From: Candidatus Hadarchaeota archaeon
Lineage (GTDB): Archaea > Hadarchaeota > Hadarchaeia > Hadarchaeales > JAWBSP01
Assembly: GCA_964474885.1 (NCBI GenBank)
Contig: CAYYWO010000004.1
Span: 20,229-84,228 of the forward strand
Length of the DNA stretch: 64,000 bases
Reading direction: 5' to 3'
In this document: positions 1-64,000 of the stretch, piece by piece
Layout: each line of letters starts with the position of its first letter
Position numbering within the stretch: position 1 is the stretch's first letter
The notes under the pieces: generated by a model
Databases searched by the model: none
What the model saw: the letters and a program-made list of their open reading frames with translations, nothing else
Told to the model about the DNA's origin: nothing
Made by a program: the position numbers and the translations under genes

Positions 1-1523
1 TAAAGCCCGATCGTCCTTCCCTCGGATTGAACCTCCACCACCCTGCCCTCCATGAAGCTGGGGTGGCTGCCCTCCCTGTGCACCGCGTGAAAGCGTAGCT
101 CTCTCAAAACCGCCTCCACCACTGCTTTGATCTGCGTGAAGTTCCCGCCCACCCACGCGGCGGCAAGCTTCCTGTACGTGGCTACAGTCTCTCCCTTAAG
201 CTGGGGGATCACCACATCACCCACCTCGAAGAACTTTTGAGGCAACTCATAGATCCTGTTTCTCGCACAGGTCTGCATGAGGGAAGGTAGAAGCCAAGTT
301 CTCAGGATGGTGAATTCCTCCGACACCGGGTTGGCCACCTCGACCGCTTCCCCCCGGACGAGCATTTGCTCGAAGTTCACCCTTGGATTCGTCAGGATGT
401 AGTTCATCACCTGGGTAAAACCCAGGCCCAGCATAACCAGCCTAGCCTTCCTCGAGACTTCTTCCAAGGGGTGCGTGCCCCCGACGGTGGCCACCCTCGG
501 TTGGACGGGTTCAATCCTGTCGTAGCCGTAGCCTATCGCCAGCTCCTCTATGAGGTCCACCTCGTGCATCAGATCCACACGGTAGGGAGGAGCCAGCACT
601 CGATCCCCGCGCGGCTCGAACCTCATTCGCCTTAGTATCTTCCGGGCTTCCTTAGGGGTCAGTCTGATACCCAAGTACTTGCAGGCCCTCCTCAGATCGA
701 ACTTCATCGGAGAGGGTGTCAAGCTCAAGCGCCTCACCCTGGGGACGATCTTGACCTCTTCTAAGGTGAAGCCCCGCTCCGCCAAAGCACACATAAGTAT
801 CTTTAGGGTGTTCACGACCACCCTCTCATCCGTACCGGTTACGTCGATGAAGAGGTTCCTCGTTCGGACAGTGACCTTGGTGTCCTCGCTGTTGACGATG
901 GGGGGCATAGAAAGCACCGTGCCCCTCGAATCCACGAGGATGGGATACCTGTCCTTCCCCTCGAGCAGGTGCGCGAACTCTGCTCCCTTTGGATGCTTCC
1001 TGAGGATCTCATCCAGGGACATCCTCTCTGACATGCCAAGGGGAACAAAGCTCACCTGATCGGGCTGGACTGCTCTGTAATAAATGGGGGGCGTGATAGT
1101 ATCGAGGTCATAAACCCCTATCGATGCTTTCCTTCTCCGCCTGCAGTAGGTCTCGTGTAGCTTTTCTTGCGCCTGCATGAGGGAGATCAGACTCTCCTCG
1201 GTGAGGTTGACCCTCCTCACCACGCAGGCTCGGATGAAGGGCCTGACCTGCCTGACCGACTCCTCCACCTGCAGCTCGATCCTAGGCTTCCTCACCCTGT
1301 ACCTTCGCAGGCCTGTTTGGACACCCAGCATGCCCTTCACGAGCCTAGCCACTCCCTCGATGGTGAGCAGGTCTGGACGGTTGTGGGGCACCTCCACCCT
1401 CAGCTCCTGCCCGACGATTTCCGCCTCCATGCCTGCTTGGTCAAGTACCCGGATGACGCTTGTGACATCTCGCCTCCCGACCAGCTGCCCGAAGTCGCTC
1501 AAGTTTAGATTGACCACCGGCAT
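1..1523 (-). CDS. pheT: phenylalanine--tRNA ligase beta subunit (runs off left edge)
   Basis: Own translation from ATG at 1523: MPVVNLNLSDFGQL...EVPHNRPDLLTIEG...QEKLHETYCRRRRKASIGVYD; TAATG overlap with pheS stop; absent from ORF track because truncated. Confidence 0.95.
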   Translation of the reverse strand, partial: MPVVNLNLSDFGQLVGRRDVTSVIRVLDQAGMEAEIVGQELRVEVPHNRPDLLTIEGVARLVKGMLGVQTGLRRYRVRKPRIELQVEESVRQVRPFIRACVVRRVNLTEESLISLMQAQEKLHETYCRRRRKASIGVYDLDTITPPIYYRAVQPDQVSFVPLGMSERMSLDEILRKHPKGAEFAHLLEGKDRYPILVDSRGTVLSMPPIVNSEDTKVTVRTRNLFIDVTGTDERVVVNTLKILMCALAERGFTLEEVKIVPRVRRLSLTPSPMKFDLRRACKYLGIRLTPKEARKILRRMRFEPRGDRVLAPPYRVDLMHEVDLIEELAIGYGYDRIEPVQPRVATVGGTHPLEEVSRKARLVMLGLGFTQVMNYILTNPRVNFEQMLVRGEAVEVANPVSEEFTILRTWLLPSLMQTCARNRIYELPQKFFEVGDVVIPQLKGETVATYRKLAAAWVGGNFTQIKAVVEAVLRELRFHAVHREGSHPSFMEGRVVEVQSEGRTIGL

Positions 1524-2986
1524 TATCCGCTCCTCAGCCAGTTTAGATCATTGGAGAAAAGCATGCGGATGTCGTCCACGCCCAGCCTTAGCATTATGAG
1601 GCGGGAAAGACCTATCCCCCAAGCTAGGACGGGCTGCCTTATCCCTAGGGGGAGCAACAGTTCGGGTCTGAACATCCCCGCCCCCAGGACCTCAACCCAC
1701 TCTCCCCTTGCTTCATGATAAACGAGCGCCTCGGCTGAGGGCTCAGTGTAGGGGAAGTACGAGGGGCGGAACCTTACCCGCTCGAAACCCAGCTTCCGGA
1801 GAATCTCCTTCAGGTACCCGAACATGTCCCTAAGAGTCAGACCCTCTTGCATGACTATCCCCTCGCACTGGTAAAACTCAGCTAGGTGCTTGTAGTCTAT
1901 TTTGTCGTGTCTGAAGACTCTGCCTATGCTGAAGATTTTGACGGGGGGTGCAGGCCTGCCCGAGAGATACCTAACCGTCGCGGCGGTCGTCTGGGAGCAC
2001 AGGAGAAGCCTCCTGCTGATGTTGAAATCGAAACGATACCCCCAGCCTCTCGAGCCCCCCACTCCCCGCTCGTGAGCGACCGCCACCTTTCTCGCGAGCT
2101 CCTCAGGGATCTCTCCCAAGGATGGTTTCTTCAGGGTCAGACTGTCGTGGATCTCCCTAGCGGGGTGATCCTGGGCTTGGAAGAGGGCGTCGAAGTTCCA
2201 GAACTCTGTTTCCACGATGCGGCTCGGGATCTCTTGAAAACCCAAACTAATCAGTACTTCCCTCACCTCGTCTATAACCCTTTGCTGCGGATGCAGTCTA
2301 GCGGGATAAACTGGGGAAACAGGAGCGAGCACGTTGTAGCGCTTGAACTTCACTTCCCTCCACTTTCCGCTGACGAGCAATTCTGTCGTCAGCTCGGAGA
2401 CCTCCTCCTCGGGTGGCGGGACCTCTGTTTTCTTCCCCAGCTCGGTGAGTGAGACGTGACGCGAGACTCTTTTTTCCAAGTGCACCAGGCCACGTCTGCA
2501 CAAAACCTGTAACTCGGGATCCACTCGCTCAATCACCTGCCCCTTGCTCGCCCTCCTGAGCCAGGCCTCCTCGGGCCACGTCTCGTCCCTGAGCCTCAGG
2601 CCCTCCTCAGTTGGTCTCAAAAGGTTGTTCTCTATTTTGACGAGCTTCTTCCGCCTCAGCCAGCCTAAGGCTATCCGCATTTCCTGATCACTCAGCCGTG
2701 CCTTCCTCTTCGCTTCATCTAGGGGCATCTCCTTCTCGAGCACCCTGAGCAAGCACTTCTCGGGCAAGCCTTGCTGGAGGTATTTCAGACCTTCCTCCGA
2801 CAGAGATAGGTGATACTTGGTCTCCTCGGAGACCCTCACAAGGCCTGCCTCCTTCAAGGCCAGAATCCCCCTCATGACGGCTGCCTGGTCCATTTGGGCG
2901 AGCTGCGCCAGCTGCTCAACCGTCCCCTCCCCGCACTCCTTCAGCTTGAGCAGGACCACCCGGGACTCCCTGTTCAGGTCAGACAT
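1523..2986 (-). CDS. pheS: phenylalanine--tRNA ligase alpha subunit (archaeal type)
   Basis: FWNFDALFQAQDHPAREIHDS, FRPSYFPYTEPS, GAGMFRPE motifs; N-terminal extension typical of archaea. Confidence 0.97.
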   Translation of the reverse strand: MSDLNRESRVVLLKLKECGEGTVEQLAQLAQMDQAAVMRGILALKEAGLVRVSEETKYHLSLSEEGLKYLQQGLPEKCLLRVLEKEMPLDEAKRKARLSDQEMRIALGWLRRKKLVKIENNLLRPTEEGLRLRDETWPEEAWLRRASKGQVIERVDPELQVLCRRGLVHLEKRVSRHVSLTELGKKTEVPPPEEEVSELTTELLVSGKWREVKFKRYNVLAPVSPVYPARLHPQQRVIDEVREVLISLGFQEIPSRIVETEFWNFDALFQAQDHPAREIHDSLTLKKPSLGEIPEELARKVAVAHERGVGGSRGWGYRFDFNISRRLLLCSQTTAATVRYLSGRPAPPVKIFSIGRVFRHDKIDYKHLAEFYQCEGIVMQEGLTLRDMFGYLKEILRKLGFERVRFRPSYFPYTEPSAEALVYHEARGEWVEVLGAGMFRPELLLPLGIRQPVLAWGIGLSRLIMLRLGVDDIRMLFSNDLNWLRSG

Positions 2987-3966
2987 TACCTCTTATTTTC
3001 CCGCTTTTTGAAATGCTCGTAGCCGAGCTCTGGAAGTGGCTTGAGTCTGTCATCGACTTTCAAGAAGACCCCCTTCCCCTTCTCAATCTTGCCCACTCTG
3101 ATCATCGAACAACCTACCTCTCGTAGCGCGCGCTCGAGCTTCCGCTCAATCTTCCGCGGGTAAGTGAAGACTAGCTCGTAGTCATCGCCGCCGAAGAGGG
3201 CAAAGTCCATGGGGTCCTTCCCCACAGCCTCCGCGTACTCCCTGGCAAGTCCGTGGACAGGTACCCTCTCCAGCAGGATTCTCACCCCGCTTGCCCGGGC
3301 GAGCTGCCGGAGATCCGTCACCAATCCATCTGAGACATCGATAGCTGCGGAAGCCCCAGCCCGGGCGAGAACCTCACCTTCTCGCACCCTCGCCTTGGGC
3401 CTCAGGAAGGTGCGAACCAGCTTGGACCATCTCCCGGACTCTCCATGCCCAAGGGCGTGCAGACCGGCGGAGGCAGCCCCAACCGGACCCGTTAGCCCAA
3501 TGTATTCCCCCGGTTTGGCACCGCTTCTGGTGAGCACCCTGTCTGCATAGCCCACAGCAAAACCCGATATGCAGAGGGTCCCGTGCTCAGCCAAGTCCCC
3601 GCCTACCACCGGGGCATCGAAGACCCTGCCCGCCTGCTGGATGCCTTTGAACAGCTTCCTGAAGAATTCTAGCTCCGTGCTGGCCGGCATGAGGACGCAA
3701 AACAGCAGCGCTGAGGGATGTGCACCCATAGCCGCTAGATCGCTCAGGCTCGCCACCGCCGCCCTCCACCCGATGTCCTCAGGGGAGATGCCAGAGGGGA
3801 AGTGGACGCCCTCGACCAAGGAGTCTGAAGTAACCACAGTTAGCCTCCCCTGGTTCTTAACCGCGGCTGCATCATCCCCCACACCGACCTCGACCCGGGG
3901 ATGGCCCCAGCTTGCCCTTCTGATGATGTCTATCAGCTTCCTCTCCCCGATATCTCTCAGCCTCAT
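2986..3966 (-). CDS. thiL: thiamine-monophosphate kinase
   Basis: GE..LI, VGDDAA, DSLVEGVHF, SDLAAMGA, GGD, DVSDGL, GGDDYEL motifs. Confidence 0.95.
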   Translation of the reverse strand: MRLRDIGERKLIDIIRRASWGHPRVEVGVGDDAAAVKNQGRLTVVTSDSLVEGVHFPSGISPEDIGWRAAVASLSDLAAMGAHPSALLFCVLMPASTELEFFRKLFKGIQQAGRVFDAPVVGGDLAEHGTLCISGFAVGYADRVLTRSGAKPGEYIGLTGPVGAASAGLHALGHGESGRWSKLVRTFLRPKARVREGEVLARAGASAAIDVSDGLVTDLRQLARASGVRILLERVPVHGLAREYAEAVGKDPMDFALFGGDDYELVFTYPRKIERKLERALREVGCSMIRVGKIEKGKGVFLKVDDRLKPLPELGYEHFKKRENKR

Positions 3967-4325
3967 TTATAGAGGGGGAGGTGACCCGTCACCCTATCTA
4001 TCCGTTCCGAGTAGTCCGGCCCTATAGCCAGGACCGTCACCGTACCGGGCGGCAGCTCTGTCAGTCCGGCATCGACCACCAGGCTCGCCTCCAAACCTTC
4101 CCGTTCAGCCCTCTCCTTCAGCCCCTTAAGTTCCTCCTCATCCTCCGCGAGTAGGACTACCTTCTTCTGTCCCTCCGCCAGCCAGCCCCTATAAATCTCA
4201 GGTTTCCTCTTGCGGGTATTCTCCGCCGCTGTGACCGCTCCGTGCGCCACTTGGGCCGCCAGCTTTCCCGGGCTCATCTTTAAATCGCCCCTTACTACCA
4301 AGACCTGCTTAAACTTGAACCTCAT
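3963..4325 (-). CDS. pth: peptidyl-tRNA hydrolase Pth2
   Basis: DLKMSPGKLAAQVAH, GQKKVVL, DAGLTEL, AIGP motifs. Confidence 0.96.
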   Translation of the reverse strand: MRFKFKQVLVVRGDLKMSPGKLAAQVAHGAVTAAENTRKRKPEIYRGWLAEGQKKVVLLAEDEEELKGLKERAEREGLEASLVVDAGLTELPPGTVTVLAIGPDYSERIDRVTGHLPLYK

Positions 4326-4788
4326 GGTCTAGCCACGAGCCACAACGCGTGCACTGCCTGGCATCGGGCGGATTCTCTTGTCCACAGTACGGGCACCTGA
4401 TCAATCGGGTCTCCGGCTGAGGAGAGGCTTTTTTGGATTTGGGAAGCTTTGCCTTTACGTACCCCAAGCACCTCGTGAGCTTGGGGAGTCCAGTCCTCAC
4501 ATACCCCCAATACCTGTAGACCACGAGCAGGCCTCCCCTCAGGAACGCTGCAAAACCCAAAACTCCAGACGAGATGAGGAGGAGCCCCAGGAAGGGCCGC
4601 CAGAGCAAGCCCAGGTATTTCGCCAGAAAGAAGCCCACGAATATCAGCGCGATCAGCCCCAGGCCAAAGCTGGCCCCCAGCCTCTCCCAAAAGTCCAAGT
4701 CCTCAGGCCTGGGGAACAGGACGAGCGAGAAGAGGAAACCAGGTGCTAAAATGATCAGCAGGCCTACGAGGAGCATCAGGACGTCCAT
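4309..4788 (-). CDS. DUF1616-like membrane protein with C-terminal double zinc ribbon
   Basis: LAPGF..LFP...LDFWERLGASFGL; three TM segments; CPYCG...CTRCG. Confidence 0.7.
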   Translation of the reverse strand: MDVLMLLVGLLIILAPGFLFSLVLFPRPEDLDFWERLGASFGLGLIALIFVGFFLAKYLGLLWRPFLGLLLISSGVLGFAAFLRGGLLVVYRYWGYVRTGLPKLTRCLGYVKAKLPKSKKASPQPETRLIRCPYCGQENPPDARQCTRCGSWLDHEVQV

Positions 4789-4962
4789 TGTAAACGGGGA
4801 GCCAACTTATGAATAGTGAACGGTTTACAATCTTGGAACGGATGACACCAGGAGGTCAGGGTGCCACAGGACCTAGAGGATGCCAATTCAGGCTCACGTA
4901 ACACTTCTCTTGGTTCCTCCGTTTCTCTCGCTCTGGTTCCTCGCTGTCAGCAACAGAGGTCA

Positions 4963-5019
4963 AACTGTTTATAACAGATAAACAGTTCGTGTGAAGTGTT
5001 GATAACGGATGAACACTTC
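4963..5019. repeat. tandem pair of imperfect 25-bp palindromes (period 31 bp)
   Basis: aactgtttataacagataaacagtt (4963-4987) and aagtgttgataacggatgaacactt (4994-5018), 20/25 identical, each largely self-complementary. Confidence 0.8.
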
Positions 5020-5101
5020 GCGAAATTTGTCGTGTTGAAGAGTTCAAACGAACCGTATCTAATCTTCGGAACTCCTCTTCGGCCACGCAGGGGTACTGCA
5101 C

Positions 5102-5671
5102 CTAGCGTAGCTTTGCGCCTTTGCGAGCCAGCGTGTGTTTCAACACTTCCCGAACGGTTCCAGCGGGGGCGAGTTTTTTAGCCAGAGCAAAGGCGAAGGC
5201 CATGGCGGTCCCCGGACCTTGACTGGTTATTATGTTCTTGTCCACCACGACTATTGCCTTCTTTGGCTTCCCCCCACCCCTCCGCAGCTCCTTCTCCAGC
5301 CCCGGGTAGATGGTGCAGCTCTTTCCCCTGAGCACACCTGCTTCCGACAGAGCGGCCGGACCCCCGCAGATCGCCCCGATCAGCTTTCCTTGCTGATTCG
5401 CTTCCTGCAGGAGCTTCAGGACTCTCTGATCCTTCTTCAGGTTCTCCCAGCCTGGGGAGCCGCCGGGGCATATGAACGCGTCGAATTCCTCCACCCGGAC
5501 CTCCTCTACTGGGACATCTGCCTCCACCTTGACACCGTGGGAGCTCTCGATCGGTCCGCGCTGCAGTCCGGCAGTTGTCACCTCAACCCCGCACCTCCTC
5601 AAGATATCAATGACCGTCATCGTCTCTATCTCCTCGAAGCCTGGTGCCAGAAAGACCACCGCGCGAGCCAT
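5102..5671 (-). CDS. DJ-1/PfpI/ThiJ family protein
   Basis: GFEEIE, CPGG, AICGGP nucleophile elbow, ITSQGPGTA. Confidence 0.93.
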   Translation of the reverse strand: MARAVVFLAPGFEEIETMTVIDILRRCGVEVTTAGLQRGPIESSHGVKVEADVPVEEVRVEEFDAFICPGGSPGWENLKKDQRVLKLLQEANQQGKLIGAICGGPAALSEAGVLRGKSCTIYPGLEKELRRGGGKPKKAIVVVDKNIITSQGPGTAMAFAFALAKKLAPAGTVREVLKHTLARKGAKLR

Positions 5672-5729
5672 CTAACTACTTGTTTGGTTTAAATTTGTCA
5701 TCGTTTTCAACTCGCTCTCCACAGCTCTG

Positions 5730-6302
5730 ATGATAACCGAGATCGGCAGGATCTTCCTGTCAATGCTCGTGATAATGGACCCCTTCGGAAGCATACCCAT
5801 CTTCCTGAATGCCATCCGGCGGAGCCAAGAGACCGTACCCCGGGCCTCACGCTACTCCGTGGGCGTCGCGGCCGGGGTTCTTTACTTCTTCCTCTTCTTA
5901 GGTAAGCCCTTCATGGAGCTCTTCGACATCGAGTTCTACTCCTTCGCGATCGGAGGGGGCATGGTGCTTGCCATACTCGCCCTTGAGCTCATCCTGGGGA
6001 AGGAGTTCGGGAGGACCCAAACGGGTGCCCCCCTGGCCCTCGTCGGCAGCCCCATCCTCACGGGGCCTGGCACCATCTTCATGACTATTTACTTCGTGGA
6101 GATGTACGGCTACTTCGCCACCTTTGTCGGATCGGCACTTTCCCTGGCCTGCTGCTGGGTCATCCTCTCCCTCTCGGCCCAGATCAACGAGAAGCTTGGG
6201 CAGCAGGCGCTTGAGATAATTTCCAGGATCATGGGGCTGTGCCTGATCACCATCGCCACGAACATCGTGATAGGCGGGATCAGGCAGGCCTTCGCGGGCT
6301 GA
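5730..6302 (+). CDS. MarC family membrane protein
   Basis: IMDPFGSIPIF, F.IGGG, P.L.GPG, SRIMGL motifs; multiple TM segments. Confidence 0.9.
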   Translation: MITEIGRIFLSMLVIMDPFGSIPIFLNAIRRSQETVPRASRYSVGVAAGVLYFFLFLGKPFMELFDIEFYSFAIGGGMVLAILALELILGKEFGRTQTGAPLALVGSPILTGPGTIFMTIYFVEMYGYFATFVGSALSLACCWVILSLSAQINEKLGQQALEIISRIMGLCLITIATNIVIGGIRQAFAG

Positions 6303-7324
6303 TGGGAGAGATAGACTTTCGCTTAGTGTGGTTCGACTCCTTAGGAGCCAAGTCCTCCTGTACCCTCGTCAAAACACCTGAGGTCAGTATCCTCATCGAC
6401 CCGGGAGTTGCCATCATGCACCCCAGCTTCCCGGCCCCTCTGGCCAAAAAGGTCTACTGGACCCTCAGAGCGAAGCGGGAGATAAAGAAGGCCGCGAGGG
6501 AGGCTAGCGTCGTAATAATCTCCCACTACCACTACGACCACTTCACGGATTTCGACGCTAGCATTTACCGGAAGAAACTCATTTTGGCGAAAAACCCGAA
6601 TGAATACATCAACGACTCGCAGAGGGAGAGAGCCGAGCACTTTTACGGGAACCTCTTCAGGTACTTCGGGAAGCCGGGAGAACTCCCTGAGACAAGGAGA
6701 GAATATCCCGACCCCATGTCCCAGCTACCAAAAGCCTCCCGGAAGGATTTTGGCAACTATTCCAAGAGGCGGAAGGAGTTGCTGAACCAGGGACTCAAGT
6801 GGTTCCGGAAGAGAGTCGAGAAGTGGAGGGGCTACGAGCCTATCCCGGAGGGAAAGATGAAAACCGGCGAGCTCAGGTGGGCGGAAGGACGGGAGTTCAG
6901 GTTCGGTAAAACCAGAGTGAGACTGGTTGGGCCCCTCTTCCACGGGATAGAGTTCTCCAGGGTGGGGTGGGTCTTCGCGACGGTCATACAGAGGGGTAAG
7001 GAAAAGTTCATCCATTCATCCGACCTAAACGGCCCAATAATCGAGGATTACGCGGACTGGATAGCCTCCGAAAAGCCAGACGTCCTGATCCTGGACGGCC
7101 CAATGACTTATATGCTGGGTTACACGCTAGCGCAGACCACGCTCAAGCGCTGTGTGGAGAATGCCCTGCGGATTCTCGACTCCGCCGGCCTTATTATATA
7201 TGACCACCACCTTCCCCGGGAGCCCAAGTTCAGGAAGAGAACAGAGGAGGTTTGGCAAAAGGGTGGGGATCGGGTGATGACAGCCGCCGAGTTCTTGGGT
7301 AAGAAGCCCGTGGTTCTAGGTTGA
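6302..7324 (+). CDS. metallo-beta-lactamase fold hydrolase, UPF0282/COG2248-like
   Basis: DSLGAKS, IDPGVA, SHYHYDH, DGP.TY, YDHH; start moved to ATG 6302 (TGATG overlap with MarC). Confidence 0.85.
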   Translation: MGEIDFRLVWFDSLGAKSSCTLVKTPEVSILIDPGVAIMHPSFPAPLAKKVYWTLRAKREIKKAAREASVVIISHYHYDHFTDFDASIYRKKLILAKNPNEYINDSQRERAEHFYGNLFRYFGKPGELPETRREYPDPMSQLPKASRKDFGNYSKRRKELLNQGLKWFRKRVEKWRGYEPIPEGKMKTGELRWAEGREFRFGKTRVRLVGPLFHGIEFSRVGWVFATVIQRGKEKFIHSSDLNGPIIEDYADWIASEKPDVLILDGPMTYMLGYTLAQTTLKRCVENALRILDSAGLIIYDHHLPREPKFRKRTEEVWQKGGDRVMTAAEFLGKKPVVLG

Positions 7325-7384
7325 AAAGTTAACTCGCTTAAAATAGCACACCCTGAGTTCGGGATTGTAAACTTTCGGCCCGGG

Positions 7385-7505
7385 AGTCTCTCAACCTCCT
7401 CCGGCCCCCACGTCATCCAGCCTCTGCCCATCCACTGCTGGCGATGACGGGAATGGTTATGCTGCATACACGGCCGTGAGCAAGTCCATCAAACTCCTCC
7501 ACATC
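7385..7505 (-). pseudogene. possible frameshifted HisA/HisF barrel remnant
   Basis: Joining frames gives FD.DLLTAVYAA.TIPVIASSG..G.LDDV, resembling the HisA/F phosphate-binding segment. Confidence 0.3.
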
Positions 7506-7606
7506 CCCCGCCTATTAGGCGGAGCTCCTCTTTAAGTGTAAACAAGATGATGCCAGATTTTTCTCCAGTAAATTAAAATTTTTCGAAGGCCATCGAAAAT
7601 TTGAGG

Positions 7607-7616
7607 TATTTAAAAA
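7607..7616 (+). promoter_or_regulatory. putative TATA box of giant surface-protein gene
   Basis: tatttaaaaa about 27-36 nt upstream of the 7643 start. Confidence 0.5.
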
Positions 7617-7642
7617 GCCGATGGTATTGAAGTTACTCACTT

Positions 7643-10600
7643 TTGTCGGTGAGAGGGGGGATAGGTAGGTGGGCAACGATATTGATAGACCTACTTATTG
7701 TTCTATCCTATATGCCCCCCGGAGTCCTCGCGGTTCTGAAGACCCCTCAACTCCTTTCACCTGAAAATGACTCTTGGGTGAACGACAACACGCCCCTGTT
7801 CGACTGGACTGATGTCACAGATGCTACAAGCTACCAGATACTCGTTGACAATGACCCTGACTTCACGTCCCCTGAGATCAATGATTTTCCGACCACAAGC
7901 GAGTACGAACCCACGGTTGAGCTGGAGGAGGGCATCTTCTACTACTGGGAGGTCAGGGCTAGGAATGAGGACACGGGGGACTCCTCCAACTGGTCTGAGG
8001 TTTGGTGCTTCAGGGTGGACATAACTCCTCCCCTTGCCCCTTCCCTCATCTCCCCCGACAACTCCGTTACGCTCTGGGTGGATCAGCCCACTTTCAGCTG
8101 GTCGGAGGTCTCCGACCTGAGCGGGATAACTTACAGGCTTGAGATAGATAACGACCCCAACTTCTCCTCCCCCGCGTACTCCATCCTCCTCACAGTCACC
8201 ACCCACCAGCTGGAGAACAAACTGGTCGAGAACTTCTCCCCCTACTACTGGAGGGTGACGGCTGTGGACGGTGCGGGAAACGAAAACTCCTCGGTCGTGT
8301 ACAAGTTCAACCTGAAAGTTCCCCCTGCCTCCTCGGTGGATCCGATCTCCCCGTACTGGGAGAACTCCGCCTTCACCGTCACGATGAGCGCCTCCGACAA
8401 CGACGGGACGGTGGAAAATGTGGAGCTCTGGTACCGGTACTCGAGCGATAACACGAATTGGGGGGACTGGATCCTTTACGACAACGACTCCACTCCCCCC
8501 CACTCCCTAGTTTTTTCACCGCCCTCCGGTGACGGCTACTACGAGTTCTACTCGAGGGCATGGGACGACAGGGGGAACTACGAGAATGCTCCAGCCCAAG
8601 CGGATGCTAGGTGCGGCTACGATACGGTGGCCCCTCCCGCTCCCGAAAACCTCCTACCGGAAAACAACGCCGACTTGGTGACCCCCACCCCGACCCTGGA
8701 GTGGTCCAGGGTGAGCGATATGAGCGGTGTCAAGTATGAGGTCTTGGTAGACAACGACAACCTCTTCGAACCCCCTTGGTCCTACCAAGCGGAAAACCTG
8801 GCAGAGAACACGGTTACAACCTCCCCCCTCGCCCCGGGACTTTACTACTGGAAGGTTCGGGCCAGGGACGGAGCGGGCAACTACGGTGCCTGGTCAGAGG
8901 TATACCAGTTCTATGTCAGAGCCTGGAGGCTTTTAGAGGATTTCAATGCTTGCATCCAAACCCTTTCAGGCTGGAGGCCCACCGAGGCACTTTCCTGCGG
9001 TTTATCCTCTCCCGCGAGCTGGATCAGGATCGAGGCACTAGCGGGGGGCATCGCACCCACCTGGTGGAAGCTGGAAGAAAGCTGCTGCACCACCGAAACA
9101 CTCGCTGGGTGGAAGTTCGTCGGATCCCTGCAGGCTGGCGTGCGGGCTCTCCTGCCTAGTTGGGTCCGCATCGAGCAGTGGAGCAACACAGTCAAATCTG
9201 TTGGACTCTGGAATCTCCTACACAGCATTAGCTCATCTGTCCACAGCATTCCGGTCGCCTGGAGGTATCTCGAGGGTTGCAGCTCGGTAACCAGAACCCT
9301 GCCCCAGCTTTGGTATTTCTTGGGCTGTTACCAAGGGGGCTGTCGGGCTCCAGCAGGGTGGTTCGGGGTAGAGGAGTGGCTGTGCCACTTGAACTTCGCG
9401 GCACATTGGCTCACCCTCACCCAGCTGTCTGCAAGCCCGTCGGCTCCGGCCAGCTGGCGCCCCACCGACACCCTCACCTCCTCCACCCAGACCCGTGGTT
9501 ACTGGCGGTTGCAAGGGGTATGGAGCGCCGGTCTCCCGGCGCCCGTTCCATCTCCCCGGCTCACCTCACCGGAGAATTCTGCCAACCTGAGCACGAATTC
9601 ACCGCTCCTGTGCTGGGAGAACCTGCTCCCCGCCGACAATTATCACCTCCAAGTCGACAACGAGCCCAACTTTGACCAGCCCGAGGTGGATGTCTGGCTC
9701 ACCGAGAACTCCCACCAGCCAACCCTCCCGGACGGGGTCTACTACTGGAGGGTGATGCAGACGAGGAACTCCGCTGCGTCGGAATGGTCCTCAGTCTTTA
9801 GCTTCAGACTCGATACCGTGCCCCCGCCCAAGCCCACCCTCCTCTTCCCAGCGAACCAAAACATAAACGACAACACGCCCCTCTTCCGCTGGACCTCAGT
9901 CCCGGAGAATTCCCTGCCCCTTAGCTACTGGATAGAGATCGACAACGAGCCGGCCTTCAATCCGCCAAAGCTCCTGTCAACTGGCTGGCTCTGGGACAAC
10001 TACTACCAGCTCACCACCGAGCTGTCAGACGGCGAGTACTACTGGAGGGTAAAAGTGAGGGACAATGCGGGGAACTTGGGGGACTGGTCGAGCGAGAACT
10101 TCAGAGTGGACACCGTGAGGCCTTCCGCACCCGCCCCCATTTCACCCACTTCAAACGCCTGGGCATCCGTAACTCCCACCTTCACTTGGCAGAGGGTCAG
10201 TGAGAACTCGTTCCCGGTCAAATACCGCGTGTTCGTGTGCGAGGACTCCGGCTTCGATACAAGCGTCTACAAGGTTTACGTCTCGCCCTGGCTGACGGAA
10301 AACGAGTGGACCTCCCCCGTGCTGGTGGAGGGGCTCGGGGTGGAAGGGAAGCTCTTCTACTGGAGGGTATGCGCCCTAGACAATGCGGGTAACCTCAGCG
10401 AGAATTCTCCCATTCAGGTCTTCCGGACCGACAACGTTCCACCCTCAGTTCCAGACATCCTAGCTCCCGAGAACTGCGCTTACGTCTCGGAGGTCTTCAC
10501 TCTGGCATACACGGCATCGGACGGGGGCTCCGGTGTAGCTAGCTACTGGGTCCAGGTCATGGACGAGAACGGTGAAATAGTTTACGAGAACCAAGAGGCT

Positions 10601-13600
10601 GAGAACAGAGTAGTCTTGCGACTCAGTGAGGGCACCTACCAGTGGAGGGTCAGGGCGAGGGACGCGATCGGGAACCTGAGTGATTGGTCGGCCCTCTACA
10701 CCTTCACGGTCAGCATCTGGAGATTCATCGAGAGCTGGAGCCTAGCGCTGGGTACCCCGAGGAGATGGCACCCCATCGAGAGTTTCTCCGCCTCCTCAGA
10801 AGGCCGGGTCTCCTGGAGGGAACTAGACACTTGGGTAGCATCCGCCCTCTGCCCGGCCGGATGGGTGCTTTCAGAGGGAGTTTCCTCGGCTGTGGGCACA
10901 CGCGCCAGGTACCTCCAGCTGGCCTCATTGACCGCCACCGTTGCGCCGAAGGCGGGATGGGCCTCGGTTGCCACATTCTCGAGCTCTCTTTCATCCCCCG
11001 GCTCCTGGGAGCTCCTCGATAGCAGGAGCGCGGAGTCCTCTGCACCGAGCTCTTGGGTGCGGGTGGAGCAAATGATTTCCTCCCTCGCGTACCCAACCGC
11101 CTGGCGGAAGCTGGAGACCTACTCCTGCATCCTGACAAACATGCCTGGCTGGAGATCAGTGGAGGACATCACGGTCCTCCTCTGGAGCCCCTCCTTCTTC
11201 CGCTTCTTGGACTCGTACTGCGGTAAGCTTGCAGGCCCCGTCCGCTGGTGGGTGCTCTCCGCTCAAACATCCGGAGCACGGACGGTTGTCGGATGGGCAC
11301 CCGTTGAGCTCGTGAGTGCGACGTGCAACACCAAGAGGGCATGGACGCTCGTCGGTAGCTATGCTGCACGGACCTCTGCTCCGGCTGTATGGAAAGGGCT
11401 TGCCAGCCTGAGCGCCGCAATCAGCGCCCCGATTCCCACCCCAACGCTGGTCTCCCCCGCGGACGGGACAAACATAAATCCCAATCTTTCCACCCTGACG
11501 CTCCGGTGGGAAAACTCCCTGTCGGCAGACAACTTCGATCTCCAGATCGACAACAATGCCGATTTCTCCTCTCCTGAGGTCTCCGTGACCGTCACCGGCA
11601 ACAAGTACTCGCCCGCGGATCTCCCGGATAATCTGTACTGGTGGAGGGTCAGGCAGAGGAGGACGGGGAGTGTCTCAGGCTGGTCCGGAGCCTGGAAATT
11701 CAGGGTAGACACCCTTGAGCCCTCGCCTCCCGAACCCCTCAGCCCGATCGAGGGCGAGAACCTGAATGATCCCATCCCCGTGCTTGAGTGGTCAGAACCG
11801 CCCGAAAACTCCCTCCCGCTCACCTACAAGGTGCAGGTCGCCACTTCCAGGTTCTTCGAGTCCGGCACCATCCTCAGGGAAACTTGGGTCTCGGAGCCGA
11901 GGTGGGAGGTCTCCCCCGCCCTGCCGGACAACGTCTACTACTGGAGGGTGCTCGCGAGGGACAACGCGGGGAACAACAGCCTGTATTCCGAAGTCAGGAG
12001 CTTCAGGGTGGACACCCTGAGCCCGCCCGCTCCAACACTGGTAGAACCGGAGAACGACAGCTGGGCACCCGGAGACTTCCGCTTCTCTTGGACCTCCATC
12101 CCCGAAAACTCCCTGCCCGTGGTCTACAACCTCGTCATCGCCTACGACTCGGACTTCAGCGAAATGGTAGAGAACGTGTTCCTCCTAGAAAACACTTACT
12201 CAACCTCCCTAGCAGAGGGTTCCTACTGGTGGAAAGTCAGGGCGAGGGACAATGCTGGTAATTGGAGTGAGTGGTCGGATGCCTGGACCTTCACCCTGGA
12301 CAACACCCCACCCAGCCAGGTCGTCCTGACGAGACCCGAGAACTCCTCCTTCGTCCAGAGCGGACCTGTGACCTTCGGCTGGCAATCCGCCTCGGATGAG
12401 GGTTCGGGTGTGGGGAGGTACTGGATTCAGATCTGGCGCAACGGTTCCTTAGTGTACGAGAACTGCTCGGTGCCCGATAATTCGCTCACGGTGGAGGTGC
12501 CGACCGGGCTGTACTGGTGGAGGGTGAGGGCGGTGGATGTCGCCGGAAATGCGGGCGGGTGGTCGGAGCCATTTGTCTTCACTTCCTCCGACTGGCACCA
12601 GCTCGAATCTTGGCAGCTGCCGCTCGTTGCCCCGGCTAGCTGGAAGGGGGACGAGAGCTGGACCGTCTCCGCTCTCGGAGCTGCCCTCTGGAGAAAGCTC
12701 GAAATCTCGTCGGCTCGCACTAGCTCGCCCGGTCGCTGGGAGCTATCTGACAGTTGGGTCACGTCCATGTGCTCTCCATCGGCTTGGTACAGTCTGGATG
12801 GTAGGAGCATCTCCATCGTCTCCCCCGTTGCCTGGAAGAAGCTCGAAAACTGGATTGGCAGCTGCGCGCTCCCCGCCCTCTGGCACCTAACAGAAATCCT
12901 TCCGGCTTCTCTGAAGACAGTTGCCCACTGGCTGGAACTGGAAGCTCAAACTGGAACCTGCCACGGCTTGCTCGGGAAGTGGAGGCTGATTGATCAACTG
13001 CAGGGCACGGTGCTCGCACCAGCGTTTTGGCTGCCTCTCATGTCCATTCAGAGCCAGGCAGGAGCCGTGTCCAACTGGCAAAAAGTGAGCACGTGGCCGG
13101 CAACGATCGGTGGCCCCATCCACCCACCGGTCCTGATCGCCCCTGAAAACACCAACACCAATGACAACACGCCCACCTTCCAATGGGACAACCTCCAGCC
13201 TGTCGACAACTTCGAGTTCATGCTCGACAACGATGCGGACTTCAGCTCGCCTGAGGTCCACCTGACAACCTCAGACAAGTCCTACACTTCGGGTGAGCTG
13301 CCCGACGGGGTTTACTGGTGGAGAGTCAGATGCTGGAGGACTGGTACCGCCGGTGGCTGGTCGGAGGTCAGATACTTGAGGGTGGACACCGTCAGTCCCT
13401 CCTCCCCCGACCTGCTGAGCCCGTCCGATGGTGAGGACGTCAGCGATTCAACTCCCGTCCTCAGCTGGAGTTCCCCACCTGAGAACTCCCTGCCCCTCAC
13501 CTACAACCTCAAGATCTCAACCTCACCTTACTTCGAGCCCGAGAACATCGTGATTGATGTCTGGGTGGAGGAGAACTCCTACGAGGTATCTGGTCTCGAC

Positions 13601-16159
13601 GAAAATGGGGTTTACTACTGGAAGGTATGTGCCAGGGACAATGCGGGAAACACCGGGCCCTTCACACCCTATGCCTGGAGATTCCACATAGATACTACGC
13701 CGCCCGCCTCACCCTCCCTGCTATCACCGGAAAACCGGGGGTGGGCAAAACCCGAGGCTGAGCTATCCTGGCAGGAGGTACCCGAGAACTCCCCACCCGT
13801 GCTCTACCTGGTCCAGATCTCCGACTTCCCGGACTTCCTGAACACGGTTAGGGAGGTAAAGACTTATGATAATTCGTGGACGGTCTCCCCACCGCTGCCC
13901 GTCAGCTCCTACTACTGGAGAGTAAAGGCGAGGGACAACGCGGGGAACTGGAGCGAGTGGTCGGAGGTTTGGTGGTTCAAAGTAGATAACGAAGCACCCT
14001 CCAAGCCCAGTTTGATCACACCAGAGAACGGGAGTCATGTCCAGGCGAACGCCCCTTTCACCCTCACCTTCACGGCCTCCGACGGAACGGGTTCGGGCGT
14101 GGCCTACTATCAAGTGCAGATCGACAATGACCCAGCCTTCCCCGCCCCCCTCATCGATGTCACAGTGTCCGATAACAGCTGTCAGGTGTCAGGGCTGGCT
14201 TGGGGGACTTACTACTGGCGCGTGAGAGCCATAGACAACGTGAGTAACGTGGGGCCTTGGTCGGATCCATACATCCTTTATTCGAGTGACTGGAAACTCT
14301 GTGATCGGTTCTCAGTGACTGCCCGAGGAAGGGTGTCTTGGGTGCTCAACGAGCGACTGGCTGGTAGGGTGGGTTCCCCCGCCAACTGGTTCTTCTGCGA
14401 ATCGAGATCTGGAGGCATAGAGAACGTCGCTAGAGGATGGTTCTTCTTGGAAAGCTGGGCGAATGAGAACGCAGTTGGGGTGCACTACTGGGCATTGGTC
14501 GAGAGATGGACTAATGCCCTTCGGGCCTATTCCACGTGGAAACACATCGATGTCCGCTCCTCGCGGCTGTTATCACCTCCAACCTACTGGCTCTTCCTTG
14601 AGCGGGTCACGGGAGAACTCGAGGCGACGTTGGGATGGTGGCTGCTTGAGGATTATGCAGGTGCCCTCACCCTTCCGGCGGGCTGGGAGTACTTGGAGAA
14701 CTGGAATTCATCCCTTACAGGAGTGCACTACTGGGTACTGCTGGACGAGTGGCGGAGTCTCGCCTATCACCCCCTCTGGAGAACCCTCGACGTTACTCCT
14801 TGCAGGCTTAACACACGTGCCGAGCACTACCGGCTGGAGGACAGAAGCGGGTACCTGGGTGTGCCTTCCTCCGCGTGGAGGCACGTAGAAACTGAGGCAG
14901 GCGGGTGTAGGTGGAAACCAGCTCACTGGACCCAAGTCGAGAGAATCCGATCCAGGTCGGTACCTGCCTTCTGGAGGCTACTGGAACGCTTCAGATGCGG
15001 ATTCGGCCCGAAAACAGGCTGGCTGTTCATTGAGAAGAAAATCCTCGGGATACGCACTCCCGCCACGAGATTCCACACTCTAGAGAGTCTCCGATCCTCT
15101 CTATTCGCCCCACATATCTGGTCCTTGGTCGACAGAGGCAGAGGAGAGGTCTACACGTTCATCCACTGGAAGGCTTACATCAGAAGTGCGTACATTCCTA
15201 GGAAGGGCTGGTTCGTACTCGAACTCAAAAGTTGCTCTGTCTTCGCTCCGAGATATCTAGAGGAGAGAAAAGAGCGGGAGGTATCGGTAACCCAAGTGGG
15301 GGTGCAGCAGTTCAGTCATTTGAGTGCCAGTGCAGAGAGAGCCTGGTGCAGGGTGCATCCGCCTCACTCGTCTATCTCGGTTGGGGAGTCTAAGTACCTA
15401 CCCCCTTGGCTCCCGTCGCTGCCGGGTGAGCTCTGCAGGTACATTGATGTCAAGCTGAAGAACTGCCAGCTACTGAAACTGAGGATCAGGGTAAGCAAGG
15501 CCTGGCTCAAAAAGATGGACAGGAACACCTTGAGGGTTTGGGGGTACAAGGGTGAGTGGGTCTCCCTGCCCTTCGAACTCGCAGCGGAGGACGAGCTTTA
15601 CCTGTACCTGGAGTTCGAGTCCCAAGGTTTCAGCTGCTTCGCGGTTACTGCGAGAAGAAAACCCTTCTTCCCGTGGTGGGCTGTTCTGTGGGTATGGCTG
15701 GGGATCGTGGGAACCCTGGGATATCTGATGCTCCAGCCCTTCATCGGGGAGATACGTCTGCGCAGGCTACAGCAAAAATACGAGGAGTCCCTGAAAGGTG
15801 CTACCTATCGGAAGATAGCGAGCAGGCTCAGATCGATCGGCAGGAAGCTCAGCAAGGAGGATCGAATAGCTCTAAGAGAAATCGCTGAGGAGCTCAGGCT
15901 CCTCCCGCCTCCCACACTGGTCCCCGTGGAAGAAAAGCTCACCAAACCGGAGCTCATTGCCGTTGAGACTCTAGAGAAGTTCATCAGGGAGAGGAGAAAA
16001 AGAATACCCCTCCGCCGCGAGAAGCTGGAGGAACTGAAGAAACTTCAGAGAGAGATGCTGAGACGGCCAAAAGAAAGGCGCCGATCCAAGCGGAAACGGA
16101 CCACTAGGAAATATGCCAGGAGCGAGCAGAAGAAGCCCGCTAAGAGATCTAAGAAATAA
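7643..16159 (+). CDS. giant cell-surface protein: FN3/Ig-like modules, Trp-rich 16-aa repeats, PGF-pre-PGF-like domain, C-terminal TM
   Basis: 2838-aa ORF; N-terminal hydrophobic signal; 16 modules, most with YYWRVRA.D.AGN...WS; four W-repeat blocks; ...EDELYLYLEFESQGFSCFAV then TM and basic tail; exact start (TTG 7643 or GTG 7649) uncertain. Confidence 0.9.
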   Translation: MSVRGGIGRWATILIDLLIVLSYMPPGVLAVLKTPQLLSPENDSWVNDNTPLFDWTDVTDATSYQILVDNDPDFTSPEINDFPTTSEYEPTVELEEGIFYYWEVRARNEDTGDSSNWSEVWCFRVDITPPLAPSLISPDNSVTLWVDQPTFSWSEVSDLSGITYRLEIDNDPNFSSPAYSILLTVTTHQLENKLVENFSPYYWRVTAVDGAGNENSSVVYKFNLKVPPASSVDPISPYWENSAFTVTMSASDNDGTVENVELWYRYSSDNTNWGDWILYDNDSTPPHSLVFSPPSGDGYYEFYSRAWDDRGNYENAPAQADARCGYDTVAPPAPENLLPENNADLVTPTPTLEWSRVSDMSGVKYEVLVDNDNLFEPPWSYQAENLAENTVTTSPLAPGLYYWKVRARDGAGNYGAWSEVYQFYVRAWRLLEDFNACIQTLSGWRPTEALSCGLSSPASWIRIEALAGGIAPTWWKLEESCCTTETLAGWKFVGSLQAGVRALLPSWVRIEQWSNTVKSVGLWNLLHSISSSVHSIPVAWRYLEGCSSVTRTLPQLWYFLGCYQGGCRAPAGWFGVEEWLCHLNFAAHWLTLTQLSASPSAPASWRPTDTLTSSTQTRGYWRLQGVWSAGLPAPVPSPRLTSPENSANLSTNSPLLCWENLLPADNYHLQVDNEPNFDQPEVDVWLTENSHQPTLPDGVYYWRVMQTRNSAASEWSSVFSFRLDTVPPPKPTLLFPANQNINDNTPLFRWTSVPENSLPLSYWIEIDNEPAFNPPKLLSTGWLWDNYYQLTTELSDGEYYWRVKVRDNAGNLGDWSSENFRVDTVRPSAPAPISPTSNAWASVTPTFTWQRVSENSFPVKYRVFVCEDSGFDTSVYKVYVSPWLTENEWTSPVLVEGLGVEGKLFYWRVCALDNAGNLSENSPIQVFRTDNVPPSVPDILAPENCAYVSEVFTLAYTASDGGSGVASYWVQVMDENGEIVYENQEAENRVVLRLSEGTYQWRVRARDAIGNLSDWSALYTFTVSIWRFIESWSLALGTPRRWHPIESFSASSEGRVSWRELDTWVASALCPAGWVLSEGVSSAVGTRARYLQLASLTATVAPKAGWASVATFSSSLSSPGSWELLDSRSAESSAPSSWVRVEQMISSLAYPTAWRKLETYSCILTNMPGWRSVEDITVLLWSPSFFRFLDSYCGKLAGPVRWWVLSAQTSGARTVVGWAPVELVSATCNTKRAWTLVGSYAARTSAPAVWKGLASLSAAISAPIPTPTLVSPADGTNINPNLSTLTLRWENSLSADNFDLQIDNNADFSSPEVSVTVTGNKYSPADLPDNLYWWRVRQRRTGSVSGWSGAWKFRVDTLEPSPPEPLSPIEGENLNDPIPVLEWSEPPENSLPLTYKVQVATSRFFESGTILRETWVSEPRWEVSPALPDNVYYWRVLARDNAGNNSLYSEVRSFRVDTLSPPAPTLVEPENDSWAPGDFRFSWTSIPENSLPVVYNLVIAYDSDFSEMVENVFLLENTYSTSLAEGSYWWKVRARDNAGNWSEWSDAWTFTLDNTPPSQVVLTRPENSSFVQSGPVTFGWQSASDEGSGVGRYWIQIWRNGSLVYENCSVPDNSLTVEVPTGLYWWRVRAVDVAGNAGGWSEPFVFTSSDWHQLESWQLPLVAPASWKGDESWTVSALGAALWRKLEISSARTSSPGRWELSDSWVTSMCSPSAWYSLDGRSISIVSPVAWKKLENWIGSCALPALWHLTEILPASLKTVAHWLELEAQTGTCHGLLGKWRLIDQLQGTVLAPAFWLPLMSIQSQAGAVSNWQKVSTWPATIGGPIHPPVLIAPENTNTNDNTPTFQWDNLQPVDNFEFMLDNDADFSSPEVHLTTSDKSYTSGELPDGVYWWRVRCWRTGTAGGWSEVRYLRVDTVSPSSPDLLSPSDGEDVSDSTPVLSWSSPPENSLPLTYNLKISTSPYFEPENIVIDVWVEENSYEVSGLDENGVYYWKVCARDNAGNTGPFTPYAWRFHIDTTPPASPSLLSPENRGWAKPEAELSWQEVPENSPPVLYLVQISDFPDFLNTVREVKTYDNSWTVSPPLPVSSYYWRVKARDNAGNWSEWSEVWWFKVDNEAPSKPSLITPENGSHVQANAPFTLTFTASDGTGSGVAYYQVQIDNDPAFPAPLIDVTVSDNSCQVSGLAWGTYYWRVRAIDNVSNVGPWSDPYILYSSDWKLCDRFSVTARGRVSWVLNERLAGRVGSPANWFFCESRSGGIENVARGWFFLESWANENAVGVHYWALVERWTNALRAYSTWKHIDVRSSRLLSPPTYWLFLERVTGELEATLGWWLLEDYAGALTLPAGWEYLENWNSSLTGVHYWVLLDEWRSLAYHPLWRTLDVTPCRLNTRAEHYRLEDRSGYLGVPSSAWRHVETEAGGCRWKPAHWTQVERIRSRSVPAFWRLLERFRCGFGPKTGWLFIEKKILGIRTPATRFHTLESLRSSLFAPHIWSLVDRGRGEVYTFIHWKAYIRSAYIPRKGWFVLELKSCSVFAPRYLEERKEREVSVTQVGVQQFSHLSASAERAWCRVHPPHSSISVGESKYLPPWLPSLPGELCRYIDVKLKNCQLLKLRIRVSKAWLKKMDRNTLRVWGYKGEWVSLPFELAAEDELYLYLEFESQGFSCFAVTARRKPFFPWWAVLWVWLGIVGTLGYLMLQPFIGEIRLRRLQQKYEESLKGATYRKIASRLRSIGRKLSKEDRIALREIAEELRLLPPPTLVPVEEKLTKPELIAVETLEKFIRERRKRIPLRREKLEELKKLQREMLRRPKERRRSKRKRTTRKYARSEQKKPAKRSKK

Positions 16160-16710
16160 TGCTCCCCAAGGTACAGGGTCGAGACCACCATTAGGGACAG
16201 GATGCACGCCCAGCCTAGCGTCCACCCCGTGCCCAGAGTGCGGATGAAGAGCAAACAGGACAGGCCGTTCCCCGCGTGCATGGACGGAAAGGAGCCCCAA
16301 GGATAGGGATTGAAGTTCTCCGTGAAGCCTGCCAGCTCGTTTCTGACAGACCTGACGCCTTCTACCGCAAGTCTGGGGGGGCTCACGGGGTAGAGGAGCC
16401 AGGTCACCTGAGCCGCTATCTGGCTTATAATGAAGACCAGCAGGTACTGCCTGAACGCCTCAGCTTTCCTGAAAGAGAGAAGGCATGCTGTCCCGTAAAT
16501 CAGAATTGGATATCCTAAGAGATATACAGCCAGATTGAGGAGATCCATCAATTTCGATGACATCCTCTCCTGGATCTCCACGACTAGCTCACCGTCGAAG
16601 GAGTTGGGATTCTGAGGGACTGGGTAAAATCTGGGGAGGAAGTCGAAGATCATCACAGCAAGGGCGAAAATCATTATCCTGCTCAGATGCTTTTTAAGGT
16701 GTCTGTCCAT
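16045..16710 (-). CDS. PAP2 superfamily membrane protein (AUR1/IPC-synthase-like PAP2_3)
   Basis: YPVSPPRL, SFPSMH, HYFLD motifs; multiple TM segments. Confidence 0.85.
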   Translation of the reverse strand: MDRHLKKHLSRIMIFALAVMIFDFLPRFYPVPQNPNSFDGELVVEIQERMSSKLMDLLNLAVYLLGYPILIYGTACLLSFRKAEAFRQYLLVFIISQIAAQVTWLLYPVSPPRLAVEGVRSVRNELAGFTENFNPYPWGSFPSMHAGNGLSCLLFIRTLGTGWTLGWACILSLMVVSTLYLGEHYFLDLLAGFFCSLLAYFLVVRFRLDRRLSFGRLSISL

Positions 16711-16725
16711 CCAACCTTTGAAGGG

Positions 16726-17826
16726 CTATTTAAAGAGGATGCGCAGCAGGGCGTGAGGGAGGCATTTGACGGACCTAACGTGGTGATCGAAGTCCGCCCC
16801 CAAAACTATCGCCCGCCTAAGGCTGTCGGAACGAAGCAGGTAGTACAGCACCTTCAATCGCCTAGGCCCCAGCGAAAAGAGAGTGGAGGAAATCACCCTC
16901 CCCCACCTGAACTCCGACCCGAAGCGCCTCCGGACCTCCTCTTGGTAGGAGTCCAAGGGGGAGCCCCGCTCTAGGAAGTCGTTGATCGAGCTTGCCGCCA
17001 GCTGCGAGCAGGACAATCCAATGTAAAGCCCCCCCTTCGTTATGGGCTTGACCTGCGCTGCCGCATCCCCCACCAAGAGGATCCCATTTCTCACCAAGTG
17101 GGGCGAATCGAGGGGGATGATATCCGCGCACGGCTTCCCGCAAGATCCCCTGATCCTACCCATCCGGTGCAGCTTGGAGAGGAAGCGTTCCAGGTGAGAG
17201 AACGGGTTGTCGTAGCTACCCAGACCCACCCTCGCCCGGTCGCCCGCGGGTACCAGCCAGCTGAAGAAACCCGGAGGCGAGCCGAGGAAGACCTCCGCTA
17301 CCCCCTCCGTTACTTCCGCCCTGACCTCCACCTGGGCGAAATTCATGAACCTCCTCCCCTTCACTAGACCTGAGCGCCTCCCGACTAGGCTGTTCGGCCC
17401 GTCCGCCCCCACTATCACCCTAGCCCGCCTGCAGCTGCCGTTGACCTCGATCTCCCCGCGCCTGACCTTCCTGCACCTGGACCTCAGGTTCAGCTGGGCC
17501 CCCGCATTCACCGCTAGATCCGCGATTTGCTGGTCGAACCTGGGCCTGTCCAGCACCCACGCCTGGGGCTCCGGGGCCCAGAGCTCGGCCCTCTCACCGG
17601 TTGGGAAGTGGAGCACCGCCCCCCTCAGCTCCTCCAGAATCAGGCTACGCTTGGGCCGGATGCCTATCTCCTCCATACCCCTTATCCCCACGATGCCCGC
17701 GCAGCACCAGGGGTAACCGATCCTGGGATGCTCCTCAAAAATTGCCACCTCCCAGCCTGCGCTCGCCAGCCTGCAGGCCAAAAAGCATCCAGTGGGGCCA
17801 CCACCTATTACCGCAACGTCAAGCAT
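16726..17826 (-). CDS. geranylgeranyl reductase family FAD-dependent oxidoreductase
   Basis: GGGPTG, CAG, LDR..FD, GADG, F.WLVP, VGDAA.QVKP..GG. Confidence 0.88.
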   Translation of the reverse strand: MLDVAVIGGGPTGCFLACRLASAGWEVAIFEEHPRIGYPWCCAGIVGIRGMEEIGIRPKRSLILEELRGAVLHFPTGERAELWAPEPQAWVLDRPRFDQQIADLAVNAGAQLNLRSRCRKVRRGEIEVNGSCRRARVIVGADGPNSLVGRRSGLVKGRRFMNFAQVEVRAEVTEGVAEVFLGSPPGFFSWLVPAGDRARVGLGSYDNPFSHLERFLSKLHRMGRIRGSCGKPCADIIPLDSPHLVRNGILLVGDAAAQVKPITKGGLYIGLSCSQLAASSINDFLERGSPLDSYQEEVRRRFGSEFRWGRVISSTLFSLGPRRLKVLYYLLRSDSLRRAIVLGADFDHHVRSVKCLPHALLRILFK

Positions 17827-17830
17827 CCGG

Positions 17831-18145
17831 TCACTTCACCGTGTCCGAGATCCACCTCAAGAACCCCTCGAAGCCCGCCTCCACACGGAAGCAGCAAATG
17901 CAAGGAACCTCATAGCTGTGGAGCTCCCTCACCGCCCGCTCGACCTCCTCGAACTTCTCGAACTTCGTTTTGCATATTAGGGCATGCTCGCTCTCCCGCT
18001 GGATCTCGTTCTGCCACCAGAAGAGGGATCTAATAGGGAAGATGTTGGCGCAAGCTATCAGCCTTCTCCTCAGCAACTCTTCTGCGATCTTTTGAGCCTC
18101 GGCTTCATCCCTACAAGTGATGTAGATGAAGACGCAGTCTGCCAT
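17831..18145 (-). CDS. cutA: divalent-cation tolerance protein CutA
   Basis: LIACANI, S.FWW, KT, HSYEVPCI. Confidence 0.95.
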   Translation of the reverse strand: MADCVFIYITCRDEAEAQKIAEELLRRRLIACANIFPIRSLFWWQNEIQRESEHALICKTKFEKFEEVERAVRELHSYEVPCICCFRVEAGFEGFLRWISDTVK

Positions 18146-18198
18146 CCATAAATCGGGTGGTAAAACAAAACAACTTTCCAGTTGTTCCCTTCGAAGGA

Positions 18199-18273
18199 TG
18201 CCGGGGGCGGGATTTGAACCCGCGGCCTCGGGATTATGAGTCCCGCGCTATAACCAGGCTTAGCTACCCCGGC
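18199..18273 (-). tRNA. tRNA-Met(CAT), probably elongator; CCA not encoded
   Basis: GCCGGGGTAGCTAAGCCTGGTTATAGCGCGGGACTCATAATCCCGAGGCCGCGGGTTCAAATCCCGCCCCCGGCA folds as a cloverleaf. Confidence 0.93.
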
Positions 18274-18276
18274 GGC

Positions 18277-18975
18277 TCATCCGATATTAGCCAAAAAACG
18301 CAAAAATTCATCTTCAGTCGAGATCAGCTTGGCCCCCTCCTCATAGCCCACCACCAGCTGGTCCGCCATGCCTGGAAAGATGCCGTTCTCCACCACTCCC
18401 GGGATCTGATTGATCCGCCTCTCCATGTCCGCGGGATCTCCCAGGCTCTCAAACCTCGTGTCGAAGATGTAGTTCCCGTTGTCCGTGACGAAGGGCTCCC
18501 CATGGACGAGCCTCAGCTCGGGCTTGCCTCCCAGTCCCTCTAGGCCCCGCCTGGCCACCCCGGCTGCGAAGGGGATCACCTCCACCGGGACCGGGGCACT
18601 CAGCTCCCTGACCAGCTTGGTCCGGTCCACCACGAAGACCACGCGCCTGGCGGACTTGCACAGGATCTTCTCCCGTGTCAGAGCCCCACCTCTACCTTTA
18701 ACCGCGTTCAGCCGGGGATCCACCTCATCCGCCCCATCCAGGACCAGATCCAAGACAGGACATTTCTCCAAATCTGCCAGAGCAAGACCCAGTTCTCTCG
18801 CCTTCCTCTCGGTCAGCTTTGAGGCTGGGACTATCTCCACCCTAGGCTTCCTCCTTCCCAGCTCCTCTAGGATCTTCTGGACTGTAGTCCCGTGACCTAT
18901 GCCTATTTTCATCCCATCCTCGACGAAGCTAGCCGCAAGGGCCGCTGCCCTCTCTTTCCACTCCCCAATTGACAA
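18277..18975 (-). CDS. rpiA: ribose-5-phosphate isomerase A
   Basis: DGADEVD, KGRGGALTREK, PVEV, TDNGN, GVVENGIF. Confidence 0.96.
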   Translation of the reverse strand: MSIGEWKERAAALAASFVEDGMKIGIGHGTTVQKILEELGRRKPRVEIVPASKLTERKARELGLALADLEKCPVLDLVLDGADEVDPRLNAVKGRGGALTREKILCKSARRVVFVVDRTKLVRELSAPVPVEVIPFAAGVARRGLEGLGGKPELRLVHGEPFVTDNGNYIFDTRFESLGDPADMERRINQIPGVVENGIFPGMADQLVVGYEEGAKLISTEDEFLRFLANIG

Positions 18976-19036
18976 ATAAATTAACTCTTTAGTGCATTTA
19001 TCTTAGTCGCGGGAGCAACACAACTATAAGAGAAAT

Positions 19037-19576
19037 GTGCCATTCTTGAAGATGAGAAGAACCATTCCAGTGCACGAGGTGATGACGAGAGAGGTCGTGA
19101 CGATTTCTCCTAAAGATACCATCGCCAAGGCAGCCAAGCTCATGAGCGCCAAGCGGGTAGGGTGCCTGGTGGTGGTGCAGAGCCAAAAACCGATAGGGAT
19201 CCTGACGGAGAGGGACATCCTTACGAAGGTCGTGGGTCTGGACCTGAAGGCAAGCAAGGTTCTGGTCGGGGAAATAATGTCCACACCTCCCATCACCATA
19301 ACACCCGAGGTAGACGTGACTGAGGCAGCAAAGCTAATGAGCAAGCACAACATAAGGCGCCTGCCCGTTGTCAACGAAGGAAAGCTGGTGGGAATAGTTA
19401 CCTCGAGCGATATCGCCTCCGTCCTTCCAGAGGTGAAGGAGCTCAACCTGATGGAGGTCCCACCGGCGGAGGAAATGGGAACCAGTGTTTGCGAGGTCTG
19501 CGGGCAGTTCACCAACGACCTGTACGAGGTAAACGGAAAGTGGGTCTGCGAGAGCTGTAGGGACAGCATGCAATGA
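19037..19576 (+). CDS. CBS-pair protein with C-terminal zinc ribbon
   Basis: Two CBS repeats (GILTERDI, RRLPVV, GIVT..DI); CEVCG...CESC. Confidence 0.9.
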   Translation: MPFLKMRRTIPVHEVMTREVVTISPKDTIAKAAKLMSAKRVGCLVVVQSQKPIGILTERDILTKVVGLDLKASKVLVGEIMSTPPITITPEVDVTEAAKLMSKHNIRRLPVVNEGKLVGIVTSSDIASVLPEVKELNLMEVPPAEEMGTSVCEVCGQFTNDLYEVNGKWVCESCRDSMQ

Positions 19577-19992
19577 TTACAGTGAGGCAGGGGCAAACCT
19601 TAGTGTTAGAGGTATTATTAACTAGAATCCCCGATGGTAACGCCGCTCCTCATCTACCTAGCGGGTAAAGGGCAAGGTGTATTAATTCCGCGACCTAAAC
19701 CTAGAAAAACTCGTACCAGATATCGAGAAAAGTTGGTGAGAGCTTCGCGACGGCTATCCAATCGGTGAACCTGATGATGTCTGAGAATCTCGTCCGAGCC
19801 GCCCGCAGGTGTGGCTGCTCCTGCAGACGGGCGGGTGGAACACGGTCGTCGATGAGAGAGGTGTGACGAGTCCCGAGTGCGATTTGTGAGGCTAATCCTT
19901 TGGGACAATGAATCTCCTCGGCTACATAACCTAATGAACAAGGGGTCATCGGGTTGGTGAGAAGACGTAGATTACGGCTGCTGAAACTCTGG

Positions 19993-20265
19993 TCAGTACT
20001 GGATCTCGAAATCGTCAAACTCTCCTTTTGGTCTCTCCCATTTGATCTCTACGCGCTCGACCTCCGCCCCTGGTGGGCCCTCGCGGCAGAACTCGAGCAT
20101 CTTCTTAAGCGCTTCCTCCTCTCCCTCCATCACTGCCTCCACTCGGCCATCAGGCAAGTTCCTGACCCATCCTCGGACACCTAATTTCTTAGCCAGCTTC
20201 CTGGTGTGGTAACGGAAAAACACGCCTTGGACCAGGCCCGAGATCCACACATGGACACGTTTCAT
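19993..20265 (-). CDS. acyP: acylphosphatase
   Basis: [26 protein letters not shown]. Confidence 0.95.
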
Positions 20266-20454
20266 TCATTTGTACCTTGCCAGCTCGTCCGTGACGTCAA
20301 TCGAGGTAAGAAGCGTTATCCTACAGCAGTATCTGGTCAGGCCTAGATCGTCCAGTATTTTCTTCGGATCCTCTCCTGCCTTTCTCCTCCTCTCAAACTC
20401 CTCGTACTTGTCCGCGAGAAGCTTCCCGCACGTGATGCATCTTATGGGTCGCAT
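20266..20454 (-). CDS. rpoN: RNA polymerase subunit N (Rpo10)
   Basis: PIRCITCG...[12 protein letters not shown]. Confidence 0.97.
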
Positions 20455-20853
20455 CTAACGATAGCTTAGCTGGTATTTTGCTCTTGCGCCCCTGCGCTCG
20501 AACTTCTTCGGCTCCTTCTTCCTAGGATCGCTCTTCAAAAGGTACTCATCGAAGTTCCTGAACACCTCCTTCACGGAAGGATCATACTCCGCCAGAGCCC
20601 TCGCGATGGAAGTCCTGACGGCGTCGGCCTGGCCGGACCACCCTCCTCCCCTAACCTTCACCTCTATGTCCACCTGCTGCGCGAGATCTGGCACCAGCAT
20701 CAGGGGCTCGGAGATGCGGAGCCTAGCCAGTTCAGGCTCCCAACAACGCAGGGGAATCCCGTTTATGTAAACCCTTCCCTTGCCTTTCCGGACAACAGCT
20801 CTAGCCACAGCGGTCTTCCTTTTGCCCACACCCATGACGACTTTCGCTTTCAA
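20455..20853 (-). CDS. rps9: 30S ribosomal protein S9
   Basis: GKRKTAVAR, GGG..GQADA, DPR.KEPKK, AR..YQ.SYR. Confidence 0.97.
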   Translation of the reverse strand: MKAKVVMGVGKRKTAVARAVVRKGKGRVYINGIPLRCWEPELARLRISEPLMLVPDLAQQVDIEVKVRGGGWSGQADAVRTSIARALAEYDPSVKEVFRNFDEYLLKSDPRKKEPKKFERRGARAKYQLSYR

Positions 20854-21284
20854 AATTTCGCCCCCAGGTGCTTACTTACTTCCCCAACCGTCACAAACTT
20901 GCAGGCAAGCTTGTCAGCCATGGCATCCGGGAAGCGCACTTTTTCAACCTGCTTGAACTCGGCCGGGATACCAATATACACTCTCAATCTTCTCAGAGCA
21001 GCTCTCCCTTTGTACTTCTTCTTGGGGAGCATGCCCGCTATCGTCTGCCTCACAAGATCGTCCGGTCGCCTGTAGTGCTTCGGGCCCTTTCGCGGGTTTG
21101 CCCTGCCCCTTATCTCCATCCACTTATCAAACTCTTCAAAAACCATGTGTTTTTTTCCCGAGATCACAACCTTCTCGGCGTTCAGCACCACCACTCTTTT
21201 CCCGCTGAGCAGGAGCTTAGCCACATAACTCCCCAGCCTGCCCAAGATGTGGTTCTCCCCGTCGACCACCACAAGCTCGGTCAT
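20850..21284 (-). CDS. rpl13: 50S ribosomal protein L13
   Basis: ILGRL.S.VAK, NAEK, GP.H.R.P, GMLP.K. Confidence 0.97.
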   Translation of the reverse strand: MTELVVVDGENHILGRLGSYVAKLLLSGKRVVVLNAEKVVISGKKHMVFEEFDKWMEIRGRANPRKGPKHYRRPDDLVRQTIAGMLPKKKYKGRAALRRLRVYIGIPAEFKQVEKVRFPDAMADKLACKFVTVGEVSKHLGAKF

Positions 21285-21649
21285 GTTACGATGAGAATTC
21301 TCTTCCCGTTGGGATTTTCTTCCAAGAGTTCCTGCAATCCTATCGCTCTGCCCCCTGAACCCTCGATCTTCTCCCTAGCATTTCTTGAGAAGCGAAAAGC
21401 CGAGACGGTCACCGCTTTAGTTAGATTCCCACAGCCCAGGACCACCCCGGGTACCAAGATTGTTTCTCCTTCCCGGGCGAGTCTGTTTATCTTACTCAAG
21501 TTAACCTCCACCCTCTTTCTCCTAGGCCTCGAGAGGAGTTCAGCCGCTTTAAGCCAGACCCTGACCTTCCGCTTCTTGCCCTCCTTCTCCAGCCTCTTGA
21601 TGACCGCTTGCAGCCTGGGATTCGTTGGTCCGGTTGGCCTAGGCATCAT
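21281..21649 (-). CDS. rpl18e: 50S ribosomal protein L18e
   Basis: TNP.L, RPRR...VNLSKI, VPG.VLG.G, AF.FS..A. Confidence 0.96.
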   Translation of the reverse strand: MMPRPTGPTNPRLQAVIKRLEKEGKKRKVRVWLKAAELLSRPRRKRVEVNLSKINRLAREGETILVPGVVLGCGNLTKAVTVSAFRFSRNAREKIEGSGGRAIGLQELLEENPNGKRILIVT

Positions 21650-21839
21650 GCTTCTCTTCCGTCTCGCTTATATGTTCCCGCATCGCATCCAACTTGCGCA
21701 CGATGTCATACAGGGAGATGCCTATCAGCAGGTAGCCCGCCCCGAGAACAAAGCCCCTCAAGATCATCGGGTGAGTAGGGGCCAACAGCGCGATCACTAA
21801 CCCTGCTACCAAGCAAACCACTAGGAGTTCCCCTTTCAA
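21639..21839 (-). CDS. small two-TM membrane protein
   Basis: 66-aa ORF overlapping both neighbours; two hydrophobic segments. Confidence 0.65.
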   Translation of the reverse strand: MKGELLVVCLVAGLVIALLAPTHPMILRGFVLGAGYLLIGISLYDIVRKLDAMREHISETEEKHDA

Positions 21840-23191
21840 CCCTTTCCCTCCTCTCGTAGGATGCCACGGGCTGCCAGGATACCTGTGGCGGCTGCGGTAA
21901 CTATACCCCTGGACAGGCCCGCCCCATCTCCGGCTGCGAAGATACCAGGGACCGAGGTCTGCATCCCTTCGTCCACATCCAGCTTCACGGCATAAAGCTT
22001 GATCTCAGGGGCGTAAAGCAGAGTAGAGTCGGATGCCAGGCCTGGCATCACTCGGTCTAGACTCTCTATCGCCTCCAACAGATCTGTGACGATCCTTCCA
22101 GGCAGAGCCATAGATATGTCCCCGGGTGTGACGCTCCTGAGGGTGGGTTTCACCTCCATTATCCTATCCCATGTGGACCTTCTCCCCCTTCTCAGGTCCC
22201 CGAGCGTCTGAAGGAGGGGGTACCCTCCCCCTATGGTCGTAGCAAGCCTAGCGATAGAGATCCCGTAGGCCAGAGTGTTGGTCACGGGCTGGGTGAGGGC
22301 GACCTTGACCAACAAGGCGAAGTTGACGTTCTCCGACTTCCTTCCCCTCAGACTCTGCCCGTTTACGCCCGCGAAATCTCCGTACCTCTCCTCCATAACG
22401 AACCCTTGGTAGTTAGTGCAAAAAGTCCGGATGAAGTCCCTGAAGGTTCGAGTCAGGATGTGAAACTTGGGGTCCCAGGTCACCTCGATGACCTCCCTCA
22501 TCACTTCCGCCTTCGTCTCGATCCTAGCCCCGACATCAATCGGCCCGTAGTTGAAGCGCATACCCAGACGCTTGGCCTCCTCCAGCAGCCACTCCGCACC
22601 AAAGCGTCCCGGTGCTAGCAGGATGTACTTGGCCCTCAGCCTCCTCCCGTCCGCCTTTACAAAACCAGGACCTACACGCCTCGCCCTTACCCCAGTCAGG
22701 ATTCGCACCCCCTCGGATCTCAGCTCCTGTACGAGGGAACCGAATATCTTGGGCAAAAGCTCGCTGCCGATGTGCCTTTGCCTTACAGGGATAAAAGTAA
22801 TGCCAGCCGATTTAGCTCTCCTCACCAGCCACTCCACTTTGGCCTCGACACCTTTCACCTCTCGGGGGGCCCCATGTTCCAGCAATATTTCATCCACCTC
22901 TCGTACGAGCTCCCACGCCCTCTTCTCACCCCCTGCTATCCTGCTTAGATCCCCGCCTACGAAGGGGCTCAGGTTCAGCGTCCCACTGGACATCCCTCCT
23001 GCCCCTCCAACGCCGCACATGACATTGCAGGGCTGGCATCGGATGCACTTTCCTCTTTCAGTTGCCGGACAATGTCGCTCCTCTATGTCCTTCCCCATGT
23101 CCAAGACCAGAACAGACAGTCCTGCTTTGGACAGAGTTCTGGCGGCGAAAAGTCCAGCTGGGCCTGCTCCAACAATTATAACGTCCCTCAT
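21836..23191 (-). CDS. FAD-dependent oxidoreductase, COG2509-like, with Cys-rich insert
   Basis: GAGPAG, CP...C..C.PC..MCG.GGAG, RTFC, APEIK, AGDGAG; start placed at ATG 23191 after GGGGAGG. Confidence 0.85.
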   Translation of the reverse strand: MRDVIIVGAGPAGLFAARTLSKAGLSVLVLDMGKDIEERHCPATERGKCIRCQPCNVMCGVGGAGGMSSGTLNLSPFVGGDLSRIAGGEKRAWELVREVDEILLEHGAPREVKGVEAKVEWLVRRAKSAGITFIPVRQRHIGSELLPKIFGSLVQELRSEGVRILTGVRARRVGPGFVKADGRRLRAKYILLAPGRFGAEWLLEEAKRLGMRFNYGPIDVGARIETKAEVMREVIEVTWDPKFHILTRTFRDFIRTFCTNYQGFVMEERYGDFAGVNGQSLRGRKSENVNFALLVKVALTQPVTNTLAYGISIARLATTIGGGYPLLQTLGDLRRGRRSTWDRIMEVKPTLRSVTPGDISMALPGRIVTDLLEAIESLDRVMPGLASDSTLLYAPEIKLYAVKLDVDEGMQTSVPGIFAAGDGAGLSRGIVTAAATGILAARGILREEGKG

Positions 23192-23387
23192 CCTCCCCGC
23201 ACCGTCCCCTCTAGAACTCTTATCCTTATCACTATCCACTCTTCAAGTGTGAACTTATCCCGTCAATAAATGTTAATGATATTGTGGCTAGGTAACAGCA
23301 AACAGGAATCACCGTGTTTCTTTATAGCGGCCTTCTGGCTTAAGAAAATCTCGATATTCTTCGGGAACGCACGAACTAGGGGTGCAT

Positions 23388-24176
23388 CTACCAGCTAGTT
23401 AGGGGGCGACCACCACTAGAATCTCTACTTAACAGCTGCCCGATTCTGCCTAGGTAAGTTCCGTCGAGTAGGTAGGCCTCGAGCTCTTCCCAGTTTAGGG
23501 CACCGCTCCTGATCAGAGGGCCTATGAGCTCGTCGGGAGGTTGCAGGTTGACGGCCGACCCTCTGACGACCCGACTGAAGGAAGGAAGGATTATCACCTC
23601 AGGGCACCCAGAAAAACGCAGGTCGGGAGGCAACCGCTGCGGGTGCAGAGACCCCTTCAGCCAGGCAGGCTCGATCTTCCTCCCTCCCTGGGCATCTTTG
23701 AACTCGAATGCCGGATGCATGTGTCCCATCACGAGCACTTTGCAGTTCAGCACCTCCGAGGAGGGCCATGCATGCCCGTGGATAAAGCCTACCTCCCCTA
23801 CTTTGATGCCCGAAGCAGAATGCAGTCTGACACCCCTCGGTACCATCCCCTCTAAGTCCCCGTCGTGGTTCCCGAGGATCACCTCGACTTCAGCCTTCCT
23901 AAGCAACTCCTCGAAAAACTCGGGTAGTTCTTGCCACTCCAGCCATGCGGTCCGGGGCACATTGTGCTTGACGTCACCCAAGAGCAGGACTCGCTCGAGC
24001 CTATACCTATCTAAGAGCTGATTTATCCTGCGCTTGATGTCCGGGAGCTGGCTGGGCAGGCTAACACCTGCCTCCGCGAGTTCGCTCTCAATCCCCAGAT
24101 GCAAATCCGCGATGACAAGCATTTTAAAGTCTCGGTAAATCATCGCCGGGTGATTGGGTACGAGCTGTAGTCTCAA
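23388..24176 (-). CDS. metallophosphoesterase (COG1407-like)
   Basis: ADLHLG, LGDVKH, GNHDG, HGH, GHMHP; start estimated at TTG 24176. Confidence 0.88.
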   Translation of the reverse strand: MRLQLVPNHPAMIYRDFKMLVIADLHLGIESELAEAGVSLPSQLPDIKRRINQLLDRYRLERVLLLGDVKHNVPRTAWLEWQELPEFFEELLRKAEVEVILGNHDGDLEGMVPRGVRLHSASGIKVGEVGFIHGHAWPSSEVLNCKVLVMGHMHPAFEFKDAQGGRKIEPAWLKGSLHPQRLPPDLRFSGCPEVIILPSFSRVVRGSAVNLQPPDELIGPLIRSGALNWEELEAYLLDGTYLGRIGQLLSRDSSGGRPLTSW

Positions 24177-24177
24177 C

Positions 24178-24459
24178 TTATCCCTTCCAAACTCCAATCG
24201 CCAGACCTATCGCGAAAGCAACAAAGCCATAAGAGGCGTTACCTATCACCCCTTGCGTCCAGGAGGCAAGTGTGGGGAGAGCCTGGGCAGCCTTCTCCCA
24301 CAGATCAGGGATCTTCACCGTTGCCACGCCAGCCACCGTAAGCAACGACAACAGGGCTATGACGAGGGTCACGAGCTTAATCGCCTGCTTGACAAAAAGA
24401 CCCACCAGCAGGCCGAAAATGAAGGGCAGAACCAGCGGGAATAGCCACTCATAACTCAT
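24178..24459 (-). CDS. small membrane protein (FUN14-like)
   Basis: G.LVG.FVK.AIKL pattern, hydrophobic; ATGA overlap with ilvE. Confidence 0.65.
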   Translation of the reverse strand: MSYEWLFPLVLPFIFGLLVGLFVKQAIKLVTLVIALLSLLTVAGVATVKIPDLWEKAAQALPTLASWTQGVIGNASYGFVAFAIGLAIGVWKG

Positions 24460-25379
24460 GCCAGTTCAAGCCATCCCCTGTAGCGCGGAACCTTCCCCCT
24501 GACGGTTTCAAAGAAGATGTTCTGAATCTTCCTCGTCACAGGCCAGTTTCCCCTCCCTATTGTCTTCCCCTCTATCTCCCTCACAGGTGTGACCTCTGCC
24601 GCGGTCCCCGTGAAGAAAACCTCATCCGCCTCCAGGAGCTCCTCGACCGTTAAATCCTTCTCTTGAAAAGGTATCCCCTCATCCCGAGCTATCTGGATGA
24701 CGGAGTCCCGAGTTATCCCAGGCAGTATGCCTGCCTCGATGGGTGGAGTAAGGAGCTTCCCCTCCCTGACAATGAAGAGGTTCTCACCTGGGCCCTCCGC
24801 CACTTTGTTGTCCAGATTAAGGAGAATTGCTTCATCATAGCCCGCCTGCAGTGCATCCAGCTTCGCCAAAATAGAATTCGCGTAGTTTGCCACTAGCTTC
24901 GATTGAGGAGGGAGGATGCGTTTGTCTATTCTCCGCCATCGGGAGATCTTGACTCTGACCCCTCTTCTCAGGCCTTCCTCGCCCAAGTACGTCCCCCAAG
25001 GCCAGGTAGCTATGGCCACATGGACGGGAGCCCCTGAAGGGTTTAGGCCCATGACACCGTAGCCGTGGAAGGCTATGGGCCTGATGTAGCACTCCTCCAG
25101 CCCATTCACTCTGATCAGGCGCTTGGTTGCTTGAACCAATTCCTCAACGGAGTAGGGGATTCTCATCCCTATGAGCGAAGCCGAAGCGTGCAACCTCTTC
25201 ATATGATCCGTTAAGCGGAAAACTGCGGGCCCCTCCTCAGTCTTGTAACAACGTATCCCCTCGAAGACGCCGAATCCGTAGTGCAGAGTATGTGTCAGGA
25301 CGTGGATTTTCGCTTCTTCCCAAGGTACAAGGTTTCCATCCATCCATATGTACTTGGTCGGAGTAATGCCGGATTTCAT
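24456..25379 (-). CDS. ilvE: branched-chain amino acid aminotransferase
   Basis: LHYG.GVFEGIRCY, YIRP, K...NY, EG.GENLF, LPGITR, GTAAEV. Confidence 0.96.
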   Translation of the reverse strand: MKSGITPTKYIWMDGNLVPWEEAKIHVLTHTLHYGFGVFEGIRCYKTEEGPAVFRLTDHMKRLHASASLIGMRIPYSVEELVQATKRLIRVNGLEECYIRPIAFHGYGVMGLNPSGAPVHVAIATWPWGTYLGEEGLRRGVRVKISRWRRIDKRILPPQSKLVANYANSILAKLDALQAGYDEAILLNLDNKVAEGPGENLFIVREGKLLTPPIEAGILPGITRDSVIQIARDEGIPFQEKDLTVEELLEADEVFFTGTAAEVTPVREIEGKTIGRGNWPVTRKIQNIFFETVRGKVPRYRGWLELA

Positions 25380-25582
25380 CCCATCCTCACACTCTTTGTT
25401 TTAAGTCCCTATACACAAGTCCCAGATGTTGCAAAATCCCGGTGATTCCGGACAGATGTCAGAGTAATCTACCATGAAAACATTGAGCACTATCATCTAT
25501 TTGAAATGGGAGGCAAGACTCATCACACAATTGCCTGCTTGAGCGAAACTGCAGGAAAAAAATCGAAACTCTGACAATGGGT

Positions 25583-26164
25583 TTATTCTGAGAAAACCGA
25601 ATCGATTCTCGATTTGACCTCCTCGAAATGCTGTACTATATTTTCAGGCAACAGCCCGCGCTGGAGGTACTCTGAGAATCTCTTGTTCCTCTCCTCCTCA
25701 GTCAGCATCTTCGCGTAACTTGCTATGTGCTCCCCTCGAATTCTCTCCTTGGGAGGCAGGACGGATGGATCATGGGGAATTGCCATGCCGGCATCCACAG
25801 CGCCCTTCAAAGCCGCAAAAACCCTCGCACCCGGAGTGGGCTGATGGAGGCCAATGTCTAGGATGCCCTCAGTTATCCCCCTCTTCAGGCTTCGCTTGGC
25901 GCAGAGGTACCCGGCAAGGTATGCGGCAGGTGTATTGCTACCCCCTTTCCAGCCGAATTTTCTCAGCTCCTTCAAATCTGCCCAGCACAAAGTGACATCA
26001 CCCCGCGAATCGTACTTGACCAGGTGGACTATCACTCTCCTGTTGCTGAGTCTCACAACCAACCTAGGCTTGCCGGACAACAATAACTTGAGCCTGCGCT
26101 TGTAATCAGTCTTGCCCTCTCTCCTCCTTCTGAAGGGAACCCTATACCTAGGACCTGACTTCAC
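25583..26164 (-). CDS. rpl18: 50S ribosomal protein L18
   Basis: [28 protein letters not shown]; start placed at GTG 26164. Confidence 0.96.
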
Positions 26165-26582
26165 CAAGCTCCACACCCCTCTCGCGTAGGTATGCCAGCA
26201 GGTGAGAGCGATCCCTGAAGAATCCCCCCTTTACCATCCGGTAGAGTTCCCGGTAAAAGGAGCGTTCTATCGCTCCCTTCTCCCTCAACTCGGACAAAGT
26301 TTTCCTCAGGGCGCGCACCCTCCTCATCCACTTCTCTTTTTCCGATTCGATCGCTCCTTTTCTGCTACCCGGACCCCTTCGCTTGCCCTTTCTCGCCCTC
26401 TTCCTTCCTCTCGAGACGGATGCTTCGGGCTTCTTCCTGATGATTCCCCTCTTTATCAGCTTGCGCACATCATCCTTTGTTATGGCCGTCTGGACCTCAT
26501 CCTTCCTGTCAGGGTCTATCCAGACTCGACTCTCCCCCACGCCCAAGATCTGAGCTGCCATCCGCCTCTGGAGCCTCGTCAT
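26148..26582 (-). CDS. rpl19e: 50S ribosomal protein L19e
   Basis: QRR.AA..LGVG..RVWIDP, GPGSRKG, WM.R.RALR. Confidence 0.97.
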
Positions 26583-26923
26583 GGATTAAGCACCCTTATT
26601 CCTCTTTCTCTGGCGAGTTCAAGAATCATACGTCTCTTGCGCTCTCCAACCGAGGAAGCTATCCTTATTGCTTCCGCAGCTGGGTTCACCTTTTCCACTT
26701 GTCTGGGGTTTTCGATCAGGACTTCCCTCAGGCCGCAAGGGTGGAGGCCCCTCACCTTCTTGGGTTGCCGGTATCCTATCTTGACTATTGGAGGTTTACC
26801 TTTTTTCTGAAGTCTCATCTTGCTGTCTTTCCCCTTGGGCTTCCTCCATTCCTCTCCCAGCCTGCCGTATCTCCACCACTCCTGCCTCCTAAATTCCGGA
26901 ACCTCACGCTTCTTCAGCCTCAT
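26579..26923 (-). CDS. rpl32e: 50S ribosomal protein L32e
   Basis: F.RQ, WRKPKG.DSK.R, GY..P...RGLHP.G. Confidence 0.96.
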   Translation of the reverse strand: MRLKKREVPEFRRQEWWRYGRLGEEWRKPKGKDSKMRLQKKGKPPIVKIGYRQPKKVRGLHPCGLREVLIENPRQVEKVNPAAEAIRIASSVGERKRRMILELARERGIRVLNP

Positions 26924-27444
26924 GAAATTCTATAGATTCCGTCTTGGAATACTCTCGGGTCCCTGCGCTTAATTTTGGTGGCATTCTCGATGTTCAGAGC
27001 CGTCTGACCAACCTCGTACTTGTCTATCCCTTCAACGATTACCTCATCCCCCTCCACCCTGACCTTGGCATCCCCAACTATCTCAGCCACCCTGGGGGCC
27101 TTTTCGCCCAGGAAGTTGGAAATTATCACTTTTCTCCCTTCCACCTTGACACTTATCGGGAAGTGCGCGTAGACTATTTTCATCTTGACCGTCCAGCCCT
27201 CCGTGACACCCTTTATCGCGTTCCTTATCAGTGCCTTGACTGTTCCCACCATGGCCTTGTGCTTCCTCTTCTCAAACTTACTCTTTATCACAATCGTCCT
27301 GTCCTCAGCAGAGATGGACAGCCAGTTGAGCCAGGGCTGGTCGAAGGATCTTTTGAGCTGTCCTTTCGGGCCGGAGATGATAATCGTCCTATCCTTAATG
27401 GAAAAATCTATTCCCTCGGGTATCCGAATTCTCTCCTCCAACAT
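26920..27444 (-). CDS. rpl6: 50S ribosomal protein L6
   Basis: GPKG, YAHFP, NFLGEK, DPRVFQDGIY; start at ATG 27444 (TAATG overlap). Confidence 0.97.
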   Translation of the reverse strand: MLEERIRIPEGIDFSIKDRTIIISGPKGQLKRSFDQPWLNWLSISAEDRTIVIKSKFEKRKHKAMVGTVKALIRNAIKGVTEGWTVKMKIVYAHFPISVKVEGRKVIISNFLGEKAPRVAEIVGDAKVRVEGDEVIVEGIDKYEVGQTALNIENATKIKRRDPRVFQDGIYRIS

Positions 27445-27833
27445 TACCACACGTAGGCGAGAAGTTTTCCCCCGAGCCCGCGTTCCTTAGCTTCTTTATT
27501 GGTCATCACGCCTTGAGGGGTCGAAACGATCAGGATACCGAGGTTCGCTGCAGGCAGATATCTCTTCTCCCACTTTTCGAATTCATCCTTCTTCACGGAG
27601 AAACGCGGTTTGATCACATTGCAGTCGTTTATCTTCCCTACGAGCTTTATCTTGAACTTTCCACCCCTCCCATCCTCCTCACGCTCGAAGTCACCGATGT
27701 ACCCTTCCCGCTTCATCAGCTCCAAGATCCTACCTATGAGTTTTGAAGCCGGTCTGGTCACCACTTCCTTCTTCCTCGCCCTCTCGTAGTTCTTTATCAT
27801 AGAGAGTGTATCAGCGAGCGGATCGTGTTGCAT
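27444..27833 (-). CDS. rps8: 30S ribosomal protein S8
   Basis: DPLAD, GYIG.F, IN.C.VIKPRF, STPQGVM, GG.LLAYV. Confidence 0.97.
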
Positions 27834-27838
27834 GGTTC

Positions 27839-27985
27839 TCAGTTGTACTTTTTGAATCCCATCTTAGGTGCCATCTCCCTGAAGCACCTTCTACAAAGGA
27901 AGAGGTTATACCTAGTTATGACTGGGCCTATCCTCCCGCACCTCCTGCAAGGATGAGCTCCCTTTCCCCAGCGCTTTGGTGGCAT
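27839..27985 (-). CDS. rps14: 30S ribosomal protein S14 (zinc-binding)
   Basis: Own translation (below ORF-track cutoff): [48 protein letters not shown]; lies between L5 and S8. Confidence 0.96.
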
Positions 27986-28509
27986 CAGACTATTTGAACC
28001 CCAAAGTTATTTTTTACCCACTCCATCGCCTCTTCCTTGGAGACCCTGAAGCTTCTTGGTAACTTCTTTCTACACCTCTTCCGCCTGGCTATCCGGTAAC
28101 CCCTCCTCCTCAGCGACACGCACACATCCATGCCAAAAATACCGATATTGGGGTCGTACTTCATGCCCGGTATCTCTATGTACTCCTTGATGCCGAAGGC
28201 GAAGTTGCCCTGACCGTCGAAACATGATGCCTTCAGTTTATTGTCGACCGCCTTCAGGAGAAGTCCTAAGATCTCCATCCCCTTCTCTCCCCTGAGTGTG
28301 ACCATACAGCCGATGGGCTCGCGTTTTTTCACCCCCCACTCGCGTATCGTTTTCCTCGCAATGGTGCGCTTTGGTTTTCTCCCGGTCAGCCTTATCAGAA
28401 CCTGTTCCGCCCTATCTAGTTTCTCTCCACTCTCCCCAACGCCTATGTTGATAACGACTTTGTCCAGCAAAACTTCTTGCATAGGATTCCGAATCAACGG
28501 TCTCTTCAT
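27985..28509 (-). CDS. rpl5: 50S ribosomal protein L5
   Basis: [37 protein letters not shown]. Confidence 0.97.
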
Positions 28510-29228
28510 TGTTCTGGCAATGAGATAAGGGGAGTTTCCCTGCCGATTGGAAAGACATACTGCTGGATGGTTTCGAATTCTTCACTGTCGCTTCTCAATA
28601 CCACACTGGTTCTCCCCATGCCTAACCTTCTCACCTCAACCACCCTCCCCACCCTGGACACATTCTTCCCTCCGGATACATAAACAAGTGCTCCTCTCTC
28701 GAGTTTGATCACATCCAGCACTTTCTGCTCCGGCAGGGAGATCTTCAGAGAATCCCCGATCTTGTGATCTACCTGACCATCGAAGATGAAGGTCCTTCCG
28801 TCGTGAGTGCAAAGTTGGATCTTTCCTCCCTTAATCATTTTCTTCCTTTCGATCCTACACAGCTTGAAAGAAGACTCCTCCTCCGGGATCTGTTTAGGGA
28901 AGGGCCTCTCGTGATTGTCCAGAAGAATCCTGTAGTATAGCCCAGCGGAGGGGAAGGAAACAACGTCCATTAGGCCGGTTGGAAACTTGTGCTCTCTCAC
29001 AACTCTCCCATCCACCAGGACCCTCCCTTCCTTCAGCACCTTCTTGGCCTCCCTGAGGTTTCCCACCAGCTTCAGATAATCCCTCAATAAAACCCCTAGA
29101 GGTACGGAACGTACAGCTGAGTGTGGGCCCGGCTGGGGTTTGACCAGCCAAGTCGCAAGCTTCCTAGGTACCTTTAGCGGAGGTGCAGCATGCCTCTTCA
29201 AATGTTTGCTTTCACCCATCCGCGCCAT
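28506..29228 (-). CDS. rps4e: 30S ribosomal protein S4e
   Basis: HLKR..AP, PGPH, VDG.V, FP.GLMDV, HDGR. Confidence 0.96.
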   Translation of the reverse strand: MARMGESKHLKRHAAPPLKVPRKLATWLVKPQPGPHSAVRSVPLGVLLRDYLKLVGNLREAKKVLKEGRVLVDGRVVREHKFPTGLMDVVSFPSAGLYYRILLDNHERPFPKQIPEEESSFKLCRIERKKMIKGGKIQLCTHDGRTFIFDGQVDHKIGDSLKISLPEQKVLDVIKLERGALVYVSGGKNVSRVGRVVEVRRLGMGRTSVVLRSDSEEFETIQQYVFPIGRETPLISLPEQ

Positions 29229-29234
29229 CTCGCT

Positions 29235-29774
29235 CTACGGAGTACCACAAATATGCTTTTTCAATCTCTCGATTTGCTCCCTCAGCGCGATCAGTCTCCC
29301 GATGGCCGGGTGATCTTCCCCCAGCTTCCGTCTGAAATTCGCCAGCGTCTTCTCGAAAGGAACCTCCCTGTCACCTTCCACCAGCTTGTCAGCGTACGCA
29401 ACTATCTTCTCCTCAAGAGTCTGAGGAAAAAAATTCCTTGCTGGTAAACCTAAGCTTCTCGCCTCGCTAGCAGGCAATCCTCCCCCAATGTGATTCTCCG
29501 CGAAGCCAGCATACTCATCGAGCCCCATCTCCCTCAGTATTCTTCCACCCTCCACGCCGTGGGATATCCCGTGGGTTCTGGCCCTCCCGATGTCATGCAG
29601 AATTGCCCCCACCTTCACTTTCTCCACATCTACTTGAAGATGACGCGAGAACTCCTCGGCTATTCTTGCAGCAACCCGGGCAACGGCCCGGCAATGCTTA
29701 ATTACCTCTTCAGAGCACCCGGCCCTTCTTAGAACCTCAAGCGCCTCCTCAGTGCTCAACGCCTTCTTTCGCAA
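29235..29774 (-). CDS. HDIG-domain metal-dependent phosphohydrolase (TIGR00295-like)
   Basis: HC..V, LHDIGR, H...G, HIG.G, EEKIVAYADKL. Confidence 0.9.
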   Translation of the reverse strand: MRKKALSTEEALEVLRRAGCSEEVIKHCRAVARVAARIAEEFSRHLQVDVEKVKVGAILHDIGRARTHGISHGVEGGRILREMGLDEYAGFAENHIGGGLPASEARSLGLPARNFFPQTLEEKIVAYADKLVEGDREVPFEKTLANFRRKLGEDHPAIGRLIALREQIERLKKHICGTP

Positions 29775-30330
29775 GCTCCTGCTCCAAAAGCTTTATCTTG
29801 CTTTCCAGACTCTTCACCACGGGGGTGTTGTCGTAGTAGTCTAACTTTTCCCCACAAGTTGGACAAAGAAAATTGAGTTCCATAGCTACATCCATGGGTA
29901 TCTTGGGACAGTTATTGGGACACCTAAAGAAAACCGTCCCCCGCTCATACTCAAGCCTCTCCTTCAGCCTATCGAGCATCCTCTTCTTGTGTATCCGCAA
30001 GTACTCCTTGGCCCTCTGGGGCTCTATATACCAGTGGTAAACATACCAGCCCGTGCCATCGTCTCTCGTACGCCTGTAGTTCACCAAGCGCATGTCATAC
30101 AGGTCGTACAGGATCCTCCTGACGACATGGGCTTTGAGCCCTGTAGCCTTCGCCAGTCCGTCGTCCGTTAGCTCCTTTCTCATCAGGGCGGAGATCACCT
30201 TAAAACCCGGATCCCCAGCAACGGTTTCGATCACCTCCTTTATCTCCTTGTCCGGCAGGTCCTCCTTTCCCACCCCTTCCCTTGTCTTCCTCGGTCGCTT
30301 CACGGCTTTTTTCTGCTTCATGGCGTCCAT
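29749..30330 (-). CDS. tfe: transcription factor E (TFE alpha)
   Basis: wHTH TDD.LA..TG....VRRILY.L, GWY.Y.W, F.CP.CG zinc ribbon. Confidence 0.93.
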   Translation of the reverse strand: MDAMKQKKAVKRPRKTREGVGKEDLPDKEIKEVIETVAGDPGFKVISALMRKELTDDGLAKATGLKAHVVRRILYDLYDMRLVNYRRTRDDGTGWYVYHWYIEPQRAKEYLRIHKKRMLDRLKERLEYERGTVFFRCPNNCPKIPMDVAMELNFLCPTCGEKLDYYDNTPVVKSLESKIKLLEQELAKEGVEH

Positions 30331-30374
30331 GTCCCATATCCCCTTTTTTTAATCTCGATTTGTATGGAAGACAC

Positions 30375-31241
30375 TTAAATAAAGGCTTTTGGCTTCCTAA
30401 CCAGCACCCATCCCTTACCCACCGCGCACCGCTCAAAACCAACTTCCCTGAGCCTTCTGATGACGCCTGAGAGCACTCGCTTCCTCCGGGACCTGCCCGG
30501 CTCGCCCACGTAGTGGTATAACCGTCCCCTCGGTTTCAGCAGCCTAAAAAGTTGCCTATAAAAACCTAAAGAATACAGCTCGCCTGCCAGCGCGAACCTA
30601 GGAGGATCGTTCAGGATGACATCAAAAGCTTCCTCATCCAGCTGGTAAACGACCTCCGCCGCATCCCCCAGCACTATCGAAATGTTAGCCGAGCACAGCT
30701 CACGAGACCAAGGGTTCTCCTCAGCCATCTCCAGCACATTCCTATCTACCTCGATCGTCAAGACCTCCCCGCCGCGCTTCATGGACCAGATGGCGGTGTA
30801 ACCCAGACCCGTACCCACATCGAGAACCCGCGTACCATCCCTGACCCCGGCTTTGCCCACCTTGTCCGCCGCATCCCTCCAGGGATCCACATCCTTCACG
30901 CGATGCATGTGGATCCCTGAGATCTCGAGTGTGGGGGCTCCTTGACCCACATCCACTAGCTTGTAGAACTTGCCATTAGCAAAGCAACAAGCTTTCCTCA
31001 GTAGGTTCCCCTCAAGGATCCACACCTCTCCTGGTTTTATCTCAGGTAGGGCATGAAAGTTCAAAGCCCCGGCAGGTAGCTTGACCGTGCTCCCCTCGAG
31101 CTTCACCCTGATCGTTGACAACTCAAGGTCAAAACTGACTTCGGCCTCCCCTTTCCCCTCGGTTATCGCACGCTTTAACTTCTCCCAGGTTCTCCTCGTG
31201 AAGAGCAGGTGCCCCTTCGGGTTGAAGCTGTAGAATCTCAC
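30375..31241 (-). CDS. archaeal SAM-dependent methyltransferase (COG2521-like)
   Basis: PTLEISGIHMH, VLD.GTGLGYTA, NPWS, DPPRF..AGELYS. Confidence 0.88.
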   Translation of the reverse strand: MRFYSFNPKGHLLFTRRTWEKLKRAITEGKGEAEVSFDLELSTIRVKLEGSTVKLPAGALNFHALPEIKPGEVWILEGNLLRKACCFANGKFYKLVDVGQGAPTLEISGIHMHRVKDVDPWRDAADKVGKAGVRDGTRVLDVGTGLGYTAIWSMKRGGEVLTIEVDRNVLEMAEENPWSRELCSANISIVLGDAAEVVYQLDEEAFDVILNDPPRFALAGELYSLGFYRQLFRLLKPRGRLYHYVGEPGRSRRKRVLSGVIRRLREVGFERCAVGKGWVLVRKPKAFI

Positions 31242-32284
31242 TGCAGCTTTTGCCTCAGGGCTTCTAGGAGTGCCTCCAGGTTGGCCCCGTACTTGGCGGA
31301 AATTGGGACTACACTGTAGGGGCTGTGATTGAGGAACACGATCCTCCGCTGGAGGTCCGCGGGACTGAGGAGGTCTGTCTTGTTCAGGGCTATTAGCATC
31401 CGCTCATGCCCCTCGAGTATCTCTAAGGCGCTTTTCATCTTCCGGCAGAGCTCGTGGATGGGGTCCGACCCGTCCAGTACCAGGACGACCAGGTCTGAGA
31501 GCTCGATCTCCTCCAGGGTGGCCTTGAAGGCTTCAATCATCCAGGGGGGCAGGTCCTCGATGAATCCAACGGTGTCGGTCAGCAGAACGTTCGGGAGCCC
31601 CCTGACCCTTCTTGTCCGCGTGGTGAGGGTCGTGAACATCATGTCGTCCACTTCTGCTTCCCCTTCCGTCAGGGCATTCAGGAGGGTTGACTTCCCGGCG
31701 TTGGTGTAACCCGCTAGGGTAACGAGCTTGAAGCCCCTCCGCTTCCGGAGCTTTCGCTTGAGGCCCCTGCTCTCGGCTATCTTGACCAGTTTTCTGCGGA
31801 GATGCTGCAGCCTGTGCTTTATGGTGTCATAGTGAACCTGCACCTCATACTCGCCCCCACCCCTCCACCCGGGCTGCTCGGCCGAGAGCTGGCGCCTAAC
31901 CCTCTCCCGAACCCTAGGAAGCTCGTACTTCAACCTCGCGTACTCAACCTGCACCTTCGCCTCAGGCGTCCCGGCACGCATGGCGAAGATGTCTAGAATC
32001 AACTGGAACCTATCCAGCACCTCAACACCGAACAATTTGGAAAGTCTGAAGGCCTGCGAGGGGGAGAGCGGGTTCCCGAAGATGACCCTCTCAGCTCCAA
32101 GTTCCTTTACCTTTCTGGAGATCTCCTCGGCTTTACCCCTCCCGATACAGTAGGCTGGATCGGGGTGTCTGACCTGGGAGAAGGTGCCCACTATCTCATA
32201 ACCCAGGGTCCGTGCCAAAGAAATCATCTCATCCATGCGGGAGGGCTCGCCCGCGGAGCGCCTCTCGACTATGATCGCCCTCAC
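31238..32284 (-). CDS. hflX: GTPase HflX
   Basis: IG.GK, GYTNAGKSTL, FTTL, DTVGFI, NKTD; start placed at GTG 32284. Confidence 0.94.
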   Translation of the reverse strand: MRAIIVERRSAGEPSRMDEMISLARTLGYEIVGTFSQVRHPDPAYCIGRGKAEEISRKVKELGAERVIFGNPLSPSQAFRLSKLFGVEVLDRFQLILDIFAMRAGTPEAKVQVEYARLKYELPRVRERVRRQLSAEQPGWRGGGEYEVQVHYDTIKHRLQHLRRKLVKIAESRGLKRKLRKRRGFKLVTLAGYTNAGKSTLLNALTEGEAEVDDMMFTTLTTRTRRVRGLPNVLLTDTVGFIEDLPPWMIEAFKATLEEIELSDLVVLVLDGSDPIHELCRKMKSALEILEGHERMLIALNKTDLLSPADLQRRIVFLNHSPYSVVPISAKYGANLEALLEALRQKLQ

Positions 32285-32317
32285 AAAAAAGATTAAGGGC
32301 ACGCGGCAAATAATCTC

Positions 32318-34045
32318 GTGAGGGTGGCGATCCCTGCAGGACTGCTTGTAGGTCTCTTCCTCGTCCTGTGTGCATCCGGGACGATCCTAGCGAGAAGCGA
32401 TTTCTACTACAGGTCCATCGTGGGGCACTTCGAGATAAACGCAGACAAAACGATTTCCACAACCATCCAGTTTGAGCTCGTAAATCCTAGTTACACCCAG
32501 TGGCTGACTGGCATAACATGGACGGTGCCCTGTGGGATCTCCGATGTCAGAGCCTGGGACTCTCAAGGAGATTTGCGCGTCTCGACGGAAAACCTAGGCA
32601 CGAGCACCAAGATCTCGGTGAAGTTCAGATCAGCGGTCTACGGGAACATGTCCCTCCGTTTCTGGCTGTCCTACAAGATGATGGGAGTGGTGAAGGGAGG
32701 GAAGTTCGAGTACAGGTGCAACCTTGGTGCCATTAGTGCGCAAAGGGAGATCCAAGATTACGAGGTTTGGGTGAAGGGGCCCTCCAGTACTGAGCTGTTC
32801 CTAGCGAGCCCAGAGGCCGAACTCGAGGATGGCTGGCTAAAGCTCCGGACTTCACTTCAGCAGGGGGAGGCATGCGAGGGGCTGACCGCAGTCTACTTCT
32901 CGACTCCTGCCTTCTACACCGTAACCCTAACCGAAAAGATCCAGAACCAGAGTTCAAAGGAAACAACTGTGATGTTCCACTTTCTCCTCTTCAACAACTC
33001 CCAAGGACAATTCGCCGCTCTCTACAATTGCTCGCACCCTATCAGGTCACTCTGGATCGACGAGGAGAACAACTGGTACGCCGACGTGAAGCTGGACCTA
33101 CCACCCTACAGCCAGACGGTGGTACAGCTCAAGTGCTTCTGGTTCACAGATATATACAAGCCAGAGGTCGATACGAGCAATGCTGGATCCATCACTCAAA
33201 TAAGCGATGAGCTCGCACCCTACCTGAAGGAGCAGGAGTGGTGGGAGGTTAGCTCCCCCCAGATCCAAAGCAAGGCCTGGGAGGTCTCGGCCGGGGAGAC
33301 CAACGTATACAGGCTGGCGAAGCGGATCGTTCGGGCTGTCGGGGATTTGTTGACCTACCAGCAGACCCCCGAGAGACAGGGGGCACTCCAAACCCTGCTC
33401 CGGGGGTATGGAGACTGCGATGGATACAGTGACCTCACCATCGCCCTAGCCCGTGCGTCTGGGCTCCCCGCCAGGCTCTGCTTCGGCTGGGCCTGTCAGG
33501 AAAGCGAGTACAAGGGGCACGCCTGGGTGGAGTTTTACTCCCCTACCCTAGGCTGGCTGCCCTCCGACCCCACCTGGGCCGAGGAATGGGGGAACTACTT
33601 GTTCTGTTCCGACCCCTCCCACCTGCTGAGGGGAATAAGAGGGCTGAGCTCCTCGGACTCTTCCGTCAGAATGGAGTACTTCGGCTCGGCGCCTACAATT
33701 CAGGAGGAAGTGGAAATAACGCCCACAGACAATTCTACCATCTTCGGCCTCGCCCTCCAAGCTTGCTCCCTGTACCTCGGCGTCTGCGAAAACCTGGTAG
33801 GTAGCCAGGATCCCGTCCTACAGGCGGCCAGGAGCCACTACCAGAATGCGCTGGCCCTGGGCTCTCTGCCCGAGGCACTCGACTGCATCCAATGCTGCGG
33901 CACGATCATCTCGCTGCACGGTGAGGAATCCGAGCTCAGCCCAAGATTCCTTCTCCAACTCCCCATTGAGATCAGCCTAGAGCAGCTACTGGTAATCCTC
34001 CTGATCATTCTTGTGATCGTCACGGTCGTCGCGGTAAGCAGATAA
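32318..34045 (+). CDS. membrane-anchored extracellular transglutaminase-like protein
   Basis: Signal peptide; GDCDGYS, HAWVE, W...DPT (Cys-His-Asp triad); C-terminal TM. Confidence 0.88.
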   Translation: MRVAIPAGLLVGLFLVLCASGTILARSDFYYRSIVGHFEINADKTISTTIQFELVNPSYTQWLTGITWTVPCGISDVRAWDSQGDLRVSTENLGTSTKISVKFRSAVYGNMSLRFWLSYKMMGVVKGGKFEYRCNLGAISAQREIQDYEVWVKGPSSTELFLASPEAELEDGWLKLRTSLQQGEACEGLTAVYFSTPAFYTVTLTEKIQNQSSKETTVMFHFLLFNNSQGQFAALYNCSHPIRSLWIDEENNWYADVKLDLPPYSQTVVQLKCFWFTDIYKPEVDTSNAGSITQISDELAPYLKEQEWWEVSSPQIQSKAWEVSAGETNVYRLAKRIVRAVGDLLTYQQTPERQGALQTLLRGYGDCDGYSDLTIALARASGLPARLCFGWACQESEYKGHAWVEFYSPTLGWLPSDPTWAEEWGNYLFCSDPSHLLRGIRGLSSSDSSVRMEYFGSAPTIQEEVEITPTDNSTIFGLALQACSLYLGVCENLVGSQDPVLQAARSHYQNALALGSLPEALDCIQCCGTIISLHGEESELSPRFLLQLPIEISLEQLLVILLIILVIVTVVAVSR

Positions 34046-34095
34046 AAGATGTGACCAAAGTAATTAGGCACGGATGATGAACGCCTCAAGAGGAT

Positions 34096-34743
34096 TCATG
34101 ACTCTTGATGGGCGACCTGACGTGCCCAACCCATTTCTAGCAGGAATTTTTCCGTCCTGCGGCCCGAGCCCAAAACCCGAAGTAGGTCTGCCGGCTCATC
34201 CATGTCCCACAGGTTCGCCGACTCGTATATCGCAGGTTTCACGCCCGCACGCAGGGCCTCCTCAACGTGCCTAGCGAAGCTCCGCCCTCCGTAGTGGAGC
34301 GGAATTACGCACGGCGGCTGGAGTAGCATGGCTGCCGTCCCCCTCCCTTGAGTCGGTGATATCACTACCGCTCTGTCTCCCGCCCTCCTCCTCATCATCT
34401 CCTGCAGGTCCCAGGCGGTGAGAAGGGGTATATCCCCCACCAGCAGTAGCACGGACTCAAAGCCCAGCCGGACGGCTTCTCGCCTCCCCAACTCAAAAGC
34501 TTGGCTCACTCCCTTCCCTTCATCTCTTACCCCCATCGCTTCTCTGGATCTCGCCAGGCGCAGAACCGCCTCATCGGGGGAGATCACCATGCAGGGCAGT
34601 GGCGCACTTTCAACCGCCCTCAGCACGTCTTCCAACATACAGAGAACCAGCTTCTTCCTTTCCTCCTCAGGAAAGATGCCAGACATCTTCGATTTGGCCA
34701 GCTTCAAATCCTTCACGGCCACTATCGCCAGCGTCCTACTCAT
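34096..34743 (-). CDS. cofC: 2-phospho-L-lactate/PEP guanylyltransferase
   Basis: VK....AKS.M, MLEDVL, GDIPLL, GT, YG..SF..H, D.DEP.DL; start at ATG 34743; cof context. Confidence 0.9.
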   Translation of the reverse strand: MSRTLAIVAVKDLKLAKSKMSGIFPEEERKKLVLCMLEDVLRAVESAPLPCMVISPDEAVLRLARSREAMGVRDEGKGVSQAFELGRREAVRLGFESVLLLVGDIPLLTAWDLQEMMRRRAGDRAVVISPTQGRGTAAMLLQPPCVIPLHYGGRSFARHVEEALRAGVKPAIYESANLWDMDEPADLLRVLGSGRRTEKFLLEMGWARQVAHQES

Positions 34744-34769
34744 TGAAAAGCTCAATACACCCGTTGAAA

Positions 34770-35759
34770 ATGATGATGACCGTCGTGACTTTTTCCCGCA
34801 ACGTCTTTCTTCCAATCACAAACATGTGCAGGAACAGGTGCGCTTACTGTGGGTTCAGACAGGAACCTCCCTCAGCCTGGTTCATGATACCCGAGGAGGT
34901 GATGCGACTGGCTCAGAGGGGAGTACAGCTCGGGTGCTCGGAGGCTCTCCTCACGCTGGGAGAGAGACCTGAGGTTTACCCGCAGGTTAGACTTGCACTG
35001 AGGAAACTCGGGTTCAGCTCGACTGTCGACTATCTGGAATCCCTGTGTAAGCAGATCCTGAGGCTGGGCCTCCTCCCTCATACCAATGCAGGCTTGCTGG
35101 AGGAAGAAGAACTACGCAGGTTGCGGAGATACAATGCCAGCATGGGGCTGATGCTCGAGTGTGCCTCCCCTCTCTGGGTCCACTCCCAGAGCCCCGGGAA
35201 AGATCCCCAGCTCAGGTTGAAAGTCATCGAAACAGCGGGGAAGCTCAAAATACCCTTCACTACTGGGATCTTAGTGGGAATCGGGGAAACGAGGAAGGAC
35301 ATTAAGAAGTCCTTAGAGGTTCTCAAGGAGGTCCAGGATACGTATGGGCACATTCAGGAGATAATAATCCAGCCTTTCCAGCCCAAACCTGGAACCCCCA
35401 TGCAAAGTTGTCCTCCCCCGGAACCTGAGAGAGTCCTGTACGCGGTCAAAACCGCTGCCAGGATCTTCCCCAATACCGGCATACAGATCCCACCAAACCT
35501 AGTCCCCGATGTAGTACCTTTTCTCAGAGCGGGTGCGAATGACTTGGGCGGGATCTCTCCCCTCACCCCCGATTTTATAAACCCTGAGCATCCATGGCCG
35601 AACATCGACCAGCTGAGGATGGAGCTGGAATCGAGAGGTTTCCGCCTGAGGGAGAGGTTGCCGATCTACCCGAAATTTGCCAAGCTAACCGAATACATGT
35701 CCCCCGAAGTAAGGCGCGTGGTGGAGGATCTTCGCGATGAGGAGGGGTTCAGGCGTTAG
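34770..35759 (+). CDS. cofG: FO synthase subunit CofG
   Basis: VTFSRNVFLP.T..CRN.C.YCGF, EAL.T.GE, LPHTNAG, SMGLMLE, PFTTGIL.GIGE, D.INPE.PWP. Confidence 0.95.
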   Translation: MMMTVVTFSRNVFLPITNMCRNRCAYCGFRQEPPSAWFMIPEEVMRLAQRGVQLGCSEALLTLGERPEVYPQVRLALRKLGFSSTVDYLESLCKQILRLGLLPHTNAGLLEEEELRRLRRYNASMGLMLECASPLWVHSQSPGKDPQLRLKVIETAGKLKIPFTTGILVGIGETRKDIKKSLEVLKEVQDTYGHIQEIIIQPFQPKPGTPMQSCPPPEPERVLYAVKTAARIFPNTGIQIPPNLVPDVVPFLRAGANDLGGISPLTPDFINPEHPWPNIDQLRMELESRGFRLRERLPIYPKFAKLTEYMSPEVRRVVEDLRDEEGFRR

Positions 35760-36861
35760 GGAGGAGTTCACTTGGGCAGTGGAGAAAGCCCTAGCATTGG
35801 AGAAGTTGGACTTAGAGGAGGCATGGTGCCTCCTCTCGGCCCGGGGAGATGAAATCGAGATTCTCGTCAGGGCTGCGGATGAGCTTAGGAGAGAGCTAGT
35901 GGGTGATTACGTCACCTTTGTCGTGAACAGGAACATAAACTTCACAAATGTCTGCGTAACCGGATGTCACTTCTGTGCATTCGGTGTTCCTCCCGGTCAT
36001 AGGTCTGCCTACACTCTCACTCCACAGGAAATCAGAGAGAAGACTAGGGAAGCTGTAGAAAGAGGGGCTACTGAGATCTGCCTGCAGGGAGGGATAAATC
36101 CGCACCTCACACTCAAGGACTATTTACGGTTCTTAACCTGCATCAAGGAGGTGAACGACCGGATACACATCCACGCGTTCTCTCCCCACGAGGTGTTCTG
36201 CCTAGCCAAGAGGGAGAACCTAAGCGTCAGGAAGCTCCTCCTCGAGCTGAAAGAGCACGGACTGGACTCCATGCCGGGAACCGCTGCTGAGATCTTGGTC
36301 CAGAGGGTCAGGAAGCAGATATGCCCCTCCAAGATATCGGTTGCACAGTGGGTGGAGGTCATCGAAACCGCACATTCCTTGGGCATCCCCACAACCTGCA
36401 CCATGATGTATGGCACCGTTGAAAGCCTCAAAGAGAGAGCACAGCATTTGCTCCTCTTGAGGGACCTCCAGAAGAAAACGGGTGGTTTCACGGAGCTCGT
36501 TCTGCTTCCCTTCGTCTCTGAGAACACTAGGCTGGGCAAGGGGGGGGTCAGGGGCCCCTCTCTCCTGGACAGCCTCCGCACCCACGCCGCAGCGAGGCTC
36601 ATCCTCGGCTCTGCGATAAAAAACCTCCAAGCCTCTTGGGTGAAACTCGGGCCTAAAGGCGTAGCCCTCATGCTTCAAGCAGGTGTAAACGATCTAGGCG
36701 GGACCCTGATGGAGGAGAACATAACCAGATCGGCGGGGGGAAAGTGGGGTCAGGAAATGACACCAGAGCAGTTCAAGAAGCTCATCCAGTCCGTAGGAAG
36801 GATACCCGTCCAGAGGACTACCCTGTACGAGCCTGTCGACAGTAGTCCAATATCACCCTAG
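35737..36861 (+). CDS. cofH: FO synthase subunit CofH
   Basis: VTFVVNRNINFTNVC...C.FCAF, QGG, PGTAAEIL, QASWVKLG, GGTLMEENI. Confidence 0.95.
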   Translation: MRRGSGVREEFTWAVEKALALEKLDLEEAWCLLSARGDEIEILVRAADELRRELVGDYVTFVVNRNINFTNVCVTGCHFCAFGVPPGHRSAYTLTPQEIREKTREAVERGATEICLQGGINPHLTLKDYLRFLTCIKEVNDRIHIHAFSPHEVFCLAKRENLSVRKLLLELKEHGLDSMPGTAAEILVQRVRKQICPSKISVAQWVEVIETAHSLGIPTTCTMMYGTVESLKERAQHLLLLRDLQKKTGGFTELVLLPFVSENTRLGKGGVRGPSLLDSLRTHAAARLILGSAIKNLQASWVKLGPKGVALMLQAGVNDLGGTLMEENITRSAGGKWGQEMTPEQFKKLIQSVGRIPVQRTTLYEPVDSSPISP

Positions 36862-37759
36862 CCAAGCGGATCCTCGACTGAAGATCCGGCATCAGCAGAG
36901 AGGTGAGGTATGCCCTAATGCCCAGCTCTGTTATCCTCCGCACCATTCCCGCGTCAGCCTGATCTACAAAGAGGAGGTGTGCCACATCCCTGTATACCTG
37001 CGCCACCCCCACAGGGCTCACCTCGAGACCTAGTCCTCGCATCAGAACGCCGGCCGGACCGCTGACCGGTGCATGATCTATTATGGGACTTACCGCCATC
37101 ACCCGATGTCTCCTCAGCTTGAGCTCCTCCCTGATCTGGGGGACGGATAAAATGGGACCTATGCTGGTGATGGGATTGCTAGGACCTATCAGAATCCAGT
37201 CCGCCTCCCTGATGGCCTCCAAGACTCCAGGTGCCGGTCTCGCGTGCTCGCTTCCAATGAACTTCACGCCCTTCACCTCAACTCTCCCTCCCCTCAGCAC
37301 CCAGAACTCGTGGAAGCTCAGCTCACCCTCATCAGTCAGGATTCTAGTGGTGACACGATCGTTACTCATAGGCAGGATCTTTACCTTGACACCATACTTC
37401 TCTCGGAGTTTGTCGGTCGCCTGAGAAAGAGTCATGCCCCTGCGGAGGCAATCTGCCCTGAACCTCTTGTTCGCCCTGTCCTCATCACCTATCTTGAGGA
37501 TCTCGCGGTGACCGAGTGCTCTCAATCTATCGTACTCGTGAAAGGTATCACCCCTTATCCCATACCAAGTTTCCTCGTTGATCACTCCAGCGCAGGTGTA
37601 GAGGATGGTATCCAAGTCGGGCGAGACCCACATACCGCCCACCTCGAGATCCTCCCCCGTGTTTCCCACTATTGTCAAATCCGATGGATCAAGCAGGCGC
37701 AGTAACCCTTGGATTAGCTTGGGGGTCCCCGTACCCCCTGACAACACGACCAGCTTCAT
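36818..37759 (-). CDS. cofD: 2-phospho-L-lactate transferase
   Basis: LSGGTGTPKL, NT.ED, SPDLDT, IGD.DRA, GPSNP.TSI.PIL, SGPA. Confidence 0.95.
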   Translation of the reverse strand: MKLVVLSGGTGTPKLIQGLLRLLDPSDLTIVGNTGEDLEVGGMWVSPDLDTILYTCAGVINEETWYGIRGDTFHEYDRLRALGHREILKIGDEDRANKRFRADCLRRGMTLSQATDKLREKYGVKVKILPMSNDRVTTRILTDEGELSFHEFWVLRGGRVEVKGVKFIGSEHARPAPGVLEAIREADWILIGPSNPITSIGPILSVPQIREELKLRRHRVMAVSPIIDHAPVSGPAGVLMRGLGLEVSPVGVAQVYRDVAHLLFVDQADAGMVRRITELGIRAYLTSLLMPDLQSRIRLARVILDYCRQARTG

Positions 37760-40110
37760 CTAACGATAAAATGATAGCTATTCTCGGATATCACATGTTC
37801 GCCCCTTCTCAATTCCAGTTCCAACCTGAGATCGACCGGCTCGGTACAGCTGAAGGAGACCTCATTCGTCTTCACAGCGCAGTCGGGCAGGACCTCCACC
37901 TTGAACGAGCCCTCCCGCAACACTTCCCCCTCGGATTCACCCGGACAGACTGTGACCGGCTTGGAAAAAGTGGGGAAGTTCAGCCAGGGGACATACAACT
38001 CCCCGATGATCCAGATCCGGCTCCCTCGGATCACCCTGTTTCTCGTCTTCAGGAGCCTCCAGCGAATCTCACAGTCTCCCAAGGACGTGTGGTAATCGTT
38101 TATGACCCAGACAGGTAACTTCACCTCCTCTCCCTTTCTGAACACGCTGCGCTCCCAATCTACACAAACGAGAATTGGTGAGAAGGCTTTCCTCAGTGCA
38201 TAGTAACCCAACATGGGTTGCCTCTCGTGATCAATCACCCCCCACGCTATAGACGGCCACCAGTTGACGAACTGAAAACTCAAAAGTCCGCCCGTGGGCT
38301 TATACCGCTTGATCCTAAACTGTTCAACATAGTACTTCAGCAGCTCGGCTTGGTAGAGCTGGCTCGCCATCGCAAAATCCTCAAAGGACTTGTACTTTTT
38401 CCAGCTACCCAAGTACGTGCATAGGATTGAGAGTTGCCCGTCGTGGTACCTCCATTTCTTCCAGTTCGGGGGCCAAGCGTCCTCTACCCATCTCTTGAAA
38501 CCGAGGGGAACCGCCTGTGAACCGAACTCGGTCGGAAACGGGTCTTTTCTCTTCCTGACCTTTGTGAAGACATTACCATACCAGCCCAGATAGATGTGGG
38601 AGTCTCCTTTTCCGCTCGCCTTGTGGACGGGACGCGACCGGTCGATGAAGGTAGCAGTTTTGAACAGTTCGTCATCAAGGCGCTTGTTGCCTACTCTGAA
38701 CCAGATCCAAAGCGGCTCGTTATGACAGCACCAAAGGACGACCGAGGGATGATTGTAGTGCAGGTATATCATCTCGGCTAACATCCGCCTGCACTTGTCG
38801 ATGAATCCTGGATCCGAACGATAGCCCCATTGGAGAGTGAAGTCTTGCCACACCATTATACCTTGTTCATCTAGGACGTCGTAGAGGAGAGGTGGCTCCA
38901 CGTGAGCATGTACCCTGATCATGTTCATGTTGGCCTTCTTGAGGAGTTTCACATCTCTCTCGTAGAATTCTCTCGTCACCCTCGACATCCACTCCGTTGA
39001 GATATAGTTCGTGCCCCGGATGAAGATGCGCCTCCCGTTTATGTACCAGTGATATGCGTCTGGACCCCTCCGCTCATCCCCTTTTTCGTCGAGTTCTCCG
39101 CCAAGCCTGACCGTTCGTATCCCAAATCTGTCGGTTCTCTCGTCCCAGCACTCCCCTCTACAAAGTATCTGGCTATGAAGGGTGTAAAGTGCAGGAGTGC
39201 CCAGCTCTGGATGGTCCCAAGGAAACCAGAGCTTTGGGTTTTTCAACTCGAGCTCGACAGAGGTGTGATTCGGCCCCGGGAGCGCCGTTAGCCGGTAGGT
39301 CCAGTTCTTTTCAGCTTCCTTTACCTCGAACATGAGCGACACATCGACCGGGCTTGATCTCCTGTTCGTCAGAAAAACGTCCAAGTTTATTTTCGCCCTG
39401 TCTCCCCTCAGCTCTGGTGTGATGAATACCCAGTCAAAGCGAACAGGACCCGTGACGAGGAGACGCACAGGTCTGTAGATGCCTCCGCTCCCAAGCGATT
39501 GGGAGGTCTTAGCGTCCAGCAAATCTCCCGGTCTACAGTCATGGAAATTCAAGATGCCCTTAACCAGATGCTTGGACGAAAGGAAGTTCATTAGAAGTCC
39601 TCTGCCCCTTATCCCTCTATCATAGGGATCTTGGACTTTTACCGCCAATAAGTTTTCTTCCCTCAGTTTGTCCGTGACGTCAAAATAGAAGGGGCAAAAA
39701 TATCCCTCGTGCTCGCCCAGCTTTTCACCGTTGAGCCACACTTCTGCCAAGTAATCCACCCCTTCGAAGAGCAATCTGGCTTCCCCTCTGCCCCGCCATC
39801 TGAATCCCCTTCTGAACCAAACCGGTTCGTGAAAGTTCTGAAGCCCCGGGATATCCACGAAGTTGCTGGGGATCTCCACTTCCTTCCATCCTTCGTCCGA
39901 CAATTCTGGCGAGAACCAACCCTCTTTCTCCCCTCGCCCGCTCGGATCTGGCTGGTACTTCCAAATGCCAATCAAATCGATTGACCTGTGGACGTGCCTA
40001 CGCACCCTCTGCTTCTTCCCGGGTTTGCACTCCACTTCCTCCGCCTCTGAGAGGGAACTAAAGATAGAATGACGCATGACTGGCACAAATCGGGGAGTAA
40101 GCTCCTTCAC
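37756..40110 (-). CDS. glycoside hydrolase family 2 (beta-mannosidase-like)
   Basis: FEGVDY, HEGYF, RG.NY, NMIRVHAH, VWQDF, WCCHNEP, TEFG; no signal peptide. Confidence 0.9.
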   Translation of the reverse strand: MKELTPRFVPVMRHSIFSSLSEAEEVECKPGKKQRVRRHVHRSIDLIGIWKYQPDPSGRGEKEGWFSPELSDEGWKEVEIPSNFVDIPGLQNFHEPVWFRRGFRWRGRGEARLLFEGVDYLAEVWLNGEKLGEHEGYFCPFYFDVTDKLREENLLAVKVQDPYDRGIRGRGLLMNFLSSKHLVKGILNFHDCRPGDLLDAKTSQSLGSGGIYRPVRLLVTGPVRFDWVFITPELRGDRAKINLDVFLTNRRSSPVDVSLMFEVKEAEKNWTYRLTALPGPNHTSVELELKNPKLWFPWDHPELGTPALYTLHSQILCRGECWDERTDRFGIRTVRLGGELDEKGDERRGPDAYHWYINGRRIFIRGTNYISTEWMSRVTREFYERDVKLLKKANMNMIRVHAHVEPPLLYDVLDEQGIMVWQDFTLQWGYRSDPGFIDKCRRMLAEMIYLHYNHPSVVLWCCHNEPLWIWFRVGNKRLDDELFKTATFIDRSRPVHKASGKGDSHIYLGWYGNVFTKVRKRKDPFPTEFGSQAVPLGFKRWVEDAWPPNWKKWRYHDGQLSILCTYLGSWKKYKSFEDFAMASQLYQAELLKYYVEQFRIKRYKPTGGLLSFQFVNWWPSIAWGVIDHERQPMLGYYALRKAFSPILVCVDWERSVFRKGEEVKLPVWVINDYHTSLGDCEIRWRLLKTRNRVIRGSRIWIIGELYVPWLNFPTFSKPVTVCPGESEGEVLREGSFKVEVLPDCAVKTNEVSFSCTEPVDLRLELELRRGEHVISENSYHFIVR

Positions 40111-40138
40111 AAAATAAAAGAGTCCCTATTATTTTTCA

Positions 40139-40519
40139 CTATCCCAGTGCAGTACCTAAGCAGGCACCGAGGACAAAGTAGCCCGTCACATTGTATGCCT
40201 CAAGTAGGAAAACCCGTATCACGGCCGCTCGAGGAACGCTTCTAAAGAAATTCCAAGGTCTGCACCCTTTCATCATCAGGAACAGTTCTAGAGATCCTCC
40301 TAGCGAGAAAGCTATCAGCCAAATCACCAATGTCAGCTTTAACCCAAGAAAGTAACCGCTCGCCGTGCCGATCGGAAAGTACCCCACCCACCTTTCCAGA
40401 AGACCCAATTCCGCATGCCTCATGGGGATCTGGATCCCCCATCTGGAGCGGTAATAGCCTAAAATGCCATCTAAGCGTAAAACATCGACGAGGGGGAGGA
40501 GCCAGAATAGAATTTTCAC
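40139..40519 (-). CDS. hypothetical membrane protein
   Basis: 126-aa hydrophobic ORF overlapping the upstream gene by 4 nt. Confidence 0.65.
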   Translation of the reverse strand: MKILFWLLPLVDVLRLDGILGYYRSRWGIQIPMRHAELGLLERWVGYFPIGTASGYFLGLKLTLVIWLIAFSLGGSLELFLMMKGCRPWNFFRSVPRAAVIRVFLLEAYNVTGYFVLGACLGTALG

Positions 40520-40800
40520 TCTAAGAGTGCTAGGATCAGCAGACCAGTCGGAATAAGAATTCCCACCAGCGCTCCTATCAAGGCTTTGATGTCCTCAACT
40601 ACAGCAGTGATACCCCACTTGGAAACCAGTGAAAACATCCCCCAAGTCCCGTCGATGAACAGCAGAATACCGATGACCCCTATGATGAGAGCTACCACTC
40701 CAATACCTCTCGCCTTTCCTCTTGCCTGCCAAATTATGAAGCCCCCGTCGAATAAGCCAATCAGCCCCAGCAACAGCGTGAACATGGGGAGGAACGCCAT
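40516..40800 (-). CDS. hypothetical small three-TM protein
   Basis: 94-aa hydrophobic ORF in operon. Confidence 0.65.
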   Translation of the reverse strand: MAFLPMFTLLLGLIGLFDGGFIIWQARGKARGIGVVALIIGVIGILLFIDGTWGMFSLVSKWGITAVVEDIKALIGALVGILIPTGLLILALLE

Positions 40801-40818
40801 CTTTTATCAGCAACCCCT

Positions 40819-41964
40819 TTATAAATGTTTCACCATCTTGGGTAGCCACCCCTGCTCTTGGTACCACTCGACCGTTTTCTTCAGGCCTTCTCGGAAGTCC
40901 GGCCACATGCACTCGAAACCTGTCGCCTTCAAGGCAGAAGTGTCGTAGGCCTTGTGTCCCGCGGGTATCCACTTCCAAGTGGAAAGCTTCACTGCACCGT
41001 ACGAAAATAACCAATCCAAGTCTATTCTGGGACGCAGAACGTTCTTTATCCCGTACTTCTTCACAATGTTATCCCACTTTTGCTGGACAATCTTGTTTAT
41101 CAAACGAATTCCAAAGATGATGGAATTCTCGAGGACAGGTGCTAGAGGTGCTGTCATAGGTATCAGAATTCGCACAAGCTTTTGATAAAGCGGGAGAGGC
41201 ACTCCCTTCTCTACCCCCAATACATCAGCAAGTGCATCAAACATCTCCGTCAAGGTCACCGGCCGATCGTCTGCAACGTTGAAAGCTCTCCCAACGGTGT
41301 CCGGTCTCTTGGCGAGGTGAATAGCTGCCCTTGCTACATCGTCCGCATGCACATGATGAGTCAGCATGTCCCCCACCACCCTAAAGGGAGCCTTCTTAGT
41401 CTCCCAGTAGCCAGCAACAATCGCAGAGAGAAAGAGACCAACACCATACTTGCTTCCGGGACCGTACACGAGTGTTGGTCTGATGGCCCTAACCGAGAGC
41501 CCTTTTTTGGCATAGCTCATTGCCACCTGCTCCCCCATCCACTTGGTTTTCTCGTAGTTGTTGGTGGGATTCTTAGGGTGATTCTCATCCATAGGGATGT
41601 ATACAGTCCTGCCGTAGACACCAACCGTGCTCCAGTGAACGAACGATTCGACTTCCGCCTGAAGTGCGGCCTCGCACACGTTGCGAGTGGCCACAACATT
41701 CGCGTTGTACAGAACATCATAGGGCAGGCTGAAATCAAAGAGACCTGCTACGTGAAACACCCAATCGATGTCTTTGAATAGGTTCGGCACCTCTTTCCTG
41801 TCCAGCAGATCCACTTTCATTACCTCGGCTCCTTCTTTTTCTGCCCACTCCAAGTTTGCACGCGGGAGATCAGTAGCCCTCACCTGATATCCTTCCTTGA
41901 GCAACCAACGAACTACATGCGAACCTATGAATCCTCCGGCACCCGTGACCAAACAGCGCTTCAT
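40819..41964 (-). CDS. extended SDR, NAD-dependent epimerase/dehydratase (3-beta-HSD-like)
   Basis: TGAGGFIG, ST.GVYG, YEKTK, RP..VYGP; start at ATG 41964 (ATGA overlap with AOR). Confidence 0.9.
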   Translation of the reverse strand: MKRCLVTGAGGFIGSHVVRWLLKEGYQVRATDLPRANLEWAEKEGAEVMKVDLLDRKEVPNLFKDIDWVFHVAGLFDFSLPYDVLYNANVVATRNVCEAALQAEVESFVHWSTVGVYGRTVYIPMDENHPKNPTNNYEKTKWMGEQVAMSYAKKGLSVRAIRPTLVYGPGSKYGVGLFLSAIVAGYWETKKAPFRVVGDMLTHHVHADDVARAAIHLAKRPDTVGRAFNVADDRPVTLTEMFDALADVLGVEKGVPLPLYQKLVRILIPMTAPLAPVLENSIIFGIRLINKIVQQKWDNIVKKYGIKNVLRPRIDLDWLFSYGAVKLSTWKWIPAGHKAYDTSALKATGFECMWPDFREGLKKTVEWYQEQGWLPKMVKHL

Positions 41965-43919
41965 TTCCGATAAAGCTGCTTCCTCACCTCTTCCAGATCG
42001 AGCTCTCTTAGCTTCTCCTCCATAGGAATCCCACAGACGGGATCCCAACCCAGCTCCTCATAAAACGCATACTGTGCCTCTACTAAGTTGCACCCCTGGG
42101 CCGCCCTCTTGCTCACCCTGAAGTCTTCCGGTCTTATGCCCTCCCTGTAATTGAAGGCCTGCATGAGAGTTAAAATACGCTGTCCTACGCGGTGGAAGTC
42201 TACTATCCCGAGGTCCCAACCGGTCGCCGCATTAATGTAATCAAGAACCTTCAGCCTCGCCCCAGCCGTGAGCGGGCCAAAAAGACAGAAGCCCGCGGCA
42301 GACATGGCATGGAAGTAGACGGATGCATGAGCCGCCCTCTTGCCGTGGAACTCCCAGTTGCTGAACCTCCAAGATTTCGGGTAAAACGGAGGCGCTGGTT
42401 CGACGCCGAAGATCTTGTGCAACTCCTCTAGGTCGATGAAGGTCATTGAGTGCAAATGCTTGCCTGGCACGGGTTCTGATTGATAGGAGATGCCATATCC
42501 TGGATCTTGTCGTGGATCGTGCATGGCGAGTTCCACCCCTCCCGCATGAACTGCGAATTCTTTGGAGCCAGGTATTTTCTCCGAGGCCCTTTTCACACCG
42601 TCTGCCAACAGATCACCGATACCTTCTCTCTTTATTATTTTGTCCAGTAGCATCAAGTGAGCCTCACCATCTCCCCAGTTCAGGGGGAAACCGATGTCCT
42701 CTGCCTTGAGCAGACCTTTTTCATAGCACTCACATGCAAAAGCCACGACAGATCCTGCCGAAATCCCGTCCAAACCTGCCCGGTTACACATGTCTATGGC
42801 TTTCAGAACTGTATCAAGATCTGAGTTCAAACAGTTAGAACCAAAAGAGGCCAAGCATTCGTACTCAACCTTCACCTCCTCCAGCTGGAATCTGCCACCT
42901 TTTGCCACCAAGCTGGTACAACCCAAGGGGCATGACTCGCAAGCGTGCCTTTTCGTCCTTAATTCGAGGATTTTTTCATCCGACAGTTCCATCGCTTGTT
43001 TGGTTGAAAAGTCCGCTTGGCTCCCTGCCCAGTTCTTGATGGCCGAATCCTGAGAGGTCATCGACCAGCCGGCAAAACCGGGTGTACCATATCTCATCAT
43101 AATAAGCTGGAAAAAGATAGGCTGCAAACGTACCATAAACTTACTTTGCAGGGTCAGTCTTCCAAGTATACTGGTCATTCTCCCCCACCTGCTTTTAAGC
43201 CTGTCCTCGGCCGCGAGTTTTGCGAAGGGGGACCTGTACCACTCCAAGAACTCCTTGTTCAGCTGCATGATCTTTTCCCTGGACGCAACCTCTATTTTTC
43301 CTGTTCCAAGGACCGCTACCGCTTTTAGCTTCTTGCTCCCCATCACTGCTCCCATCCCTGTACGAGCAGCTATCCTGTGACGCTCGCTAACTATGCCCGA
43401 GATCATGGACAAATTTTCCCCTGCCTGTCCTATGCAAGCCACCTTGACCCTCGGGTTGTTTGTTTCGGTCTTTATGATCTGGTCCGTCTCGTATGTATCC
43501 TTCCCCCACAGGTGCGATGCATCACGCAGCTCTGCCTTGCCATCCTCTACGTAAAGGTAAACGGGCTTCTCCGACTTGCCCACGAAGAATATCGCATCGT
43601 AACCTGCCCTTTTAAGTTCCGGGCCGAAACTTCCCCCAGCGTTTGCCATCCCAAACCCGCCGGTAACCGGAGATTTGGCAGCAACCATGTACCTCCCGCT
43701 GAACCAGGCCCCAGTTCCATTTAGCAAGCCAGAAGCAAAGCACAGTATATTCCTCTCGCCGAGCGGATCAATCTTTGGCTTAAGGTTCTCAAAGAGAAAC
43801 TTGGCGGCAAGCCCGTACCCACCAAAAACCTGCTGGTATACTTTTTCCTCTACCTCCCGCTCTTTAATCTTTCCGGTGCTCAGATCCACCCAAAGTACCT
43901 TACCTCTAAAGGGTGGCAT
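41961..43919 (-). CDS. tungsten aldehyde:ferredoxin oxidoreductase family protein
   Basis: KSP.TG, R.G.GAVMGSK.LKA, CESCPLGC, EYE, GLD.IS, HDPR, G.C.F. Confidence 0.93.
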   Translation of the reverse strand: MPPFRGKVLWVDLSTGKIKEREVEEKVYQQVFGGYGLAAKFLFENLKPKIDPLGERNILCFASGLLNGTGAWFSGRYMVAAKSPVTGGFGMANAGGSFGPELKRAGYDAIFFVGKSEKPVYLYVEDGKAELRDASHLWGKDTYETDQIIKTETNNPRVKVACIGQAGENLSMISGIVSERHRIAARTGMGAVMGSKKLKAVAVLGTGKIEVASREKIMQLNKEFLEWYRSPFAKLAAEDRLKSRWGRMTSILGRLTLQSKFMVRLQPIFFQLIMMRYGTPGFAGWSMTSQDSAIKNWAGSQADFSTKQAMELSDEKILELRTKRHACESCPLGCTSLVAKGGRFQLEEVKVEYECLASFGSNCLNSDLDTVLKAIDMCNRAGLDGISAGSVVAFACECYEKGLLKAEDIGFPLNWGDGEAHLMLLDKIIKREGIGDLLADGVKRASEKIPGSKEFAVHAGGVELAMHDPRQDPGYGISYQSEPVPGKHLHSMTFIDLEELHKIFGVEPAPPFYPKSWRFSNWEFHGKRAAHASVYFHAMSAAGFCLFGPLTAGARLKVLDYINAATGWDLGIVDFHRVGQRILTLMQAFNYREGIRPEDFRVSKRAAQGCNLVEAQYAFYEELGWDPVCGIPMEEKLRELDLEEVRKQLYRK

Positions 43920-44594
43920 CTATACTACTTTGTAGGGTTTTGTGTCTTTATAGTATTCCCATTTGTCCCAGCGCTCCTTGGCTTCCCTTATCTTCGTCTC
44001 CATGTCCTGGACTATTCTGACCTCACCCTTTCTGAGCTTTTCAGCGAATCTCTCAGCTTCTTCCTTCCTCTTGCAGAAGTACAAAATTTTCCCATCCTTA
44101 ACAACTTTGAAGTTCAGCGGCTGAGCAAACCACTCCTGATATTTCTCCCTTTCCTCAGGCGTGACCTTCTCGATCTTCACCCTCGCTGCCTCCTCTGGCG
44201 AAAGGGGATCGGCTATTTTTAGTGGTTCCTCCTCCTGCCAGCCTGCAAAAGGCTCTGTCTTGTCATCGATCGTGAGGGCCCATACTAGTCCCCCATGTCT
44301 AGGTGTCCGCCCAAAAAGGACAAAATACCAGCTTCCACCGTACCAGAACCAGAAAGGATAGGAAAGAACATAGAGAAGACCCAGCCAGAAGGGTACAGAG
44401 GCACAAGGGAGCTTCCACCAGAAAGAAAACCCTGCAAGATTCGCTAGGAGCACATTGATCCATGCCAAGGCTGTCACAATTTCCAAGATGATAATAAAGG
44501 TATCTGGATTCTTTTTGTGGAGTCTCTTGGAAGGTGCTGCTAAAAGAAGGCCAAGAACCCACAACAACAAGGCGTCCAAAGAACCGACTATCAT
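43920..44594 (-). CDS. hypothetical protein, N-terminal TM segments plus charged C-terminal domain
   Basis: Start at ATG 44594 (ATGA overlap); about three TM then hydrophilic tail. Confidence 0.7.
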   Translation of the reverse strand: MIVGSLDALLLWVLGLLLAAPSKRLHKKNPDTFIIILEIVTALAWINVLLANLAGFSFWWKLPCASVPFWLGLLYVLSYPFWFWYGGSWYFVLFGRTPRHGGLVWALTIDDKTEPFAGWQEEEPLKIADPLSPEEAARVKIEKVTPEEREKYQEWFAQPLNFKVVKDGKILYFCKRKEEAERFAEKLRKGEVRIVQDMETKIREAKERWDKWEYYKDTKPYKVV

Positions 44595-45670
44595 AGTTTC
44601 CCCTGCCTCTTGCACCAAACGTAGTAATCCAACAACCCCTCCCTTGGATCCTCAAATTTGAACTTGTAACCTATGCTCTTCAGTTTCTCATTCGAAAACC
44701 AATATTGGTGAGTTATGTACTGGAGCTCTGGGACATCAAATTTTGGTCTTTTGCCCTTTTTTCTAGCACGATTGTCGAGAAATCTCCCTACCCTGATCAC
44801 GAATGAAGAAGCAAGCTTATACAGAGAAAAGGGCACAGGTATTCTATATATCGGGCTGCAGTAGGCGAGATGCGAAATAAATTCAGAGAACTCCGATTGG
44901 GTGATACAGTTTGAAAGCACGTTGAACACCTCGCCTATGGTATCATCCCGTTCAGCCACATATATAGCCGCTTCACACAGATCCCTGACATGAACACATG
45001 GATACATGAGCTGCTTGGAGCGGGGATAAATTCTAACCACTCCTCCGACACCAAATTTTCTGGGAGCCAACAGTGTCTTGTATACGCCATACGTGTGTCG
45101 GGGCCCGTAAATAGGGGCTGGACGCAGAACCGTGAGAGGAAGCCCCTTCTCCCTGTAATACTTCCAGAGCAACCTTTCCTGCTCGACTTTTGAGCGTGAA
45201 TAATTGTTCGGTGGATCATAAGGTGCGTTTTCGTCCCCAGGTAGATAAGGTGTTTCACCGTACACACCATCGGTTGACCAGTGCACCCAATGCCTTACTT
45301 TCACACCGGACTCCAGCCAGGCCTCTACCAGATTCTTATGTCCCTCTACGTTGACCTTGTAGAGCAGTTCCCAAGGAGCAAAATAGTCGTAAAGAGAAGC
45401 TATGCTAAAAACGGCATCGTAGTCTCTCGTGAATAGGGATTTCAAAGTTTCCCGCTTGGTTAAGTCAGCGGGTATGAACTCTGCCTTCGTTTGCTTTATG
45501 ATGTCTGAGAAGTAGACGGGATGAAAGGCACCCTTCTCAACATAGAACACCTTCCTGTCCGCCTGAGGCAGATCCGTGGCAACAATCTCCCAGCCTTTCT
45601 CATGTAAGATTTCTAACATGTTACTACCTGTAAAACCGCATGCTCCCGTTACTAAGGCTATCTTCCCCAT
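44591..45670 (-). CDS. extended SDR, NAD-dependent epimerase/dehydratase (3-beta-HSD-like)
   Basis: TGACGFTG, ST.GVYG, YSRSK, RP.PIYGP; start at ATG 45670. Confidence 0.9.
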   Translation of the reverse strand: MGKIALVTGACGFTGSNMLEILHEKGWEIVATDLPQADRKVFYVEKGAFHPVYFSDIIKQTKAEFIPADLTKRETLKSLFTRDYDAVFSIASLYDYFAPWELLYKVNVEGHKNLVEAWLESGVKVRHWVHWSTDGVYGETPYLPGDENAPYDPPNNYSRSKVEQERLLWKYYREKGLPLTVLRPAPIYGPRHTYGVYKTLLAPRKFGVGGVVRIYPRSKQLMYPCVHVRDLCEAAIYVAERDDTIGEVFNVLSNCITQSEFSEFISHLAYCSPIYRIPVPFSLYKLASSFVIRVGRFLDNRARKKGKRPKFDVPELQYITHQYWFSNEKLKSIGYKFKFEDPREGLLDYYVWCKRQGKL

Positions 45671-45686
45671 TCGTTGTAAAACATGG

Positions 45687-45696
45687 TTAAATATAA
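45687..45696 (-). promoter_or_regulatory. putative TATA box of the SDR-AOR-GH2 operon
   Basis: TTATATTTAA on minus strand 17-26 nt upstream of ATG 45670. Confidence 0.55.
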
Positions 45697-45698
45697 CC

Positions 45699-46955
45699 TT
45701 ACCTACCGACTGCAGCCCGATAAATCCCGAGGGTTTCGCGAGCAGCCCGGTCGATCGTGAATCTCTCGAGAACCCTCTCCCTAGCATTCTCCCCAAGCTT
45801 CTTCCTCAAACTCTCGTCCTTCAGCAGCTCGATGACAAAAGTCGCGATGTCCACCGGGTTGTCAGGATCGATGTGGGAGCCGCACCTCTTGGCGTGGGGG
45901 AAATCTGTGGGGACGACCTGCTCCCTCAGCCCCGACACGCCCTTCGCCCCCACCACCACGGGCTTGCCCATCGCCATCGCCTCGGTGCACACGATCCCGA
46001 AGGGCTCATACCTAGATGGGAACACGGCGACATCACAGGCCGCGTAGTGCAGGATTCGCTCCTCCTCGGGGACGTATTTGAACTCGAAGATCACACTTTT
46101 GTCCACTCCCAGCCTCCTTGCCATATCCGGCAGGCTGGCCTCCTGCTCGCCTTTCCCCAATATCACGAGCTTCGCGTCGGGGACCTCCTTCAGGATATAC
46201 GGCATCGCTCTAACAAGCGAATCCGCCCCCTTCACCCAGCTTAGCCTGCCCACGAAGAGGATCATGGGAGATCCGTTCACCCCTATCTTCCTTCTGAACT
46301 CCTCTACCTCTGCCTTGCCAATTCTCTTCGGGTCGTACTTCTTCTCATCTACACCGTTGTAAACCACTCGTATCTTTCCCTCCTCAAAACCCAAGCTCAC
46401 AAGCTCGTCCCTCATGGCATAGCTGACTGTTACGATGATGTCCGCCGCCTTCCCCGCTAGCTTCTCGATCTCTCTTATTGTGGGGGACCCTCTGCCGCCC
46501 GATCTTCCATGTTCAGTTGAGTGGAAGTGGACGACCAGAGGCAGCTTCAGGTGCTTCTTGAGCACAATCCCCGCCATCGAGGCAAGCCAGTCATGGGCCA
46601 CGATCAGGTCGAACTTCCTCCCCTCCCGTGCGACCAGCTGGTTCACTACCTTCGTGCTCGTCAGGATGTTGTACATGAGGGTCTCGGCGAAGAACTCCTG
46701 CGCGGCTGGGGGCCACATCTTGACGTCCTGCGGTATCATGGCGGGCAGGACCTCAGTCGCATCGACCGTCTGCGGTCTGTGAACCTCCACCCCTTGGTAC
46801 AGGTCCCTCGTAACCGCCTGATTGTTGGGGTTTCTCGAGAAAACCACTACATTCTCACCTTCCCTGACGAACCTGCGGGTCATCTCAATCGCATACGTAC
46901 CGAGGCCACCTCTGAAATAAGGGGGGAACTCGTCGCACAGGTACAGAATGTTCAT
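45699..46955 (-). CDS. glycosyltransferase family 4 (glycogen-synthase-like)
   Basis: EFPP...GGLG, HDW, HSTE.GR, GRL...KG, PS.YEPFGIV..EAM. Confidence 0.92.
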   Translation of the reverse strand: MNILYLCDEFPPYFRGGLGTYAIEMTRRFVREGENVVVFSRNPNNQAVTRDLYQGVEVHRPQTVDATEVLPAMIPQDVKMWPPAAQEFFAETLMYNILTSTKVVNQLVAREGRKFDLIVAHDWLASMAGIVLKKHLKLPLVVHFHSTEHGRSGGRGSPTIREIEKLAGKAADIIVTVSYAMRDELVSLGFEEGKIRVVYNGVDEKKYDPKRIGKAEVEEFRRKIGVNGSPMILFVGRLSWVKGADSLVRAMPYILKEVPDAKLVILGKGEQEASLPDMARRLGVDKSVIFEFKYVPEEERILHYAACDVAVFPSRYEPFGIVCTEAMAMGKPVVVGAKGVSGLREQVVPTDFPHAKRCGSHIDPDNPVDIATFVIELLKDESLRKKLGENARERVLERFTIDRAARETLGIYRAAVGR

Positions 46956-47000
46956 TTCTTCTTAATCTACCACAAATTTAGAGGTAACAAAAGGGAGAGG

Positions 47001-48266
47001 ATGGAGGAAAAAACGATTCACGATCCCGTTCATGGAAGCATCAGGCTGGACTCGCTCGCCTCCGATCTCCTCGAGACGGCTGAGATCCAGAGGCTGAGGG
47101 GGATAAGACAGCTGGGGCTCGCCAATCTCGTTTTCCCTGGGGCTAACCACACGAGGTTTGAACATTCTCTGGGGGTCATGCACCTGGCCAATCAATTTGC
47201 ATCTGATCTGGGACTGACCGAGCACCAGGCCAGGCTCCTCCGAGCTGCTGCCCTCTTGCATGATGTGGGACATCCCCCTTTCTCCCACACGCTAGAACTG
47301 CAGATGGTAGAGTACACAGGCATGAATCACGAACAGATGGCAGCAAAGATCATCAGAAAAGGTGTGGAAGGAAATTCTGCATGTGCCCGAGTTCTCCAAA
47401 AGCATGGGCTTGACCCTAGCGAGATCTGTGAACTTATCCAAGGGAAGCACAAGGACCCAGTCCTCAACCAGCTCCTCCATGGGGAAATCGACGTTGACCA
47501 AATGGACTACTTGCTGAGGGATGCCCACTTCACAGGCGTCGCCCTTGGGATGATCGATTTGCCACGCCTCAGGAGAATAATGCAAATCAGACGGGGGAAG
47601 TTGGTCATCAAGGAGAGTGGTATAGAGGCTGTCGAGGGATTCCTAACCGCCAGGAGTCTGATGTTCTCCTCCGTTTATTTCCACCGGACAGTCAGGATAG
47701 CGGAGCTGATGCTCGCCAGGGCTGTTGAAATGCTCTTGGAAAAAGGTCTGGAGCCCTTCCTGCTCTCGGACTGGCAGCTGTTATCAACCCTAGAGGCTAT
47801 GGGAGGGTTCCCAGCAGAGATCGTCAGAAGGCTCTCATGTCGGAGGCTCTATATCCCTGTTTACTTCGTGGGGAGAAAGCTCGTAAAAGAGAAAGATGTT
47901 ATAAGGCTGAAAAGGAAGCTCGGTAGCTGGAGGAAGCTCCGCACTTTGGAGGATGAGATTTGCGATAGGGCGCGAGTACCTAGGGGAAGAGTCATAATCG
48001 ACATACCTCTGCTCGAACTTGAGGTTTCAGAGTCCAGAATAAAGAGAACCGGTATAATGGTCGCTGTGGGTTCCTCCTCCGTCCCCCTCCACCGCTTTTC
48101 TCCCCTAGCTTCCATTATCCAAGAAAAACTCCCCTCGAGGTACTTACTGCAGGTGGCCACCCTCCCAGAATACAGGAGAAAAGTGAGAAAAGTCGTGGAG
48201 GAAGAGTTAGGCTGGGTGAGCGAGAACTCTTCTGCCGCTGGCCGTAAGGCGCAGGGTACCGTCTAG
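47001..48266 (+). CDS. HD-domain phosphohydrolase (SAMHD1/COG1078-like)
   Basis: DPVHG, QRLR.I.QLG, HTRFEHSLG, LHDVGH.PFSH, D.D.MDYL.RD; start at ATG 47001. Confidence 0.92.
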   Translation: MEEKTIHDPVHGSIRLDSLASDLLETAEIQRLRGIRQLGLANLVFPGANHTRFEHSLGVMHLANQFASDLGLTEHQARLLRAAALLHDVGHPPFSHTLELQMVEYTGMNHEQMAAKIIRKGVEGNSACARVLQKHGLDPSEICELIQGKHKDPVLNQLLHGEIDVDQMDYLLRDAHFTGVALGMIDLPRLRRIMQIRRGKLVIKESGIEAVEGFLTARSLMFSSVYFHRTVRIAELMLARAVEMLLEKGLEPFLLSDWQLLSTLEAMGGFPAEIVRRLSCRRLYIPVYFVGRKLVKEKDVIRLKRKLGSWRKLRTLEDEICDRARVPRGRVIIDIPLLELEVSESRIKRTGIMVAVGSSSVPLHRFSPLASIIQEKLPSRYLLQVATLPEYRRKVRKVVEEELGWVSENSSAAGRKAQGTV

Positions 48267-48773
48267 GTACCCCATGAGCTGGAGCCTCCTGATCTGAGTC
48301 TTAATGACTCCCAGGGGGGCATCCGTGCTGATGGGTAGATCCTCTATCTTCGCGCCCGCGTCGAGCTCCTTCAGGATCATCCTACCGAGCTCACCCACGA
48401 GGATGGCATCTGCAAGCCCCTGCTTGGTCAGCATGCTGATCGAGGGATATGCTCCAAAAATCTTGCGGAGCATGACGGGACCCAAGTCGCACTTATATTT
48501 CTTCTTCAGCATGGCCTCGCAAATCCCGGAGCCGGCTATTGCCGTCCGGAGGATCTCCAGCTCCCTGACGAATTCTGAGACCTGCCTCTCGCTCATCCTT
48601 CCCTTTCTGGCTAGGTTCTCGGTCAGCATCTCGTTCATCTCGCTGAGGGCCCTCACCTCCTCCTCCAGCTCCTTCTCCCGCCTACCCGAGTTCCTCGCCT
48701 TCAGGCTCCTCTCAGCCGCTAGGAAGGCGAAGAACAGCATGCCCGCCGCTAGGCCAAGGGATAAAACGTCCAT
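48207..48773 (-). CDS. hypothetical protein: N-terminal TM, coiled coil, possible C-terminal wHTH
   Basis: Hydrophobic N-terminus, EKELEEEVRAL heptads, RL..MGYLD...LT..GR. Confidence 0.65.
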   Translation of the reverse strand: MDVLSLGLAAGMLFFAFLAAERSLKARNSGRREKELEEEVRALSEMNEMLTENLARKGRMSERQVSEFVRELEILRTAIAGSGICEAMLKKKYKCDLGPVMLRKIFGAYPSISMLTKQGLADAILVGELGRMILKELDAGAKIEDLPISTDAPLGVIKTQIRRLQLMGYLDGTLRLTASGRRVLAHPA

Positions 48774-48807
48774 CCTTTTTTCAGAGTAAAATAAAAAGAG
48801 ATAGAGG

Positions 48808-48885
48808 GCGGCAGTAGTCTAGCCTGGTCTAGGACACAGGCTTGCCGAGCCTGTAGCGCGGGTTCAAATCCCGCCTGCCGCACCA
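48808..48885 (+). tRNA. tRNA-Gly(GCC), CCA encoded
   Basis: GCGGCAGTAGTCTAGCCTGGTCTAGGACACAGGCTTGCCGAGCCTGTAGCGCGGGTTCAAATCCCGCCTGCCGCACCA cloverleaf. Confidence 0.94.
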
Positions 48886-48956
48886 TTTCAAATCAATTTT
48901 CACCTTTTCCTTAGCAGTCCATGCCTCTTATGTGAAAAGTCAATTCCGAAAGTTTC

Positions 48957-49739
48957 CTACTCCCAGCGTACCAGAATTTCCTCCCGCCCGAACCGCGCCC
49001 TACCGAGCGCTAAAAGCCCCGCACTCAAGCACAGCAGGGACGCACCGAAAGCCACCATCGAGAGCCAGTTCAATCTAACGATGCCTGTAGCGAAGAGGAA
49101 ATAAAAGACCATTATGGGCACGATGCTAAGCGCCCCCAGTTGCATGGCAGCACGCACATCACTCACCCTGGCCGAGATCACGACGCAGAAGGAGGCCGCC
49201 GCCAGAGCCACCAGCGGACAGAAAACCAGCAGGATTACAAGCGAGATCAGGTCGGGGAGGAGCAGGTACCCGAAGAGGGGAAACGTGAGTATATCGATGA
49301 TCGCCACAAAGCCTGCAAAGGAAACAAGGGTTGCAAGCATCGCTGGAACAAAGGCCCCCATGAGTTTGCCCACAAGCAGTTCGGTATCGGTGGTGGGTGT
49401 CGCAAGCAGAGGTTCGAGTTGCCGGCTAACTTTCTCCCCGACGAACGTGTAAGAGGAGATGACCGTGGGAATAGCGGCCGGCAGAATCATGAATGTGATC
49501 AGCAACATTTGAACCGTGCCTAACACCACGGCCTGCTTGGGCTCCAGTCCTGACACAGCAAAGGGGGGCAAATTGTTCTCGGTTGTCTGTCCACCAGCAA
49601 GCGTTGGGTAGAGGGCGCAAAGGGGAATCAAAACTGCAAAGATGAGGGGGGCTCCCATCAGACTGCCCAGCACGTAACGGTGTTTAAACGCACTCTCCAT
49701 GTCCTTGCGCGCGATGATCCAAATCCGGTCTCCCCTCAT
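48957..49739 (-). CDS. ABC-2 type transporter permease
   Basis: IARKD, FVGEK....LEPLLATP....ELL.GK; start ATG 49739 (ATGA overlap). Confidence 0.9.
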   Translation of the reverse strand: MRGDRIWIIARKDMESAFKHRYVLGSLMGAPLIFAVLIPLCALYPTLAGGQTTENNLPPFAVSGLEPKQAVVLGTVQMLLITFMILPAAIPTVISSYTFVGEKVSRQLEPLLATPTTDTELLVGKLMGAFVPAMLATLVSFAGFVAIIDILTFPLFGYLLLPDLISLVILLVFCPLVALAAASFCVVISARVSDVRAAMQLGALSIVPIMVFYFLFATGIVRLNWLSMVAFGASLLCLSAGLLALGRARFGREEILVRWE

Positions 49740-50662
49740 TTCGACCCCACCACCCTGAGATATGCTTCCTCCAAGGAACTCGCTTGCTTCATCCACACGA
49801 TTTCTCCACCAGCCCTCACAATAGCACTCGCTATCCGAGGATTCACCTCATCCCAGTTGTCAACCTCTACCATGAGCGTCTTCCCCTTCCGCTGTACACC
49901 TTGCACCCCGCTGATTCGTCTCACGGCCCGCAAAATACTTTCAGTTATGCTTCTCAACTGGATTTCCACTCTCTGAGCACCGAACTTCTGTCCGAGTTCG
50001 GCGGGAGAACCGACCGCGAGAAGGGCCGTCTTCAAGATCGCGACGCGATCGCAGAGCTGCTCGGCCTCGTGCAGGTTGTGAGTGCATAGAAAAATAGTCC
50101 GCCCCCTTCTCCTCAGCTTTCTGATGAACTCACGCACCACCTTGGCGGACTCGGGGGCGAGAGAAGCCGTTGGTTCGTCCAAGAACAGAATTTCCGGATC
50201 GTGCACGAGCGCCCTCGCAATAGCCACCTTCTGTTGCATTCCCTTGGAGAACCTGCCCACGGGCTGGTTCCGCTGCTCCCATATGCCCAAGAGTTCGAGC
50301 AACTCCCGGATTCTTTTCTTTCGCTCGCTGACCGGTACACCATAAAGCCTGGCGTAAAAGTCGAGCGTGTAATATGTGCTGAGTTCTGGGTAGAGTCCCG
50401 GATTCTCAGACAAAAGCCCGACCACTTCGCGGATCCTAAGTGCGTCTTGGACGATGTCATAACCAGCAACAAGTGCGGTTCCGGATGATGGACGTATCAG
50501 GCAACTCAGCATGCGAACGGTGGTGGTCTTTCCAGCACCGTTGGGACCGAGGAGAGCGAAGACTTCCCCTCGCCGGATTTTAAGCGAGAGATCACGAACG
50601 GCCACCGTGCTGCCAAATTTCCTAGTGAGAGCACATGTCTCGATCGCGGGCTGTGCCATCAT
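49736..50662 (-). CDS. ABC transporter ATP-binding protein
   Basis: GPNGAGKTT, FSKGMQQK, LFLDEPT, H-loop THN. Confidence 0.95.
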   Translation of the reverse strand: MMAQPAIETCALTRKFGSTVAVRDLSLKIRRGEVFALLGPNGAGKTTTVRMLSCLIRPSSGTALVAGYDIVQDALRIREVVGLLSENPGLYPELSTYYTLDFYARLYGVPVSERKKRIRELLELLGIWEQRNQPVGRFSKGMQQKVAIARALVHDPEILFLDEPTASLAPESAKVVREFIRKLRRRGRTIFLCTHNLHEAEQLCDRVAILKTALLAVGSPAELGQKFGAQRVEIQLRSITESILRAVRRISGVQGVQRKGKTLMVEVDNWDEVNPRIASAIVRAGGEIVWMKQASSLEEAYLRVVGSK

Positions 50663-50736
50663 ATATGGGTCGTAAGAATGCAGAACATTCTGGTAATGAA
50701 TTGCCCCATTTTTTGTAGAAGCTCGACCATAGGTTG

Positions 50737-51717
50737 ATGCAGATCCTCCCGCTCGCTTACGACTCCTTCGGTGTCAGGAGCATGGCAACCCTGGTGCGCC
50801 TGAAGAACTTCACAATCGTCATAGACCCAGGGGTGGCGCTCGGGCCCACCCGCTACGGTCTGAGCCCGACGGATGCGGAGTTCGAGGCGCTCGAGTACTC
50901 CAGGCAGATGATAATGGAGGCCTGCCGGGATGCGGAGCTTGTCGTGGTCACGCACTACCACTACGATCACCACCCATTCCCGGATGACCTCGAGATGTAC
51001 GAGCGCTGCTTCAGGGACAAGATAGCATTCGCGAAGGACCGAAAGCACAACATCAACCTCTCGGGGAAGAAGAGGGGGGCGATCTTCGAGGAGAGGGCTT
51101 CCCCGCTCGCCAAGCGGATCGAGTGGGCCGACGGGAAGACGGTGGAGCACAAAAAAGCCCGCATCCACTTCTCGCCCGCCGTCTGGCACGGAGATGTCGG
51201 GTCCAAAGTCGGGAGGGTTATAATGGTTTATATCGAAGAGGACAAGAACTCCTTCCTTTTCGGGAGCGATGCCCAAGGGCTGGCGGATCCCCAGGCCCTG
51301 GACTGGGTGCTCGAGAGGGACCCCAAGTTCATGATCTTGGACGGCTACCCCACGCTCTTCCTGGGCTGGAGGATGAGCCAGAAGGCCTTTGAGGCCTCGA
51401 AGGAGAACCTGAAGCGTGCCCTCCGGGAAACTCAGGCCGAGACCGTGATCCTGGAGCATCACCTGCTCAGGGACATAGCTTACAAGGAGAAGATGAGGGA
51501 CGTCCTCCAGCTGGCAGAGAGGACCGGGAAGAGGCTGCTGAGCTGGGCGGAGTACCTGGGGCTCGAGAACTTCTTCCTGGAAGCCTGGCGCAAGGAGATC
51601 CACGAGGGTAAGAGGGAGGTTGACGTCAGGGGGTACTACACGGCTCTCTGCAAGAGGATCGGGATCCCTCCCTCCGTGCTGCAGGTTGAGGTCAGGCGGC
51701 GCGGGATAGAGGAATAA
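50737..51717 (+). CDS. metallo-beta-lactamase fold hydrolase, UPF0282 family
   Basis: DSFGVRSMAT, IDPGVALGP.RY, THYHYDH, SD.QG, HHLLRD. Confidence 0.88.
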   Translation: MQILPLAYDSFGVRSMATLVRLKNFTIVIDPGVALGPTRYGLSPTDAEFEALEYSRQMIMEACRDAELVVVTHYHYDHHPFPDDLEMYERCFRDKIAFAKDRKHNINLSGKKRGAIFEERASPLAKRIEWADGKTVEHKKARIHFSPAVWHGDVGSKVGRVIMVYIEEDKNSFLFGSDAQGLADPQALDWVLERDPKFMILDGYPTLFLGWRMSQKAFEASKENLKRALRETQAETVILEHHLLRDIAYKEKMRDVLQLAERTGKRLLSWAEYLGLENFFLEAWRKEIHEGKREVDVRGYYTALCKRIGIPPSVLQVEVRRRGIEE

Positions 51718-51737
51718 AAGGGGCAGGGGGAGATGGG

Positions 51738-52046
51738 ATGAGACCCGGGTGGGCAGCCTTCGGTTTCCTGCTCATCGTTGTCGGGATCATCCTCATGGCG
51801 AGCGGCACGGCCACCTTCGGCAGTTTCAATATCCTAGGCCAAACCTTCGACGTGAGCGCCTTTGCCCTAGCCATAGGCGGGCTCGCGGTGTTCATCGTGG
51901 GGCTTGCCCTGCCCGGTGGGAAGACTGTGCTCGTGATACCCGGGAAGACGAGAGTCAGGACCGTCGTGACGTGCCCCGGTTGCGGGAGGTTCGTCTCCAG
52001 GCGCGCCAAGTACTGCCCCAACTGCGGGAGGAGGCTCAAGCCTTAG
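51738..52046 (+). CDS. small membrane protein with zinc ribbon
   Basis: Two TM segments; CPGCG...CPNCG. Confidence 0.75.
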   Translation: MRPGWAAFGFLLIVVGIILMASGTATFGSFNILGQTFDVSAFALAIGGLAVFIVGLALPGGKTVLVIPGKTRVRTVVTCPGCGRFVSRRAKYCPNCGRRLKP

Positions 52047-52275
52047 CCCAGATCTTTCGCCCCGAGAGCTCGATCCGGATGACCCGGTGGAAAGGTATGG
52101 CAGTCACCTGATCCCCCCTCCTGACGTACATGAAGCTCCGGTCCATGTCCACAATGTCGGAGCCCTGTATCGCGAGCTCATCGTTGGGGGCGCCCCTGTG
52201 CAGGATCCAAATGGTGGCGAGACCCAGCTTCCCCTCCCCCCACTTTAGCCGGTTCAAAACTTCCCTCGCTTTCAC
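52036..52275 (-). CDS. DUF504/MJ1316-like protein
   Basis: REVLNRLKW, HRGAP, IPFHRV. Confidence 0.85.
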   Translation of the reverse strand: MKAREVLNRLKWGEGKLGLATIWILHRGAPNDELAIQGSDIVDMDRSFMYVRRGDQVTAIPFHRVIRIELSGRKIWAKA

Positions 52276-53468
52276 GTGCGCAGCCTCGCGTTTATCCTCA
52301 CATACTCGTAGGTGAGGTCACAGCCCCAAGCCCGGGCACTCCCCTTCCCACTCTTCAGATCCAGCCCGATCTTGAACTCCTTCTCGGAGAGGATTCCCTT
52401 CATCTCCTGGGGGCTAGATACGAGCTTTCCCCTCTCGAGAACCTGCACTCTCCTGCCCCTCGCCTCCAGCCAGAGCGAGGTCTCCCCCGGATCGAACCTA
52501 GCCCCGGAGCTCCCTAGGGCCGCCACTACCCTGCCCCAGTTCGGATCCTCACCAAAAATTGCCGCCTTCACCAGATTGGAAGAGGTGATGGCCCTTGCCG
52601 CCCTCCTCGCCTCCTCCAGCGTCCTAGCTCCCCGCACCTCCACCTCGAACATGTGCTCCGCGCCCTCACCATCCCTGACTATTAGCTTGGCCAGCTCCTC
52701 GCACGCGGGGACTAGCAGGTCCAAGAACTCCCCTTCCGTCACCCTCCCCGCCAGGCCGTTTGCCATGAGGATCACCGAGTCGTTCGTGCTCGTATCCCCG
52801 TCCACCGTTATCATGTTGAAGGTCTGGTCCACTGCCTTCTTCAGCGTCCGCCTCAGCCCATCCGCTGGGAGCTTGGCATCGGTCAGGAGAATACAGAGCA
52901 TGGTGCCCATTCTGGGGTGGATCATTCCCGAGCCCTTGGCAACACCCGCAACGTGGATCTTCCTCCCCCTCAGGTGGGCCTGGTAAGCTACCTCCTTCGG
53001 GAAGGTATCCGTGGTCATCATCGCCTCGGCAACCCTCCTGCTCTGCTCCGGTGTGCTGGAGAGGCTGGCCACGAGCTCGGGTATGGCACGCCTTATCCCC
53101 TCCATAGGGAGGTACGTTCCGATCAGCCCCGTGGACAGGATCCCAATGTGACCCGGTCTCAGCCCCAAAGACTGGGCGACGAGCCTCGTGATCTCCAGCG
53201 CATCACGGGCCCCCCTCTCCCCCGTCATGCAGTTCGCGCAGCCGCTGTTCACGAACACCGCCGCAAGCTTTCCGGCGCACAGGTTCCTCATGGTCAGCTT
53301 GAGGGATTCCGCCTTGACGACGTTGGTCGTGAAAACTCCCGCCGCCGGGACCGGCCCCAGGTCACTCCTGATCAGGGCAACATCCAGGCCCTTCCGCTTG
53401 ATTCCCGCAGCCGCAGCCGAGAAGGAGAAGGCAGGCACCTGGCTGAGGCCCCCTTGGAGGCGTATCAT
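52272..53468 (-). CDS. argJ: ornithine acetyltransferase / N-acetylglutamate synthase ArgJ
   Basis: NSGCANC.TG, STGLIG, MTTD, KGSGMIHP.M.TML, VDGDTSTND, DGEGA, DPNWGR; start ATG 53468. Confidence 0.96.
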   Translation of the reverse strand: MIRLQGGLSQVPAFSFSAAAAGIKRKGLDVALIRSDLGPVPAAGVFTTNVVKAESLKLTMRNLCAGKLAAVFVNSGCANCMTGERGARDALEITRLVAQSLGLRPGHIGILSTGLIGTYLPMEGIRRAIPELVASLSSTPEQSRRVAEAMMTTDTFPKEVAYQAHLRGRKIHVAGVAKGSGMIHPRMGTMLCILLTDAKLPADGLRRTLKKAVDQTFNMITVDGDTSTNDSVILMANGLAGRVTEGEFLDLLVPACEELAKLIVRDGEGAEHMFEVEVRGARTLEEARRAARAITSSNLVKAAIFGEDPNWGRVVAALGSSGARFDPGETSLWLEARGRRVQVLERGKLVSSPQEMKGILSEKEFKIGLDLKSGKGSARAWGCDLTYEYVRINARLRT

Positions 53469-54469
53469 GGCCACAGAGGCGTGCACTTCAGGCCCTCGTC
53501 CTCAGGCAGGCCGAACATGAGATTCATGTTCTGAACTGCCTGCCCCGCCGCCCCCTTGATCAGGTTGTCCACCACCGCGACGAGGACGACGCAGTTCCCG
53601 CACGCCTCCAAGCCTATGTCGCAGTAGTTCGATCCTATCACCTCCTTGAGCTGAGGGGGCCCCTCCTTCAGCCTGACGAATTTCTTTCCCCTGTAGAACT
53701 CGCGGTAGAGGTGCAACAACTCCTTCCTGTCCGCCTCGGATTTCAGGAAGACGTGGATGGTCTGGAGTATCCCCCTTACGATGGGCAGGAGGTGCGCGGT
53801 GAAGTGCACCCTAACACCCTGCCCCGATAGCTTCTCGAGCTCCTGCTCGATCTCCGGCTTATGCCTGTGGAAGGTTGTCGCGTAAACTTGGACGTTCGAT
53901 CCGCAGACGGGATGGTGGGTGCGCTCGGAGGGTGTGTGCCCGGCTCCCGAGCTCCCGCTCATGGCGTCTATGACCACCGGGCCCTGGATCATCCTCTCCC
54001 TGGCTAGGGGCGCCAGCGCGAGCACGGCCGGTGTTGGGTAACAGCCCGGGTTCGCCACGAGCCTCGCCTTCTTTATTTCCGCCTCGTGGAGCTCCGGCAG
54101 TCCATATACTCCCCTCAGCTCGGGGCACTCGTGCCTGACACCATAGACCCTTTCGAAGATCTCGGGTGGGAGCCGGAAGTCCGCACTCAGATCCACCACC
54201 TTGCAGCCTCCCGCAAGCAGCTGGGGGACGTACCTCATGGAGGTAGCGTGGGGGAGTGCGGTGAAGACCACATCCGCTCTGGAGCCGACGCTCGCATCCA
54301 AGGGATCTACCTTGAGATGGAGGTCCAAGTTGGGAAAGATCGATCCCAGTTGCTTCCCAACGGAAGTCCTCCCCTGAACCTCCACGAGCTCAACTCTAGG
54401 GTGCTGAGAGAGAATGCGGATCAGCTCCCCGCCCACGTAACCCGTCCCCAGAACTGCCGCGCGTATCAT
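53465..54469 (-). CDS. argC: N-acetyl-gamma-glutamyl-phosphate reductase
   Basis: DLSADFR, YGLPE, ANPGCYPT, SG.SGAG, DNL.KGAAGQA. Confidence 0.96.
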   Translation of the reverse strand: MIRAAVLGTGYVGGELIRILSQHPRVELVEVQGRTSVGKQLGSIFPNLDLHLKVDPLDASVGSRADVVFTALPHATSMRYVPQLLAGGCKVVDLSADFRLPPEIFERVYGVRHECPELRGVYGLPELHEAEIKKARLVANPGCYPTPAVLALAPLARERMIQGPVVIDAMSGSSGAGHTPSERTHHPVCGSNVQVYATTFHRHKPEIEQELEKLSGQGVRVHFTAHLLPIVRGILQTIHVFLKSEADRKELLHLYREFYRGKKFVRLKEGPPQLKEVIGSNYCDIGLEACGNCVVLVAVVDNLIKGAAGQAVQNMNLMFGLPEDEGLKCTPLWP

Positions 54470-55614
54470 CCCCGGTGGAGTTTGGCGAGTATGCTGTACA
54501 GCTTAGTCAGGCTGATCGAGACCCGCTGGTCGAAGTCGGATGTCTCAAAGGAAACTATGCGCCGGTCGTACAGAGAGTAAGGCGATTTCCTCCCCACCGT
54601 CCTGAACCACCCGTTGCCCAGCTCGATCCGCACCTCACCCGTCACCTTCTTTTGAGTGGAGTCTATGAAAGCATCCAGGTTCGACTTCAAGGGATCGAAC
54701 CAGAATCCCCTGTACACGAGCTCCGCCCACTCCCTCTCCAGCACGGACTTCAAGTCGAGCTGCCCTTTGGTCAAGGTTAGTTGCTCGAGTGCGCGGTGTG
54801 CTGCAATCAGGATGGTTGCGGCCGGTGCCTCGTAAATCTCCCTCGCCTTCAACCCGAGGATCCTGTCCTCGACTATGTCTATCCTTCCAACTCCGTGAGC
54901 ACCTCCGATCTGATTAAGTCTGGTTATGAGTTCCACCCCGCCCAGCCGCTCCCCGTTGAGCTCCCTAGGCACCCCCTCCTGGAAGTAGATGGACAGCTCC
55001 TCCTTAGAGGGGCGGGAGATCTTGGTCCAGGCAAAAACATCCTCCGGTGGGGAAGCGGAGGGGTCCTCCAGCACCCCTCCCTCGATGGTCCTCCCCCAGA
55101 GGTTCTCGTCGATGCTGTATGTGGACTCGGCCGGGAGGGGGATGCCCTTCTTCCTCGCGTATTCCGCCTCGGCCTTCCTATCCAAGTTCAGCTCCCTTAT
55201 CGGCGCAAAGATCTTCAGCTCTGGGGCGAGCATGGAGAAAGTTATGTCGAACCTGAACTGGTCGTTCCCCTTCCCCGTGCAGCCGTGCGCCACGCCATCA
55301 GCACCCTTCTTTTTGGCGACCTCCACGACTTTACTCGCGATGAGATACCTTGCCAGCGCAGCCGAAAGATGGTAACCTTCGTAAGTACCGTTTGCCTTTA
55401 TGCATGGGTGAATGTACTTCTCGACAAATTCTTCCCTAGCGTCGAATTCGACATGCTCTGTAGCTCCCAGTTTTTCTGGTAACTCTGGATCGAATTTCCT
55501 TGGCTGGCCTAAACTGACCGTTACCGTGATCACCTCCGCTTGGTACCTTTCCTGGAGTAACTTAAGGGAAACCAGAGTGTCCAAGCCACCGCTGAAGGCT
55601 AGCGCGATTCTCAA
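54466..55614 (-). CDS. argG: argininosuccinate synthase
   Basis: AFSGGLDT, HGCTGKGNDQ.RF, S.DENLWG, K.RE.YEAP; TTG start. Confidence 0.96.
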   Translation of the reverse strand: MRIALAFSGGLDTLVSLKLLQERYQAEVITVTVSLGQPRKFDPELPEKLGATEHVEFDAREEFVEKYIHPCIKANGTYEGYHLSAALARYLIASKVVEVAKKKGADGVAHGCTGKGNDQFRFDITFSMLAPELKIFAPIRELNLDRKAEAEYARKKGIPLPAESTYSIDENLWGRTIEGGVLEDPSASPPEDVFAWTKISRPSKEELSIYFQEGVPRELNGERLGGVELITRLNQIGGAHGVGRIDIVEDRILGLKAREIYEAPAATILIAAHRALEQLTLTKGQLDLKSVLEREWAELVYRGFWFDPLKSNLDAFIDSTQKKVTGEVRIELGNGWFRTVGRKSPYSLYDRRIVSFETSDFDQRVSISLTKLYSILAKLHRG

Positions 55615-56007
55615 TTAAAAATCAAGCTCGTGTGTCTTTATCTACCTGTTTTGGGGCCGTCCAAGGCGGAGCTCAGTTCTTGTTGCTTCATACCCGATAG
55701 ATCGTAGCATTGGATAGTACGGTAGGGAGAATTCTGAACCACCTGGGACTCTTGCTTCAAGACATGGCATGTCTGCAACCACGGCTTCCGCTGAGCCCAT
55801 CTCTAAGTGTTCCGCCCCTCTTAGTCCTACCCCCGACAGGTGCCTTAATCCCCCTATCCCCTTTGAAATCCCAGGGGTGCCTTTGGGTCCACTTCACGAC
55901 TGGTATCTCAGCTCTGCAAGATTCACGACCGCCTGCGTCCAGAATCACCTCCCTACTCAACGAAGAATTCTTGCGCAGGGGAGTTAAATAGAGGCTCCCC
56001 TTATAGG

Positions 56008-56241
56008 ATGGTAAAGGCGTATTGCTTGATCTCGACCGACCCGGGACATACCCGGAAGGTCTTCGAGAAGCTCAAGAGTGTGGAAGGCATCCAAAATGTA
56101 GAGGCGGTTGCTGGGCCTTTCGACATCATTGCCACCATCCATGTGGACTCCTTAGAGAAATTGACTAAAATAATCTTCGGGGAAATTAGGACGCTAGAAG
56201 GTGTGACCAACACTGCAACGCTGATTGTCTTCGAACTTTAA
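56008..56241 (+). CDS. stand-alone Lrp/AsnC ligand-binding (RAM) domain protein
   Basis: 77 aa; V.G.FDII, IR.LEGV..T.T; no HTH. Confidence 0.85.
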   Translation: MVKAYCLISTDPGHTRKVFEKLKSVEGIQNVEAVAGPFDIIATIHVDSLEKLTKIIFGEIRTLEGVTNTATLIVFEL

Positions 56242-56786
56242 TGCACAAAAAAGTTGTCGGAATAACGGGACCACCAGGGGCGGGCAAGACAGAAGTTGCG
56301 AGGGTGGCACAGCAGCTTGGATTTGGCTACATTAGAATGGGTGACGTCGTCATAGAAGAGGTTAGGAGGAGAGGGTTGGCGGTGACCGAGGAAAACGTTG
56401 GAAAAGTGGCGAACGAACTCAGAAAGAGCGGGGCCGATGCCATAGCCCGACTCTGTTTGCCCAAAGCTCGGCGGATGGAGAAAGTGGTCATCGACGGGAT
56501 AAGGGGGGTTTCCGAGGTGGAACTCTTCAGGCGGGAATTCGGGAACTCCTTCAAGCTCATCGCCGTCTGGGCACGTCAGGGCACCAGGTTCCGGAGGGTG
56601 TGCGGTAGGGGTAGGGAGGACGATGCTCGGGACTGGGAGCGTTTCCTGCAGAAGGACATGAGGGAGCTGGGCTGGGGTTTGGGAGGGGCCATGCTGGCAG
56701 CGGACTTCCTCATCGTGAATGAGGGCTCCCTGGAGGAACTCAAAAGAAATGCCGAATCCATTCTGCGGACAGCATGGAGATTCTGA
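56241..56786 (+). CDS. UPF0200 nucleotide kinase (dephospho-CoA-kinase-like)
   Basis: GPPGAGKT, MGD, IDGIR...E, RGR.DD, D.REL..G. Confidence 0.85.
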   Translation: MHKKVVGITGPPGAGKTEVARVAQQLGFGYIRMGDVVIEEVRRRGLAVTEENVGKVANELRKSGADAIARLCLPKARRMEKVVIDGIRGVSEVELFRREFGNSFKLIAVWARQGTRFRRVCGRGREDDARDWERFLQKDMRELGWGLGGAMLAADFLIVNEGSLEELKRNAESILRTAWRF

Positions 56787-57151
56787 TCCAGACCGACGTA
56801 AAACCGACTGAGAGCAAAGAAAAAGTGCTGAAGTGCTTACACAATCTCTTCCCCGCCGTCAAATTCGACGTACAGGAGGGGAAGATCTCGGGTCGTTCCA
56901 AGGATCTATCCGCACTTGAGAGGCTGAAGCAGTTGCTCGGGAGGCAGGCTATCCGTGACGCGGCAAGAGCCTACCTGCAGAAGAACATTTTCCCCGGAGA
57001 GCTGAAGTTCTGGCTGAACAAGCAGGCTGCCTCTTGTAGTGTGGTCAACTTCACCGAGGGTGAATCTCCACTGGGACCGATAACCGTTACGGTGAGGGCG
57101 AAGGACGTGCAGAAGGTGGTGGATTACCTGACGGGTTCTGAAAAACGGTAA
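56774..57151 (+). CDS. UPF0201 RNA-binding domain protein
   Basis: V.PTE..EKV, I.DAAR, LNKQAA, PLGPI. Confidence 0.88.
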   Translation: MEILIQTDVKPTESKEKVLKCLHNLFPAVKFDVQEGKISGRSKDLSALERLKQLLGRQAIRDAARAYLQKNIFPGELKFWLNKQAASCSVVNFTEGESPLGPITVTVRAKDVQKVVDYLTGSEKR

Positions 57152-57681
57152 CCAAAACCGTTTTTCTTGGATTCATCACGCTCGGTCTCCTCGAGAGTTC
57201 ATCAGCTCCTCCCCCTAAAAGTGGAGAGAGTAGCTGTAAGTAAAACTAATCATGTTCATGTGCAACTCTCTGAACCTGACTTCGAAAAGAAAGAGTGGAG
57301 CCCGTGGCTTTCGGGGACTTACAGCGTGAATCGGGACGGCATGACATGCGACATTAGTACCATGTGTGGCGCCTCGACCCGAGGGAGGGGTGGGCTCAGT
57401 TGGGAAGGATGATACACCCCCAAACTCTGCCCCCGTGCTCCCACCGCCAAGGAGACTACCAATGGAACTCGGACCACGGACCACTGGCTGAAGTACCACA
57501 CCGCCCATCGCCATCAGCGTGACCTCGTTCTCAGCTCCGCGGGACCCAGAAGCCTCCCTGAAGGATGTGCACCCAAAGTTTTCTTCCTTCCCAGTTTAAA
57601 GGAAAATCCCTCATGTGTATACAAATGTTTTCGATTTCTGGAAACTGCTAAAAAGGCTAAAGGAGGGGCGCGGGCTTGTAG

Positions 57682-58695
57682 ATGATAATAAGGCACGAGC
57701 AGGAGAGGGAGCTCATAGCGAGCATACTGAAGGCCGCAGGGGCGTCGGAGGAGGAATCCAGAATAACGGCGGACGTCCTCACTGAGGGGGATCTGAGGGG
57801 CTTCTCCTCCCACGGGATCCTGAGGCTTCCCTACATCATCAGGGCAATCAGGAGAGGGACCATCGTAGTCCCGACGAGGATCAAGGTGGAGGAGAAAACA
57901 GACACGGTAGCCCTGGTAGACGGTGGGCACGGACTTGGGCACTTCGTCGCCTACAGGGCCATGCAGCTCGCGATAGACAAAGCCCAGAAAACTGGGATTT
58001 CGGCGGTTGGCGTGAAGAACTCGAACCACTTTGGGATTGCCGGCTACTACGCGCAGATGGCCATCCAAAGGGAGATGATAGGAATAGTCATGACCACCAC
58101 GGATGCTCTAGTGCATCCTTGGGGAGGGGCGGAGGCCATCCTAGGGACCAATGCGCTGGCAGTCGGGATACCCTCCAATCCTCCCATACTGCTGGACATG
58201 GCGACCAGTGCGGCTGCCAGGGGGAAAATTTTGCAGGCACTGAAGGAAGGAAAAAGGATCCCGGAGGGATGGGCGATAGATGAGGAGGGAAATCCAACGA
58301 CCGATCCAAGCAAGGCCCTGAGGGGTGCCCTCAGTCCTTTCGGAGGAGCAAAAGGCTACGGGTTGGGCTTCGTGATCGGGATCCTAGCTGGCCCGCTGGT
58401 GGGAGCTGCCGCTGGTAAGAAAGTGAAGGGGACGCTCGAGCCAATCGAGGGTTATTGCACCAAGGGGGATCTCATGCTGGCACTCAACCCCAAGATATTC
58501 GTGGACTGGGAGGTGTTCCAGTCTGGGGTCAGGGATCTCATCGACCAAGTCAAGAGCTGCAAGCCAGCAAAAGGCTTCACAAGAGTGATGATTCCTGGAG
58601 AGCCGGAATGGGAGTGTAGAGAGAGAAGGCTGAAGGAGGGGATACTCATCCCAGACGAGATCTGGAGGGAAATAGAAAGACTGAAAACAGCCTAG
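57682..58695 (+). CDS. Ldh_2 family 2-hydroxyacid dehydrogenase (ComC/malate/sulfolactate dehydrogenase-like)
   Basis: DLRG..SHG, SNHFG.AGYY, GTN, DMATS, FGG.KGYGL, PGE. Confidence 0.9.
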   Translation: MIIRHEQERELIASILKAAGASEEESRITADVLTEGDLRGFSSHGILRLPYIIRAIRRGTIVVPTRIKVEEKTDTVALVDGGHGLGHFVAYRAMQLAIDKAQKTGISAVGVKNSNHFGIAGYYAQMAIQREMIGIVMTTTDALVHPWGGAEAILGTNALAVGIPSNPPILLDMATSAAARGKILQALKEGKRIPEGWAIDEEGNPTTDPSKALRGALSPFGGAKGYGLGFVIGILAGPLVGAAAGKKVKGTLEPIEGYCTKGDLMLALNPKIFVDWEVFQSGVRDLIDQVKSCKPAKGFTRVMIPGEPEWECRERRLKEGILIPDEIWREIERLKTA

Positions 58696-58707
58696 CGATG
58701 CCAAAAA

Positions 58708-58757
58708 GAACTGTATCCGTTATAAACACTTTCTGTTACTACGGTAACAGACAGTTC
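58708..58757. terminator. structured intergenic element between convergent genes (function unknown; possible terminator)
   Basis: gaactg/cagttc outer stem enclosing tctgttac-tacg-gtaacaga hairpin; contains a reverse copy of the 4963-5018 motif. Confidence 0.4.
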
Positions 58758-58780
58758 CAAAACCTGTGACCTTTAGGGCA

Positions 58781-59988
58781 CTATGCTTTGCTCTTGAGGA
58801 GCTCTACAACCGGGAGTTTCTCACCGCAGAGGAAGCTGATGCAGGCGCCTCCTCCCGTGCTCACGTGGCTGAGCTTGTCGAGGACCCCTGCCTTCTCGGC
58901 GGCCGCTACTATGTGCCCTCCACCTATTACTGTGTAGGCACTGGATTCGGCCATTGCTCTTAAGACCTCGAAGGTTCCCTTTTCAAAGCCCTCTTGCTCG
59001 AACACTCCTAATGGACCGTTTGCGACAACTGTCCTCGCCTTTATCACCTCTTCCTTGTACCTCTGAACAGTCCTGCTACCTATGTCCTTGATCAGGAGCT
59101 CCACCGGAAGGGACGAAACTTGGATCTCAACGGGTTTCCCCCCATCATCCACCACCACATCCTCGGGGAGCACTATCTTCTCACCGAAGTCCGATAGGAG
59201 CTGCTTCGCCCGGTCGAATTCCTTATCGAATCCCTTGTTCTTCAGGATCTCGGTGTTCTTGTCTCCCAGGTTTACACCGGAGGCCCAGAGGAAGAGGTTT
59301 GCTAGAAGGCCTCCGGTCAGGATCCTGTCAGCTATGCCCTTCCCTAAAATATCCTGGATCATGGACATAGATTCCTTCGACTTGCCGCCGCCCAAGACGT
59401 ACACGCATGGGCGTTCCGGCTCCCGGGCTCTGCTCAAGGCTCTTATTTCTTTCTCCATAAGCCTCCCCGCGTAGGTGGGCAGGACCGCCCCAAAACCGAC
59501 CAAGGAGGGCTGGGCCCTGTGGGCGGCACCGAAAGCATCATTCACGAACACATCCACGATGCCCGAGAGCTCCCTCACCAGGAAGGTTTTTGACATCTCT
59601 TCCGGGCTCCCCTTCAGCATCTCCTCCGCCATAAACCTGACGTTCTCAAGGAGGAGGATTTCCCCCTCCTTCAGACTCTTTATCTCGGCTTTCGCAGAGG
59701 GGCCTATGATATCCGGCACGTACCTGACAGGCTTCCCTAGGATCTGGGAGAGTTTCACGGAATGCTTCTCCAGCCTAGCGAAGTCCTCGTCCCCCGGTCT
59801 GCCCTGGTGCGCGATTACCACTACCCTAGCACCTTTGTCGGAGAGCTCCTTCAGCGTTGGAGCGCACTCACGCAACCTGGTGTCGTCCAGGATTTCCCCG
59901 GTTTTTGGATCAAGCGGTGAATTTATGTCGACCCTGACCAAGACGGTTTTTCCCCTTACGGAAACCTCATCCAGCGTCGGTATTTGCA

Positions 59989-59989
<1 letters not shown>
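58781..59989 (-). CDS. pgk: phosphoglycerate kinase (archaeal type)
   Basis: VRVDINSP, AHQGR, LENVRF, DAF.AAHR.QPS, NGP.GVFE, STGGGA. Confidence 0.96.
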
Positions 59990-61002
<1,013 letters not shown>

Positions 61003-61016
61003 TCATAGCGAGTGGC

Positions 61017-61030
61017 TTTAAAAGGTTTTC
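61017..61030 (-). promoter_or_regulatory. putative BRE/TATA promoter of gap-pgk
   Basis: Minus strand GAAAACC-TTTTAAA about 24-37 nt upstream of the gap ATG. Confidence 0.55.
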
Positions 61031-61192
61031 GGCTCGAAGTTTTGCCAGCGGGGAACCACGACAGTATGGGGCTGCTATTCCTTTTTGGTCATCCAAATCT
61101 GAACCTTTACTAAAGTGCTTTTCGATTTGAGAGCATTAAAACCATCCCTTCGAGAGCATGCCCATTGGTTCATAAACCCAAGAGGAATATAA

Positions 61193-62860
61193 ATGAGTCC
61201 GGCATACCGGAGGCTCTTCTTTGTTCTCTCAGGCTTCGTGGCTTTTGCTTTACTGGTACCAGTGTGCTTCCGAGCAATTGCGTTCCACATACCTCCTGAA
61301 AACTGCCGATATGACTTTAGCAGTTCCCACGGCTTCTACACCGATCCCACGTGGAGAACCTCCATCGAGAACGGAAATCCGGTGCTCAGAGGAGAAAACG
61401 AAGGGTTCGCCTTTTTTCCGAAAGAAATCCTAAAGGAAAATAGACGAACCAAAGATCTCTTACCTACCCCTACCGAGCTTGCTGGACTGAAGGTGGGGAT
61501 TAAAGTTGAGAGGGGGTTCACCTGCGTCTCATGGATAGGCAAGAATCAAAAGCTCTCCTTAGTTTTTCATCCGGCTAGGCTGGAGATAGAGCAGTGGTCT
61601 GGCGATGAACTCGTCGGATGGCACTCTTATCCCATAGATTTTCCGCTCGGCCAGTGGCATAACTTGCAGTTGTCAGTTCAAGACTTGAATCTTTACATAA
61701 AACTGGATGACAACCAAACGATAGAAATAGAAAACGCGTTCTGGGGCCAAAAAGTGAGTTTCGAGGCATGCCCTTCCGATGTGGGCACGGTGGTCCTGAT
61801 AGACAACTTCGAGGTCTGCTTTGGTAGGCCCTCTATTATTCAATCCCTTCTTGCCGATCTGGTGATTGTCGGGCGAATGCTCGCTTACATAGGCCTTTTC
61901 CTCCTGTTGGTCTTTTGGTTGCTCAGAATCAAACCGAGGTATGGCTTCTGGGCCGCTCTCGCTCTGATCACTGCCCTGCTCTCCGAGCGCCCGACGCTTT
62001 TCTTCAGCAGGCCCCTGGATTTGGGCTTTATTTTGGGGTACCTCTTCTACTTCTTCTACAGCTTCATAACATACGACTTGGTTTGGAGTAGCAACAGAAC
62101 TGACCTAGGAACTCTTCTGCTTGTCGGAGCTCTCGTAGGGTGTTTCCTAAGCTTCGGCAGGTGGGGCCTGTCGCCGGGTTTAGTTATGAGATTCTCCGTT
62201 GTCTCGATCACTTTTCCGTTGGTCATGCTCGACTCTTTTACTCCAAATCCCGAAGTGAGAGTTCCTCCTTGGGTCAACACTCTGCTCGGAGGCCGGCGGT
62301 GGCGGTGGACCCTAGGACTGATCATGCTTGCCCTCTTGTACTCGGCATACTGTGCGATTGGTCTGATCGTTTCTAACCTCTGCTTTCACCTCTCGTTGGT
62401 TATTATGGCTGGAGAACTTGTCCTAGTCTACCTACTGGCCTTGCTCATCATTTCGAAGGGTATGAATTTGAGGGAGTTCTTACCCACCAAGCGTGAACGA
62501 AAAGTCATTCTCCCCGCTCTAGGAGTGGCTTATCTCTTCTCAGTAGCATACCTTTTGCGCGTGACACTGGCTGCATCTGCCTCGCCTTCTGAGCTCATGC
62601 TTATAAATTTCGGCCCCTTTGTACTCATGTTTTCCTTACTGCTTGTGTGCACACGCTCAAGATTACGAAAGCGAGTCCGTATGCGCGAAAAACTAAGACC
62701 TCGCTCACCGATAATTTGGCTTCCCTTGCTACTGTTGTTCGCATCTCTTGTGTCGCTCGTTCCTCCCTTGGTGATACTAATCCCAATCGAGATGTTCTTG
62801 GAACAGGTGGGGGGCATCGGGCTAATAATATGGCTATTGTTGGATACGCGGAGATTGTAG
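61193..62860 (+). CDS. multi-pass membrane protein with N-terminal extracellular beta-sandwich (ConA/LamG-like) domain
   Basis: Signal/TM, then GQWHNLQLSV...LYIKLDD...IDNF pattern, then many TM helices. Confidence 0.7.
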   Translation: MSPAYRRLFFVLSGFVAFALLVPVCFRAIAFHIPPENCRYDFSSSHGFYTDPTWRTSIENGNPVLRGENEGFAFFPKEILKENRRTKDLLPTPTELAGLKVGIKVERGFTCVSWIGKNQKLSLVFHPARLEIEQWSGDELVGWHSYPIDFPLGQWHNLQLSVQDLNLYIKLDDNQTIEIENAFWGQKVSFEACPSDVGTVVLIDNFEVCFGRPSIIQSLLADLVIVGRMLAYIGLFLLLVFWLLRIKPRYGFWAALALITALLSERPTLFFSRPLDLGFILGYLFYFFYSFITYDLVWSSNRTDLGTLLLVGALVGCFLSFGRWGLSPGLVMRFSVVSITFPLVMLDSFTPNPEVRVPPWVNTLLGGRRWRWTLGLIMLALLYSAYCAIGLIVSNLCFHLSLVIMAGELVLVYLLALLIISKGMNLREFLPTKRERKVILPALGVAYLFSVAYLLRVTLAASASPSELMLINFGPFVLMFSLLLVCTRSRLRKRVRMREKLRPRSPIIWLPLLLLFASLVSLVPPLVILIPIEMFLEQVGGIGLIIWLLLDTRRL

Positions 62861-62894
62861 TCGCAACATCTCTGATAACAATTGAACCTCACTC

Positions 62895-63305
62895 ATGGAA
62901 TTGATGGTTGAGCGCCGGAAATTCCGGGGAAAGGTGGTCAAAGGACTTGGGGAAGGGGAAAAGTACCTCGAGATACCTTACTACAAGGAAGCCTTTAGTC
63001 GAAAGTTTGGATTCCAACCTTTCCCCGGTACCTTAAACCTGAGGGTTGAGGAGGACAGGTGGGTACTGGAACATCTCAAGAAGCACGGATCCAAGGTAAA
63101 GGGTTGCGAGCACGAAGGAAGGAAACTGGGCGCCGTCTACTGCTGCAAAGGCAAAACCGGGGAGCTGGAAGTGGTGGTGATACTCCCCGAGCTGACCAAG
63201 CACGAAAGCACGGTCGAACTCATCGCGCCACAGAGCCTGAGAAAAGCTTTGCAACTGTCTGACGGTGATGAAGTATGGGTAGAGATCTCGTGCGACAAGC
63301 AATAG
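62895..63305 (+). CDS. ribK: CTP-dependent riboflavin kinase
   Basis: G.V..GLGEG..Y, GF.PFPGTLN, P..T.H, ELIAP..LR..L.L.DGD. Confidence 0.93.
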   Translation: MELMVERRKFRGKVVKGLGEGEKYLEIPYYKEAFSRKFGFQPFPGTLNLRVEEDRWVLEHLKKHGSKVKGCEHEGRKLGAVYCCKGKTGELEVVVILPELTKHESTVELIAPQSLRKALQLSDGDEVWVEISCDKQ

Positions 63306-63973
63306 CTGATCTGAAAAAAGGAAAGTTCGTACTTGTGCACGATGTTCCCACGAGAGAGAATGAGGTGGACTTCGTGCTACCAGCACAATTCGCTACCAGT
63401 GAAGCCGTCGCTAGGATGAGAAAAGACGGAGGAGGGCTGATCTGTGCGACCCTCCATCCCACCATCGCACGCAATCTGGGCCTCCCCTACATGACCCAGA
63501 TCTACGAAGAGGCCTGCAAGCGGTTCCCGGTGCTCAAGGCCCTTTCGCCGCCCAGACTCCCCTATGACGAGAGATCCGCCTTCTCCATCTCCGTCAACTC
63601 GAGGCGCACGAGGACGGGAATCACGGATGAGGACAGGGCCACCACCCTCCGAGAGCTTGCGGAGGTGGGAGAGCTTGCCATGAAAGGCCCTACCATGGAT
63701 GAGTTCACTAAGCGCTTCCGGAGTCCCGGGCATGTCCCGCTCCTGCCCGCAGCCGAGGGCCTCCTGAGGAGCAGAAAAGGGCACACCGAGCTCTCCGTGC
63801 GCTTGCTGGAGATGGCCGGTCTGATCCCGGTGGGCGCCATATGTGAGATGTTGGATTCGAGCACTCACCGGGCGCTGTCGCTCGAGGATGCTAGAAAATA
63901 TGCGGAGGAGCATGGATATGTTCTTCTAACCTGCTCCGATATAGAAGAGTATGAAGGTAGTGGGTCTGGCTGA
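63275..63973 (+). CDS. ribB: 3,4-dihydroxy-2-butanone 4-phosphate synthase
   Basis: RENE.D, GGLIC, TGITD.DR, F.SPGHV, GHTE, ICEM. Confidence 0.95.
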   Translation: MGRDLVRQAIADLKKGKFVLVHDVPTRENEVDFVLPAQFATSEAVARMRKDGGGLICATLHPTIARNLGLPYMTQIYEEACKRFPVLKALSPPRLPYDERSAFSISVNSRRTRTGITDEDRATTLRELAEVGELAMKGPTMDEFTKRFRSPGHVPLLPAAEGLLRSRKGHTELSVRLLEMAGLIPVGAICEMLDSSTHRALSLEDARKYAEEHGYVLLTCSDIEEYEGSGSG

Positions 63974-64000
63974 CACGACCTTTGCGAGACTGGATATGGC
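63951..64000 (+). CDS. ribC: archaeal riboflavin synthase (5' end only)
   Basis: Own translation MKVVGLADTTFARLDM matches the archaeal RibC N-terminus; follows ribK-ribB. Confidence 0.85.
   Translation, partial: MKVVGLADTTFARLDM

Follow-up and report, generated by a model that had tools for sequence, protein, structure and literature searches.

Filaments that archaea assemble by donor strands include AbpA/AbpB, AbpX, cannulae, threads and Tafi, and in chaperone-usher pili (Fim/Pap, with PapH as anchor) an incomplete Ig fold is completed by a strand lying antiparallel to its last strand. To our knowledge, the donor-strand systems described so far provide one strand per subunit or anchor. Tandem sites that recruit many partner copies are known from the cellulosome scaffoldin, the tandem beta-zippers of fibronectin-binding proteins and arrays of LC8-binding motifs, and disordered arrays of such multivalent scaffolds stiffen on binding. 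For Bacillus subtilis, the accessible parts of two reports propose that the N-terminus of TapA starts the TasA filament by a donor strand (PMC9674648; PMC10151520), and AbpB has been proposed, in the part of the account available, to start the AbpA filament (PMC9245690). The accessible text on AbpX describes a donor strand with a conserved aromatic and an acidic residue and predicts that SLH/LPXTG anchors join AbpX by strand complementation, singly (10.64898/2026.01.04.697558). A tandem donor-strand array does not appear in the available portions of the AbpA/AbpB and AbpX accounts (PMC9245690; 10.64898/2026.01.04.697558).

The locus analyzed here lies in a 64,000-nucleotide stretch of a Candidatus Hadarchaeota genome (GCA_964474885.1), referred to as the window, and encodes a giant surface protein with four blocks of a 16-residue repeat. 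Our analysis suggests, with a probability of about 0.7, that each unit is a donor beta-strand and that the blocks form a tandem donor-strand array for a small secreted partner. Like TasA-TapA-SipW, this arrangement combines donor-strand complementation of a secreted beta-sandwich (here modelled), an accessory protein offering a strand that resembles the subunit's own, and a subunit gene that has signal peptidase genes next to it (S26 here); TapA, however, gives one strand, whereas the giant protein is membrane-anchored and carries 59 in tandem, and our searches returned no sequence or fold match between the partner and TasA. With the archaeal donor-strand filaments, as far as the accessible accounts describe them, it shares an archaeal host, predicted secretion and linkage to SPase I and transcription factor genes, but their subunits are jelly rolls, whereas the best matches of the partner, which are weak, are to Ig-like entries (Z 5.9). 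Chaperone-usher pili are similar in the modelled antiparallel geometry and in a cell-side donor that holds the base, but use one anchor strand per pilus instead of dozens per molecule. Multivalent scaffolds add to complete folds, whereas the repeat unit is predicted to complete that of the partner. Moreover, the archaeal PGF-pre-PGF surface proteins (TIGR04213) share the domain before the transmembrane (TM) helix and the Fn3/Ig arrays, but that family's definition does not mention the repeat, and many carriers of the repeat are small and differently built. As modelled, the assembly works like the donor-strand systems, in which one strand per subunit or anchor is the known arrangement and the tandem array would be new. 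A literature search, drawn largely from the main texts of open articles, brought up no paper that describes the repeat, its partner or filaments on the surface of Hadarchaeota. One enriched Hadarchaeota lineage grows as mono-species filaments without PilA, according to the accessible part of its description (PMC11297162), which weighs neither for nor against the donor array.

The giant protein and its 16-residue repeat

The giant protein follows a plan of four rounds of four Ig/Fn3-like domains plus a repeat block, closed by a PGF-pre-PGF region, a TM helix and a basic tail (Table 1). Its start codon is either TTG at 7643 or GTG at 7649. A whole-protein search matched Pfam Ig_Rha78A_N, Big_13 and fn3, and 16 Fn3/Ig-like domain centres were counted in four arrays of four. 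The window neighbours of the gene are archaeal housekeeping genes; the overlap with the convergent PAP2 gene spans ~115 bp (window 16045-16159), and the gene order is kept in locus L106.

Table 1. Features of the giant protein gene (window positions) and of the partner paralogues in the same genome
Feature	Position	Strand	Basis or remark
Giant surface protein ORF, 2,838 aa	7643..16159	+	secreted, membrane-anchored; all four repeat blocks in frame
Signal peptide	7643..7732	+	hydrophobic stretch at aa 13-31 by hydropathy; inferred cleavage site
Fn3/Ig-like array 1, four domains	7733..8923	+	Pfam and domain-centre count
Repeat block 1, 13 units	8924..9550	+	segmentation
Fn3/Ig-like array 2	9551..10717	+	Pfam and domain-centre count
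Repeat block 2, 15 units, each exactly 16 aa	10718..11437	+	segmentation
Third unit of block 2	10814..10861	+	unit placed in the partner as donor strand by the complex model
Fn3/Ig-like array 3	11438..12592	+	Pfam and domain-centre count
Repeat block 3, 11 units	12593..13123	+	segmentation
Fn3/Ig-like array 4	13124..14290	+	Pfam and domain-centre count
Repeat block 4, 20 units and a possible degenerate 21st	14291..15256	+	segmentation
PGF-pre-PGF region	15257..15658	+	TIGR04213 29.2 bits, cut-off 28, aa 2607-2670
Transmembrane helix	15671..15739	+	hydropathy
Basic cytoplasmic tail	15740..16159	+	overlaps 3' end of convergent PAP2 gene (16045-16710, -)
Partner paralogue 1	L007:2077-2916		contig C21 of the same genome, outside the window
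Partner paralogue 2	L007:4961-5371		contig C21 of the same genome, outside the window

A preliminary description had reported an unrecognised, Trp-initiated repeat of ~16 residues in about 59 copies, and segmentation recovered its four blocks as 13+15+11+20 units, with the claimed exact 16-residue length of all 15 units of block 2. Pairs of W at distance 16 number 37, versus 5.1±2.1 in 10,000 within-block shuffles (shuffle maximum 14). Among the 59 window units, W occupies position 1 in 55 and E/D position 5 in 46, positions 4, 7 and 11 are hydrophobic in 85%, 75% and 80%, and P stands at position 14 in 27, with a mean pairwise identity of 20%. Trp is abundant in the blocks, and their hydropathy is close to neutral (GRAVY about 0 versus -0.49). 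That the W, the acidic residue and the spacing are held, as the same description stated, agrees with these counts, but they are not the only fixed features: the order-wide consensus, W-x-x-[LVI]-[ED]-[ST]-W-[TS]-[GA]-[TS]-[VLI]-x-[AT]-P-A-x from 512 exact-16 units, fixes further positions, and the window units read, on sequence, as divergent copies of it. The status of the repeat as unrecognised held when it was compared with described families in Pfam (best E 0.016 for the blocks, which misses the cut-off), PHROGs (blocks 2 and 4, no match), the PDB by sequence (best E 0.13) and the ESM Atlas (best 0.84), and the 16-residue period is kept in homologues. A beta-hairpin had also been put forward, but no odd/even unit period was found; identity is flat, at 0.335-0.351 over lags 1-6, and a 32-residue hairpin period was rejected. 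Nor was an origin of the unit in the final strand of the adjacent Fn3 domains retained, such comparisons scoring 3.0 bits at best.

Spread of the repeat and its linkage to a small secreted protein

In the rest of the genome, a unit HMM detected six further ORFs, one of which encodes 7,554 aa and another, a fragment, ~70 units, and the whole genome holds ~200 units, some false positives included. The repeat is present in 21 of the 31 genomes of the order by profile search, and a profile search among 1.84 billion sequences gave 297 representatives at E<=0.001. A three-unit DNA pattern applied to GTDB genomes returned 79 stretches, corresponding to 76 loci; 65 of these were HMM-positive, 60 carrying the names Hadarchaeota or Hadesarchaea and 5 belonging to archaea with less precise names, and the eleven bacterial loci were HMM-negative and set aside. 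From the metagenomes, 31 of 135 loci were likewise HMM-negative and set aside, and 104 repeat-positive loci were kept. Searches of IMG/VR with the three-unit DNA pattern and with P0066 found nothing. Repeat genes broken across two frames within a block (L116:8732-12114, L070, L060, L123) are frameshifts or assembly errors in repetitive DNA.

Smaller repeat carriers exist outside Hadarchaeota, one cluster having members named Thermoplasmata. A group of small repeat proteins of 36-45% GC (L147, L176, L177, L140, L174; P0029, P0031, P0048, P0055, P0113) comprises a signal peptide, a DUF2341/LamG-like part, the repeat and a TM helix, with a partner homologue upstream wherever that region is visible; these carriers are possibly archaeal viruses or integrated elements. 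One low-GC subtype bears an N-x-S/T sequon (N-glycosylation) at positions 13-15 in 59 of 84 units.

Clustering of the neighbours of repeat genes revealed a recurring 220-290-aa protein, one or two S26 peptidases, winged-helix regulators and a ParA/MinD ATPase. The recurring protein, here called the partner, consists of a zinc ribbon or other short N-terminus, a hydrophobic segment and a ~170-aa beta domain, and its extracellular part gave no match in Pfam/NCBIfam and a best E of 0.3 in a PDB profile search. The main paralogue (L007:2077-2200) and its homologues open with a conserved CxxC-x11-CxxC zinc ribbon before the hydrophobic segment, and L087 has a CcdA-like segment in its place. On contig C21 the two paralogues adjoin two S26 signal peptidases, and the first lies directly behind a 239-aa ORF that ends in two units.

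The partner's extracellular domain was found in 18 of the 31 genomes, all 18 among the 21 that are repeat-positive (seven further matches, to the zinc ribbon only, were not counted). The three repeat-positive genomes with no partner match are 65-88% complete, and 10 of the 31 genomes carry neither repeat nor partner, among them members, 95% and 92% complete, of a family that mostly has both. The partner lies <=8 kb from a repeat gene in 11 of the 18 genomes, related genomes not counting as independent; in the other seven, the two are on different contigs (6) or 115 kb apart (1). In the metagenomes, where many loci are short, the partner occurs in 8 of the 104 repeat-positive loci, and L146 shows repeat, partner and repeat in one gene run. 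Where the upstream gene is in view in low-GC (<46%) metagenome loci, it is a partner homologue in 3/3 (L176, 59.7 bits; L147/L177 family, HHalign 90.3%, E 1.5e-6), and in both composition and sequence these three loci stand well apart from Hadarchaeota. An IMG/VR search with the low-GC partner families found nothing, and a search for archaeal fusions of partner and unit within a longer protein, weak in part, gave none.

The partner itself carries a unit-like strand behind its hydrophobic segment, with a mean best score of -0.01 versus -2.57±0.42 in shuffled sequences (57 sequences), and one partner carries two near-consensus units. A small-residue motif stands ahead of the partner domain in 29 of the 57 sequences. 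The S26/S24 neighbours in partner loci are signal peptidase I genes; TIGR02228 scores 76.3 and 64.0 bits on the locus peptidases of relatives and 51.3 against a cut-off of 51.85 in this genome, and the SipW profile NF046067 matches the S26 peptidase at E 4.5e-14 but far under its own cut-off. Release of the partner by the neighbouring peptidase could couple assembly to regulation.

Fold of the repeat, the modelled complex and competing readings

The repeat probably does not fold alone and behaves as a linear motif. Block length ranges from 1 to 65 units, blocks of 2 being the commonest (70 blocks); single units are found between domains, the count of 120 isolated units including false positives, and among 104 distinct N-termini, 10 have units immediately after the signal peptide. 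In comparisons with three full-length orthologues, the repeat blocks are 23-35% identical, with varying unit numbers and a constant period, and the Fn3 arrays are mostly 59-72% identical (39-44% in two misaligned arrays). Coevolution was examined by mean-field DCA on 2,519 unit triplets (Meff 1,480), leaving out 19 phage-type or doubtful proteins and P0117, which is apparently an animal Fn3 protein with a different exact repeat. Only same-position couplings emerged, equally strong at +1 and +2 units and thus attributable to shared descent, and no internal contacts were detected (best off-diagonal z 2.9, volume correlations within ±0.08). In the control, the same code applied to Fn3 domains (Meff 441) yielded 31 long-range pairs at z>4.

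These data bear directly on the reading in which the repeat folds by itself into a parallel beta-solenoid, one coil per unit, and serves as a rigid spacer separating the Fn3 arrays, the linkage of the partner gene having another cause. The strict period, the alternating hydrophobic positions 7-15 and the long blocks would suit such a fold, an exactly in-register 16-residue coil would likewise yield same-position couplings in DCA, and one of five AlphaFold2 models of ten units (pLDDT 58.5, up to 73 locally) is a generic beta-solenoid, all 160 residues of which align to many beta-helices (Z 13.8, rmsd 2.8 to 6x62_DX). However, the other four models reach pLDDT 25-33, a coil cannot be formed by a single unit or an N-terminal pair, intra-coil coupling and volume compensation are absent, and the blocks diverge far faster than folded domains. 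The solenoid offered in the preliminary description is therefore backed by a single model and opposed by the remaining four and by the missing coevolution signal, and we consider it improbable. Still less probable is an arrangement in which three or more giant proteins intertwine and the units form an oligomeric beta-fibre shaft as in phage and viral fibres. A shaft would accept any unit number, even one or two, and a 16-aa Trp repeat is present in phage virion modules; against it, different positions show no coevolution, the phage motif makes more sense as the final strand of a domain, and the linkage and co-occurrence of the partner would be left unexplained. A Foldseek comparison of the repeat model with viral structures gave no match at E<=0.001.

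The partner was modelled with confidence as a beta-sandwich (pLDDT 81; five of five models at 75-81). Its residues 8-18 resemble unit positions 1-11 and are modelled as a strand (pLDDT ~60) ahead of a loop of low confidence. Fold searches returned weak Ig-like matches only (best Z 5.9, rmsd 3.2, 102 aligned), Foldseek gave no match at E<=0.001, and TasA, AbpA and cannula structures were absent from the fold-search matches, all of them weak. For the complex, partner residues 33-206, with 1-32 removed to open the groove, were modelled with a 32-residue peptide from the window (10796-10891) centred on the third unit of block 2, one of the 59 and among those closest to consensus. The complex scored 0.81 (runs 0.79, 0.92 and 0.81), and the controls, two unrelated 32-residue proteins and as such different from scrambled or other amphipathic strands, scored 0.00-0.02, with 0.02 the best of 3 controls. 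Of the solved pairs, 116 of 157 attain the mark set for this score, as do 2 of 215 mismatched ones; with the alignments made for this study these counts apply only roughly, and resemblance to solved donor-strand complexes could raise the score. The runs share at least 97% of contacts, with a partner pLDDT of at least 65. The peptide interface comprises residues 31-48 (alignment A1, row 1), one unit plus two residues. The unit runs antiparallel to the partner's last strand, 196-203, with modelled ladder pairs 196-43, 198-41, 200-39, 202-37 and 203-35, and partner segment 75-84 lies on its other side, the conserved G43-I44 facing unit positions 5 and 7. The model supports binding of the unit by the partner through completion of an incomplete beta-sandwich in trans. 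Among the options named in the preliminary description, a tandem docking motif for another envelope protein is the best supported, by gene linkage, co-occurrence and the complex model. The least probable reading, in which the units are flexible linear motifs that bind the S-layer, lipid or hydrocarbon surfaces or glycans through Trp, or are modified, and the modelled complex merely reflects an open groove, would suit the Trp-rich, near-neutral blocks and the sequons of the low-GC relatives, but it is disfavoured by the control scores, by a partner linkage that holds across lineages and by the fall of the sequons in the spacer, in keeping with the donor model.

In the donor-strand reading, the blocks would be extended tapes of docking sites and not self-folding domains. 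The giant protein and the partner would both be exported, judging from their hydrophobic N-termini, and presumably processed. The secreted ~170-aa Ig-like partner would have an incomplete beta-sandwich whose groove its own N-terminal strand may occupy until processing or exchange; scaffold units would then fill the grooves, one partner per unit, each unit inserting antiparallel to the last strand. W1, hydrophobic position 4, the acid at 5, W7 and position 11 would serve as anchors, with positions 12-16 as the spacer. Anchored in the membrane, the giant protein would thereby act as a multivalent scaffold that offers ~59 sites, the genome as a whole having about 200. If the peptidase cut behind the partner's own strand, the partners would act solely as acceptors, and each block would become a rod with a length fixed by unit number, at perhaps ~5 nm per extended unit and ~80 nm for block 2; if it cut before that strand, partners could chain and each unit would start a filament. 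Within the donor model we judge these outcomes nearly balanced, leaning to the rod. A role of the scaffold in adhesion, cell-cell linkage or matrix appears likely. If dozens of donor strands are indeed arrayed on a single membrane protein, this would represent a new mode of building and anchoring surface structures, and the Hadarchaeota envelope would have a first concrete model. The array would in addition provide a multivalent scaffold for peptide tags, natural in origin and probably heat-stable. Two undescribed families, the repeat and the partner, are named by this work.

A parallel in tailed phages and further gene contexts

Distant profile matches of the repeat are phage proteins with a 16-aa Trp repeat encoded in virion gene modules. 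In these tailed-phage modules (IMG/VR L028-L056, L268-L346), an unannotated 125-154-aa gene precedes a downstream 16-aa array of WAELEVP type, and the small gene has no Pfam, PHROG or PDB match. A conserved 140-154-aa gene lies upstream of the phage repeat in 21 of 29 loci by regular expression. A search with this gene gave 80 loci, with 59 free-standing copies that have >=3 kb downstream; at least 3 motif units stand near the free-standing domain in 38 of the 59, and rechecking of 15 with a looser pattern brought in 3 more. In L324, L326 and L340 the phage domain runs on in cis into one motif copy, and since such cis forms exist, the phage motif is most simply read, at the level of sequence, as the missing last strand of the truncated domain, given in trans by the array. 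The phage and archaeal repeats reach 4.2 bits in their best register, against a shuffled 99th percentile of 5.5, and the phage small protein does not align with the archaeal partner (HHalign 0.8%). Because repeat homology is marginal, the phage system is used here as an analogy only; the phage modules are a separate, undescribed split-domain system.

This parallel suggests that the array design arose more than once. More speculatively, Hadarchaeota, some Thermoplasmata-associated elements and a group of tailed phages may have come in parallel to template-built appendages; in this doubtful but possible extension, each site in Hadarchaeota would nucleate and anchor a filament of an undescribed Ig-like pilin, and one giant protein would be a bottle-brush of up to ~60 filaments. 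If true, this would constitute a chaperone-free class of surface assembly in which valence and length are set by repeat number.

Several gene contexts in the same genome and its relatives merit mention. A 1,620-aa protein with no repeat units (G000:C1:142753-147612, -) combines a type IV pilin-like N-terminus with many carbohydrate-binding-type domains. The 5'-incomplete 7,554-aa surface protein (G000:C10:15334-37995, -; L002, L003:7335-8834) has, besides its repeat blocks, several dozen Fn3 domains, a stretch of coiled coil and a TM helix, and it terminates in a cytoplasmic DUF87/HerA_C ATPase; it is thus a giant ectodomain fused to a HerA/VirD4-like motor, and a ParA/MinD gene follows it. 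Genes for ParA/MinD-family ATPases and winged-helix proteins often flank repeat genes (L057-L132), and three close ParA paralogues in this genome adjoin the giant genes on C10 and C1, or lie on C9.

Follow-up and report, generated by a model that had tools for sequence, protein, structure and literature searches.

The window analyzed, a 64,000-nucleotide stretch of a contig from a Candidatus Hadarchaeota archaeon of the order Hadarchaeales, contained the gene for a giant surface protein in which Trp-periodic blocks and 15 Ig/FN3-like modules alternate between a signal or anchor helix and a C-terminal transmembrane (TM) helix with a basic tail. The original prediction was that Asn residues in extracellular domains of this organism are mostly preceded by Asp or Glu ([DE]N). 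The proteins and segments on which this prediction was based were as follows, together with the module copies.

7643..16159, plus strand: giant surface protein of 2838 aa, with 80 of 138 Asn residues in [DE]N
7733..8923, plus strand: flagged segment of the giant protein (aa 31-427), with 20/31 Asn in [DE]N (11 EN, 9 DN), at residues 42, 49, 70, 140, 170, 192, 197, 215, 241, 253, 259, 270, 281, 315, 336, 341, 371, 373, 385, and 389
7742..8026, plus strand: module copy 1 (aa 34-128), a seven-strand beta-sandwich in an AlphaFold2 model with a pLDDT of 97.5
8036..8314, plus strand: module copy 2 (aa 132-224), matched by the module profile
8315..8638, plus strand: stretch between modules 2 and 3 (aa 225-332), unmatched by the module profile, with 6/8 Asn in [DE]N
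8639..8917, plus strand: module copy 3 (aa 333-425), matched by the module profile
9551..14278, plus strand: span of twelve further module copies, at 9551-9817, 9833-10114, 10127-10435, 10451-10711, 11438-11713, 11729-12016, 12029-12307, 12326-12583, 13127-13390, 13403-13699, 13709-13990, and 14006-14278
32318..34045, plus strand: transglutaminase-like protein, a weaker case, with 4/17 Asn in [DE]N (3 EN)
59989..60993, minus strand: GAPDH, the cytoplasmic control, with 1/13 Asn in [DE]N
61280..61858, plus strand: large loop (aa 30-222) after the first TM helix of the polytopic protein encoded at 61193-62860, with 7/11 Asn in [DE]N

A recount of Asn contexts reproduced exactly the earlier hand counts for the flagged segment (20/31), the polytopic protein loop (7/11), GAPDH (1/13), and the transglutaminase-like protein (4/17). 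The 20 [DE]N dipeptides of the flagged segment compared with 4.9 expected from composition, and none of 20,000 shuffles reached this number (mean, 4.93; maximum, 14). This segment had six N-x-S/T sequons, which included just 4 of its 20 [DE]N sites, in agreement with the view that most are not in canonical sequons. For the whole giant open reading frame, 15.6 of the 138 Asn residues were expected to be in [DE]N, and the cytoplasmic tail of 140 aa had no Asn at all. The caution that repeats partly inflate this count was justified, with 70 of the 111 Asn residues in the 15 module copies being in [DE]N. Repeats were nevertheless an incomplete explanation, because the ectodomain outside the modules retained 10/27 (2.2 expected) and the stretch between modules 2 and 3 retained 6/8. 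The outer loop of the polytopic protein, for which a Pfam family was not found, had five EN and two DN dipeptides, and none of the other six Asn residues of this protein was in [DE]N. The transglutaminase-like protein had a hydrophobic helix at both its N-terminal and C-terminal ends.

The giant protein matched Pfam families PF25788 (Ig_Rha78A_N; 131 bits), PF19077 (Big_13; 99.7 bits), and PF00041 (fn3; 35.1 bits). These scores, which were over the cut-off, and the seven strands of the confidently modeled copy 1 indicated that the module has the same fold and belongs to the same family as the Ig_Rha78A_N/Big_13/FN3-like modules of other giant surface proteins. In the model of copy 1, the E-N (8-9), D-N (15-16), and D-N (36-37) pairs (module numbering) were all outside the predicted strands, and the twelve later copies exhibited recurring P-E-N, N-D-N-T-P, V-D-N-D, t-E-N, and D-N-A-G-N positions, the density of [DE]N being roughly five sites per 95-aa module.

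A profile of the module matched 101,703 representative proteins at an E value of 0.001 or better. In 287 Hadarchaeales-type modules, EN and DN were present at 4.86- and 3.91-fold the expected levels, respectively. The original prediction had singled out the same bias in FN3 homologues of unrelated taxa as an observation that would count against it, and this was not seen; 2393 homologous modules from 123 proteins of other taxa had 0.93-fold EN and 1.00-fold DN and carried Ser, Thr, or Ala at the columns where Hadarchaeales copies have [DE]N. Among named module clusters, those with high EN were from Hadesarchaea/Hadarchaeales and those with low EN were from Chloroflexota and Lindowbacteria. The Asn content was 9.1% in Hadarchaeales modules versus 5.2% in those of other taxa, and the proportion of Asn within [DE]N was 63% versus 10%. 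Across 40 alignment columns, N was tied to a preceding D or E with a Mantel-Haenszel odds ratio of 17.9; the same column test with Q, S, T, G, K, D, or H in place of N gave 1.1 or less.

The proteome-wide comparison was performed with genes and compartments assigned by simple home-made rules, secreted proteins being predicted by our own hydrophobicity rule and not by a trained predictor. About 12% of the bin for this genome (G000; 92% complete) was compositionally foreign, and 27 low-GC contigs of the bin are a putative internal negative control. A cleaned set was pooled from six Hadarchaeales genome samples with module proteins and foreign contigs removed. In the 164 secreted proteins of this set, 479 EN dipeptides were observed and 149.8 were expected (3.20-fold), an excess of roughly 330 sites, while DN was present at 201 versus 104.3 (1.93-fold). 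The levels in 1959 cytoplasmic proteins were 1.07-fold for EN and 0.72-fold for DN. EN accounted for about a quarter of Asn residues (479/1951) in module-free secreted proteins.

Within G000, the 64 module-free predicted secreted proteins had 169 EN dipeptides versus 59.7 expected (z, 14), and EN was the top outlier among dipeptides expected 15 or more times, followed by DG (z, 5.6). The maximum in 1000 within-protein shuffles was 85, and the 855 proteins of G000 that lacked a TM segment had an EN level of 1.06-fold. EN was above expectation in 31/42 secreted and 191/456 cytoplasmic proteins. These 64 proteins comprised 59 sequence families, and no context was repeated among the 225 sites, so that the predicted enrichment in non-homologous secreted proteins was upheld. 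The excess extended to the unrelated folds of WtpA, MMPL, S49 peptidase, ApbE, and AglB, and in AglB, MMPL, and ApbE the E-N pairs were located in domains known to face outward. For the loops of polytopic proteins, a comparison limited to G000, as other genomes had too few sites, gave EN values of 2.15 inside and 2.53 outside, so that the two sides were not separated by a crude positive-inside topology and crude TM calls. A DNA-level motif was rejected because all four codon pairs (GAA/GAG with AAC/AAT) contributed to the excess. Local acidic or Asn-rich composition was likewise rejected because N-E (about 0.7-fold), D-D (0.56-fold), and N-N were not enriched in secreted proteins.

The [ED]-N bias was order-wide in Hadarchaeales and specific to this lineage. 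Module-free secreted EN values were 3.39 in G000 and 4.54, 3.28, 2.35, and 2.40 in the other Hadarchaeales genomes G002, G003, G011, and G018, respectively, with a value of 3.05 for another 51 loci of the order. The outgroups were limited to G031, the sole non-Hadarchaeales genome of the phylum sampled, and 80 metagenome loci, from which 100 kb of the euryarchaeal Haloferax volcanii pHV4, with only 2 predicted secreted proteins, was left out; all had an AglB with the WWDYG motif, and their secreted EN values were 1.03 and 1.23, respectively. The bias was not seen in homologues from outside the order in four protein families, namely, the modules, WtpA, MMPL, and the AglB C-terminal domain. The WtpA query had 6 EN dipeptides and its 119 homologues had a maximum of 5 (1.24-fold overall). 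For MMPL, the observed and expected numbers were 36 and 7.2 in 5 close homologues and 82 and 67.9 in 56 distant ones, and those for the AglB C-terminal domain were 320 and 78.3 in Hadarchaeales versus 61 and 60.0 and 159 and 108.4 in the comparison sets. Between orthologues of G000 and G002, which are two species of the genus, EN in secreted proteins was kept at 18/26 sites versus 38/68 for other Asn residues (P = 0.35); the comparison with cytoplasmic EN (50/112) gave a weak difference (P = 0.03).

Two features of canonical sequons were looked for around the secreted E-N sites. Exclusion of Pro from position +1 was detected as a depletion and was not absolute, with Pro following 10/479 secreted EN sites (0.42-fold background) versus 86/1346 cytoplasmic EN sites (P = 1e-4) and 73/1271 other secreted Asn residues (P = 9e-4). 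Enrichment of Ser/Thr at +2 was not detected; the frequency was 53/479 (0.111) and the background was 0.123. Other secreted Asn residues had Ser/Thr at +2 in 205/1271 cases (0.161), a significant difference from EN sites (P = 0.008). Secreted Asn residues without a preceding D/E had 1.31-fold the background level of +2 Ser/Thr in Hadarchaeales and 1.40-fold in the outgroups, and because the +2 signal persisted at these residues, [DE]-N would supplement this signal and would not cleanly replace it. A separate excess of canonical sequons in G000 as a whole (ratio of 1.31 for all contigs) came largely from the foreign contigs (2.53, compared with 1.19 for core contigs).

The WWDYG motif of AglB is used both to recognize this enzyme and to explain the N-x-S/T rule. 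Inspection of AglB, which had been proposed as a check on the original prediction, was performed on the following gene and its relatives.

G000:C1:98397-100637, outside the window: AglB gene of this genome, identified by STT3-family homology

An anomaly was found throughout the order. All 25 aligned Hadarchaeales sequences had x-W-S-[YFH]-G in place of WWDYG, the first residue being E in 12, Q in 9, P in 2, R in 1, and H in 1, and the variant segment aligned onto the WWDYG of STT3. No WWDxG was present in any G000 open frame longer than 105 aa. The same change, with W-S for W-D and the first W lost, was also present in 54 unique AglB C-terminal domains. When 185,579 species genomes were scanned for this motif variant, 54 relatives were detected, all labeled as Hadarchaeota-type except for two "uncultured archaeon" entries, one "Methanobacteriota archaeon," and one "Hodarchaeaceae." WWDYG was present in 120/120 homologues of the AglB of the sister lineage. 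The strength of EN did not differ between AglBs with E (4.26) and those with Q (4.15) as the first motif residue.

Sequence comparison assigned the Hadarchaeales AglB firmly to the STT3/AglB/PglB oligosaccharyltransferase family (GT66). Although the single G000 sequence missed the Pfam STT3 model (PF02516) at an E value of 0.001, a profile of 16 Hadarchaeales sequences detected human STT3A in the PDB with an E value of 2.6e-23 over positions 83-485, and an hhalign comparison with 25 canonical AglBs gave a probability of 99.93% over 502 columns. The candidate catalytic residues D40, D154, and E294 were invariant in the 16 sequences and E156 was the majority residue; these acids aligned to the canonical D of DPFF, FDxE, and E of SVAEH, corresponding to the Asp of the first DXD, the second DXD/DxE, and the Glu of the EL5 TIXE/SVSE motif. 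K149, R370, R373, H473, R481, R539, and R540 were also invariant in the 16 sequences, and R155 nearly so; these residues are candidate partners of a −1 carboxylate. As in canonical AglB/STT3 (PF02516; PDB 6s7o, 5gmy, and 7e9s), a TM domain was combined with an outer C-terminal domain; unlike the canonical enzymes, WWDYG was replaced by [EQRPH]-W-S-[YFH]-G. A DK/MI motif was not recognizable, as the profile alignment stopped short of the GGGDESK segment of canonical enzymes and neither Lys nor Ile was conserved in the consensus following D-Y-I-V-F. The WWD of WWDYG and the DK/MI motif are described as forming the pocket for the +2 Ser/Thr (PMC3703281, PMC8342417), and variant DK motifs as recognizable only from a structure (PMC3703281). 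No glycosyltransferase cluster was found beside the G000 AglB gene, an AglH-type gene was not found in this 92% complete genome, and only two GT2 genes were detected.

Restriction to secreted proteins together with the change in the AglB motif pointed to an N-glycosylation signal, and we consider the prospects to be evenly balanced that [ED]-N is an acceptor signal read by a remodeled AglB. In that case, selection in the parts of proteins that lie beyond the cytoplasmic membrane would favor the pair of an Asn and a directly preceding Glu, or less often Asp, as a functional unit. The Ser/Thr-reading pocket of AglB would have been remodeled with retention of the catalytic acids, and acceptor recognition would have shifted, at least partly, from the +2 Ser/Thr to a −1 carboxylate. 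More tentatively, Hadarchaeales may possess a third type of sequon, [E>D]-N with no need for Ser/Thr, recognized by an AglB whose WWD/DK pocket is dismantled and whose catalytic center is kept. Pro avoidance at +1 and a raised Asn content are predicted for oligosaccharyltransferase sites. The data show the [DE]N statistics, their restriction by lineage and compartment, and the change in the AglB motif, and it is from these that we infer modification of the Asn, AglB as its agent, and the mode by which the −1 Glu would be read. The original suggestion of a lineage-specific [DE]-N modification signal was partly supported, the canonical +2 signal having persisted. The association of the AglB variant with EN may be a coincidence because it represents a single evolutionary event, one clade versus its sister. 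Furthermore, the motif change alone does not explain a preference for Glu at −1, since the WWD contacts the +2 residue. A literature search, whose coverage did not include subscription journals, returned nothing on Hadarchaeota glycosylation, a WSYG-type motif, or a −1 acidic sequon.

It is considerably less likely that [ED]-N marks extracellular Asn residues or Glu-Asn pairs for a process independent of AglB, such as a different Asn modification, cross-linking, or recognition or binding by a surface-assembly factor specific to the lineage, and that the AglB change is an unrelated trait of the clade. The secreted and lineage restriction would fit any extracytoplasmic machinery confined to the order, few glycosylation genes were present in G000, and the WWD motif is described as reading +2 and not −1 (PMC3703281). 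As the +2 Ser/Thr signal persisted at other Asn residues, the specificity of AglB may have remained that of an ordinary N-x-S/T enzyme. Against this, no candidate enzyme was identified, and the Pro avoidance and raised Asn content suit oligosaccharyltransferase sites. A proteolytic or sorting site was disfavored because of the high density of sites (479/1951, and roughly five per module), and Lys-Asn isopeptide bonds were disfavored because Lys made up only 2.3% of module proteins.

A structural role for the dipeptide, with acid-amide turns or Ca2+ sites stiffening tandem beta-sandwiches as in cadherins and bacterial Ig-like adhesins, appears improbable. The loop positions of the module [DE]N pairs, which adjoin strand ends in the predicted structure, are consistent with such a role, as are the apparent resemblance of N-D-N-T-P-x-F to the cadherin linker motif, D-x-N-D-N-x-P-x-F, and the enrichment of D-G in secreted proteins, where it ranked second among dipeptides. 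A motif of this kind would be expected in homologous domains of other taxa, and those 2393 modules had no excess; neither did the secreted proteins of the sister genome and the 80 outgroup loci. Ca2+ sites favor Asp. Binding of Ca2+, which the original prediction had offered as an alternative, was unsupported as a general cause because unrelated non-Ig folds shared the bias, D-D was depleted, and the preference for Glu was no weaker than that for Asp. It is very improbable that the bias arose artificially from repeats, local composition, gene calling, or the secreted/cytoplasmic classification, since, despite the home-made rules, the inflation by modules, and the foreign part of the bin, the EN effect persisted when every module protein and foreign contig was taken out and withstood within-protein shuffling, use of a second gene caller, and per-protein counting, the reverse dipeptide was not enriched, and the same pipeline yielded about 1.0 for cytoplasmic and outgroup secreted sets.

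The proposed AglB-read signal was compared with those of known oligosaccharyltransferases. The Campylobacter PglB sequon, D/E-X-N-X-S/T, also needs an acid N-terminal of the Asn, which salt-bridges R331 (PMC5421464). PglB has its acid at −2, requires Ser/Thr at +2, and retains WWDYG, whereas the Hadarchaeales acid is at −1, +2 Ser/Thr is at background, and AglB lacks WWDYG. A PglB-like acid at −2 was ruled out, as 150 E-x-N were observed in secreted proteins and 145.9 were expected (1.03-fold). The single-subunit STT3A of Trypanosoma brucei is similar in its preference for acidic sequon surroundings, with acidic neighbors favored and not strictly required (PMC5421464). That preference was determined for position −2 of N-x-S/T peptides, in an enzyme with a canonical pocket, and the account given of this enzyme describes no proteome-wide −1 signature of the kind seen in Hadarchaeales (PMC5421464).

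To our knowledge, N-x-S/T is treated as a near-universal rule of N-glycosylation throughout the three domains of life. If the proposed reading is correct, the Hadarchaeales AglB would be the first oligosaccharyltransferase with specificity for the residue directly before the Asn, and the surface proteome would have been rewritten accordingly. This would indicate that the acceptor specificity of oligosaccharyltransferases can be reinvented, sequon-based glycosite prediction would be wrong for Hadarchaeales, and an enzyme with orthogonal specificity would be on offer for glyco-engineering. Even if another modification is responsible, a compartment-specific dipeptide signature with a z value above 14 in one genome is a pointer to the surface biochemistry of an uncultivated group.

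The segment of the window that drew attention to Asn residues directly preceded by Asp or Glu ([DE]N) lies within a giant protein:

7733-8923, + strand: residues 31-427 of the 2838-aa ORF at 7643-16159 (+)

The original prediction counted 20 of its 31 Asn directly after Asp or Glu, mostly outside sequons. Both statements were confirmed: composition predicted 4.9 sites, 20,000 shuffles of the segment gave a maximum of 14 and never attained 20, and N-x-S/T covered only 4 of the 20. The hand counts for other proteins were also exact, with [DE]N at 7/11 Asn in the outer domain of the polytopic protein encoded at 61193-62860 (0/6 in its membrane part), 1/13 in GAPDH and 4/17 in a transglutaminase-like protein. 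Over the whole giant protein, 80/138 Asn were in [DE]N against 15.6 expected.

A jackhmmer search seeded with giant-protein residues 34-128 detected 88 copies of an ~95-aa module across eight proteins of the genome (G000). The giant protein accounted for 15 of these, and 44 came from a protein of 7554 aa on a different contig (G000:C10:15331-37995, outside the window), in which 315/490 Asn were in [DE]N. The module belonged to the Pfam families Ig_Rha78A_N, Big_13 and fn3. Copy 1 was modelled by AlphaFold2 as a seven-strand sandwich (pLDDT 97.5), with all three of its [DE]N sites off the strands. As had been suspected, repeats inflate the giant-protein count (70/111 Asn within modules in [DE]N), because [DE]N positions recur in module copies (P-E-N, N-D-N-T-P, V-D-N-D, t-E-N and D-N-A-G-N). 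The ectodomain outside the modules still had 10/27 against 2.2 expected. Furthermore, within individual copies of the module alignment, Asn was coupled to an immediately preceding acidic residue, with a Mantel-Haenszel odds ratio over 40 columns of 17.9, which overstates independence because the copies are related; the same test on Q, S, T, G, K, D and H gave values of ≤1.1. The non-module excess and the within-column coupling show that more than repeats lies behind [DE]N. Between the module arrays (window 8918-15254) there were Trp-periodic blocks, W-x-x-[LV]-[ED] about every 17-21 residues, with few Asn and without a Pfam match.

The G000 assembly (1.18 Mb, 60 contigs) yielded 1153 genes by a codon-score ORF picker, and these were sorted into classes by a Kyte-Doolittle rule. 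With the eight module proteins excluded, 64 proteins from 59 phmmer families carried a hydrophobic segment at the N-terminus and formed the secreted set. E-N was observed 169 times against 59.7 expected (z 14.1), so that enrichment, whose absence from non-homologous secreted proteins had been named as a counterindication, was present there. It was the top dipeptide among those expected 15 times or more, followed by D-G (z 5.6), and no enrichment of N-E (~0.7x), D-D (0.56x) or N-N was detected in this set. Within-protein shuffles (n = 1000) gave a maximum of 85, and proteins without a hydrophobic segment (n = 855) had a ratio of 1.06. E-N exceeded expectation in 31/42 secreted proteins with at least five Asn versus 191/456 cytoplasmic proteins. 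All 225 seven-residue site contexts were distinct, and all four codon pairs encoded E-N. The E-N-rich proteins had unrelated folds (MMPL transporter, ApbE fusion, tungstate-binding WtpA, S49 peptidase and transglutaminase-like) and included LamG and CBM/PA14 pilin-anchored adhesins. In polytopic proteins, E-N was located in large loops known as outward-facing in MMPL, ApbE and AglB, the archaeal oligosaccharyltransferase.

The few E-N-poor secreted proteins of G000 were located on low-GC contigs:

G000, outside the window: C13, C16-C18, C24, C27-C29, C34 and others

These 27 short contigs (138 kb in total, 33-44% GC, tetranucleotide correlation with C1-C5 of <0.3) appear from their composition to be mis-binned or foreign. 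The seven secreted proteins predicted on them, of dockerin, TSP3, NosD and beta-propeller types, had E-N at 8/13.2 and N-x-S/T at 56/22.1, versus 155/45.7 (3.39) and a ratio of 1.19 for secreted proteins of the core contigs. These contigs therefore provided an internal negative control and accounted for a large part of the canonical-sequon excess initially observed in G000.

Other genomes were compared using one pipeline for every sample, with module proteins removed.

Secreted E-N (observed/expected) by sample
G000, core contigs: 3.39
G002, same genus: 4.54
G003, other family of Hadarchaeales: 3.28
G011, other family: 2.35
G018, other family: 2.40
51 further Hadarchaeales loci: 3.05
G031, sole non-Hadarchaeales genome of the phylum sampled (369 kb): 1.03
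80 metagenome loci with canonical AglB (956 kb): 1.23

Cytoplasmic E-N was 1.03-1.17 in each Hadarchaeales sample. Pooled secreted proteins of Hadarchaeales (n = 164) had ratios of 3.20 for E-N (479/149.8) and 1.93 for D-N (201/104.3), compared with 1.07 and 0.72 in cytoplasmic proteins (n = 1959) and 1.08 and 0.81 in outgroup secreted proteins (n = 69). The rise of D-N over its cytoplasmic baseline therefore almost equals that of E-N, and the [DE]-N wording of the original prediction is apt.

The same families were examined in other lineages. At an E cutoff of 0.001, the module profile matched 101,703 representative proteins, and the best 150 were grouped by share of Asn in [DE]N: 17 had at least 40% (287 modules; EN 4.86, DN 3.91), 123 had <20% (2393 modules; EN 0.93, DN 1.00) and the remaining 10 were intermediate. 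Where high-[DE]N modules had s-P-e-N-g, l-q-i-D-n-D-p-d and A-r-D-n-A-G-N, the others had s-P-a-n-G-a, l-Q-v-s-t-d-s and A-x-D-x-a-G-n. Among ten clusters examined of each kind, both high-[DE]N clusters with organism names were Hadesarchaea/Hadarchaeales, and the two named low-[DE]N clusters were Chloroflexota and Lindowbacteria; the same bias in module homologues of unrelated taxa, which had also been named as a counterindication, was thus not seen. WtpA had six E-N in the G000 copy versus a maximum of five, and 1.24x overall, in 119 homologues of other archaea. For MMPL, five close homologues, one of them carrying the name Hadarchaeales, had E-N at 36/7.2 versus 82/67.9 in 56 distant ones, and for AglB C-terminal domains E-N was 320/78.3 in Hadarchaeales versus 61/60.0 and 159/108.4 in canonical enzymes.

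Pro followed 10/479 secreted Hadarchaeales E-N sites (0.42x background), compared with 86/1346 cytoplasmic E-N sites (p 1e-4) and 73/1271 other secreted Asn (p 9e-4); the outgroup secreted value was 7/82. In cytoplasmic proteins of all genomes sampled, Hadarchaeales and outgroups alike, D-N was 0.64-0.78x and N-P ~1.5x, a pattern that appears to be a general feature of proteins and against which the secreted D-N excess and Pro depletion are more striking. Ser/Thr at +2 was at background level at secreted E-N sites (0.111 versus 0.123) and was 0.161 (1.31x) at other secreted Asn, similar to outgroups (1.40x). No excess of Glu at -2 was found at secreted Asn (1.03). E-N sites thus resemble oligosaccharyltransferase acceptor sites in where they lie, in Asn content and in their avoidance of Pro; they are without a Ser/Thr determinant, alongside a persisting canonical signal.

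The Pfam STT3 model (PF02516) had no match in G000 at E 0.001 in a six-frame genome search and hmmscan, so that automatic annotation would probably report the genome as lacking an oligosaccharyltransferase. The enzyme was located by its match to a same-genus AglB (54% identity):

G000:C1:98397-100637, outside the window: AglB of G000

A Hadarchaeales AglB profile matched STT3A at E 2.6e-23, hhalign against 25 canonical AglBs gave a probability of 99.9%, and the first catalytic Asp, D-x-E and EL5 Glu were aligned and conserved; on these alignments, membership of the STT3/AglB family is firm. No DK/MI motif was alignable by hhalign, and V-V-A-V-E-W-S-Y-G-H of the G000 AglB aligned with S-W-W-D-Y-G-Y of eukaryotic STT3. 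The variant motif, x-W-S-[YFH]-G, was present in 25/25 Hadarchaeales AglBs spanning the region (x being E in 12, Q in 9, P in 2, R in 1 and H in 1) and in 54 unique C-terminal domains. When 185,579 species genomes were scanned for this variant motif, 54 relatives were detected, all with Hadarchaeota-type titles but for four (two "uncultured archaeon," one "Methanobacteriota archaeon" and one "Hodarchaeaceae"). W-W-D-Y-G was present in the AglB of the sister genome G031 (locus L047, G031:C10) and in 120/120 of its database homologues, so that two very different AglB types occur within one phylum. The named homologues were mostly Nitrososphaerota, Bathyarchaeia and eukaryotic STT3. No second, canonical AglB was found in the assembled 92% of G000. 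In published structures, WWD forms the +2 Ser/Thr pocket together with DK/MI (PMC3703281, PMC8342417), and a passage of a 2024 review mentions WWDYG variation only for the fourth position (PMC11407970).

The best reading, to which we give about an even chance, is that the remodelled Hadarchaeales AglB uses [E>D]-N as an acceptor signal for N-glycosylation. The Asn would be modified, AglB would be the modifying enzyme, and the -1 carboxylate would be read by a residue other than WWD, because WWD touches +2. In PMC5421464, the acidic determinant is at -2 together with +2 Ser/Thr, being obligatory in PglB and facultative in TbSTT3A, whereas Hadarchaeales E-N sites have the acid at -1 and background +2 Ser/Thr. 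No report of Hadarchaeota glycosylation, a variant AglB motif or a -1 acidic sequon was found in literature outside subscription journals.

Several points argue against the AglB reading. The Hadarchaeales-versus-sister contrast is a single evolutionary event, and the canonical +2 signal is still there at other secreted Asn. A crude topology test on polytopic proteins gave no inside/outside separation of E-N, E-N conservation between congeners was not significantly above that of other Asn, and the first residue of the variant motif made no difference to E-N strength. Another Asn-directed process outside the cytoplasm is a distinctly less probable source of the bias, and structural or Ca-binding turns are unlikely. 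The secreted E-N excess itself is robust, and an artefact is very improbable.

A further point against N-glycosylation by AglB is that neither an AglH-type gene (Glycos_transf_4, AglH/Alg7) nor a glycosylation gene cluster around aglB was found in G000 (92% complete), and only two GT2 genes were detected (C8:37125-37589 and C2:65134-65484). Any N-glycan of this archaeon is probably a short one assembled on dolichol monophosphate.
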